A stretch of 64,000 bases of DNA from Eledone cirrhosa (Eukaryota): NCBI GenBank assembly GCA_964016885.1, contig OZ024745.1:40114001-40178000 (forward strand), read 5' to 3'. Below are positions 1-64,000 of the stretch, piece by piece. The stretch's first letter is position 1. Each line of letters begins with the position of its first letter. The notes under the pieces are model-generated. The model was not told the origin of the DNA, searched no databases, and saw only the letters and a list, made by a program, of their open reading frames with translations. Made by a program: the position numbers and the translations under genes.

Positions 1-19
1 GGTAGCAGAGTGCGTAATA

Positions 20-159
20 GGAAAATGTTTTACCCCGACGGCAGAGCTCAAGCCGTTATCTTCTATTCTCATCTTAATAACCTATTCTATAGAATAGGTT
101 AATAAGTTGAGAATAGAAGATAACAGCTTGAGTTTTGCCGTCGGAGTAAAACATTTTCC
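20..159. repeat. Fold-back palindrome (70-bp arms, no loop) containing the 3' part of a PLE hammerhead
   Basis: ggaaaatgttttaccccgacggcagagctcaagccgtt... mirrors ...aacagcttgagttttgccgtcggagtaaaacattttcc about the centre ttctatagaa (89/90), with a few mismatches. The outer part matches the PLE 3' end seen at 57440-57495 and 55604-55720. Confidence 0.9.
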
Positions 160-166
160 ATATATA

Positions 167-757
167 TATAAATGAAAGTAGAGAAATTAATGTAAGTGAC
201 TATAAGATGAAACATTTTTAACGAAAGATATTGGATAATATATCTTAATTCAATAAAATCAAGAAAAAATACTTAACCTTCGATTTTGGAAAACTACAAA
301 TGCACTATATAGTCTTAAAAAGACTATTTCACGAAACTTTTCAGTGGGGTTACTCACGGTTTAGCGTCGATCATCAGTAGTGCTCAAACACGTTAACTAA
401 ATCACATTGCTAAAATGTCGGGGTGAAATGGAAGCAGGCAAGCAAACATCGTGTAGAATTGAAATAACAAAACACACACGTGGATACCCTCTATTGATTC
501 CTGGATGAGACGAAAATCTGTTTATAAAAAAACAATCAACAAAGATATGGAGTTCAGCCTAAGCAATATTATCGCAGTTTTTTTTAAATAAAACCTGGGA
601 TTAGTCACAAATATTAATAAGCACTCAAGGAAGGCTCCGAGTAAAATATATAAATGAAAGTAGAGAAATTAATGTAAGCAAAAAGCCTACAATAATTAGA
701 CATATAAGTAACTATAAACAGAAAGAGGAAACATTTTTAACGAAAGATATGGGATAA
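167..757 (-). mobile_element. Non-coding partial-tandem (about 480-bp period) hammerhead element, retrozyme/pLTR-like
   Basis: Direct repeat atataaatgaaagtagagaaattaatgtaag...aacgaaagatat at ~167-240 and ~647-757. Canonical HHR at 302-383. (TA)n on both sides. Confidence 0.65.
302..383 (-). ncRNA. Type I hammerhead ribozyme, canonical core with full stem III
   Basis: Minus strand reads GCACTA-CTGATGA-tCGA...TCGt-GAAA-TAGTCTT-ttt-AAGACTA-TA-TAGTGC: 6-bp stem I, CUGAUGA, GAAA, 8-bp stem III, AUA cleavage triplet. Confidence 0.85.
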
Positions 758-2839
758 GTAATATATAAGATATATATATATATATAAGATACATATATAT
801 ATATATATATATATATAATCAGATATATATATATATATGACTAATAAATAAATACGGAATTTTGGACTTGTATTTTTCTATAATGTATGAACTTAAATCA
901 TGACTTCCAAAATATAGATTTATATTTCTACATGGTGTACCTCGAATCGTTTTAAATTGAATATATCATATTATGTAATTGGGTTAATTATTAATGCCTG
1001 CATCAAAGTAATAAATACACATGAATCAAATATTATCAGCACACTTAAAGAATGCCGTGGAAAATGTCCAAATATTTAAGAAGAGCATTGCGAAAATATA
1101 CAGACAAACAAATTGATAATAAATACCATCTGATTGAAAAAACATTCGATACAGTCTAAATACTATTATTTTCGAACCTTAAACAATTCGGCCCTGACAT
1201 AAAAAAATTCTTTAAAATTTTAAACTTTGTAAACTATTTAAGAATTTGAAATATGCCGCTCGTGATTTAATGTAATATGCGGAAAGTAATGGCATGGTGT
1301 ACCATCACTCAAGCCCCAGAAATGTCACATCTTCTGTTCTGTATAGGAATGACATGAAATCCACTCAACTATTTAACATTAAAACGTGGTACACCAATGT
1401 TAATTAAGGAGCCTCTTTAGCTTCCTTGATAAAGTAAGTAGAGAGCAAAATCTCTGCACATACGCTTCATGGCGAGTGGAATCCAAGTACATCTGGGTAT
1501 AAATTTGATTATTTAAATTATGAAACTGCATCTCCTAGCACTGGACATAATGATTTAATCTTAATTATTCACTGAAGGCTAATTAAAGCTTTTACTGGTG
1601 TTGCTAAATATGCCTCAACAAAGTGACTTTAATTTGAAAATATATTTCTGCAAAATATATCAATGTTAGTAGATTTCAACATTTATCGTGTGAATTGCCA
1701 ATCATACATCGAAATCAGATGTTTGAATTTCACAGTTGCGTGTTTTATCGTACAAATATTATTTTGTTGTTCCTCCACGTTTGATTTCGTGTCTCTTTTT
1801 TTATTTTCAGACGCATATTTGAAATATATTATCTTCATTGATTTTAATTCTTACATCTCTATTGCTTTAGTTAATGCCACTTGGATATATTATTTCGTTA
1901 ATTGTAATATAGAAAATTGAATAACTCACATTCAGATGTTGGAATCAATGTATTTAACTGCATACTTTCTAAATATCTCAATAATTACACCATAAAATTC
2001 AGTTCAAGATAGAAGTTGAAGTGCGCGCGAAATAATCCTTTCAGAAATGAAAGAAAATATAGTAAAATTACGAGTCACAACGTCTACGAATTCAACTACA
2101 TTAGACATTGTTTACGCAACTTTCATAAAATATGGTTTAAACGGTCCTCTTAGTTGTATTATTGTACTTTAAATTCTATTTCTCTTCCTTTTTCTGGTTT
2201 TAGATAATATTTGAAAATATTTAGAGACCAAAATATTGTATTAATATAATATGTAATGCACACATTACTTTATAAATCGTTTGTAATACGTTAGAGTTTA
2301 ACTGGTAAACACTTTTAGAAAGCGAGTAAAATGCGCTTTGAAGATGAAAGAAAGCAGACAGAAAGAAGACAAATGAAAATGTTTTTGGTTTTTTTTCAAC
2401 ACAACCTTTATACCGAATACACTGTTTGATATTATGCATTCAATAATTAGATATTCAAATACTTACATAAATGCATACCTACAAACACTGATACTATAAA
2501 TCAAAATACATAATAATTATATAAGCAAATTCTTAACACTGCTGTATGCTTTCACACGTTTCTTAATTTATTCTATCGTAGGGCTTAACGATATTCGCTT
2601 GTATGGCTTATATTTTACGCAATACCAAGTTGGTCGGAATCATTTACCTGAGATTTGCTGGTCTTGAGCCAAAGGTTGAAACAGTTATTTAGTCAAGGGC
2701 AAGGGGGTAATCATAATGTAATGTTATTCAGGGGTAGTAACTCATATGTCTATAAGTTTATATGTTTTAATATATCTATAATTGTAATGGACATTGTTAA
2801 AGTGTATGTATTGTGTGCATGAGTGGCAGACAATGTGTT

Positions 2840-3960
2840 ATGTATGCTCCAACTGGGCCATGTACTTGTTGATCAGCAAGCCTGTGAGACTTATCCCTAT
2901 CAGCAGTTAAGAAATCTGATTGTAGATGGATACCTTAAATTGGAAGAGTGGGTAGCATTTGACAGAGAACAGCTGATTGATGTTATAGGCAATAATTTTG
3001 TCAGTAATTAAATGGAGGGTCGGTGTTGTACAACATTGTATAATGAAACTACTGTCTAATAGTTGTAGGGTTAATGTATTTTAGTCCCTTGATCATTTAG
3101 TGGGAGCTGTCTACATATCCGGGGATGTGTGGATAAGATGTTTGATGGAGAGAAGCCAGCTATTTTATTGAAAGGACAATCTATGCCGTAAACAAAATGT
3201 TTAATTGTTAAATTGGGCTCTGTTTTGTGTCTAATATAAATATCGTTCGTAGAAGTCGAGGTTTCTATTGTCTCTCGTGGTGAAGATACGTTTAATTCCA
3301 TTTGGGAGACTTCCACGGCTACAGATATTATTCTAACTGGTGTTAATGATGACTGTTCGCTGGCGACGTGTGATTGTGTTAGTCTTACTGTAGAGAGTGC
3401 AGCTGTTGCGGTATTCAAGCGCCAATGTAAGTTTCTGATTCATGAAGTGAATTTATCTCCCTTTGTTTGATGGTATGTAATTGTGTTCAAAGTCGGTCGT
3501 TTAGAGTGGTAAGCTGAAACCCGGAAGGAGTGAGGGGAAGAGTTCTGAAGTAAAATCGTAAGTAGTACACACACGAAGTTAGTTGAGAGTTAAGTTCATT
3601 GGTATTGGGCGTGAGACTTGGAGTGGTTTGTCAGTGTGGAATATGGATACAGAACTAAATTTAGTGTTGTCAGCAGTTGTAGCAGTAGTGGGATATTTAA
3701 GTATCAGCAGCAACGTTGATAAAATTGATTAAAAAAAAGCAGTAGTTGTAGCGGTAGCAGTGTTGTTGGCAACGGTCGCCGTGACTATAGAGTGTCGATA
3801 AGAATATTGTAAGGACAGGATGTGAGAATATTTTATCCAATTTAACTGTTATGCTTTTCTACAGATGGTGGCTTCTATATCAAGTTACACTTTCTTCGCA
3901 TAGCGGAGACCTTGGCCCACATTTTAGTAGTTACAATTCTTTCGTTGCGGGGAATGCAGA
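2840..3960 (-). pseudogene. Highly decayed PLE remnant (GIY-YIG C-terminus, RT apparently absent)
   Basis: Minus-strand fragments FVYGIDCP..., HPRICRQLPL, CYPLFQFK and LINKYMAQL resemble LIYVLSCSGC / DPTTRQLPI / IFPLYKFK / FINKYGPRL of the PLEs at 23948-24490 and 52992-53198. Confidence 0.45.
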
Positions 3961-4244
3961 GAATTTGGTTGAATGTTGTTTATTTGTAGGTTTATTAATA
4001 TTGTCAGTCGTTCAAATTTGTACTTTCTATTTGTAGAGCTGTTTAATATTCAGAGGAAATGTAAATATATTCAAATAAAATTTAGCGTAAAGAATAAATA
4101 TCTTTATTTATCTTGCTTGTATTATAATTATTATATTATCATTACTATTATTACTATGGATTAACGTTGTTCAGATGTGTGTTTCTGAAACTTTGTATTG
4201 ATTGAGTGATTTAAGAACTACAGTTTGTCATAGTATTGGTGCAT

Positions 4245-4311
<67 letters not shown>

Positions 4312-4363
4312 TACACACAGGCACACACATATCACACACACAAACACGCACGCACACACACGT

Positions 4364-4401
<38 letters not shown>

Positions 4402-4608
4402 CGTTTCTGAATTTGTTTAGCAAGATTTTTTATCTGAAAACGTGTGTTGAACCCGATATTGTTATGCTTTGGGGTGTCATGTTGCCAATAAGAAACACAC
4501 GCACCAGTTTCTACACTCCATTTATTATAAATTAAATTCATAAATTTAAAAATTTATAAATTTCCGGTTGGTTGGTTGGTTCCATAACCGGACGGTTGTT
4601 CATATATT

Positions 4609-4651
4609 GTCAAAGTTCTTTCGTCACACATTCTCTGACCTCTTCAGTGAC
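4609..4651 (-). ncRNA. Minimal type I hammerhead in the family A 3' repeat (degenerate twin at 9337-9379 +)
   Basis: Minus strand: GTCA-CTGAAGA-g-GTCA gagaatgtg TGAC-GAAA-G aa C-TT-TGAC. The plus-strand twin has CTTAAGA. Confidence 0.75.
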
Positions 4652-5659
4652 TGGGGATTCTTTTCTTTGTCTTTGTGCCTCTCCTTTGTTCTGTCGTACG
4701 CCATCTTGTTTTGTGTGTGCGTTGCGTGCTTAGTTTGCGCATGTGTTACATCCGGGTGTCTGTGTGTGTTTATATTTCTTTGTTTATTTACATGTTACTG
4801 ATTGGTTGGTTGTTCTATATGTCTGTGTGGTTTCATTTTATACTTAATTGTGAGTTGTGATGTTGCTATTCCATTCATGTTTTCTATTTAATTATGGTTG
4901 GAGTTCATTTATGTTTATTGCCTCTGTGATTTGTCTAAACAATGCGTCTTTTCTGTGAGTAGATTCTATTTTTATTTCTATGTTCTCTAATTTGCCCTTA
5001 TGTTCTATTTTAGCATGTTGGTGGAGTATTGATGATTCTTGTTTATCTTGAAGTTCTCGCCAGTGTTCATTTAACCGTTCTCCTATACTACGAGCTGTCT
5101 CACCTGTGTACACTATATTCGTATCTTTACATTGTCCTTCATTACATCTTATGCTATATACTCAATTTCTAGTTTAACAGTTAATATGGGGGATTAGTTT
5201 ACAGATTATGCATTTCTTATCTATACAAGGAGGTCTTTGAAAAGGGTATGTATTGCTAATAAGTGTTTTTATGGATGTACCTGGTCTTTCTACTATCTTA
5301 ATATTAAGTTTGTTTATCTAGGGCCCTTCTAAATTTGTAAGCTAATTCACCTCTAGGGTTGTATTGATGAACATTACACTCTGGTATATATTGCTATAAT
5401 ACCATGAGTTATTCTATTAAGCTTATTCCTAGTTCTTTCTATTCTACTCCAAAATTTGCTCCTATACAAGGGGCAGGTCCCATTTGTATCATTATTTCCA
5501 ATGTTTTCCCATTTGGTTATGCTTCCTCTATATACTCTGATTTTATCTCACTGATTGTAACCAGAGAACTGCATACGGTGGATGAAGTGTTTTATGTGTC
5601 TCTCTAGTTCTTTGGGGTTGCACATGCGGGACACGTTTCTCAACACCCGTACACCATCA

Positions 5660-8600
5660 ACACCGATGTAAGAAGATTCCAACTTACCAAAAAGCAAGCA
5701 GATAGGCTAATACGAACACTAATTCTAAACATAAAAAAATTTACAGAGAATTATGTCATCAAGAAAAACATAAGCGTAACCTAATACAAGGAATATCTAA
5801 AATCACCAAACCAAGAGAAAAATTAATATATATAAACCTTATATGTCCCGAAGAAAAGTATATTTTTCAAGAATGTGACAAACATGTTAACAAGAAATTA
5901 AGGTGGCTCAAACAGATGAAACTAAACCAAGAAACTTCAGAGAATAGGGATAAACATCCAGACAAGATTGATGGTATAAATATGGCCGACATCTCATTAA
6001 CAGATGAATTCAACAACAACAACACAGATATATACGGCAACACTACAGTCGATTCTGATGAATTATCGATATTACAGCTACCACCTAAATATGCCACATA
6101 TAATAACGTAAATATGAATAAAAGCTTATCAGAAATAGAAAAATCATTTACAAAATTACGTTGAAGCCTCAAAAACAAAAACAAAAGTAACACCATACGC
6201 ACACACGCACACACACACACACATACAGCACACATCCCACCAACAATAGACACATAGACACAAACAACGATAACAAGAACAACACACACATCAACAATAA
6301 TAACATACTCAGAAACAACAACAACAGACACACATACACAAACAACAATAACAACAACACACACAACAATAACAACATACACGGAGACAACAGCAACAAC
6401 AACACACATCAACACCAGCACACATCAACAACAACAACAACAACGCACACACACATTCTATGCCTCTCACCACCAGCACTATCTTAACAAACACACTGAC
6501 ACAGAAAACAGGTAATGACAGTAACGCAGAAGTAAGGGAAGGTAATGGGATTGAAAGGAGAGGGAAGACTATCGATACTGACAGAGAAAATAACAAGAAC
6601 GAACACACAAACACACAAAATAGAGTAGATAATAACAATGAGCCAGAGGAAAGAGACAGGAGTAACAATGTGAGACATAGAAACAACCATGAGGCTGTTG
6701 GTGGAAATAGAAATAGAAACAACACAGCTAACAATAACAATAGCAATAGTACACATAACGCAGCAGCCTGGAACTCTACTGTTTATAATCCTTCCGATAT
6801 GTCCTTCGACATACGACGAGTCCACGCCACGACTTTAGCTTTTAACAACCGCACGCAATTGCCGTCGCAGGTCGATGAACAAAAAGAAGCACAATTTAGT
6901 ATAGCTAGATCTAAACTTAGAAATATTATAGAACAGTATAGCAAGAAGCAAAATAGAATGGAGGCCCAGCAACTGGGAGAAAAATCTGCAAATGGCTTGC
7001 AGCGCTCGCGAAATGGAGAGAATGCATGCTTGCCAACAGACAAGTCTGGCAGAATGTCGGTTGACGGTCTGTCAAACTACATCCAGGCAATGCAACCCCA
7101 CATCACTAACACAAGAGAAGTAACACCACAAGAGCATGAGGATAGGGGGAAAACCCTCAATGCTCATATGATGATATGGACAAACATAATGCAGCCCAAT
7201 GAAAGGACTGCCAACAACTTACAGGCCTGGAACAATGACGTGTCAGCGTTTATGGGCTTCGAAAAAACCATAAAACGAGCAGTGACCCTGTCACAGGACC
7301 ACCAACACGGCCAGTCTGTGGAGCTAACATTGATAGTAACTAAAGACTTTCCTATTTCCTCTCCCGGGTCATACGCCCCATTATTGAAATTTCTCCAGAT
7401 ATATGTGACAGCACGGAGGGCCTCCTCAGCAGAATCAGCGAAAGTAACCGATCTAGGGACCTAACAAACTGTATGATAGGTAGTATGGATGTTGTGTCCC
7501 TATATCCATCCATTGACGTGGATTTTGCTGTGGAGAAATAAGTAGAAATGATGAGTGAGAGCAATGTTGAATTCCGTGGGATTGATACCAGTGAGCTGGG
7601 ACTCCTACTTAAACTTACCTATAGTAATGTTTATCTAGATACATATGACCTTAGCAACCTGTGCCCTACGAAACCAGCAAGAGGCAGACCACCTATTACC
7701 TCAATAGCCAAGAAAACCCACACAGAAAGATGGAACGGGTGGACCAGAGCCATACGGACCCCCGAAAAGCACGATGAACTGAAGAAAATGATTGGACATC
7801 CGGTGGGGCCAGTACAAAATTAACCCTTAAGGAACATATGTTCACATTTAATGGAAAAACATATGCCCAAGAGGAGGGAGCAGCCATTGGTGTTAGAAGG
7901 TGACATAGCTAACATATTCATGGTATGGGGGGACAATAAACTTAAACTTAAACTTAAAGAACAATTAGAAGACAGCAACCTCTTAACCCTGATAATGTAC
8001 TCCCGCTACGTTGATGATATAAACATCGGAGTAAAAACAGCCCCACTAGAGAAAAGTCAGGAATTAGAGAAAAACAGCGTGGAAAGCATCGAGCAAATAG
8101 CTAACTCCATCCACCAGAGTATTAGAGTTACTATAGACTATCCAAGCAAACACCCCGACCATCGATTACCTGTACTAGACACAGAGCTCTGGTTAGAAAC
8201 CATTAATAACAAAAGACAAATCTTCCATTCCCATTATGCCAAACACATAATTTCCATATATCTTATCCGCCGAAACTCAGCTGTTTCTGATCACACCAAA
8301 ATAAACATACATATTGCGGATTTGGTACCGGTGATGCGAAACGCGTCCCACATTTGCAACCCCAAAGAACTAGAGAGACACATACAACACTTCATCCACC
8401 GTATGCAGTTCTCTGCTTACTATCAGAGAGATAAAATCAGAGTATATAGAGGAACCAGAAACAAATGGGGAAAAATGGTAAATAATGATACAAACGGCAC
8501 CTGCCCCTTGTATAGGAGCAAATTTTTGAATTGAATAGAAAGAACTAGGAATAAGGTTAATATAATAAACTCATGGTATTATAGCAATAACTACCCGAGT

Positions 8601-9130
8601 GTAATGTTCATCAATACAACCCCTAGAGGTGAATTAGCTTATACATTTAGAAGGGCCCTATATAAACATAAACTTAATATTAAGATACTAGAAAGACCAG
8701 GTACCTCCATAAAAACACTTATTTGCAATATATACCCTTTTCAAAGAGCTCCCTGTATAGATAAGTAATGCATAATCCGTAAACTAAGCCCCCATATAAA
8801 CTGTAAAATTAGAAATGTAGTATATAGCATAAGATGTACTGAAGGACAATGTAAATATACGAATATAGTGTACACAGGTGAGACAGCTCGTAGTATAGGA
8901 GAACGGTTAAATGAACACTGGCGAGAACTTCAAGATAAACAAGAATCATCAATACTCCACCAACATGCTAAAATAGAACATAAGGGCAAATTAGAGAACA
9001 TAGAAATAAAAATAGAATCTACTCACAGAAAAGACGCATTGTTTAGACAAATCACAGAGGCAATAAACATAAAGGAACTCCAACCATAATTAAATAGAAA
9101 ACATGAATGGAATAGCAACATCACATCTTA
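5660..9130 (+). pseudogene. Frameshifted PLE ORF: N-terminal region, RT and GIY-YIG endonuclease
   Basis: Motifs across frames: LQLPPKYA, PTDKSGR, YGLRKNHK...TRPVCG, GSMDVVSLYPSID, YAQEEGAAIG, YSRYVDDI, LPVLDTELW, VVYSIRC...VYTGETARSIGERLNEH, RQITEA. Several stops and frameshifts, and an AC/AAC-rich insert at ~6170-6460. Confidence 0.9.
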
Positions 9131-12100
9131 CAATTAGGGACAACATGAAAACACACACACACATAGAACAACCAACCAACCAGTAACATGTAAATAAACA
9201 AATAAATAAACAAATATAAACACACACAGACACCTGGATGTAACACATGCGCAAACTAAGCACGCAACAGACACAAAAACAAGATGGCGAAGGACAGAAC
9301 AAAGGAGAGGCACAAAAACAAAGAAAAGAATCCCCAGTCACTTAAGATGTCCGAGAATGTGTGACGAAAGAACTTTGACAATATATGAACAACCGTCCGG
9401 TTATGGAACCAACCAACCAACCGGAAATTTATAAATTTTTAAATTTATAAATTTAATTTATAATAAATTGGAGTGTAGAAACTGGTGCATGTGTTTCTTA
9501 TTGGCAACATGACTTTCCCAAAGCATAACAATATCTATATATATATTTATATAAGGAAAACGATGACATTTCGTCTACATGTCTACATGTATTTATGTTT
9601 GTGTTCTGTTACGCACAGAGGATTGGCGCTAGATCACATTTAGAAGTGACGAATCCTACTCCAGTATCGACCTGCTTTTCCAATTGTTGATTCACCCAAT
9701 ATACAATAAACGCTGCCATTTCTGATGAATTACTAGATGGAATAGAGATTTAGATTGGAGTCGGGTCCATAACTTCCATGGGTGGCCTTGATTCAATCCT
9801 CTGCGAAACGGGCGTAACAGACAGATATACATTAAAAACCTAAATATCTATAAGGAAAACTACATTATTTTTCTTAATTCACATACTCGTCCTGTGCGTC
9901 GCGTGCTCATATATGTACCCCAGTAATTTATCGAATCATATGCACATTATATACAATCACACATATTACATTATCAAATCAGTTGATGCCTGTATATTAG
10001 ATTTTCAATACAGATTTCTTTGGTTAGACGAAGATCAAGAAGAAATTGGAAACAGTAAGTGAAATATTTTCTAACACGTATCTGGTGAGCTGGGCATTTT
10101 GAGGTACTTCTAATGACTCAGACAATTTCATTATCAATAAGGAATTATAGGACTAGTAAGCGCACGTCAAATATTTGTATGCAATGCCGTTCCAAATTAT
10201 TATGATATCCATATGACAGACCAAACCTTTTGTATTATGAAATCTCATTTCGACACATTACGATGTTAATACTTTCAAAGATTTAATTGGTTACCCACCA
10301 GTAATTTATAGTCACATTAAATTAAATGAATATAATTCCCATAAAGTATAGGGCAAAGTTATATCATACATTTAGGTGCAAAGAAAAACGAAATTTTCTG
10401 CTTCCGTCTATGTATGTTTAAACTAGTCTTATATGGGTGTCTTCGCAGTTGTTTTCATAATATGGGCCACGTTCTGTTATGCACCTACATGGGAAATGGT
10501 GCGTTTGTTCAGATACACGCCACGACGCACGGTCCTGGAAGCAAATCAATCACTTAAGACGCTACAAACAAACCAATATATTGAACACCTTGTATTATAA
10601 CCCGCTATTTTTTAAAACAGTTTTTCATGCTGATAAGATCTTTTTTTATTGGAAATGCTACATTAACTAATTACAAATATTTACAGTATATGTAAGTAGC
10701 TAATGGGAATATAGTAGAATATTTTACTTTTGCATCTATAACATATTACTTAATTCCACGAAGACAATGACAGATTTAGAAAAAATAATAAAAAGCATAT
10801 CTTAAATGCATCACTAAAAGTATAACATGCCTCATCCCCTTAGTTTATTTAGATTAGGATCCACTACTGAATAGCAAATTATCTTCAGACATTTGCCGTT
10901 ATTACAATTCTTCCTTCCACATAATGTCAAGTAATTAATGAAGATGGCCAAATTCCAAACAAAGGTTACCTTTCCAAATCTATTAGTGCCCTATTGCAAT
11001 TTTGTGGCAACGTTCCCGTGTTTTTAATATCTTTATCTGTAAAGACATCACATGAGAGAAGTTAGTAAAGTTTGCTTCGATAAACCGCATACAAAGTACT
11101 GAGATTGGTTCTAGATTATTATAAATTTTGCAACGTATGGGAACGATGGTTTTTAATCTCCATTTGAAGCAAATGCCATATACAATTTTGAAATTCGGTA
11201 TGACATTGTCTAAAAGGTCAATAATATTACCATTTACGCTAAATATAGACATTCTAAAAAATACAAATATATTTATCATATTATTTAAAATACTTAAGTT
11301 TTGAAAAAATATTCAGTTATTTATTGATTTCTATTTCATACTTTGTCATCGTAGAATTCTTATCACAGGGACATCTAATTGTGAAAAATTATAGTGTATG
11401 ACCGGAGTTGTTAAATAAGAAATCGTGATATCATATTATCACCGGTATCTAATTTTATAGGAATCGTACTAGTTATCACCAAATCTGGAAGGGAAGAATA
11501 TACTGTTGTTAAATTCCTTGGTACACCACGTAACACTGTCGGATTTGATGATAGATCATATTAGATTTTCAGTTAAATCCATGATAAATGAGGTATCGCA
11601 TTATGAGTAAAAACAAACTAAAATACATCTCTATTCACTAAGAATAAAATAGCATTCTAAAATATATAAGGATAATTTGATATTCACAAAGAAATGCAAT
11701 AAAACATTCATTGAAAATTTCCCACAAACGCAAAATGCAAAATCATACTTGGATTCGATAGTAGTCCAAGTTGATATGCAGGCATATCCTTTATAATTTT
11801 AAACAGCATATCATTACAGCGGTTTGCTCAAAAGTCCATTAGATTCTATTAGAATCTCAGCATTCGGCATTTTTGTTAAATCCCTTTACTTTATGATACA
11901 AATTAGAGGAATTTTATGAAACGTAAAGTTTGTCGGATGGATTGTAACTGTAGTTCTAAGTATCCGGCTTGACTCACAAGTTTAAGCACCTGTAAACTAA
12001 GAAGATAATGCGCGTCTACTCAATGCTCACACACGTTCAGGCTAAGTCCATCAGCAGGTTATTCCGTTTATCGAACAACTGGGCCTCTTGTCGTTGAACA

Positions 12101-12905
12101 TATGACGGAGCATTGTTCTCTCTAATACAAACAATGGAGAAAGGTCACAGATCTTTAAATATACGATTTCACACATAATTCTTTTCGTCAGCTCGTGAAA
12201 TATTTACATGAAAACTCGCTTTTAATTGTGGTATGTTCATAAATCAAAAGATATTTTCGCATAATGTTTAAATTTAAGATTTTTAACAATCAGACGCTTG
12301 AGCGTAAATAAACGAAGGCTGTTGAATAGTATGTGGCAAGGCAATGTAGATGTGGCAAATGTATAAGTCCTCTAACAAAAATATCCGCCTAAGATTTACA
12401 TATGGAAAAGTATGTGGGTTCGTTGAAACATTAATAGGCTTACTAAGATACTCTCAGGGAATGAAGAATAGAGGTTTATTACCAGTGTACCAAATAACAT
12501 GTAGGCGAGTATCAAATTACATGGTATGTTCTAACTGTCATTCTCCAGATTATGCCAATTCGCCGATTTAAAAGAATAAAATATCCACGTTGAAGCCAAG
12601 CATATATTTGCATGTATCTCATGAATGCATATGACAACTGAAAATATAACTACCCTAATACTTAATCAGTTTGAAATGTTACTGAAATGAAAGCAAACTT
12701 TACAGTAAAAATGTGGCCGGTGTTTAATAGAAAAAAAGTAAAAGAATGAAAGAATAACAAACATATAAAAGAATGTATGTTTTACATGGCAAATAAAAAA
12801 AAAACTCAAACATTAATTGATTGAGCATTCAGTGCTGGTGAGTAGAGTGGAAATTAAAATTTCCAAGTAGAAAGTGGCAGTGACTTATTAGTGTCAAGCT
12901 GGGCG

Positions 12906-13060
<155 letters not shown>

Positions 13061-13409
13061 AGAGCATCCTAGAGAAAAATACGGTGCATGTGGGAGAAAG
13101 TATACTTTTAGACTTGTCAACTGGAATATCACTAAAAATGTACCAATAAACTTCAATTTGTGGAATAGTAAATACAGTGTGGCAATGGGTGATTGACAGT
13201 TTTAGATTAGTTTCAATAAGGAATGTTTGAGTTCATACAATAGTGTAGTTAAGGCGGACGTCCAAAACGTCTAATTCAAGTTTAAAAAATAGATTCAATT
13301 CAATACTGCGACATTCAATATAGAATACCATTGAAATTTCAGCGTCTGGTCGGAAGTCCTTTAAAAACAATAGTGAACTATTCCTTCAATTTCATTTCAA
13401 TCAACAAAT

Positions 13410-13417
13410 TATATCTA

Positions 13418-13467
<50 letters not shown>

Positions 13468-13500
13468 CACACACACATACGCGCGCAAACACACACACAC

Positions 13501-13598
<98 letters not shown>

Positions 13599-13959
13599 CA
13601 TATATGTGTGTGCGTGTGTACGAATGAAATGATTGAAACAGACAAAATATACCTTGTAGCAAATCTAATATCTATGATAAATATAACTAAAAAAATATAC
13701 TCACTCATACAAACACACATACCCATACATACATACATGCTCATACATACACATACACACAGATAATGGTACCGGATACATTTATGCAAGAAGACGCCTG
13801 GACACAACTACTCTTCCTACAAATGCATATCAGATTGATTTATAATTCACCTGATGGATATCTAGTTATACTACAATAATACATAAATATGTTAATGCAT
13901 ACATATGTTAATATATATTTACACATCTCCGCGCACACACACACACACACACACACACG

Positions 13960-14031
<72 letters not shown>

Positions 14032-14039
14032 CACACACA

Positions 14040-14098
<59 letters not shown>
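13410..14098. repeat. Clustered (CT)n/(TA)n/(CA)n microsatellites
   Basis: Seen directly; source of the spurious YI/HT/CV ORFs. Confidence 0.9.
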
Positions 14099-14100
<2 letters not shown>

Positions 14101-14639
14101 AGACAAATATGCATTTTGTTTCTATACATAAATTGTGTATACTTCAATTTTAAATTAATTTCTATCGTACACATGTTCCAATTGAAATAAGGTTGAATAT
14201 AATGTAATAAGTCATCAAGAGTGACTAATATTTACTTCCGGGGACACGAAAAACATATCTACCGCACCACTAGTTTCACAACATCAACTATTTTGGAAGT
14301 TATTTTCATATACTTTGGAAGTTAGTTAAAATATTTTAATAATATATATTAAAAAATATGCAAAATTCAACAGGATATATATACAATTCATATGCAGGGA
14401 AAATATATCCTCACCGTGTTGTTTTAATTCTTCTCGTATTACCTTAATATTTCTTAACTCTCTTTGCTTTATGCACAAACGTGACACCTCAAATCATAAT
14501 CACAATCTATGTATATTCTTCATGCTTGCATGGATTAGACGGGCTGTTACGTATTGGGATATTGCCGGGCCGCTGAATACAGCTTATATACTCCACTATT
14601 AGTCTCCTCAGGCAAATGTATGGTGGCTTTTATTGTTGG

Positions 14640-15050
14640 CATGTATCTAGCAAGAAAAGGGAATTAGAGTCGTGAGTGGGAATGTACGTATTAGTTCGGT
14701 GGCAAAGGGAAATGAGAGGATTTTCACCCTAACAATCTGCGTCGGCATGAGTTGGATGAGGAAGTGGGTAGAAGTACGTGAGTGCTTAGGTGGAATAATT
14801 AACGAGTGATTTCAGGTAGAGAAATCAGAAGCATACAGGCAGATAGGAGGGTAAACGTCGTTCCTCATCTTGACTGCTTCGGGTGTCAAGGGGATTACAA
14901 GCCTGAGGGTGTCAGTATCATAGTGGCAGTTTAAGGGCATCCTCTTTTAGCTCTCTTTATCCAGCTTTCAATAGTGCTGCCACCTAAGAAGTCTTTATTA
15001 GAACTACACCAAGAAGAATATCTTCATATGCATTCTCCTCATTTATTGAA
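14640..15050 (-). pseudogene. Possible very decayed CR1/Jockey-group LINE 3' fragment
   Basis: Weak minus-strand remnants resembling the post-RT L..LD..QKRA.KL and LI.P...RT...NSL segments; heavily mutated. Confidence 0.25.
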
Positions 15051-16236
15051 ATAAATAACGCTTCCATGATACGTTTTTGGCAACATTGGTGAGGACAAAT
15101 GCTTTAAGGTTATTTCTTATGTAAATCTCTCCAACATTTCCCCTAGCTGTCTTCGCATCCTACCTAGTAATCGTGAAAGCATCCCGCCTTCATAACTCAC
15201 GGTGCAGAGCATACACGAACGTTTTGCTTTCGGCTCCACTTATTAGTATGGTAGAAATCACATAAATTCTTGATTTGATACTTTATTTGCTTTCTAAGCT
15301 TTGCTATTTTTCTCATACCAGATTCATAGCTTTCGTCGCCTCATCAAATAGACCACCATGTCACGCTTCATCATTTGGTGGCGGTGCACCAGCACAGATC
15401 TCTTTTGTAGATTTCAGTTTGTTTTCTTACAGGAGTCGCCATTAAGCTTCTAGCTGACGTCTCCAATACTTTTCGAGCAGGGCATCCCTAATATTTTACT
15501 ACGTGATTGCACCCCCAGCTTACATGTCCTTCTCCTCATAGTTGCTTATGCTATCTATTTAGTTTTCTCTAACTCTAAATATTATTCACTAGAATAGGTT
15601 GTGTTATACACCCCTCTGATAAGGATAAAATATACATGGATTATGTGCTTTCTCTTTTCATATTTTTCTACCCATATATCTGTCTACTCCAACATCTTCT
15701 CTAAATGAAACCACTAAAGGAAGCTCCTCGATATGTGGAATATCGACACAACTGGACAGGAATTAAAATCGAAGCAGATTTGGAGTATATAGGAATATGA
15801 AAAGGGAAACTTTGGGAAACAACAAATAAAACCAAGATTTCAAGCCCGCGAGATACACTCAGGACCTGGAAAATCAAAAACTATAAAAAAGAAAGAAAAG
15901 TGCGCATGCAGCAAACAAGCATTAGCCAGCAATCAGAGAAAGCCAAACTCCAGTTTATACACATACAGTAAAACAAGGAACAGGATACTGCCCACATCAA
16001 AGACCTATGCCAGAGATTGGAAACTATTATTCCCACCAGTTTGATGCGATATTTCTGCAAAACCAGGCGTTGTCATCTTTGAATTTCACACATTCAGAAT
16101 CGACAAATTCAGGTACCTATTTAGGGTTATGAATTGACAGAAAGATTAGAACATGGCAATCGAAACGTTGCAGCATTATTCGGCACTTCGGGTTCTAAAT
16201 ATACATCCAGCGTGATAGATATAAACCGTTGATCAA

Positions 16237-17493
16237 ATGGATCCCGACACCAGAAGGAATAACAGACATGCCTTCAGCCTTGATGTAGTCGCTCTCTACA
16301 CCTCGGTCCCGGCTCTCCCGGCCGTCAATATACTAACGGAACGCGTCCAATCCACCCACCTACACTGCTTCGGGCTCACCACCACCACCGACATCCACCA
16401 ACTCCTATCCATCGTCGTCGACAACACCTACTTCGGATTCCTTGACCAAATTTACCAACAAACCTCGGGATTGCCCATGGGATCAAGTCTATCAGGTGTA
16501 CTAGCGGTCTCCTACATGGACAACCTCGAACGAAAGGCTCTCAACGCCTGGCACCCCAACGCCGTAACCTTTTTCTCAAGATACGTGGATGATATCCTCA
16601 TCCTCACTTCTTCCCAAGACACGGCGAACAGAATCTATGAGACGTTCAACAACACGGACTAGAACATTGACTTCAGTGTTGAACAGCCCAACGAAGACGG
16701 GTCACTTGCCCTCCTCGACTTCCGAATCAACATCACGGAACAAGGAGGGATCCACTGCAACTTCTACAGAAAAGCAGCCTGCAGGGACCTATTCGTTCAC
16801 TACAAGTCCGCCCTCCCTAACAGTGCCAAAAGAGGATACATCACGAACGAGATTGCGCGAATCAAAGACAGATGCAGCGATCCCGCGAGTAGTGTCACTC
16901 ATACCAAGCGATTCCTCGAGGTGCTGGAGACGAACGGGCACCCTACCTCGATCACAGACAGAATAGAAGACACCAGACGCAAGAGACAGAGAAGCACCAA
17001 AGGCAAGTGCTTCCTTAAAATACCACACCTGGGCGAGAAAACCACCAACGCTATCCGCAAGGCTATACGGAGGGAGGGCCTCGACATCCACCTGGCCCAC
17101 TCGGGCCCCTCCCTGCGAAGATGCCTCTCCAGCAAAACCGAAAAGTCTACTGACGCATGCTCCCTCAGAGACTGCCCGATACGCCATGCTAGCTGTTGCC
17201 TACGCACATACGTCGTGTATGAGATAGAATGTGACAGGTGCAACCAATACTACATAGGTAGCACAATTCGACCTTTGCACATCAGGATCAAGGAAAACAT
17301 TAAAACCAGGGCCTCGTCTTTCCGGAAACACATAGACAAATGCGGAAACAAAGACGGAAGGCCCATTGTCACAATTTTAGCGACTGAAAGAAACGTCGGC
17401 ACGTTACGTATTAAGGAAGGGCTTCTTATCAAACAACTACATCCTCAATTAAACAACCGTCTTGAGAGAAGCGAAATGAAATGGCTGGTTTAA
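16237..17493 (+). pseudogene. 5'-truncated PLE ORF (family B): RT plus GIY-YIG, one in-frame stop at 16660
   Basis: AFSLDVVALYTSVP, YQQTSGLPMGSSLS, FSRYVDDIL, LALLDF, FYRK, YVVYEIECDRCNQYYIGSTIRPLHIRIKE, LRIKEGLLIKQLHPQLN. ORFs 16237 and 16921 are in the same frame. Confidence 0.93.
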
Positions 17494-17916
17494 GTTAACA
17501 AGCGATGCAACAACACACAACACACGCACACACACACACACGCAAACGAGACAACTATACACACACACGCAAACACACACACAATAGCATTCCACCATAC
17601 GAACACACCACACTGCCAATACAGATGAACAAGAAGACTACACACGCACACACACACACACACACACACACTCAAGCGAGACAACATTACACGCACACAC
17701 ACACACAGTAACATTTAACAAGCAGGCAGAGAATGGACTGACAGCTAGCGCCTTCCCACTCCCTCATTCGGCCATTGACTTCTGTGCGGCCGGCCCCGTT
17801 TCGGCGCACGCGCGCCCCACCGAATACCTCAGATATTCAAATCATAAACAGCGAAAGACGCGTTCCGAATTGTCCGACAGACAACCTTTCCCCCCCCCCC
17901 CCCCCCCGGAACCCCC

Positions 17917-17955
17917 CCCCCCCAGTTGATGGATGTGAATCCGAAATATATAGGG
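17917..17955 (+). ncRNA. Degenerate minimal hammerhead at the 3' end of the family B PLE
   Basis: ccc-cAGTTGA(two changes from CTGATGA)-t-GGAT gtga ATCC-GAAA-TATA-TA-GGG, in the expected pLTR position. Confidence 0.55.
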
Positions 17956-18462
17956 ACTATTAAATCTCTCCCAAGGTAACTCTCTATCTCTTGTGTTGTT
18001 ATTATTATTTTTACCCTTTCACTCTTCTCTTCATTCTACACATCTCACACATCTTATACACACCACGCATCTCAACGTACACCCACTTACATATCTCTCT
18101 CTCTCCTACACCGGACCCTGTTACCCGGAGATTTACCCATTTGCATTGTCGAGGCTTCCAAACGACTTATAAATATTTACTTATTGTTCCACAATGCTTC
18201 AAGCAAACTTCAATACTCTCATGTATATATATGTATTTATTGCTGTGACCTCTGCTCCATCCTCCCTGTGGATCTCGCTTGTTTTTGTTGTTCCTGGTCA
18301 GACTTATGTCTTACCACTTTTTTGGATTAACTCTTTTCCCTCCTCCTCCCTTTCCCTGCATTTGTTTCTCGCTCTCCCTCTCACTCATTCCCTTTCCCTT
18401 CCCCCCTTCTCTCTGCCCCATACCACTTCCGTTTCCTTCGTCTCTCTGTCTCTGTTTCTCTT

Positions 18463-18524
<62 letters not shown>

Positions 18525-18867
18525 CCTCTCTCTCCGTATCTCTCTCTCTCTCTTTACGCCCTTCTCACAGTGAACAGACGTGTTCCTTTACTCTCCCGGT
18601 TACTTACCTAAATGTGCCATTGTCCTGTGTTTCCCCCCTCTATCGATATGTTTTATTTCTTTTTTTCTTTTTTACTCTCTCTTCCCTTTCGCCTCCTTTT
18701 CGCCCATTCTTTCCCTGATAATTTGTTGAAAATAGGTTATGGGCGTGCAATGGATGGGAGTATTGTCTATAATGCCCGAAGTAGACAATTGATGAAGTGA
18801 AGATGTCTATCTCTTTTTTGTGTTCCTTTTCTAACACTCCGTAACCACGTAGCCTCGTCCCTCTCAA

Positions 18868-19010
<143 letters not shown>

Positions 19011-21113
19011 TAGTTAAGCAGAAGCCGCAGACATACTAGACACAATAAAAATGCAGCGTTAGTTGCAATTCATTGCATGAACTCTCTCCAGTTCAAACAT
19101 CCTGAACTACATGCAAACCTTAGATCCATACCCACATAACACTCAACTGCTTCATCTGGCCGACGAAGGTGATATAATCTCGGTGCTTAGGTGTTTCACT
19201 GAAAGTAGCTGCCTATGTTACTTTGAAAATTGCTATAAATCGGGCCCGCTCGTCCTCTAGACAACGTTGGTCCTATCACCAGAGCTCCTTTCAATGTCTG
19301 CTACTTAAACGATGCAAAGATAGGCGGGCCCTCACAGAATTTCTGCTACGACCATCATCAGTGTTTCGCGCTAGTGAGGATCGGCCTGAAGATAACTCCT
19401 CCAAAGACCATGTGGTAAAGAGTCAGTAGTAGTTGTTGAGTTTGAACATCCCTTCACCCATCACATTATGCAATGACCGAACACTGGCAGGATGTCGAAT
19501 ATAATTTAATAAAATATTACATATGTGTTATACAAAAATGACAGCAGTTAGATCCTTATGTTTTAATAAAGATGATTTTTTTAAATGTATGTTTTGAGGA
19601 CCTCCATATAAACTGATCATTATTTTCATGAATAAGGTTGTCAAGCGCAGACAATTTGGAAGTGTTATCAGTACTTACAGGTGTAACATAATTTGGATGG
19701 CATTTGAAGACGACATGGTGTTAATTAACTCAATATGTCATCTCCGGCTTCCAAGTGATAGGTTTGATGTCAAGTGCTGCATGGCTTGAATGAAAATCAG
19801 TGCTGCGAAAATTGAGACCCATGCTGAAGAAATGTTATTATCAAAACCAGGAATAGACCTCGAAGATTAAATTTCGAGCAAGATCGTTGGATAATATCCA
19901 CGAGTTTGCTGGTGTCTCTTGGGGATTCAGCTGGATCAGCTGGAATCCGATGCTTCTGACAGGACACCATGAATGGAATATTTGAGGTCACTGCCCCACA
20001 ACCCTCCCGGGAATAAGTTGGTGAAGTAGAAGAAAATATGATGAAAAAGAGCCAATATACTCGACAACATACAAATTATTTTTCAGTTATTCCAATTTTT
20101 ATCTGCCGCGCAATTAAATTTTTCAACTTATCTTACTTTCAATCTTATAATGTATTTCCACTCTTTGTGGTGTGATTCATAGTTACCGATTTACTTCATA
20201 ACAGTCATTGAAGTGATATATAATTACACACACGAAACAGAATAGCTTTTATACAGGTGAAATTATATTGTTCTATATGAATAGGCTGGTGGACTAAGAA
20301 AATCGCGATAAAGTCAAACAAAGCCACTTAACAAAATCAGTTGACTGACTGGTTTAAATAACAGAGTTTGACATTCAGTTTTAAGTTCCTAGTTTCGCAT
20401 AATGCATACCCGTCATATAATGAACTCTTCCATCGATAATGTATGTAGTAATATATGTTCCAATCATGAAAGTCCAGATTTTCACACTTTACGCATTGAA
20501 GGTGACTATGCTAATTGTGGTGAATATTGTCTTTATGTCACAAGAACCCATTTACTAATGTTTTGCTTCTATAAGCTATACTACAATTTATCATTTTCCT
20601 GTTGATAATTCAAATTAATATTTCACATGTTTCGTCAAGTAATAATTATAACGGGATGTTTTTATAATTTTATATTTTCTTTGCTGAAAAATGAACAATT
20701 CCTAATATAATTTCAACTAATTCACCGCCGATTATCATGATTTATTATCGAATATACAATTTATGGAATCTCATAATAGAGCATTGTCGAAAAATGTTGA
20801 ATTATGAAGTTCTTTGAATTCAGTTCAGTGTTGTATTGCAGCTTTTTCGCTGGTTAGCATTATTGTGGTTTATTGTTCAGCTACATCGAAACTGAGAACT
20901 AACCATGTGAATCAGTTGTTCAATTAACATTCTTTATGTTGCTGACACATAAAGTGAGTTTAATTAAACTAAACAATTGTGAAAGCGAGGAATATTTTTA
21001 GATTTTCATAGTTTTGATATTTCATTTAAAATGCTTTTATTTTATGCATTCCCTCTATGTTCCTTCCTCAATTTTCTTGCTCATTCTTTGCAGAGAATAA
21101 CGCGTATAAACAC

Positions 21114-21204
21114 ATGCAAAATTATACAGACAAACATATAGGTATGGATATATATATATATATATATATATATATCCATACCTATATGTTTGTCTGTATA
21201 TTTT

Positions 21205-21209
<5 letters not shown>
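21114..21209. repeat. Hairpin whose loop is a (TA)n tract
   Basis: atgcaaaattatacagacaaacatataggtatgga-(TA)n-tccatacctatatgtttgtctgtatatttttgcat. Confidence 0.9.
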
Positions 21210-21255
<46 letters not shown>

Positions 21256-21594
21256 TGTGTTGTGTGTAACAATGTTTTTCCGGAGAGGAAAGAAAAAAGT
21301 TATTTACGAAATTAAGTAGCGTTTGTATGTAATTTATTTCCGATGGAAATGATTTCCACAGGACATTTCTTTGACATTATCAGGAAAGACTAGAGAATTC
21401 CAAGTGAATTAAACAATTTCCTTCTAGTAGAAGCCATTCTATATGAATTAAATCATACACTTACACATACAAGCACTCAGACTCACACACACACACACTC
21501 ACACACACACACACATATATATTTATATATATATTAGAAAGTGAGGTTTTTTTTAACAAAATGAAAAATAACCGGTGTCCTACACGAGTGAAAG

Positions 21595-22518
21595 TATAAG
21601 GAAAAAAGATGAAATCAAAAATGCAACTGGAGTCTTTTTTTTCAAAGAATATATATTTATTTGATTCCTTTACCGGTTTCGCAGTTCTTCTGCTTTTCAA
21701 AAGTAGGATTGAGATGGAGCGTTTGTGGTTTTTCTCACATCTGGTTGGCCTTTGAATGTTACTTCTGTTTTATATGGAAAAAAGTGGTTAGAAATACCAG
21801 GTGTTTAGAGAATTAATTTGTTGGTTGGTGAATAGGTATAATAAATTTAATTTGTTCACATGAGAGTCTTAATTTCATTTATGACCAATCAAATTATATT
21901 TCAGCACATGAGTCATACTCAGAACAACTACCTCCATCCCTTTTTCTTGACCATTATCTTTTGTTTGGCACAACATTCTCTAAATGGCTATAACAAAAAT
22001 TCCAAAATACGGGCGTGACAGTCATAATTTCATTTATAACCAATCAAATTACATTTATTTTTAAAAAGCCTTCCTAAGCCACCTTTTTTTAAAGTAAAAA
22101 GAAATTCAATCACAGACTGGTGCTAAAGCTGATGTGCTTATTCACGTGACAGCATCAAACTTCACTCATATATGAAAAAAACAACAAAATCCCACTCCCA
22201 CCCCCACCCCACACCCCTTGTTTGAAGGTAAATATAATAAGAACTTTGTAACGCGAACTGGCGCGAAATATATTATACCTATTCACCAACCAACCAAATT
22301 ACTTCTCTAAAACCTGGCATTTCGAGCCACTTTTCTCCATATAAAACAGAAGTAACATTCAAAGACCAACCAGATGTGAGAAAAACCACAGACTCTCCAT
22401 CTCAATCCTACTTTTGAAAAGCAGAAGAACTGGGAAACCGATAAAGGAACCAAATAGATGTATATTTAAAAAAAAAAAGACTCCAGTTGCAATTCCGATT
22501 TCATCTGTTTTCCTTATA
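21595..22518. mobile_element. MITE-like non-autonomous PLE derivative with about 250-bp inverted arms
   Basis: 21595-21843 is the reverse complement of 22271-22518. The interior (~21970-22115) matches the 3' UTR of the PLE at 53430-53592. Each arm carries an HHR motif. Confidence 0.85.
21668..21703 (-). ncRNA. Minimal type I hammerhead with U3-A8 variant core
   Basis: CTT-TTGAAAA-GCAG aagaa CTGC-GAAA-C cg G-TA-AAG, with palindromic ACCGGT stem III. Degenerate copies at 22411-22446 (+) and 59937-59972 (-). Confidence 0.7.
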
Positions 22519-22786
22519 TATATATATATAAAGGAAATGAATACAAAGAGGTTAAAACAGTTAGAACATGTAGTTTCGCCCGGAATGGGTATATCAAGGG
22601 CATGGAATGCAAAATAAGGATCCTTTATAATAGCTCTGTTCATTTCTTCTCGCACCACTAAATATTGACGTCTCGAATATTTAACCCTGTAGGTACGAGT
22701 ATTGAGCACATATGCATAAACTATTGTTAACTAAATATATGTATCGCCAATCTTTCCATTTTCGTCTCTCTCTCTCGATACTTAAT

Positions 22787-22837
<51 letters not shown>

Positions 22838-22980
22838 AATAGAGGTGTAACACACAAGTTATTATATATTGGTAAACGGAATAGAAAATGGTGACAAATT
22901 GTTCACAGTGAAAAATAGTTTAATTAGGAATAAATGAGAATTAGTAATTGTGTTGGTTAGTATTCAGTTTTGGTCTTAAG

Positions 22981-23017
22981 TTTTACCGGTTGCGCATTTC
23001 TAAATGCTTTTCAAAAA
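22981..23017 (-). ncRNA. Variant minimal hammerhead motif (U3-A8 core, GCAA instead of GAAA); twin at 26957-26993 (+)
   Basis: TTT-TTGAAAA-GCATTT ag AAATGC-GCAA-C cg G-TA-AAA. Confidence 0.5.
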
Positions 23018-23369
23018 TAATTTTGAGATTGAGCGTCCGTGATGTTTGCTGTTTGCCCTGATCTGATTAGTTTTGGGAATTCTACCTGTTTTTATGTTAA
23101 AAAAGTGGCTCCAGCGCTATTAAAATTGGTTTTTGCGCCAATTCGTGTTGCAAAAATTCTTGTGGTCAAAACAATTTTGATTGGTCGGTAGAGGTCATGT
23201 GAATGTAAAAAATTGATTTTGCGCCAAGACTGAGAAATGACTCTTTCACAATAAATATGTGTGTGTGGGTGTGTGTGTAGTAGTAGTAAAGTGTTCGTTG
23301 TTGTGATAATGGTTAGCAGGGATGTGTGTGCGAACCGCAGCCTGTTGACAGTTCAAATGCTTATTAAGA

Positions 23370-23428
<59 letters not shown>

Positions 23429-23608
23429 CAGAGTAATTCGTGGTAGAGGGATGGTCAGTAGGAATGTGTCTGTAAGTGAGTGGGGGATATTTTAACATGT
23501 TAAAAGATATTTTTCAGCTCTTGTCTTATACTGAGAAGTGTGTGTGTGTGTGTGTGTGTGTATAAGTCTCTTTGTATGTTAATGTACGCGTGTGTATGTG
23601 TGTGTGTG

Positions 23609-23646
<38 letters not shown>

Positions 23647-23947
23647 AGAATGTGTGTGGGTGGACCAGTATTTTTTTCCCTGGTAAAATGGTGTACATTA
23701 TTCAATATTTTCAGTAAAATCGATTCTCTCAATAGAACATCAAAAACCTTAACAATAAAAGGTGTGAAATGATATTCACTAAATATATATATATATATAC
23801 ATATATTCACTATATATATATATATATTTTTTTTTTGTGTTGCACCATAGAACATGTGTGTTTACGTATGTCATTGTGTTTATATGTGGGTAGAGATGTG
23901 TGCTGATGTAGGTATGTATGTTGACGTGTGTATGTCGTGGGTTCGTC

Positions 23948-25637
23948 TTAGGGAGAAGTGTTTAGACGGGGTCCGTATTTGTTAATAAAGTAAGATTCCT
24001 TGCTGATGCGCTGGGTGTGGGTGGCATTATCTTTAAATTTGTAGAGGGGAAAGATTCTGAAGTTGGGATGATTTTGGGCGGCACAGGTATCAATGTGTTC
24101 ACTCAGTGGTATTTTCCTGTATTCCCGTAGTTTAATTTGGGATCTATGGACAGTCATGCGTTGGCGGAGGCTGTATTTGGTCTGGCCCATGTATTGTTCT
24201 CGACAACCTGAGCAAGATAATACATATATTAGATTTTCCGATGCACATGTGAAATTGTGTTTTACTATAAAACGTTGTCCTTCTTTGAAATAGAATTCCG
24301 AACCCTCTATTAGGTTGATGCAAATGCCACAGTTGGGTCTATCGCATTTTTTTACTGTGGGTTTCGTTGTTGTGGTTGGCAATACTTTGGCATGTGTTAG
24401 GATGTTTTTCATTGACTTAGATTGTCTTTTGCTCTTTATGATATCGTGTGTTCGTAGGATTTGGTTCATTCTATGGTCCTTTTTCAACACAGGGATATTC
24501 TGGAGGATGGTGTCAAACGCCTCATTGTTGAGGGGGTTGTGTGTAGAGATGTACGGAAGAGCTTTTAGTTTCGGTTGATTTACTTTAGGGTGTAAATAGT
24601 ACAGGTTCTCTTGGCTAAGTTGTAGGGAATATTAATTTTAACGTGTCTAGGGTGGCAAGAGTAGAAAGGAAGATATTGCTTGGAGTCTGTGGGCTTGTAG
24701 TATATGTCTGTTTCTATTTGTTTGTTATGGATCTTATTGAGGATGTCGAGGAAGGGGAGTTGTTGATGGCTGTATTCCATCGTTAAGTTAATATTCGTGT
24801 TGAGCCATTTATAAGGGTGTGTAATTCTTTAAATTTTTCGATGTTTTCGTGCCAAAGGATGAAGCAGTCATCTAGATATAGTTTCCAGTTCCTTTCTATG
24901 TGTAAGTGGAGAGTGTTTCCAAATTTGTTTAGGACTTTAGTGTAGAGGGTGATTTCCAGGCATCCCATGACTAGGTTGGCATAAGTGGGTGTTGTTTTCG
25001 TTCCCATAGCGGTCCCAGATTTCTGCCTGTAGGGTTTGTTATTGAAAACGAAGTAATTGTTCTCCAAGATAAATTTGAGTCCCTCTATCACGAATTCTTT
25101 TTTGGTGCGTTGTGGGAGTTCATTGGATAGCTTCTATTCCTAGATTGTGGGGGATGTTGGAGTATAGGTTGACTACATCGAACGTCACTAGTAGGGTTTG
25201 TTCAGAAAGTGGCATATTAGGGAGGTGATTGAGCATATCTAGGTCGTCCGTTATATAGCTTTTGATGTGTTGGAGAAAGGGCTTGAGAAGGCTATCAATG
25301 AAGTTGCTAAGACGGTGGGTTTCGCAAGCGGGGCCTGCTATTATAGGTCTTAATTTGAGATCATTGGGTGAGGGAACATTGATGACTATATCTGTGGCTT
25401 CCTTGCATGCCTTACTTATTAATTCGCTTTTATGTACTTTAGGTATACGGTAGAAAAGGCTGGATTTATTTGTGAAGTCTGTGATGAAGCTGAATTCCTT
25501 GTTAGTGAGTCCTTCTTTGTATTGGTTGATTAGAGTTTTTAGGTTTCTCATAATTTTCTGTTGATTGTAGTGTTCAGCCTTTTCGTAGTATGTTTCGTGT
25601 TTCGTTTTCCAAAGTGGAGAGCGCTAAGTTGATATAG
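23948..25637 (-). pseudogene. Disrupted PLE RT-GIY-YIG ORF
   Basis: FYRIPKVHK, LRPIIAGP, LVTFDVVNLYSNIP, YRQKSGTAMGTK, WKLYLDDCF, LPFLDI, YYKPTDSKQYL, linker CDRPNCGIC, LIYVLSCSGCREQYMGQT...RMTVH. Confidence 0.93.
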
Positions 25638-25940
25638 AATTAAAATACGGGAATACAGGAAAATACCACTGAGTGAACACATTGATACCTGTGCCGCCCA
25701 AAATCATCCCAACTTCAGAATCTTTCCCCTCTACAAATTTAAAGAAAATGCCACCAACACCAGCGCATCAGCAAGGAATCTTACTTTATTAACAAATACG
25801 GACCCCGTCTAAACACTTCTCCCTAAGACGAACCCACAACATACATACGTCAACATACATACCAACAACACCACACATCTCTACCCACATATAAACACAA
25901 TGACATACGTAAACGCACATGTTCTATGGTGCAACACAAA

Positions 25941-26042
<102 letters not shown>

Positions 26043-26264
26043 ATATGTGTATATATATATATATAGTGAATATCATTTCACACCTTTTATTGTTAAGGTT
26101 TTTGATGTTCTATTGAGAGAATCGATTTTACTGAAAATATCGAATAATGTACACCAATTTACCAGGGAAAAAAATACTGGTCCACCCACACTTACACACA
26201 CACACACATTCTCACACACACACACACACACATACACACGCGTACATTAACATACAGAGAGACT

Positions 26265-26305
<41 letters not shown>

Positions 26306-28416
26306 ACACACACACGCACACACTTCTCCGTATAGGACAAGAGCTGAAAAATATCTTTTAACATGTTAAAATATCCCCCACTCACTTACAGACACATTCC
26401 TACTGACCATCCCTCTACCACGAATTACTCTGCTACACACACATACACACACACACACACACACACATCTCCGTATAAGACAAGAGCTGAAAAATATCTT
26501 TTAACATGTTAAAATATCCCCCACTCACTTACAAACACATTCCTACTGACCACCCCTCTACCACGAATTACTCTGCTATACACAAACACACACACACACA
26601 CACTTGTCTTAATAGGCATTTGAACAGTCAACAGGCTGCAGTTCGCACACAAATCCCTGCTAACCATTATCACAACAACGAACACTTTACTACTACTACT
26701 ACTACACACACACACATATTTGTTGTGAAAGAGTCATTTCTCAGTCTTGGCGCAAAATCAATTTTTTACATTCACATGACCTCTACCGACCAATCAAAAT
26801 TGTTTTGACCATAAGAATATTTGCAACACAAATTGGCGCAAAAAACAATTTTAATAGCGCTGGACCCACTTTTTTAACATAAAAACAGGTAGAATTCCCC
26901 AAACAAATCAGATCAGAGCAAACAGCAAACATCACCGACGCTCTATCTCAAAATTATTTTTGAAAAGCATTTAGAAATGTGCAACCGGTAAAACTTAAAA
27001 CCAAAACTGAATACTAACCAATACAATCACTAATTCTCATTTATTCCTAATTAAACTATTTTTACACTGTGAACAATTTGTCACCATTTTCTATTCCGTT
27101 TGCCAATATATATTTATATATATATATATATATGATAAAGTTATCTCTGCATAAAAACAGTGTATAACGGATACTATTACTATGTATAGAACAAATATAT
27201 ATATACACTATGTATAGAATAAATATATAAAAAAAAATATATATATATATACTTACACACGCACCTCTGATAATAATGAATGAGCTTACATTGACTATCA
27301 AAGCCGACACCTCGTTTAAAATGTTATTTTAAAGAAAATAAACGACCTCCATCAAGTACCGCGCACAGAACGTGGTAAATTCAAGGGTCTATTTTTTTTT
27401 TATTTTTTATGTAATTATATATCGTCACTCTTTCGCGCACATCCTTTTATTACGAATACATATACAATGCTATTTCAAAAGTGACCGCTTTGGAAGTGTA
27501 AATAGAAACATATTTAACCTTTGTAATTAAATATCATGTTTTGTAAAATTTAATAACCCAGGTAAATTTTATTTTTTAACCAAATATATAAATATGGAAA
27601 CAGTTGAAATCGATGAGCACTAGTCATACCAACAAACAAAAATTGAGGGAGGTTTTAGATATATCTGAGTTTATATACGGTGAAAATCACTAACGGAATT
27701 GTAAACTACACGCATTACTTAGAGAGCATTTGTCACAAAAACTATAATAACGTAGCATATGACTAAAGATTCCATAAGACTAGAACAATATAAAACAGCA
27801 GATAGGAGCACAGAATGTGTGGTCGTTTTGCCGTTTATTCCAATTCACCTGGCTTGGAAAATCTATTAATCAGATATTATGTACGTGCGTGTGCATGTTT
27901 GTGGGCGTCTCTGGGAGTGGGAGTGTATGTATTTTTCATGTTTGTGATTGAATGCGAGCACATATATATGAGTTTATGAGTGAACATATCAGGCACTGAA
28001 TAAGTTAAATAAACAAAGACTCTGTTTTGAACGGGTCATATACCGTTAAACTATATCGTATCGAAAAGAGGTCTTACAGAGGAATCTAGTAAAAACTACT
28101 CGACTAAGAAGCTTCACTTCCAATACACTACTAAGGTCAGATGTGCAATATATTGCGAAGGGTATAGCAATCCTAAACAAGATGTTCCACCACATGGAGG
28201 CTAAGTAAAGATGCCCCATACAAGCATTTAACTGTTATATTGCTGTTTTTCTCTTCCACATTTTACTTTGTTTGGTTTCTTTTCCTGATTGTTTTCCTTA
28301 TCTGTCATTTTCTGTCTGTCAGCCACACTATTCTACTTGTTCTTTTATTGTATGTTCTATTAGATACCATTCTCACTCTACTATGGGTTACTAGCTAGAA
28401 AGGTATGATTAAGCTG

Positions 28417-28467
<51 letters not shown>

Positions 28468-28559
28468 AAATGTGGAGAGGGAGCACACGAGTTAGGATAT
28501 ATATATATATATATATGAAAACGGAGAAAAAGATGATTATTAGGAAGAAAAAAATATTT

Positions 28560-29343
28560 TTTTCCTTTTTATTTTTCTCTCTCTTTTTTCTGGGTTAGAA
28601 AATGATTAAAACGAAATATTTTACTTTGTGTGAAGTGTTAAGGTATTAGTTTATTTATTTATTAATTAACAATGGCATTTATTTATTTATTTATATATTT
28701 AATAATTGTCTATTACCGGTGTCAGCATTTTTATGGCTTATTAAATGATAATAATATGTATTGATATACAATGTTGGTGTTGTTGAACATGTTAATGAAA
28801 TGGTGCAGAAAAATAATGTTATTTACAAACAAGGTTTATGAAGTGAAAATAAAAAAATTTAAAAAGAGGCAATGTGAAAGAAAACATAATATTATTTACA
28901 GGCATAGTTCTTTAAGATAAGCAGATCAAAATGTGTTAATATAGCAAGAATGCTTAGTTGATCCATGATGGAGGCAAATGGTAGTCTGGTGTTTGATATG
29001 ATTTCCCTTTTTAAAGAGTTAATATGCAGGGGGAGGTAATTCAGGGTGGGAGAGAAATGATGGATGGTATTTAATTTATATAAGAAAAAGGATTAGGTAG
29101 AGTGTGAGGGGGGTAATTCTTTAGGTATTTGTATTTGGTCATTGTTCGTTCCAGTTTTAGTTTAGTCCGAAGTTTAGTGCATTAAGTAGAGGTTGGAATT
29201 TATTAATGAAATACGTTTCCTTATTGGTACGATGGATGAAAGATTGCGTTCAGTGAACATATCGCCAAATGAGCACCCAACCAACATGCAAACTTTAAAA
29301 TCTTCCCCATTTACAAATTCATAGACAACGCTACTTTCATCCA
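28560..29343 (-). mobile_element. 5'-truncated PLE (family C-related) with a 5' inversion
   Basis: Minus strand from 29242 encodes FIHRTNKETYFINKFQPLLN. Plus strand 29249-29343 encodes the immediately upstream SEHIAK*APNQHANFKIFPIYKFIDNATFIH. Degenerate HHR-like motif at ~28711-28748. Confidence 0.75.
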
Positions 29344-30499
29344 CTCTGAGAGAATATGCTCCGAAATCTTTAGACGTGTCCGTCGAACCGGCGAGACCAG
29401 AATCAGACAGATCCACACAATGATCGTGTCTCGAGCTGTCCGCCGGCGAAACAATTATGACACACAATAAATTGAGTTCAGATGCTTCACTGATTTTTTG
29501 TTTTCTATTATATCATACTCTGCTCTATAAGAACATAGAGTGCTCAACCGGCATACCGCCTATGGAAGCATCTTAGCTACCATCAGACACATAAATATCA
29601 ATATGTGTGCGTGTGTGTGTGTGTGTGTGCGTGTGTATGCGTGTGTGTGTGTGGGTGTTTGTGCGCGTGTGTGTATACAGACAGAGAGATAGAGATAGAG
29701 AGAGACGTATATTAAAAAGTACAGGTGCAATGTTATGTGAGTAAGTGAATGTATGTAAACACAAACGTTTCAGGCAATGAATATTGTCTAAGCATTTTAC
29801 TATTTCTGAACTGGATGTTTCAGCCATAATGGCTTATGACTTTCTTTTCGAAACGTAGTGCACATTACCGGAAAGCAAACATATTAAGGATTAATTTAGT
29901 ACATAAAAATCCATAATATAATCTTCACTGTATGAAGGACTACATTTTACTGTGTGTTAAGTGTACATCTCATTGCTATATGTCCAATATATTGTTATCT
30001 TAATGGGGTGTTCACGTTCGGTAAACATCGTAACAAACTATATATATTCTATGCATCTCTATTCTACACAATAAAATAATACTTCACAATCCGTACCACT
30101 TTACACACATATATATATGCATGCGTGTGCGTGTGTCTATGTGTTTCCAAGATCTGATACTCCATTTATACTAAGCCTATGGCGTGCTGCTTCATATTTG
30201 AATGTGTGAGACTGTATGTGTAATTTTGTGGCATTTTCATATAAATAATTACTTTAATGATTGTTTCTAATAAGCATAAAAACTGACATTCTGCAACGTG
30301 AAAAGCTAATGACATGTGTAACAATCTAAACATGTAATTATCGAAACCGCAGACATATAAAATATGTGAGTAGCTTGTCATTTTCAAGTCCTTTTCTATT
30401 GGAATGGAAGGGAATTAACGGAATTGGATCTCTCTATGTTTCGTTGATGAGTGTTCTAATTGTTCAATCAGTGGAATAGCCTGCTCGAGATACTAACAT

Positions 30500-30860
30500 A
30501 CAATGTACACTGGCATCCTTCTGGAAGCGTGGTCGCTCGCTGAACGACATCGGATCACTAACGATATGTGTGACAGCCGTGAGCGCAACCTGGACTTCTG
30601 ACGAGTACGAACAAGACCAGTTTGAGATATATGCATCACTTTATCGGACTGGAATAGAGGTTGGGTTGGCAGTTCTCTTAAGGAAAGGTTTCTATTTCCA
30701 GGTACCGGGATATTTTCGGGCATCTGGAAATTTTCCTTGCAAGTCCCACACATTAATGTTAGGGGAGGGGTAAAATGGCATATCAGGCGTAGTTTGGGAC
30801 GGTCATAGAGGAGAAGATATATACCGGGGTGCAAAAGGCTCATGAACCTGATCAGAACAT
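30500..30860 (+). pseudogene. Possible decayed L1/Tx1-type AP endonuclease fragment
   Basis: Remnants such as LNDIGSLTICV and VGLAVLLRKG resemble the N-terminal APE motifs; very degraded. Confidence 0.25.
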
Positions 30861-31739
30861 TCAAGCTCTCTGAGACATAATGACAAGAATTCTAGAATGT
30901 GGCAGTGTAAACATGGAGAAATGGCAGATCGTATATCGAAAATAATTTCATATAATAAAATTTTACTGGTTTCTTTATTAATTCCTATATAATATCAAAC
31001 ATCTTAGTCATTATCGGTTGTACTATGCCCAGTACTATTCTCAGTAAATATTTTATTCACACACGCCTTTACAGCCAAGCTTTGATCTGCTCGTATCTTT
31101 AAACCTATTTATTATCTTTATCATCCCCATCACACTAATCGTCATCCATTTTTTAAAACTCAAATTTATCATCATCCTCATCATCTCCCATACCATCAGC
31201 ACGGCATTCCTATTTCTCTTAAATCGTTTCTGCGTCTTTTCTTAGCATTTTTGCTTTCACAACCCCCTTATTTCTTTCCTTTCACACCCATTTATATAAA
31301 AATATTTAATTCAGACTAATGATCCTGTGAATGCGCCGGTGAAACGCACGAGTTACACAACAATTAACCATATTCATTGAACATATATGTATGGAGAGAG
31401 AAAGGCTAGACACGTTTGGAATGCATTTAATCTCAATCCGGCTGTACGACCAGAATATTTGTATGAAAACTCAAACACTATTGATGTAGTCAAGAATTGT
31501 ATTCGATGATTCCACATTAATTACTTAAGTGGTTACTTTGTAACTCTCTAATGATAAAACCAAATGTGATCTCACCAGAATGTGAAATGTGAAATTAAAG
31601 GAATAGAATTCAAAGCTGCAGAGCATTGGTCCAATTTTTTGACGTACCAGCCTATCCAGCCTCTATCAGCAGATACAAAACAAACCCATTTGATGTATCT
31701 AATAATTTGTTCTAGTTTTAGCACAAGGCCAGCAATTAG

Positions 31740-31822
31740 CCAGTGCATTACTGCTACTTTATTTTATCGACCCCATAAGGATGAAAGGTAAAGTTAACCT
31801 TGGCATGATTTGAATTCACAAT
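31740..31822 (-). mobile_element. SINE fragment (Deu/Nin-type core)
   Basis: attttatcgaccccataaggatgaaaggtaaagttaaccttggcatgatttgaattcac is the reverse complement of the SINE core at 39092-39155. Confidence 0.75.
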
Positions 31823-32626
31823 GGCAAGGGCCGTAACTCTATGCGTCAAAGATGGCGTCCGACCCTCTACCGATACTCCCAAGACTACTATCACTTCATT
31901 CAATACGATACCTTTTATCTCTCCCATCATCTCATGTCACACTCGTATTATTTATCACCCTTTATTAATATGGCGGAGCGTCAATTCCAAGTTCCATCTG
32001 AAATAGCAGTAATGAATTTATGACATAGTCAAGTTAATTTCAATATAAGTTGGAAAAGTCATTCTTGCTAGGCTAAATATTATAGGTCTTCGATAAGTGT
32101 TGAGTAGTAATTATAAAGCAGCATCAAACTTCAAAACATCCAGTTACTAACCATTTGCAATGTTTGAAATAGTTTGGGGGTTGTTATATATTTTATGGAC
32201 ACACCGACTGCCCAAATAATGAGATTAATCTATCAGAATTTATACCTAGCAAAACTAAATATTCATTTATTGCTTTTTCGTGTTGTAATCAGTCTTCTAA
32301 TTTACAAAGATACCATACTTTCCAGACATTTTTTGTTTCAACCTTGTGTAGATATGAACTACTTCGAACACATTTATATAAAATCTAATTCGAAATAGTA
32401 ATGCTGGATGAAAGGAATATTATATATTATGGTTTAATGGGTAAACAAATGCAGATATCTGTCGCCATGATCATTCTACACATTCTTCATAGATAATAAC
32501 ATACATAATTTCATTTTATTATCTACCATGTAATATCAATTGAAATTTAAATTTTCTTCTATAAAGGAGGTTTTTATGTAATTATATCATCTATATAATT
32601 ATTATATATATATATAATTATATATG

Positions 32627-32685
<59 letters not shown>

Positions 32686-33729
32686 ATAATAATAAATTTG
32701 AAGACCAAAATTCAAAGAGGGCTCGATAAGGATACATATATATCAAATATATAAGAACAGTAGAGCAAATATTTCAGAAGATCTCGTTAAGGGTGAAAGC
32801 AGCGATTCTTTGCTTAAACTTTAATCTGTTATTTTAATAAATATATATATATATATATATATCGATTATTTCGTTAATAAATTATTACTTTTGGTTTTTT
32901 CAAATAATATTAGTTGTGCAATTTTAATAGTATTTCCGTGCAATTTACATTATGGTAATTCCTGAAGAGAAGTTCGAATCTTGATGAATAGAGGTGCATT
33001 ATTCTATTTATCTAGCTTGGTGACAATATCGTAATTGAATATTCGATATGGATATAACTATGGAGGGCATGAGGCTGCGAATTGGCAGATTCGTTAAAAC
33101 CTCAGACAGAAAGAGATTGCGTTATCCGTTCGAGTTTTCTAAGATAAAATCCCATATGATGTCAAGATTTATTTCAGACTTCCGAGATCCATTGAATGGT
33201 ACCAGCCCATTCCTGGGCCGATTCTTCTTCTAGATTTTTATATCACTTTCTCCCAATCAATCTTTCTTTTATGCTCTGGAGTACGCACAACCACAAAAAG
33301 AATAAACAATTTTTAAGGGGGCCTCACGCTTCCGTGGTCCTCAGCTAAACAATCCCGACTGAGCTCTCTGGCGGAGTGATGGGCAGAACCTCGGTAAAAG
33401 CATGAAGGTGGTAGAGTGTGATTTAAAGATTTTTGTTTCCTACAGTATAAGGTCTTCAATGCCAACATGGGTATCACCTTGACAGCTCAACTTCGACTAA
33501 TAGTATTATGCTGCTTAGATTTAATTTCATTAACTAACAAGATGTCTGCCATTGAGATGGATGTGATTTTGTAACATTTCTTTCTATTTCGAACCTTTCA
33601 TTAATTACTCATCATTGTGCCCGTAAATATTGGCATCTTAGTCGTACAGTCGAAATTCATGACATGCCCTGGGTTTTTTTATATTACCTGGCAGCGCAAT
33701 TACCTCTCCAGATGTTACCGTAGTCGATG

Positions 33730-33788
<59 letters not shown>

Positions 33789-34289
33789 GAGGGAGAGAGA
33801 GAGAGGGTGTGTGTGTGTGTGCGTGTGTGTATATAGATAGAGGGAGGAGTGAAGTGAGGAGCGAAAGATGCAAGAGGGAATAGTCAATTCCAGTATTGGA
33901 ATGGCATTTCATTTATTAATCTTCAAATGATGAAAGGCAATATTCACCTCGGTATTAGTACAGCAATGAATCCATCAAGCTGTCGTTCTATCCATAAATG
34001 GTCAGCTACAACAATCACGACTGAAATCCTGAATCGAGTGGCGAATTGAACGTTGAACAGAATGCCTTGCAGTATAAGCGCCGGCTCTTTTATCTAAGAC
34101 ATCAAATCACTCTGAAGTCAATTTCGCTTTCTTTTATTTGAGGGGAGAGGCATAAATGTATCATTCCAGAAATTTAGTTTGGTGAGAGTTATAGATCATC
34201 GGAGCATGTTTCATTATATCTGTTCTATATTTTGTAACTTCAGTGCTGCTTGTAACTTCAGTGCTGCTTGTACAGCACTGAAAAGTGAG

Positions 34290-35500
34290 TATGAAATTAA
34301 GCAAGCCGAATACATGCAGAGAAAGATCAATCATATCTCGAGTACTGTCAGCAATAAGAAGTCCGCTGAAGCCTGGAAAACTGTCAATGAAATTAGTGGC
34401 AAAAAGGTAGTGACAAGGCCAAACTGAAAGCCTCCAGCCAAGACGAACGTTTAGAACTGTGGCAACAACATTTTCAGAACCTACTTGCAAAGCACCACAG
34501 ATCATCGAAGAAGAAATAATACCCGTTTTTACAGAGGAACACCAAATACAGAAAGGTCCTTTCACTATGGAGGAACTACAGAAGGCAGTGTATTGGTAAC
34601 GGAAAAGCGTGCGGACTCGACGAGATCCCAGCTGAAGGGTGGAAGGTACCTGAATTTCACCCAATCCTACTAGAGTTGTTTAATGGTGTCTATAATCAAG
34701 ACCCCGTAGACAAATGGACTGAGGGATGTATACTCCCTTTTCTCAAAAAGGCTGATCTCCGAATGGCTAACAACTACCGTGGCATAACACTAATGGCAAT
34801 TGCCGCAAAGATTTACAATATCATGCTGTTTGACAGAATAAGACCTGTCATTGACCCCTTGCTGAGAAAAAACCAAAATGGCTTCCGCACCAACAGATCA
34901 ACGTCAGGGCAAATACTTACAATTCGGCGTATCTTGGAAGGCGTAAAAGCCAAAAACCTAGCTATATCGCCTCTACAGAACATGATGTTAACATCAGACT
35001 GGGAAAAGCCTGGGGAGCATTGAATGCAATGGAAATGATATGGAAATCAAACCTGCCGGCCAAACTGAAAATGAATTTCTTCAGAGCTGCTGTGGAGTCT
35101 GTGCCTGTTTATGGCTCTATCACTTGGACGCTAACGTCGAAATTGGAGAAAAAGCTAGACGGGGCATACCCACGTATGCTCCGCGCTGCTTTAAACGTGT
35201 CTTCGAGGGAACACCCAACAAATAAGGATCTCTATGGCAATATACCACCTATCAGCAGGTCAATACGTGGACATAGATTCAGATTTGCTGGCCACTGTTG
35301 ACTCAGCAAGGAAGAAATAGCAGGTGATGTGTTGTTATGGAGTCCATCTCATGGAGCAAGAAACGCTGGTCGTCCCAAGAAGACATACGTCAAGCAACTT
35401 GAGGACGATACTGGATGCAGTGCGGAAGAACTGGTAAAAGCTATGAAAGACAGAGATGGATGGAGGAAACGTGTCGTAAGAAAGCCGAGCAAGCTCGACC
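34290..35500 (+). pseudogene. Internally deleted RTE/RTE-X-like LINE fragment
   Basis: KLKASSQDERLELWQQHF, GLDEIP, WTEGCILPFLKKADL..NNYRGITL, LRKNQNGFR...QILTIRRILE, then a jump at ~34960 to [39 protein letters not shown]...RDGWRKRV. The catalytic RT core is missing. Confidence 0.85.
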
Positions 35501-38458
35501 TATATTTTGGTTCTGGGAGTTCATATCCCCTTTGTCACCCACTTATTTGTTATACATAATATGTCACCCGACCTACACAACCAGATAGCTATTGAGTGGT
35601 TTCAACGAAAATTCCTATTTAGCTAGCATAACAGTCAGCTCTTCGGTTTGATGTTAAATTTCCCTTTCTCTCAATCCTATATTTCCTGTCTCAGTATATA
35701 TTAAACTAAAAAGCAAGAGTAATCATATTTTGACATTCTTGGTAATTCGACTCCCTAGAAGTATTTAATTTCGTTGACTAACTATCGCTTGTTAATTATG
35801 ACGAATTAAAGGAATCAAATGAGTTACAGGAATATTTCTTCACCAAACAAATTCATTATTAAAATAATTTCTGTTACTCAAACTGAAGATGGAGTAATTT
35901 CTTTATTAAAGTTTATATTCTCACTTGCGTGAATACTTCATGATATTTTAGTAGGTTATTCATTTAGAGATACCGGTTTTACTTTACACATTTCAATTAA
36001 TTGTCTTTTGGAAATAAATAAACCTAGATTGGTGACATAGCTGGACATTTGTGTTTTCCGCTATCACAGAAAATGAGCTTTCTTTTTACAATAATTGTGT
36101 TGTAGATTGGCAACTGAGAATGTATATGATTACTTTCGAAATATTCTCATAATAGTCTAGGAACAATAATTAGGGGAATACTTTAAGTGATATAGGAATA
36201 TCAAACTTGTTAAGAAGCCTTACAAAGACTGCGAGTATGAATAGGAAATACTGAAGGATTTGGTGATTACATGTACCAGAGCTTCTAAATATATTTCGTT
36301 TTTTTTTGTCCTTATCTATCTACTACATTAATTACCGTTGCCAAATAATGTTTTTACTTCGGCAGATCCATGTGGATAGGGTTATTACTATGGCCATTAT
36401 CCATAAAATATGTATTTCTACATCGTTTATTACTGTACAAAAGTAAATAAAATTCACAAAATATATAAACATATGCAAATAAAGTGATATCCTGAGGTGC
36501 ACCTTTGAGATAATACTAGAAAGCTCTGTTTATAATCTAAACAATTGGCTTCATGACTTCCCATTTCATATAAATCATCTTCATTTAGAGACAATCTGAC
36601 CTAAATCGAATGCGTCAATAATCAAGGGCCACTTAGTGCGTAATTAGTCACTGCTACTGATTTGATTAAATATTCATCAATTTTAAAGTTTATCAATCTT
36701 TTTAACTCTGAAGATAAGAAAAAGGCTAGTATCTCTGAATAATCAAAAATTTACAAGCAGCCAAACGCGCACTTTAACTGAGACATTAAATATGCAACAA
36801 CGTTTTCAATTAGGCCACTTCTGAAATAAGTCAATGTATTTTGATAGTTACCGTTCGTGTTAATATCACTCCCATAATAAATATATGAATTATATGTAAT
36901 ACCTATGAATATGACCACCATTATATAACTAATATCTGATCAACGCATTCAGTTATCCGAGAGCTTACCTCAGGGGAGTAAATACGTCTCTGCTCTCGTT
37001 TGATGTAATCAGAAAACATGGTAATTTATTTTAAGATACTGCGTGTACTGTTGTTATTGATATTGTCAAACCCGACGTAGCTCTGCTTCAGTAGACTAAT
37101 CCTGACATGTCTGCATGTTTTTTTTAGATTCATAAATGGCCAGACAGTGCATTGGGTATTTCGTTTTTTTAAGATCTGTGTGTTCTATAATTCCTTATTA
37201 ATTTTATCTCATTGATTGAAGATGTAGGGTATTCCTCATATTAATATCACCTACATTTTGATAAACGTATACTAGTTTGTTTTTTCCTTCCTATTTCAAT
37301 ATATCGAATATATAAAAGTGACTCCTACAGCGTAATCTGAAATTTAGCCAGGGCTGCAAAAATCTGATCTAGTTTAATGTTTTGCCAGGCTTTCTGTCAT
37401 GTATTTTGGGATTTTTTTGCCTTCCTCTGATAGGATTGACTTACAGTTTATATTTAAATTTTATAAAACACAATTACTGACACAAGTTGATAACATCAGT
37501 TGGGTTGTCAAACAATTAAATGATGAGTTTCAGCTTCAAGAACCATACTTCAGAAATATGCTTGATATGTCTGTTGATTCATATTGTTAAGAGAAAGTAC
37601 TTTTAGCTATTTTATTATTTTATTATACATTATATAGTTTCTGTTTTTATTAATACGTTGCTGTGGCCTCATATAAAATACAAGATAGAATAAAGACAAG
37701 ATACATCATGTTTTGCTTTAACAATTATTACATAAAACTTGCCGGCGTAAGGTTGGTAAATTATTAAGCAACGTGTCACGTAAATTTATGTGATAGTTGT
37801 TTAATATTTGTACGAATATTTCTTCATGAGGCACATCAATGCATTCGTTACATCTAACGACAAACTCGAATAATGATCGCTTAGATATTTCTATGAAATT
37901 CATTCACTGTGAATCTACTTTTAATGTATAAACTTTGTAGCTATGAGAGATTATTACATTGTGTGTTGCCCACTGGAGCTTAGCAATATGTTTTAATATT
38001 TTGTTTTCATACTCGGTTATCATTTAATGATGTTGTTTTTAGAAATGTGTGAAAGCATATCTTTTTTTAAATGTTATACTGATTCCTGTTTAATATCCAC
38101 TTGCGGAAACGAAGGATATTAAACATAAAATTACTAATTGGTGTGGAAAATCCAACCCATGCATAAAACAAATTAGTAAACGATATAAATGTAATGCATA
38201 GATATTCATCCACGTTAGATGTATTAGCTTCATTAAGTCGTAAACGATGCAATGGTTGTTGTACAAACATTCATAAAAGGATCCTTTCAACACGGAATTT
38301 TATAATGATTGCCTAAATCACGGTATAACAAATACGGAAGGGCGTGAAATATATACATGTAAAGCTACACTAATATTAAAAAGCATACACGCATTCACAC
38401 AGTTGCAAATGAAATCATAATTAAAAGGGGCACACTTGTGTCAATACAGTAGACGCAC

Positions 38459-38586
<128 letters not shown>

Positions 38587-39048
38587 TTGTATATACATCC
38601 ATTCATATGTATATTTTAATAAAATGTGCCTGTGCGTGCTTAAACATTGTAAGCATGTTGCAGGAGAGGATATTAAGATAATATATGAATGAAATATCGA
38701 TGGCCAGTGTTTGCGTAGAATTCCCTCGATTATATACTTTTATATTCTCTTCAACCATTCAACTGAATCGTATCACAGAAACCATAAAAGCAAATTTTAT
38801 TATTATCGTCAATGAATGTCTACTATATATATATATATCCCTGTGTGGTTAATGCTGGAGAGAGAAGAATAGTCAATGAAGAAGTAGGGTATAAGTGTTT
38901 CTTTATATTAAAGATTCGCTTTTTATCACAATGTCATCAGGATGTAATAATCATGTATGTGATAGTCGGCAGAGAGAAACGAGTATCCAAAACCGAAGTA
39001 GAGTTTTCATATTCATTTGATTAACTCTAAATAGTGAGTCTCCTTATA

Positions 39049-39242
39049 ATTGGCAGTATCGGTAGAGCGTCAGATATCGTGTTTTGCTTTCTGAGTTCAA
39101 ATCCCGCCAAGGTTAGCTTCGCCTTTCATCCTTACGGGTTCGATAAAATAAAGCACCAGTAATGTAATGTGGTCTATTTAATTGACTTTCCCCTACCACA
39201 TAGTTGCTGGCCTTGAGCTTATCTTAGAAATTATCATTATTA
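39049..39242 (+). mobile_element. tRNA-derived SINE with Deu/Nin-type core
   Basis: A-box-like tggcagtatcgg, B-box gagttcaaatccc, core gcctttcatccttacgggttcgataaaataaagcaccag, ATT-rich tail. Confidence 0.8.
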
Positions 39243-39289
39243 GACTTCATAAGGGTTTTTATACTGGTAGGTGCTATACCGACACTATA

Positions 39290-39380
39290 TCAGTGATTTC
39301 CCCAATTTGTAGGGTGTGCAATGAGAAAAGTAAGACAATAAACCATTTTATTAGTCAAGGTAAGATGCCTGTTCAAATTG
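39290..39380 (+). pseudogene. Small fragment of the CCHC zinc knuckle of an RLE-type (R4/Dong/NeSL-like) non-LTR element
   Basis: SPICRVCNEKSKTINHFIS matches the C-R-x-C-x4-ET-x2-H motif, with E substituted by K. Confidence 0.5.
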
Positions 39381-39719
39381 GAACGACATCTCCCCAATTT
39401 CTAGTGGAGGTGACAGGTTCCGTTTTCAAGACGGTTCATCAGCTGCCAGCACCTGTATGTGGAGTGCTGGTCATGCCGTGGCAAGCGCAAATATGCGGTG
39501 GGGTTGCGGCATCTACAGATATTCTTCCTAAATATGGTGGTGTTGGCGTCAGGTTCAAGTGTGTTGTAGCTGAAAATGGGCGTGTGAATATGTGTAAACA
39601 CGCACGCACGTAAGAACGCGCATACAAACTCACATGCCCACGGTGCAGGCACGTGACGACCGTTCATATGGGGGAACATGTGTATGCTAACGTGTGTGAT
39701 TAACAGATATGTGTGATTG

Positions 39720-39780
<61 letters not shown>

Positions 39781-39846
39781 CGTGTGAATATGTGTAAACA
39801 TGCGCACACAAACTCACATGCCCACGGTGCAGGCACGTGGCAACCG

Positions 39847-39926
<80 letters not shown>

Positions 39927-39964
39927 TATGTTTATATATATCTTATATATGTAAATATATAGTA

Positions 39965-40002
<38 letters not shown>

Positions 40003-40597
40003 TCTGTATACATGTGTGTATGTACGTATAAGTACTTATGTTTAAGTATCAGACTTAATTTCATGTTTTCCATTTATCGGTTTCGGTACAGCCACCGTTG
40101 CTCGTTTGTATATATATATATACATACTACTGTACGTCTGTATACATATATGTATGTACGTGTACATATTATATTTGAGTAGAAGCCGTACTAAGAGTGG
40201 GAAATGAAATTTCGTTTGCTTTTTTCAGTTTATCGTTTTCGGTGCACCCTGCCGATTAACCCACTCCATATGCAAATTAGGCTGCTCACCCGTTAATATG
40301 CATAAGGAAAGTATATACTTTCGGACATTCAACTATCTGGCAGGAAGGTATACGTTACTGACAAGAGCTAACAAGCTTGAAACTAGTACAGCGTTACTTT
40401 GTTAGTGTTGAACAAACGAGCAACGGTGGTTGCTGGACACTACGGTTTAATACGGGATGTTTGTTTACAAACACACCGAGCATTATAATAAATGTTTGGT
40501 GAATCCATACGTACATATATATATGTGTGCATGTATGTATATATATATATACATACTACTGTACGTCTGTATACATATATGTATATATGTATACATA

Positions 40598-40682
<85 letters not shown>

Positions 40683-41020
40683 AAACTATACATCGTTCCT
40701 GTGTCAGTGTTGAAAAAAAGGTGACGTGGTTGCCTAAACACTGTACGGCGGAATTCGGGCTGTTTGTTTGTCTACAAACAAACAAACCGAACATTATAAT
40801 AAATGTTCGGTTAACCGATACGTTCATATATATATATATATGTGCATGTATGTATATATATACATACTACTGTACGTCTGTATACATATATGTATGTACG
40901 CATACATACATACATACTTACATTTAAGTAAGTGCCGTACTAAGAGTGAGAAATGAAATTTCGTTTCATTTAATTCCATTTATCGTATTCGGTGCGCCCA
41001 GCCGACTGAACTCACTCGAT

Positions 41021-41028
41021 ATGCAAAT
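41021..41028 (+). promoter_or_regulatory. Octamer motif ATGCAAAT, conserved in each complete repeat unit (also 40270 and 41451)
   Basis: Exact POU octamer at the same offset in three diverged units; function is inferred only. Confidence 0.4.
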
Positions 41029-41524
41029 TAGGCTGCTCAGCCGTTAATATGATTAAGTAAAGTATATACTTTCAGACGTTCAACCATCTGGCAGGAAGGT
41101 ATACGTTGCTGGTGATAGCTAATAAGCTTGAAACTAGAACAGCGTTCCTTTGTCAGTGTTGAAAAAACGAGCAACGATGGTTAATAGACACTACGGCTTA
41201 ATACGGGTTGTTTGTTTACAAACACACTGCGCATTATAATAAATGTTCGGTGAATCCATACGTACATATATATATGTGTGCATGTATGTATATATATATA
41301 TACATACTACTGTACGTATGTATACATATATGTGTGTACGTGTACATACTTATATTTAAGTAACAGCCGTACTAAGAGTGGGAAATGAAATTTCGTTTCC
41401 TTTTTTCCGTATATCGTTTTGTGTGCACCCGGCCGATTAACCCACTCGATATGCAAATTGGGCTAGTCAGCCGTTAATATGCATAAGGTAAGTATATACG
41501 TTCAACAAACTGGCAGGAAGGTAT

Positions 41525-41567
41525 ACGTTGCTGACGATAGCTAATAAGTTTGAAACTAGTACAGCTT
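41525..41567 (+). ncRNA. Minimal type I hammerhead, intact core
   Basis: ACGTTG-CTGACGA-tAGCT aata AGTTt-GAAA-C ta G-TA-CAGCt (consensus CAGCGT). Palindromic ACTAGT stem III; predicted cleavage after GUA at 41561. Confidence 0.8.
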
Positions 41568-41900
41568 TCTTTTGTCAGTGTTGAACAAACGAGCAACGAT
41601 GGTTGCTAGACACTACGGCTTAATACGAGATGTTTGTTTACAAACACACCGAACATTATAATAAATGTTCGGCGAATCCATACGTACATATATATGTGTG
41701 CATGTATGTATATATATATATATATATATATATACTTATTTTTGAAAGCGGCTGAACGCCTTCGTCTATTATGATGTCAGAAAATGTATATATTTACATA
41801 CTACTGTACGTCTGTATACAAATATGTATGTACGTGTACATACTTATATTTAAGTAACAACCGTACTAAGAGTGGGAAATGAAATTTCGTTTTATGTTTT

Positions 41901-41998
<98 letters not shown>

Positions 41999-42009
41999 AA
42001 ATATGATAA

Positions 42010-42294
42010 TAATGGAGCTGCGGCGCTGCAAAAGGGTTACATATGAAAAAGTTTGTCCTCATCAGTGGCCATCCAACCGTCGTAGGCATTTCGTCGCATT
42101 AAAGGCCATATACCTCAGGTTAGTGCAACTAACGGCTAAAAAAAAGTCGTTGGGACACGTAAATAAAGGGGACGCTAGGGTAAACAAACAAAATGGTTTA
42201 AGCAGCAGAAAGAGAGGAAGAAGGAAACAAGTCCCAGATTTCTATGAATATAAATTCGGTGGAATCGTGAACGAGAGAATAAAGACCATCAAAC

Positions 42295-42297
<3 letters not shown>
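42010..42297. repeat. Copy of the interspersed repeat also found at 60510-60990 and 61970-63123
   Basis: Shared gtcc(c)tcatcagtg...atttcgtcgcattaaa...atatacctcagg...gggacacgtaaataaagggg...aataaagaccatcaaacctg. Confidence 0.75.
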
Positions 42298-43055
<758 letters not shown>

Positions 43056-43071
43056 GTATATATATACATAT

Positions 43072-44036
<965 letters not shown>

Positions 44037-44056
44037 GTATATATATACATGTATAT

Positions 44057-44126
<70 letters not shown>

Positions 44127-44339
44127 ATATATATATATTTACCGATCAAACAGCAGCTCTCTCTCTCTCTCTCTCTCTCTTTCTATATATATATATAATG
44201 TGTGTGTGTGTGTAGTCCAGTAACTTCTGATATAAGGGATTTCTTGGGCATTTAAAGCCAGGAGGAGCCCAGTTAGAGCAGATTCCTTCCAGTTAAAGAT
44301 GGAAAGAAAGGGAAGAAATGCGGAAGTGATATAGAAGAA

Positions 44340-44498
44340 TTAACGACCTCAGTTATATTCTGGTACCTTTTTATTGACCTCGAAAGGATGAAAGGCAAAG
44401 TTGAACATGTTGGGACATGAACTCTGAGAGCAGAGAGCCGAATCGAATATAACAGAGTATTCTATCCGCCATTCTAATGATCTTGCCAATTCGCCGCC

Positions 44499-44499
<1 letters not shown>
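44340..44499 (-). mobile_element. tRNA-derived SINE (same superfamily as 39049)
   Basis: Reverse complement reads ggcggcgaattggcaagatcattag...gagttcatgtccc...ctttgcctttcatcctttcgaggtcaataaaaaggtaccag. Confidence 0.8.
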
Positions 44500-44554
<55 letters not shown>

Positions 44555-45194
44555 TACATCTATATATATATATATATATATATATATTCTCCTAGATTTA
44601 ATAATTAACTAATTAATTTAATTAGACAATTCTGTTGATTGGTTAATTATTTGTGTTTGTTTTATAACATCTAGTTGAGATCTTATCATGATGATTAGCG
44701 GAAATTAAAATATTTCCTTTCGCTAACATTTTGAATGACCCGCCTAAAACCAGGCGTTATTTCCCTTGCCGGAATTGACACGTGATAGCTATAGATACGA
44801 TAAGCCACATGTAGCAGCAACATATAATTTATCACTCCGGTCATAGGCACAAGGAAAAACCTGTGGATAAACTGAATCCTCCGTTCGATCACCAATACCA
44901 TGAGTTTGCCATTCACGTAAGTCTGATATTTGATTTCGGATTCAAAAAACCACTTTAAACGATTGATCGTTTGATTTGTCGAGGTGTACTTTTCTCAACC
45001 TAATTAGTTCTATCGTTACTTTGGTATATATTGTGTGTTAGATTCGCCTACCAAAATGTTCGATTTGTCAAGCTATTTAAACGTATGTTATTACTCTAAG
45101 GCCCTATCTTATCGAGTGCTTTGCTAATTCATCATTTCATATAAGTAGGCCGAATTTACTTGCAAACCGCCAGAGATTCGATTTTACTGATTTG

Positions 45195-45225
<31 letters not shown>

Positions 45226-45556
45226 TCCTTTTGAATATCAATATTAATGTTATTGGGCACCCACTGAAGAATTATAAGAGCCCACTTGAATAAGTATCTG
45301 TTGATCTTATACAAGCTTCTACATAAATTGGTATAATTTCACCTAACTTGTAGGAATCTTATAATGAAACGAGACGTCCGTCTGGGAAGAGATACATTTG
45401 ATATATCTCATATGAAATAATACAGCCAATTTTCCACACAATACAATTAGTTAGCACACCGAACGTTTAATTAGGAATATACTCACTTATTTCCTAATGT
45501 TTGTTGAGTGAGTTGGGATTTGGCCGGAGTATCGCTATTAGCTTTCTCCGATAATG

Positions 45557-45615
<59 letters not shown>

Positions 45616-45618
<3 letters not shown>

Positions 45619-45740
45619 CAAGTTAATATAAATTAATATATATGATAAACACTAATACAATCATATAAGTGTTTGTAATACAAACACTTATATGATTGTA
45701 TTAGTGTTTATCATATATATTAATTTATATTAACTTGTAT
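45616..45740. repeat. Perfect palindrome, 62-bp arms with a 1-nt loop
   Basis: atacaagttaatataaatt...aagtgtttgta-a-tacaaacactt...aatttatattaacttgtat, centre 45678, abutting a (TA)n tract. Confidence 0.95.
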
Positions 45741-45818
45741 TTCACGGCTCAGAAATACTTCTTTCTTTGAGCTAATTAATTGTAAAAGACTGTTTGAGTT
45801 TTTAACTCTATATATATA

Positions 45819-47677
45819 GTGTTTCCTGCATTCGGTGGTGGATTGTACCGTGATGATGGGCTCCTTACCCTTAAAGGGTACAACCTCAGTAGTACAGATC
45901 GGGTCCGGAAAGAATTAATCAGCTTCTTCCGCGACTGGGGATTTAAAATAACCCTACAAACGTCCCCGACCCGAGTAAACTTCCTGGACGTTACCCTCTA
46001 CCTCGAAAACGACCTGCACTACACATACAGGAAACCTAACGACAACCTGCACTACATCCACCGCCGATCAAACCATCCTAGGAACATCACCAACAACCTG
46101 GTCAAAAACATCTCCCTCCGCATATCCCGTTTGTCAGCTAATGAGTAGATATTCGATGAACATGCGCCTTATTACAACCAGGCCCTCAAGCGGAGTGGTT
46201 TCCGGGAGGAAATATCCTACTGTCCAGCTCCAATTAGCGGAACCAGCAGGCGACAGCGCCGCTCACGCAATGTAACATGGTTCAATCCTCCCCACAACGC
46301 AGAGGTGACAACTCCCATCAGGAAAATATTCTTTAGGCTCATTGAAAAACACTTCCCACTACAACACCGCTACCACAACATAATTAACAAAAATACCATC
46401 AAACTCTCTTACAGCACTACACCAAACTTCGCACAAAACACCATCTCCTCCAACAACAAAAAACTCAACCCCGATGGAAGAAATAACCTAAATAGCAGTA
46501 GAGAGCCGACCAGGAGGTGCAACTGTCCTGATAGATCCATTTTCCCCCTCGACAACAGATGCAGAGACCGTAATGTGATCTACCAGTGCAACGTGAGGAC
46601 GGACACCTCCAACAAAGCTTATATAGGATTAACCGCATGTGACTTCAAGACCCGGCTATACCAACACAAACATACCTTCCGAAACCCGGCCCGGCGTCAC
46701 GCCACTACACTTTCGGGCCACATATGGGACCTCAAGGACAACAACATCACCTATGATCTGACTTGGAGCTTACTATCCAGAGCCAACTCTTACACGGGAG
46801 GACGCCGTCCGTGCAATTTATGCTCGGGGGAAACCTTACAAATGCTGTTTTCGACGGACCAACTCCTAAACCAGAAAGATGAACTGGTTACTGCATATAA
46901 ACACAGATTGCGTAGGACTTACCTCGCCCTCATACCCCATAATGACCCGGCGGGGGGGGGGGTAGACTAGGGCTATAACACCCCACTTGCCGATTTTGTA
47001 ATGGGTAACCCCTGCTTGCCAAGGGAGACGTAAGATCTTCTTTTATATTCTGTTATCGCTTCCTCTATATTTCCTTCTACCCCAGTTCTTTTTCTTTGTC
47101 GGCGTCTTTTTCTCGCCCACCCGAGGTAGCCCCTCGGCTAATTGTAGCCTCAGTACCCCCACCCCTCCCCTAGTTTATAGAATTGGCGGACTCCGCTTTT
47201 TATAGCAGTTGTGTTAGACCTCGGACATTTGCCCCCTTATCCGACCGCTCACCCTTTTTTACGTGCCTTCTATATTTCTTAGTGGCATCTCTGCTTTAAT
47301 TTCTCGTTCATTCAGTATTTCTTTCTTCTCTTTTCTTTTGGGCGGGGTGGATTCTGAATTAATTTTCCGTATTCCACTTTTACTTCATGTAGCTTGTATA
47401 AGAACTTTTGTAGCGTGGCGGTATCCTTAGAGTTAGCATTATTATATTTTTTTCGGGACTCTGAATTATTATTTCGTACTAGTTTACTTTTCTGCACTGG
47501 GTGTTTGCTGGCCTTGTGCCTGGGGTAGAAACCTTTATTAATTATTTCGTGGTAGTTTCTTTAGTACTTTGGCCCCCCTTTATTGACCCGTCACCGTATG
47601 ATATACGTACTTATACCTCTTAAAGGGGTCCTTTCCTATTCCGTCCCACCTAGTTTATTTATTTATTATTTTTTATT

Positions 47678-47769
<92 letters not shown>

Positions 47770-48240
47770 TATTTATTTATTTATTTATTTAGCCTAGCAA
47801 TAGCGAGAGACTTAGGTCGTAGAAATTGCTTATTTTTTTCTTTACATTTATTCGCTTTTTATCACTCTCAGTATTTTTTTTATATATTTTTACCCTTCAT
47901 TGTTCTACTTACCGTTTCGACTTCCTCCCCCTCTCCCTCCCTAGTATCTTCTTTGACCTCACGCCCAGCTGTAGCCGGCACTACCAACGCATGAGTGGGT
48001 CTACTCCACCTCTCGCCTTGTTCTCCTACTGGCAGTTTTAGCTACCCCTTCCCCCACTAATTTGCCATCACAGAATTACTACTAACTTGTGTCCAATCCT
48101 TGTGACAATCACTTTGACCATATATGGAATTACCCCTTGAGAAGCTCGGCTATTTAAATACGAGGTTAAATTTTCATTTAGTCCAGAATTAGCCGTCGAG
48201 ACAGCTTGAGCTCAGCCGTCGGGGTCTTACTGGGTCCTAG
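45819..48240 (+). mobile_element. 5'-truncated PLE (family D, YRDD-type RT) with GIY-YIG, long 3' UTR and HHR
   Basis: GLYRDDGL, VNFLDVTL, YRKPND...YIHRRSNHP, WFNPP, CNC...PLD..C, VIYQC...AYIGLT..FKTR..H, CNLC..E. Coding region ~45819-46970 with a stop at 46146. (TA)n on both sides. Confidence 0.92.
48132..48225 (+). ncRNA. Type I hammerhead motif (U3-A8 variant; GAGA for GAAA in this copy)
   Basis: ACCCC-TTGAGAA-g..CGGCT...AGCCG..c-GAGA-CAGC ttgagctca GCCG-TC-GGGGT. Confidence 0.6.
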
Positions 48241-48241
48241 C

Positions 48242-48689
<448 letters not shown>

Positions 48690-49319
48690 GTTATTCCGGG
48701 TTGAATCGGAGGTAACCACAGTAAGTAATGTACTCAATACATAGCAGAGTATAACAGTTTTAATATAGATGAGATTATACAGGACTAGAACTGTTTCATT
48801 CATTAGAAATCATCAGGAATCTGGGTATCAAAAAGTAAATATGGTATTTATAGGTTTCTACAAGTGGTAGGAGAGGGTGGGGAGTGGGATGGGTGCAGGT
48901 CATTGGTTGATAGAAAAGGGAATTCATTAAAAGCTAATTCTACAAAGGTATAGTTTATTTTTATTTTTATTTATATTTATTTATGTTTTTAGAGTAAGAA
49001 AGGCAGACAGAATTCTATAAACAGGTTCCGGATGGCATACCATTCCTTGTCAATAAGTTTCTCTTAAGCTAACAGATGTCTATAAAATCAGTGGGGGGTC
49101 AGTCATGGTCGATAGAATTAAAGAAAAGGGAGATTCTTTAAAAGCTAAAGTCATTAAGGTTCTACTAAGTGACAAAGGTCTAGAGAATTCTGCAGACAGA
49201 TTCAAAATACTGAGTGCATATCTTACTATTATCTTCGAACTTCTCTTAAACTAATCAACTATATGCCAAAAATCAACAGACACATTCACAAAAAAACAAA
49301 AAAACAAAAAAACAAAAAA

Positions 49320-49487
49320 AACACATACTCACTCACACACTTACGCGCAACCACAAACACACACACAAACACATATACACACATAAAAACACACACACAT
49401 ATATAAAAATATATAAATATATATAAATATATATTCATGTACACACACATACATACACACATACATACATACATACATATATAATAC

Positions 49488-49556
<69 letters not shown>

Positions 49557-49569
49557 CACACACACACAC

Positions 49570-49610
<41 letters not shown>

Positions 49611-49759
49611 GATACACACACATATACACATACATACACACACACACACATATATACACAAATAAATACACTCACACGCATACATACAAACACGAGTATA
49701 CATATGTATAAATATCTATACAGACACACATATACACACATATATATATATATAAATAT

Positions 49760-49797
<38 letters not shown>

Positions 49798-49904
49798 CTA
49801 TATATATCCCTACATATACAAACATACACATACATACACAGACCTATACATAAATATACACATATATATACAGACATATAACGCATATATACACACACAC
49901 ATAC

Positions 49905-49970
<66 letters not shown>

Positions 49971-50077
49971 ATATACACACACGCGCATACACACATACAC
50001 ACACCCACACACAAAATATATATACACACTCTCTCTCTCACGCACATATATATATATACACATATACATATATATAC

Positions 50078-50166
<89 letters not shown>

Positions 50167-50171
50167 CACAC

Positions 50172-50202
<31 letters not shown>

Positions 50203-50285
50203 TACACACATATATACATACATACACACATACACAGACACATACATATACACATATATATACACACATATATATACACACATAC

Positions 50286-50352
<67 letters not shown>

Positions 50353-50523
50353 TACACATACACATACATATACATATATATACATATACACACATATATA
50401 TATATATATATATACACACACATACACACATATACATACATATACACACACACACATACACACATATACATATATACACACATATATACATATATACACA
50501 CATATACATATATACATACACAT

Positions 50524-50576
<53 letters not shown>

Positions 50577-50620
50577 TACACATATACACATATACAAACA
50601 AATATATACACATACAAGTA
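49320..50620. repeat. About 1.3-kb degenerate (TA)/(CA) microsatellite field
   Basis: Seen directly; lies downstream of the minus-strand PLE at 50700-51670. Confidence 0.9.
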
Positions 50621-50699
50621 AATAGGTACTCAATAAATATACGCATATACGCAGGCACATAAAGACACCTCTACAGGCAGAAAATGTAGATACGAAAGA

Positions 50700-51670
50700 G
50701 GTAGTCACATAACCATAGTGGCCGTATTTCAGGTTGAGGAGGGGTGGGGGTAGGGTGGGGAGGAGGTATAGGGGCCAATAGGGGGAGGTCGTTTTTAGCC
50801 TCGGGTTTTAACACTGGCTTAAAGTGTTTGAATGTTGCAAAGTTCTTGTGCATGCAGTTCGGGCAGTGTTCAGAGAGTTTGTTCAGTAGCGGGCCCTTGG
50901 CGAATAAAATTTCGTAGCTCTCTGAAATACAAAGGTCGCAGCCCTTGTGTCCTCCGTTGTAAGAGCGCGCTTTCTGGAGTATTTTCCAATTAAGCGTGAA
51001 TGGGTGGAGTTCCTTTTGAGGTCCCAAACGTAGGAGGCGAGTGTTGTCTGATTTGATTTATCCGGTCTTCTGAAGGAGTGGGTATGGGCATACCAACGGG
51101 TCTTAAAGTTATTGGAGGTCATGCCGATGTAAGTTTTTTTGCAATCCTCGGTGCCTGAGATGACATCGCATTTGTATACGATGTCATTTGTGAGGCATTT
51201 GTTTTCTAGTGGGCATGCTTCCTTATTTAGGCAATTACATAGAGCCCCAGTCCGGGGATTGGTTTCGGAGGTGGTTGGCTTATTTAGTTTAGAGTTGTGG
51301 TTGGCTATATTCCTAGCTAGGTTAGGTGTGGTGGAGTAAGACAGTCTTATAGTGTTCTTATTAAAGATGGTGTAGTACCTATGTTGTATGGGGAAGTGTA
51401 ATTTCAGTAAAGTGAAGAAAATCCTAGCTATCGGAGTAGATACCTCTCTATTGAAGGGAGGGTTGTACCAGCTAATCTGCCTATGTCTATTCCTCCTCTG
51501 CAATTTTGCGGTGGTTTCTAGGTAAGTTATCTTATCTTTAAATCCGCTACGGGCTAGGGCGTCATTGTAGTAGGAGGCAGATGCATTAAAAATATCTTTG
51601 TTGGCGGAGAGGCCAGATATTCTAATAGAGACGCTTTTTACTAGGTTATCAGTGATGTTTTGGGGGTGGT
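50700..51670 (-). pseudogene. PLE fragment (family D-related): RT thumb, linker and GIY-YIG
   Basis: HPQNITDNLVKSVSIRISGLSAN, WYNPPFN, CNCLNKEACPLENKC, IVYKC...TYIGMT..FKTRWYAH, CDLCISE (frameshifted). Confidence 0.9.
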
Positions 51671-51702
51671 ATATGTATATATATATATACATATATATAT
51701 AT

Positions 51703-51827
51703 AAAAGTTGTTCTGTAAGATAAATTTTAATCCCTCGGTGATGAGGCTTTTTTCTATTCTGCCAGGTATCTCATTGGGATATTTCTCTAGCCAGAATCCT
51801 ATTGCTTCTAGTCCGTATTGCTGTGGG

Positions 51828-51879
<52 letters not shown>

Positions 51880-51995
51880 CCCACACTGATACGGACTAAA
51901 AGCAATGGGTAGAGAAATATCCCAATGAGATACCTGGCAGAATAGAAAAAATCTTCATCACGGAGGGATTAAAATTTATCTTACAGAACAACTTT
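51703..51995. repeat. Inverted duplication of the 5' end of the adjacent PLE around a (TA)n spacer
   Basis: aaaagttgttctgtaagataaattttaatccctc...gtgggatc-(AT)n-gatcccac...gagggattaaaatttatcttacagaacaactttt. Confidence 0.88.
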
Positions 51996-53620
51996 TTTGA
52001 TTTTGATGGCAGTAATTACAAGAAAATATCGGGCACTGCAATGGGTACAAAAGCCGCTGCAACTTATGCCAACTTAGTCATGGCATACTTAGAAGTCCAG
52101 ATATATGAACAGTCCAAATCAAAATACGGATTGAACACATATTTATCAGAGAATTGGACACGATACTTGGATGATTGTCTCATTCTTTGGTCCCACACAC
52201 TCGATCAATTGAATGATTTCAAAAACTTAATAAACGGCATCAGTAACCACATCCAATTCACAATGGAATACAGCCAAGATCAACTCCCATTTCTGGACAT
52301 ATTAATCTTAAAAAAAGACACACATATTGAAACTGAAATACACTACAAACCAACAGATTCCAAACAATACTTGGTATTCACCTCCAACCATCAACAGCAC
52401 ACGGAGACGATCATTCCTTTTAACCTAGTGAGAAGAATTTGCACAATTGTCTCCAATTATGAAACGCGAAATAAAAGACTTCAAAAATTAAAGGAAATTC
52501 TACTCGAAAGACAGTACCCACCATTACTAATATATAATGGAATAGAAAGGGCTAAAGCAATAGGCATTGATGAATTACGAAAACAGAAACAAATTCAAGG
52601 TACGTCCAATATTCTATCAAGAAATTCGGAAGCTTACAACACATTTCACAAGAACATCCCACTACTGAAACACGACCCAAGAATGAAAAAAAGCCCTTGA
52701 AACACACAAAATAATCAAAAGCAAAAGACAACCGAAATCACTGAAAACATTACTCACAGATGCCAAATGACCTACCACAAACCCACAACCAACTGTCAAA
52801 AAGTGTGGTCGCTCTAATTGTGGAACCTGCACTCACCTCATTGAAGGCAACACGTATACATGTAAATCAGGACAAAATTTTGGTGTAAAATATCACTTCA
52901 CTTGCTCATCAAAAGATCTACTTTATGCCATTAAATGTAAAGGATGCAATGAAGATTATATAGGGCAAACTAAACTCACGGTCAGGACAGAATGACAGTT
53001 CATCGCCAACAATTACGAGATCCAACCACGAGACAGTTACCAATAAGCGCACATCTAGACATATGCGCAAGTAATAAGACACCCAAATACCAAGTCTTCC
53101 CATTTTACCTTTGCGCTGACAATACAACAGAACAAATACGAATAAATATAGAAAATATGTTTATTCAAAAATATAGAGCAGCATTAAATATGGTTTAATA
53201 TGCATTATGTCAACACCATAACATGCTTACAATCCAAACAGACACATACACACACACAAAACATATTTATTCTCTCCATCTTACCCCCCCCCCCCCCCCC
53301 CCACACACACATAACACCCATATTCACACACACTACTCACTTCCCCATTTCTACTGATAGAATCATCTTCCTGAACCAGAACAATTCTCCCATCCCATTT
53401 CTCTTGTCCATTATCTTTTGTTTGTCATAAAATTCTCTAAAAGGCTACAAAATAATTTCCCAAATGCGGGCGTGATTTTTAATGAATTTGTTCACGTGAA
53501 AGCCATAATTTAATTTATAACCAATCAAATTACATTTATAAAAAAAAGCCTTCGTGAGCCCCTTTTTCTAAGTAAAAAGAAATTCAATCACTCATATATG
53601 AAAACACAACCAGAGCCCCC
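51877..53620 (+). mobile_element. 5'-truncated PLE (family C-related) RT-GIY-YIG pseudogene plus 3' UTR
   Basis: YKKISGTAMGTK, WTRYLDDCL, LPFLDI, YKPTDSKQYL, CGRSNCGTC, LLYAIKCKGCNEDYIGQT, RMTVHRQQ, FIQKYRAALN. Confidence 0.92.
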
Positions 53621-54036
53621 TCATGGTATTCTCATTAGAAACCCATTATATACTTGTTTAGCAGTAAATTAATTTACCATCTGTCATACTATCCCCTGTG
53701 TTTCTTCCCCTACTACTAATATAAATACTTCAATTTTTCTGATTTTATCCAATTTATCCAAAATCTCTGAAGAAGTGACAACTGATTATACATTTGCTAT
53801 CGAATACTTGCTAACATTATATGATTACGCAAGCAGCGATACATAGGTATTCAGTCTGTTACAGAAACATATGTCAATACCTAATAAATTCCTTTTTTAA
53901 AAAAAGCACTTTCATTTTATATTCATCCTTTCTACATTTTCTCCGGAATATAATTTATACTCGTTGAGCAAACCTGCACGTACGCTGTTCATCTCTAACG
54001 TAACGATATATTATCACTACATTATTGATAACCTGA

Positions 54037-54207
<171 letters not shown>

Positions 54208-54228
54208 CATATATACATATAAATATAA

Positions 54229-54946
<718 letters not shown>

Positions 54947-54957
54947 ATATATACATG

Positions 54958-55142
<185 letters not shown>

Positions 55143-55316
55143 CGAGAGAGAGATAAATATATATTTCTATATGTTTGTGTAAATAATATATAGGTACGTA
55201 GATGTATGTATTTCTCTTCGTTTTTATATATAAAACTATATATGATAGCATATATGATATTTTCATGTATAATCTACCATGTTCATCATATTATTAGAGA
55301 ATTATCATATCCCATA

Positions 55317-55352
<36 letters not shown>

Positions 55353-55362
55353 GTATATATAT

Positions 55363-55475
<113 letters not shown>

Positions 55476-55499
55476 CAAGCACATATCTATCTATCTATC

Positions 55500-55720
<221 letters not shown>

Positions 55721-56460
55721 TATTTACCACTCTACTACCCTAAGTATTGAGTACTCTGGTGCGTTATCGTCCATCTGGTTCATTACCACAATTCCTTTGT
55801 TTTATATATATATATATATATGTATATACAAGCATATATAATACTCCGATTACGTGTAGAAGAACATGTTTGTGATAAAAATAGTATAGCAATCCTGTTT
55901 TTATTAGGAGTAGTTAAACTATCATAATGATTGCTGTAGGAAAATATTATTTTTCTACATCAATATACTTCCTGAAATATATGAATTACCCCGAAATTCT
56001 TTGTTTATTCATATATTCAATTAAATGTTTTCACGTTATAAATTCCAAAATGTTATACGGCTGCTTTTATTCACAATTTTACCTAAAATTGGTGAATATA
56101 AATAAATAGATTAAATAATATATTAAAGATGGATTGAAGTAATATTCTTTTGAAGGGGTATTATAAAAATATCAGTAAAACATCCATAAATATATATATT
56201 TAGGTCATGTTTCAATGATATTGTATTACATTATATAAAAAATGTAAATAACGTTATCATATCACAAAAAGGTAAGCTTGGCAGCAGTGATGGTTATGGA
56301 AATGACAATTATGATGATGATGATAATAATTATGATGTCAATTATAATGATCAATATCGAGATGGTAAGGAAGTTGATGGTTTCTTGTACAATTGAACAC
56401 TAATGGTTTAATACTGCAATTAGGAATAGAATGAAATTGCATAAAATGAAAGAACCAAGA

Positions 56461-56518
56461 GCTACTGTTGCTGCTGCTGCTGCTGCTGCTGCTACTACTT
56501 CTACCACTACTACTACTG

Positions 56519-56551
<33 letters not shown>

Positions 56552-56682
56552 ATATTATTACTACTGCTACTACTGCTACGACGACTACTTCTTCTTCTAC
56601 TACTACTACTACTACAAAGAAGAAGAAGAAGAAGAAGAAGAAGAAGAAGAAGAAGAAGAAGAAGAAGAAGAAGAAGAAGAAG

Positions 56683-56719
<37 letters not shown>

Positions 56720-56760
56720 GCAGCAGCAACAACAACAACAACAACAATAAGAAGAAGAAG
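56461..56760. repeat. Compound trinucleotide microsatellite (GCT)n(ACT)n(AAG)n(AAC)n
   Basis: Seen directly. Confidence 0.95.
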
Positions 56761-57344
56761 ATATTTTCCAGAAAAGAAACGGGGGATAAAATTAGTTAAA
56801 ACAGTTGAAGATAAAACTGTTCTTAAAATAGAAAGTACATCAATTGTAGCCAATTCTAATATTAATCAAGTATTTCTTCAAACCAATAACAGCAAGCACC
56901 ACCGCAGCAAAGTCAATAGCGGCTAGAACCAAAATATATGTATTAATCAATCCATATAGTTTTATGCTTAAGGTTTTACAAACACGAAGAATTTAATTAG
57001 AAATAAAACATATTCTCTGTTTCACAATTGGATGCGAAAAACATCTGTGCCCACAAGATATACATGTTGTTTGAAGAGTGCATTGTTGTAACTTCGTCAA
57101 ATGTCGAATTAAATGGGTATTCGATAAATCGACTAAGCTAGCAGCTTAAATGATTTATTATTTCGTTAGTGACATTCACATTTCTACATATAAGTACATC
57201 ATAGAGACATAGATATATCCATAACAGATACGGTACAGGAGATCTTCAGGTCATAGAGAAGGAGAAAAATATTGAATGGTAATCTAAAGCAAGACAAAGT
57301 AATGTGAAGGCGTGGCACACTTTCAAAATTAATACATATATATA

Positions 57345-57375
<31 letters not shown>

Positions 57376-57376
<1 letters not shown>

Positions 57377-59861
57377 ACGATGGAAATGTGATAAGGAACC
57401 AGGTGGACCATAACGCACCAAAGTACTCAATACTTAGGGTAGTAGAGTGGATAATAGGAACGAGTAGGACCCCGACAGCTGAGCTCAAGCCGTTTCGACG
57501 TCTAATTCTGGACTAAATGAACATTTTTATCCTGGTATATGAATAGCCGAGCTTCTCAGGGGGTAATTCCATATATGGTAAAAGTTATTGTCAGAAGGGT
57601 TGGTCAAAAGTTTGTTGTTGAGACACATAATTCTATAATGGCAATTTCTGGAGGGAAGGGTTAGCTGAACTTGCCAGTAGAAGAAAGAAGGAAAGGGAGT
57701 GGAGGAAACCCAATCGTGCGTTGATAGTGCCAACTACCACAGAATCCTAAGGATAAGAGGTCAATAGAAGTATACTAGGGAAGGGGAGGGGGAGGAAGTC
57801 GAAACAATTAGTAAAACAGTATGGGAAAATACCGAGAATGTTAAAAAAAAACAATTAAATGTGAAAAAAAAAACAATTTCTGGTTACTGTAACCTAAGGA
57901 CAGCTATCAAGTCTCTCACTGGTACTGCTATACTAAAGAAAGGTTTACTAGGTGGGACGGAATTATAATGAGGCCCTTTTAAGAGGTATAAGTCATTAAC
58001 CGAGTATATCTTACGGTGACGGGTCAACAAGTGGGGGGGCCAAAATACTAAAGAAACTACCACGAAATAATAATTCAGAGTCCCGAGACCAATACGAAAT
58101 AAAGGTTTCCTACCCCAGGAACAAGGCCAGAAACCACCCAGTGCAACAAAAATAAACTAATACGAAATAATAATTCAGAATCCAGAAAAAAATACTAATA
58201 CTATCTGTAAGGGTGCCGCCACGTTACAAAAAATCTAGTGCAAACTACATAAATGCTCGTACGAAGTATATGAAAAATTTGATACGGAAAATTAAATCAG
58301 AATCACCCCCCCCCCCCCCAAAAAAAAAATACTGATATACGAGAAATTAAAGCAAAGATACCACTAAGAAATATAGAAAGCACGGAAAGGGGGGTGCCAT
58401 CAGATAAGAAGGCAAGTATCCGGGGTCTAACACATCTGCTATAAAAAGCGGAGTCGGCCAATTCTATCATAGAATAGGGGAAGGCGGTAGGGGTACTGAG
58501 GCTACAAAGGACCGAGGGGCTGCCTCGGGTGGGCGAGAAAGTGAAAAGGACGATGACAAGGAAAGAGGACTGGGGTGGAAGGACTAGGGAGGGATGGGGG
58601 GGAGAAGGAAATATAGAGGAAGCGATAAAAAGATATAAAAGAAGATCTTACCTCTACCCTTGCAAGCAGGGGTTACCCATTACACAGTCGGCAAGTGACG
58701 TGTTATATGCCTAGTCTACGCCCCCAGGTCATTATGGAGTTTGAGGGCGAGGTAAGTCCTACGCAATCTGTGTTTACATGCAGTTACCAGTTCATCTTTC
58801 TTGTTTAGGAGTTGGTCCGTCGAAAACAGCATTTGTAAAGTTTCCTCCGAGCATAAATTGCACGGACGGCGTCCTCCCGTGTAAGAGTTGGCTCTGGACA
58901 GTAAGCTCCAAGTCAGATCATAGGTAATATTTTTATCCTTGAGGTCCCATATGTGGCCCGAAAGTGTAGTGGTGTGAAGCCGGGCCGGGTTTCAGAAGGT
59001 ATGTCTGTGTTGGTATAGCCGGTTCTTGAAGTCACATGCGGTTAATCCTATATAAGCTTTATTGGAGGTGTCCGCCCTGACGTTGCACTGGTAGATCACA
59101 TTACGATCTCTGCATCTGTTGTTGAGGGGGAAAATGGATCCATCGGCACAGTTGCACCTCCTGGTCAGCTCTCCATGTTATTTAGGTTATTTCTTCCATA
59201 GGGGTTGAGTTTTTTGTTGTTAGAGGAGACGATGTTTTGTGCAAAGTTTGGTGTGGTGCTGTAGGAGAGTTTGATGGTATTTTTGTTAATTATGTTATGT
59301 TGTAGTTGGAAGTGTTTTTCAATGAGCCTAAAGAAGATTTTCCCGGTAGGAGTTGTCACGTCGCATACTGGTTCCGCTAATGGAAGCTGGACAGTAGGAT
59401 ATTTCCTCCCGGAAACCACTCCGCTTGAGGGCCTGGTTGTAATAAGGCGCATGTTCCTCGAATATCTGCTCATTAGCTGACAAACGAGATATGCGGAGGG
59501 AGATGTTTTTAACTAGGTTATTGGTAATGTTCCTAGGATGGTTTGACCGGCAGTGGATGTAGTGCAGGTTGTCGTTGGGTTTCCTGTATGGGTAGTACAG
59601 ATCATTATCGAGGTCAAGAGTAACTTCCAGGAAGTTTACTTGGGTCAGGGACGTTTGTAGCGTTATTTTAAATCCCCAGTCGCGGAAGAAGCTGATTACC
59701 TGTTTACGGACCCGATCTGTACTACTGGGGTTGTACCCTTTAAGGGTAAGGAGCCCATCATCACGGTACAATCCGCCGCCGAATGCAGGAAACATATCGG
59801 TGAGTTTGGCTATTAGGAATAATCCTATAAGATCTGTGACCTCAGCCGAATCCGTCGCGCC
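57376..59861 (-). mobile_element. Second 5'-truncated family D PLE, inverted relative to 45819-48240
   Basis: GATDSAEVTDLIGLFL...GGGLYRDDGL...SNHPRNIT, GIY-YIG region at 58740-59160, 3' UTR colinear with 46970-48240. Confidence 0.92.
57469..57564 (-). ncRNA. Type I hammerhead motif in the family D 3' end
   Basis: ACCCC-CTGAGAA-g...c-GAAA-CGGC ttgagctca GCTG-TC-GGGGT, with a palindromic TGAGCTCA loop. Confidence 0.65.
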
Positions 59862-59867
59862 TATATA

Positions 59868-60190
59868 TAGGCAAAAAACATGAAATTGTAAATGTAACTG
59901 GAGTCTTTTTTTTTTAAATATATATTTATTTGGTTCCTTTACCGTTTTCGCAGTTCTTCTGCTTTTCAAAAGTAGTATTGGGATGTTGAGGGTTTGTGGT
60001 TTTTCTCACATCTGGTTGGTCTTTGAATGTTACTTCTTTTTTAGATGGAAAAAAGTGGCTAGAAATGCCAGGTTTTTAGAGAAGTAATTTGGTTGGTGAA
60101 TAATTATAAAAAATTCGCGCCAGTTCGATTTACGAAGTTCTTATTATATTTGCCTTCAAACAAAGGGTTGGATCAGGTTGTTTTTTCATA
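59868..60190 (-). mobile_element. Solo 3' end of the family found at 21595-22518
   Basis: Colinear with 21600-21835 and 22220-22270; HHR motif at 59937-59972. Confidence 0.8.
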
Positions 60191-60192
60191 TA

Positions 60193-60280
<88 letters not shown>

Positions 60281-60401
60281 AGAATATTTTCGCATGTACG
60301 TCAATACTCATCTTTTTCCATATCTCCGAGGGTTCTTAACCCCACTATGAAGCTAAATAAGTTCTTTAATTTCTTTAGTCAAAATAGAGCAATAGCTAAC
60401 A

Positions 60402-60509
<108 letters not shown>

Positions 60510-61007
60510 GAATAAAGTTAGTCCCTCATCAGTGATCTTCCAACCATCATTGGTATTTCATCGCTTTAAAGACCATATACCTCCGGTTGGTGCGAGCAAC
60601 GGCTAAAAATAATCGTTGGGACACGTAAATAAAGGGGACACGAGTGTAAACAAACAAAAATGGTGAAGCAACGACAAGTGAGAAAGAAGGAGTCAAGTCC
60701 CAAATTTCTATGAATTTAAATTCGGTGAAATCGTGAACGAGAGAGAATAAAGACCATCAAACCTGGTTGAAATGTGAGCAAGGAAGGAATTTCGCACAGG
60801 TCTAACGGGAGGAAGAAGGGGTCTAGTCTGTGAATTCGGTAAACATAAGTTCTGTGAAATCGTAGACGAGAGAGAGAAAACATTATGAGAACAGATTAAT
60901 ATTTGCTCTATGGGTTTATATATATTTATATATATATAATCCTTATCGAGCCCTCTGCGGATTTTAGTTTTCACATTTATTATTACTATATATATATAGG
61001 ATTTTTT

Positions 61008-61063
61008 TCATTCTGAGGATTGAAAGCAAAATCTTTTGCTTTTATGAAACCACTGGTAAATGG
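61008..61063 (+). ncRNA. Type I hammerhead, canonical core, in a ~165-bp insert between microsatellites
   Basis: tCATT-CTGAGGA-t-TGAAAGCAAAA tc TTTTGCTTTTA-t-GAAA-CCA c TGG-TA-AATGg. Confidence 0.85.
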
Positions 61064-61162
61064 AATAGTTGCCTCATCTTGTTTATTACATAACTATTAA
61101 GCTCTGTTACCTACATAGAGCACTCTTTTTTTTTTGGACTTTTCCGACGGATTTACTTCATT

Positions 61163-61194
<32 letters not shown>

Positions 61195-61195
61195 A

Positions 61196-61271
<76 letters not shown>

Positions 61272-61891
61272 GACGGGAAGTAGAGGCATTAGAGCCTGAT
61301 AATATAAATTTTATTGATATTCAAATATTGTTTTTTATTAAAACCTTAACGTTCTAGCAATAACATTGCTGTTATCAGGTTAGAATTAGTTTTTTTAAAT
61401 TTGGCTTCCATTGCAGCTATGTTCGTAAAGCCTTACCATTCTATATCCAGAAATATTTCCTTTTTATCCCAAAACACAAATTCTGGCTAATTCTAAGAAG
61501 GATATCTTCTGTGGGATCTGTTAGCAAACTCTTTCTTACTATATTATCTTCTCTATATCTTGACAATATTTCTACGTTAAAAGAGTAGATTAGGAAATAT
61601 GCGGGTAGTGACTGAGACTATATAATTTATATTTATATTATATATATTATCATACATGAATTATTATTATATCAAGCTAAAGCATTTCTAACACATTTCA
61701 AAACAAATAACCTATCTTTATTGATAGGAGTAATTTATAATCAGTATTTCATATATTTCCTACGCACATATACTTCCATTGCAATCCATTTATTTGTTTT
61801 GCTAATACATAACATTTACATTTCATAAGTTGTAAATTATACCGAGCCTGGAAATCACTTTCGGTTATTCCGGTACTAGATGCAAGGCAAT

Positions 61892-61969
<78 letters not shown>

Positions 61970-61975
<6 letters not shown>

Positions 61976-63121
61976 GAGAAGAAAGAGGAATACTGCGTGG
62001 TTGCACATGGGTTACATATTATAAAATTAGTCCCTCGTCAGTGATTTGCCAACCATCATTGGTATTTCATCGCATTAAAAATCATATACCTCAGGTTGGT
62101 GCGAGCAATAACTAAAAAAAGCTATTGGGACAAGTGAGTCGCGTAAAGCAAGTGAGACAAGTAAACAACATAGAAGGATAAAAGCAAACCGAAGATAGGA
62201 AAAAAACAAGAAACATGGTTATCAGGTCAGCGTAAGCTGGTGAATTTCATGAGCATTCAGAATACAGACCGTCCGACGTGAGTGAGATGTGAGCAAGAAA
62301 GGACCCCACTACCAACGAAACGGGAGGAAGTGAGAAGGGGAGAAACAGAGAGTGAGTGAGTGGAAGTGCGAGGAAGAGGTCAGTTGAGAGAAAGTGTAAG
62401 TGACAAAGGAGGCGAAAGAAGGTGAGAGAAACAGAGAGAACGGGGGAGCAGTAAGAGAGAAAGAGAGAAACAGACAAACGCAGCCGAGGTAAATATGTAT
62501 AAAAAACATGAGAAGAAAGAGGAATACGGCGTGGTTGCATATGGGTTACATATTATAAAATTAGTCCCTCGTCAGTGATTTGCCAACCATCATTGGTATT
62601 TCATCGCATTAAAAATCATATACCTCAGGTTGGTGCGAGCAATAACTAAAAAAAGCTATTGGGACAAGTTAGTCACGTAAAGCAAGTGAGGCAAGTAAAC
62701 AACATAGAAGGATAAAAGCAAACCGAAGATAGGAAAAAAAACAAGCAACATGGTTTTCCGGTCAGCATCAGACGTGAGTGAGATGTGAGCAAGAAAGGAC
62801 CCCTCTACCAACGAAATGGGAGGAAGTGAGAAGGGGCGAAACAGAGAGAGAGTGAGTGGGCGTGCGAGGAAGAGGTCAGTCGAGAGAAAGTGTAACTGAC
62901 AGAGGGTGCGAAAGAAGGTGAGAGAAACAGAGAGAACGGGGGAGCAGTAAGAGAGAAAGAGAGAAACAGACAAACGCAGCCGAGGTAAATATGTATAAAA
63001 AACATGAGAAGAAAGATGAATACTGCGTGGTTGCATATGGGTTACACATTATAAAATTAGTCCCTCGTCAGTGATTTGCCACCCATCATTGGTATTCCAT
63101 CGCATTAAAAATCATATACCT

Positions 63122-63123
<2 letters not shown>
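61970..63123. repeat. Partial tandem repeat, about 2.2 units of 500-535 bp, between (TA)n tracts
   Basis: aaacatgagaagaaaga...gcgtggttgca...attagtccctcgtcagtgatttgcc at ~61970, ~62504 and ~63000. Confidence 0.9.
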
Positions 63124-63176
<53 letters not shown>

Positions 63177-63177
<1 letters not shown>

Positions 63178-64000
63178 CGGCGATGAATTAGTTTAGCGAG
63201 GTTTTTTATATGAAATCATGTGTCGAAACAAATATTGTTATACTTGGGGAGGGTCATATTTGTGTAATATTGCCAGAATTAATAACAGAACACACTCACT
63301 GTTTGGTTGGTTTTCGCTTCTCGCTGTCTTTTATATCTGCGATGTAACTTACTCGGTCCTCAATGTTGCCATTGACTGACCGACGGTCAAAAATAATACA
63401 GATACAATATCGACACAAACACATATATATAGTTTACATAATGTACATAAATCTTTCGTTGCACATCTGCAACATCGTCAGTGGTGTTATATATTTTTTT
63501 TCCTCCTGTTGTGTTGTATTTCTACGCCATTTTTTATTCAGTCTGTCTATATATTTATTTATTTATTTGCTTGTTTGTTTAATTTATTTTGCCTTCTTTG
63601 CGCATGCGTTTGCGTGTGTGTATAGTGTTATGTTTGCTGTGTGACTAGTGTGTATAGTGTTGTGTTTGCTGGGTGACTAGTGTGTGTTTATGTGCTTGTT
63701 GTTATTGTGCTTGTGTATGTATTTATTTATCTTATTTTATTTACTTATTTATACTTCTCTTAGGTCAGTGTTGTTTGTTTGGGTGTTGTTGTTGTTCCAC
63801 TCATTCTTTCTGTTTAGCTTTGGTCTTCTAATTTCTATTTCACTGGCCTCTCTGATTTGCCTATCTGCTGGGTCATTCCTATGTTTAGATATTATTCTAA
63901 TTTCTATGTTGTCTATGTTACCGTCAGGTTGTTGTCTAGCATCTTCGTATAGTACTGACCCGTTTTTTCGTCCTTTTAGTTCCCCCCAGTGTTGGTCTAT
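63177..64000 (-). mobile_element. 3' end of a family A-related PLE (runs off the window)
   Basis: Minus strand from 64000 encodes IDQHWGELKGRKNGSVLYEDA...IDNIEIRIISKHRNDPADRQIREASEIEIRRPKLNRKNEWN, homologous to 8908-9112. The 3' UTR matches 54525-54907. Confidence 0.85.

Follow-up and report, generated by a model that had tools for sequence, protein, structure and literature searches.

The 64,000-nucleotide stretch of the Eledone cirrhosa genome analysed here (the window) holds one copy of a dispersed, genome-wide family of short non-coding repeats, which we call R1. We consider it probable that R1 is a dispersed non-LTR retrozyme, likely self-transcribed from an snRNA-type promoter, whose RNA is predicted to cleave itself in dimeric form and which a Neptune-type PLE, acting in trans through its RT/endonuclease, likely copies into (AT)n. 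Its identity as a retrozyme, proposed in an earlier sequence-only reading of the window, is borne out by a type I hammerhead with a conserved core in each unit, by short, non-coding, low-GC tandem units and by the presence of autonomous PLEs in the genome.

Structure of the locus

Tandem Repeats Finder called a 422-bp period at 40778-41726, and alignment to a natural unit resolved six pieces (40111-40233, 40234-40607, 40680-40983, 40984-41414, 41415-41724 and 41787-41908). Both agree with the roughly four tandem units of 420-440 bp described previously, but rather than a single homogeneous array the locus is a composite of at least two insertions with (TA)n between them, and the second insertion switches subfamily inside a unit, from older to young, between unit positions 94 and 113. 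The features are:

40111..40602 (+): insertion 1, a tail fragment and one unit, stopping at the family short 3' end into (TA)n at 40602
40680..41908 (+): insertion 2, an older-type (O1) unit truncated on its 5' side, followed by a chimeric and a young-type (Y) unit, with a degenerate long 3' end into (TA)n
41725-41786: expanded (TA)n and an unrelated insert, inside insertion 2
40270..40277 (+): octamer, unit 1
41021..41028 (+): octamer, chimeric unit
41451..41458 (+): octamer, young unit; motif as in host U6 promoters, with similar TATA spacing
41466..41479 (+): putative PSE-like block, young unit, in register with the host U1/U2 block at -56 to -58
40285-40298 and 41036-41049: equivalents of the PSE-like block in the other units
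41493..41499 (+): TATA-like box, young unit, 43 nt past the T that precedes the octamer
40312-40318 and 41063-41069: equivalents of the TATA-like box in the other units
41523 (+): predicted transcription start, young unit; for the other two units the prediction is 41093 and 40342
41525..41567 (+): type I hammerhead with intact core and palindromic stem III, predicted cut after 41561
41103..41145 (+): hammerhead with two broken core positions
40352..40394 (+): hammerhead with a mismatch in stem I and one core position broken
40680..40696 (+): 3' half of a 5'-truncated hammerhead
41354..41414 (+): 'tail', the roughly 60 nt that separate the short 3' end (41353) from the long one (41414), with a hairpin; likely sits between the two reverse-transcription start sites
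41568..41680 (+): hairpin-rich body

Two stems of the body, one closed by an ATAATA loop and the other GTTTGT/ACAAAC, show paired variation between subfamilies by eye. The earlier description placed an exact ATGCAAAT ahead of each cut, followed by two further motifs. ATGCAAAT is indeed found at 40270, 41021 and 41451, with the respective cuts 118, 118 and 110 nt downstream, but the exact GGCTGCTCAGCC occurs in one of the three units and ATGCATAA in two; the latter is replaced in the older subfamily and in the sister family R2. The interval of the subfamily switch (unit positions 94-113) covers the predicted start site, in this single case.

R1 and related families

The genome scanned comprises 3.0 Gb, in which exact matches to the intact-core R1 hammerhead number 24,910, versus 0 in a reversed control. 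R1 is built of short low-GC tandem units, from dimers to multimers, which are non-coding on visual inspection and in tblastn comparisons limited to PLE proteins. A first search gave 2,491 candidates, 40 of which were scored. R1 divides into at least four subfamilies. The term satellite, applied to the repeat before, does not suit it: R1 is dispersed over many contigs, mostly with 1-2 units per arm, and long clustered arrays are not its main form, with more than two units in just 13 of 121 sampled runs. Arrays reach 7 or more units in R1 and up to about 25 in R2.

R2 has units of 466-468 bp that are about 62% identical to R1 and retains the octamer, although the search pattern did not demand it; the assignment covers 96 of the first 100 among 5,795 pattern matches. 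A pattern running from octamer to hammerhead, built to exclude R1 and R2, gave 1,632 matches versus 4 in the control and exposed families R3-R6. Genome-wide, a generic hammerhead pattern matched 174,466 times versus 19,012 in the control, an excess of about 155,000 hammerhead cores that could be a large source of mobile promoter motifs.

Two other ideas were tried and rejected. A spliceosomal intron around the hammerhead (donor 41488, acceptor 41578) has its donor in the young subfamily only, and no such joint was found in four contig sets. An apparent ADAR footprint, with 27 A>G versus 9 T>C changes in unmerged loci, fell to 22 versus 16 and 11 versus 10 once overlapping loci were merged; a triple A>G change in one lineage is an anecdote.

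The hammerhead

The window contains three full hammerheads (cores at 40358, 41109 and 41531) and one 5'-truncated copy (40680). The core at 40358 reads CTGACAA and that at 41109 reads CTGGTGA, with GAA at the cut triplet, so that of the three full copies only the one with core 41531 is intact, exactly as had been noted for the hammerhead starting at 41525. This copy carries two private changes, a mismatch in stem I and a wobble in stem II, and forms no hammerhead when folded alone; the near-typical copy L006 forms stems I and II. A typical unit folded as a circle is highly structured and also forms both stems (z -8.3 sense, -6.0 antisense; 25 shuffles).

Two-sided changes occur at 6 of the 11 pairs of stems I and II among nine R1/R2 copies, although the independent covariation events are few because these copies are related sequences. 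The covarying stems support the view that the R1 hammerhead is a real one. A covariance-model check had been suggested, and Rfam scans of the repeat returned no match to a hammerhead model, just AT-repeat miRNA noise. The label 'minimal' type I did not hold. Helix I has 6 bp, helix II 4 bp and helix III 2 bp plus a palindromic loop, which makes the ribozyme a canonical metazoan type I hammerhead by the description in PMC4209133; the min-HHR form of PLEs, without helix III or loop 3 and with a long helix II, does not describe it. A canonical metazoan type I hammerhead would be expected, from the same source, to act as a dimer.

A probable snRNA-type promoter upstream of the cut

R1 likely carries an internal promoter of the snRNA type. 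The labels octamer, PSE and SNAPc follow general usage and PMC1761439. Because the motif layout matches that of host snRNA promoters, the unit probably drives its own transcription.

Three distinct host U6 promoters have the octamer or a one-mismatch variant at -77 to -79 and a TATA box at -30, as does one of eight U6atac loci; the remaining U6 and U6atac rows viewed are without this layout and look like pseudogenes. Nine distinct host U1/U2 promoters are without a proximal octamer and have in common a block at -56 to -58 and a TATA-like box near -32. From octamer to TATA the spacing is 47-49 nt in U6 and 43 nt in the window, the spacing in the elements being mostly 3-5 nt shorter than in U6.

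A composite promoter model was trained on the nine host U1/U2 promoters alone, its shape having been chosen after the alignment was viewed. Applied to 16 element representatives (from interrelated families, of which R3-R6 were selected on the octamer), the model peaks 17 nt past the octamer start in 12; among 614 positions this peak ranks first in 7 representatives and in the top four in 12. In a shuffle test with one rule for all, the counts out of 300 shuffles were 2, 4 and 18 for the window copies, 1 for R1-M, 1 for R1-O, 6 for R3, 0 for R4-R6 and 0 for R7, which was out of sample and found without an octamer criterion; seven other hammerhead contexts gave 23-295. R2 fails the model: it ranks 69 of 614, and its shuffle count is 255 of 300. 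Scored by itself, the PSE term comes to about 0 bits in R1 and falls below zero in R2 and R3, versus 7.5-19 for left-out host U1/U2 promoters. A stand-alone PSE score is strong only in R4-R7 (5-15 bits), and R1 and R3-R7 have both the register and the composite score. This direct comparison with host U1, U2 and U6 genes yields a precise predicted start site: starts are predicted mostly at octamer +73 to +75, 39-47 nt before the cut, often on a conserved GCAG, divided as GC and AG.

The octamer is absent from the tandem family R7, and it carries three changes in an R2 sublineage that occupies 7 loci with 69 nearly identical units. For this sublineage to spread, a source without the octamer must have been transcribed, or else several insertions must derive from a single template. 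The core common to the families is the PSE-like block plus the TATA-like box, with the octamer as an accessory. The snRNA-type promoter proposed from the window stands as a layout, backed by host U1, U2, U6 and U6atac promoters, but the octamer emphasized there is missing from R7 and altered in the R2 sublineage. The octamer is also not over-represented across the whole window (7 versus 6.4 expected), so its significance comes from the cross-family and host-promoter comparison only. Stronger conservation of the octamer had been offered as a check, and the R1 copies do not show it: after insertion its conservation is 0.995 versus about 0.993 for other subfamily-invariant columns (207 private changes over 30,656 positions), as expected because the copies are dead.

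Which polymerase

We lean modestly towards initiation by Pol II over Pol III. Pol II is favoured by the PSE register, by an octamer-TATA distance shorter than in U6 and by a negative score for the U6 block, whereas the absence of any T4+ run until the long end in four families hints at Pol III: between the predicted start and the long end there is none in R1, R2, R3 or R4 (joint post-hoc p about 9e-4), and a T5-T10 run then follows at the end.

Pol III could transcribe R1 from a U6-type promoter and usually stop at the T-run by the long end, and leaky read-through alone would then give promoter-bearing daughters. The pairing of a proximal octamer with a TATA box is the layout of host U6/U6atac and is absent from U1/U2, the block past the octamer in R2 resembles U6 by eye, and a schistosome hammerhead repeat is a Pol III transcript (PMC6765202). 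Together with the distribution of T-runs, these points speak for such a source. However, a post-octamer model trained on U6 is negative for 18 of 19 element rows, whereas left-out U6 genes score 0.5-12.6, and the octamer-TATA spacing is mostly 3-5 nt below that of U6. R1 insertions also pass a T6 run, promoter inheritance would need read-through of both T6 and T4 runs, and autonomous PLEs have T-rich ends as well. We therefore regard transcription by Pol III as unlikely.

Insertion ends and probable mobilization by PLEs

R1 insertions have an inverted arm, an optional tail, fixed 3' ends and ragged 5' ends. The same terminal base followed by (AT)n was found in 20 of 25 junction rows, and the same long-end stop appears as loose contig ends in the public sequencing runs X1 and X4. 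Runs X5 and X6, from organisms B and C, yielded just 1 and 6 contigs at low depth and were left out of the evidence. A second fixed end, the short one, lies upstream of the long end by about 56 nt in R1 and 70-75 nt in R2. Neither fixed 3' end is the cut site, which lies 147 nt into the unit. Among 148 merged stretches there are 68 head-to-head junctions, of which 47 join a long to a short end, 2 join two long ends, none joins two short ends and 19 have an unclassifiable end. One long end is thus paired with one short end in 47 of 49 classifiable junctions (p about 2e-12; one of these cases is a local duplicate), and the two-end pattern is present also in R3, R4 and R7. What was known as a 'tail at one end only' becomes a near-strict pairing, which constrains models of PLE integration and suggests two primings, one per target strand.

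The 5' truncations (128 R1 and 40 R2 ends) are scattered throughout the unit and do not cluster at the cut site or the predicted start. More than one unit is present in 96 of 121 R1 runs, at loci chosen on a full-length match or an intact hammerhead. Many insertions span both the hammerhead and the junction between units and hence include the promoter. Period-3 variation in one array points to DNA-level expansion after insertion. Array homogeneity was considered as evidence of rolling-circle copying: both arms share private variants, but the period-2 and period-3 patterns show that DNA-level expansion occurs too.

The host genome encodes several RT plus GIY-YIG families with a CxxC linker that end in (AT)n at two positions; by the CxxC criterion of PMC8557442 these appear to be Neptune-type PLEs. 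The (AT)n target is common to R1 and the resident PLEs. PLEs form partial tandems with an inverted arm and a tail often at one end only, and have a (TA)n bias (PMC8557442). In vitro, a PLE protein starts reverse transcription at two internal positions, and both target strands are cleaved and extended (PMC11167929). The same study found the hammerhead dispensable and unprocessed RNA to be the main template, which counts against our main explanation. The mobilization by PLEs suggested from the window is supported by the fixed ends into (AT)n, the tail and the inverted arms.

Retrozymes have been proposed as dependants of PLEs in PMC7229834 and in the preprint 10.64898/2026.07.22.740005. The short end of PLE family B closely matches the long end of R1, and family B is thus a candidate partner only. 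No partner was identified by shared unit sequence in 50 GIY-YIG loci of about 7 families (150 scored of 10,597 candidates), where matches were limited to nested copies and low-complexity sequence; the octamer is likewise absent from these sampled PLEs. No PLE reading frame continued the element loci tested by tblastn, the matches being five neighbouring fragments.

These searches bear on the origin of the unit, which could, in line with a proposal made for frog retrozymes, be the pseudo-LTR of an autonomous PLE outside the sample whose ORF was lost; the promoter would then be that of the PLE. In the preprint, 21 PLEs match frog retrozyme families at their termini, family B offers a terminal likeness here, and only a small part of PLE diversity was sampled. 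Weighing against this origin are the nature of the matches in the 50 loci, the lack of a continuing reading frame and the upstream regions of the sampled PLE-type hammerhead contexts, which are of CCAAT/TATA or another type, are without the octamer and fail the snRNA model. We judge it quite unlikely. A pseudo-LTR origin would be compatible with the main mechanism and differs from it only on where the unit came from.

A model for the R1 cycle and its alternatives

In the mechanism that we favour, SNAPc-dependent initiation would take place 39-47 nt before the cut, directed by the observed octamer, PSE-like block and TATA-like layout. Cleavage by the hammerhead, with its covarying stems, would trim the short leader and release cut-to-cut monomers that may circularize, as suggested by PMC7229834. 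A PLE protein would then cut both target strands and prime two cDNAs at sites about 60 nt apart, which is consistent with the two fixed ends, one each per two-armed insertion. The template could be an uncleaved multimer or a circle, with about even chances, and would pass on the promoter upstream of the start. With the promoter sitting just past the long end, a daughter would obtain it only if a full unit were copied back across the hammerhead, from either template. The two templates are not separable, since arrays also expand at the DNA level.

A broader scheme is less likely than not: a retroelement superfamily would have captured an external host snRNA promoter, the hammerhead-made circle would solve the inheritance of an upstream promoter, and a PLE dimer would prime two RTs about 60 nt apart on one circle, each rolling round to build one arm on each side of an (AT)n double-strand cut. 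The promoter of newt satellite 2 includes an octamer and a PSE. If such a superfamily exists, then together with newt satellite 2 the snRNA promoter would be a general and overlooked part of animal retrozymes, and the E. cirrhosa genome would harbour tens of thousands of mobile SNAPc/POU sites.

R1 might also be a promoterless retrozyme transcribed by read-through, as proposed in the review PMC7761336, with the octamer region kept as an RNA hairpin or left over by descent, and the likeness to snRNA promoters incidental. The octamer pairs with a downstream arm in folds of R1, R2 and R3, the octamer-less R2 sublineage has spread and its three changes preserve G-U pairing, and R1 has a weak PSE term and R2 none. 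This octamer-arm pairing is a possible second reason for retention of the octamer. On the other hand, two-sided changes affect 0 of 11 pairs of the octamer hairpin, a mismatch persists within the octamer and R4 has tandem octamer modules without a matching arm. Octamer, PSE-like block, TATA and start context also keep the spacing of host snRNA genes in families that are otherwise diverged, which makes a promoterless R1 very unlikely. That R1 could be an ordinary satellite or a Helitron/MITE-like DNA element with a chance hammerhead, in line with the hairpin-rich folds of both strands and the Rfam result, is hardly credible and largely refuted by the intact cores absent from the control, the compensatory changes in stems I and II, the fixed 3' and ragged 5' ends and the pairing of long with short ends.

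Comparison with known systems

Neither an snRNA promoter in an invertebrate retrozyme nor the families R1-R7 turned up in the literature searched, whose coverage lies outside most subscription papers, Repbase and supplements; those of PMC7229834, PMC8557442, PMC13282606 and the 2026 preprint could list R1-R7. In the text available from PMC7229834, cephalopods are not mentioned (term count 0). The preprint, in the part drawn on, has no mention of promoter, octamer, tail or molluscs, and the main text of a recent octopus repeat annotation (PMC13282606) none of hammerheads. One of nine frog retrozyme dimers cleaves in vitro according to the preprint, which counts against our main explanation.

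R1 is most readily compared with the metazoan non-LTR retrozymes of coral, mussel and axolotl (Cervera and de la Pena 2020, PMC7229834). Both have non-coding, low-GC units (300-470 bp in the published families) in dimers to multimers, a canonical type I hammerhead with a weak palindromic helix III, and PLEs alongside. Both also give a structured circle in which the hammerhead can fold, that of R1 being a predicted fold. Expression and circles were demonstrated in that study; for R1 they are predictions, and its insertion ends are mapped. Animal retrozymes seem promoterless according to the 2020 review PMC7761336, whereas the snRNA-type layout of R1 suggests otherwise.

Newt satellite 2 (Coats et al. 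1994, via PMC2220036 and PMC6765202) is likewise a tandem hammerhead repeat with an internal snRNA-type promoter. The likeness is by description and serves as an analogy; the phylum differs, and the newt repeat is transcribed by Pol II, whereas the polymerase of R1 is a prediction. R1 and its relatives would extend this isolated case to an invertebrate superfamily.

With Neptune/Poseidon PLEs (PMC8557442, PMC11167929, PMC4209133), R1 has in common partial tandems, an inverted arm, a tail at one end, hammerheads, two RNA-internal RT starts and AT-rich or (TA)n targets. Unlike these PLEs, R1 is without an ORF, its tail is about 56-75 nt versus 30-40 in PLEs, its upstream region is of the snRNA type versus the CCAAT/TATA type, and it has no pLTR homology to the sampled host PLEs. 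The SINE-like Sm-alpha repeats of Schistosoma (PMC6765202) are reported to be transcribed by Pol III, whereas the R1 promoter resembles that of the external snRNA-gene type; as in R1, the promoter precedes the hammerhead and a tandem arrangement is needed for a copy to inherit it.

Putative promoter modules across hammerhead families

In R2, the sister family of the dispersed retrozyme R1, a young sublineage (L171/L172, L196-L202) has three A-to-G changes in the octamer. This octamer-changed sublineage comprises 69 near-identical units at seven loci and includes head-to-head arrays of up to about 25 units. R7 (L356-L358), a 311-bp hammerhead tandem whose palindromic stem III has a different sequence, carries a PSE-like block and a TATA motif without an octamer; the long/short end rule, by which nearly all classifiable head-to-head insertions have one 3' end of each kind, holds here too. 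Two tandem octamer-like modules lie 5' of the hammerhead in R4 and in one R6 copy (L252, L274-L281, L269). Another R6 copy (L266) has, 35 nt 5' of its octamer, a CTCCCT-containing motif that is the same as one found far 5' of the host U1, U2 and U6 genes.

Among the host snRNA loci (L286, L287, L288, L348, L306-L308, L326, L336-L346), the proximal region of U6 and U6atac contains, at about -77, a motif resembling the octamer, and the U1 and U2 promoters have a PSE-like block plus a TATA-like box. The CTCCCT motif, near -255, is common to most of the host snRNA promoters viewed. A literature search found no published description of this layout, which would be helpful for making expression tools in Eledone cirrhosa.

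Other hammerhead elements in the window

Further hammerhead-bearing features are listed here:

4340-5161, minus strand: 3' end of a Penelope/Poseidon-type Penelope-like element (PLE), terminating in (AT)n
4892-5161, minus strand: GIY-YIG-like frame remnant of this PLE
4613-4647, minus strand: hammerhead of this PLE
48788-48816, minus strand: hammerhead core of R8, a very common family
54396-54910, plus strand: pLTR-like hammerhead-bearing family separate from R1, copy 1
63170-63800, minus strand: the same family, copy 2

One of the two pLTR-like copies has an inverted arm, and no octamer was found upstream of either. CCAAT and TATA boxes lie 5' of the R8 core, an upstream layout of mRNA type.

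Elsewhere in the genome, two Neptune-type PLEs have long reading frames, 938 (L061) and 1,096 (L063) codons from stop to stop, and the former retains both pLTRs, the PLE terminal repeats. Hammerhead elements and PLEs are nested in each other's (TA)n tails, creating compound loci (L055, L072, L245).

On the 3' side of the R1 array is a direct duplication of about 130 bp (42290-42420 and 42800-42930). The private substitutions of the R1 loci are transversion-rich (57 transitions among 207), an unusually flat spectrum among animal repeats.
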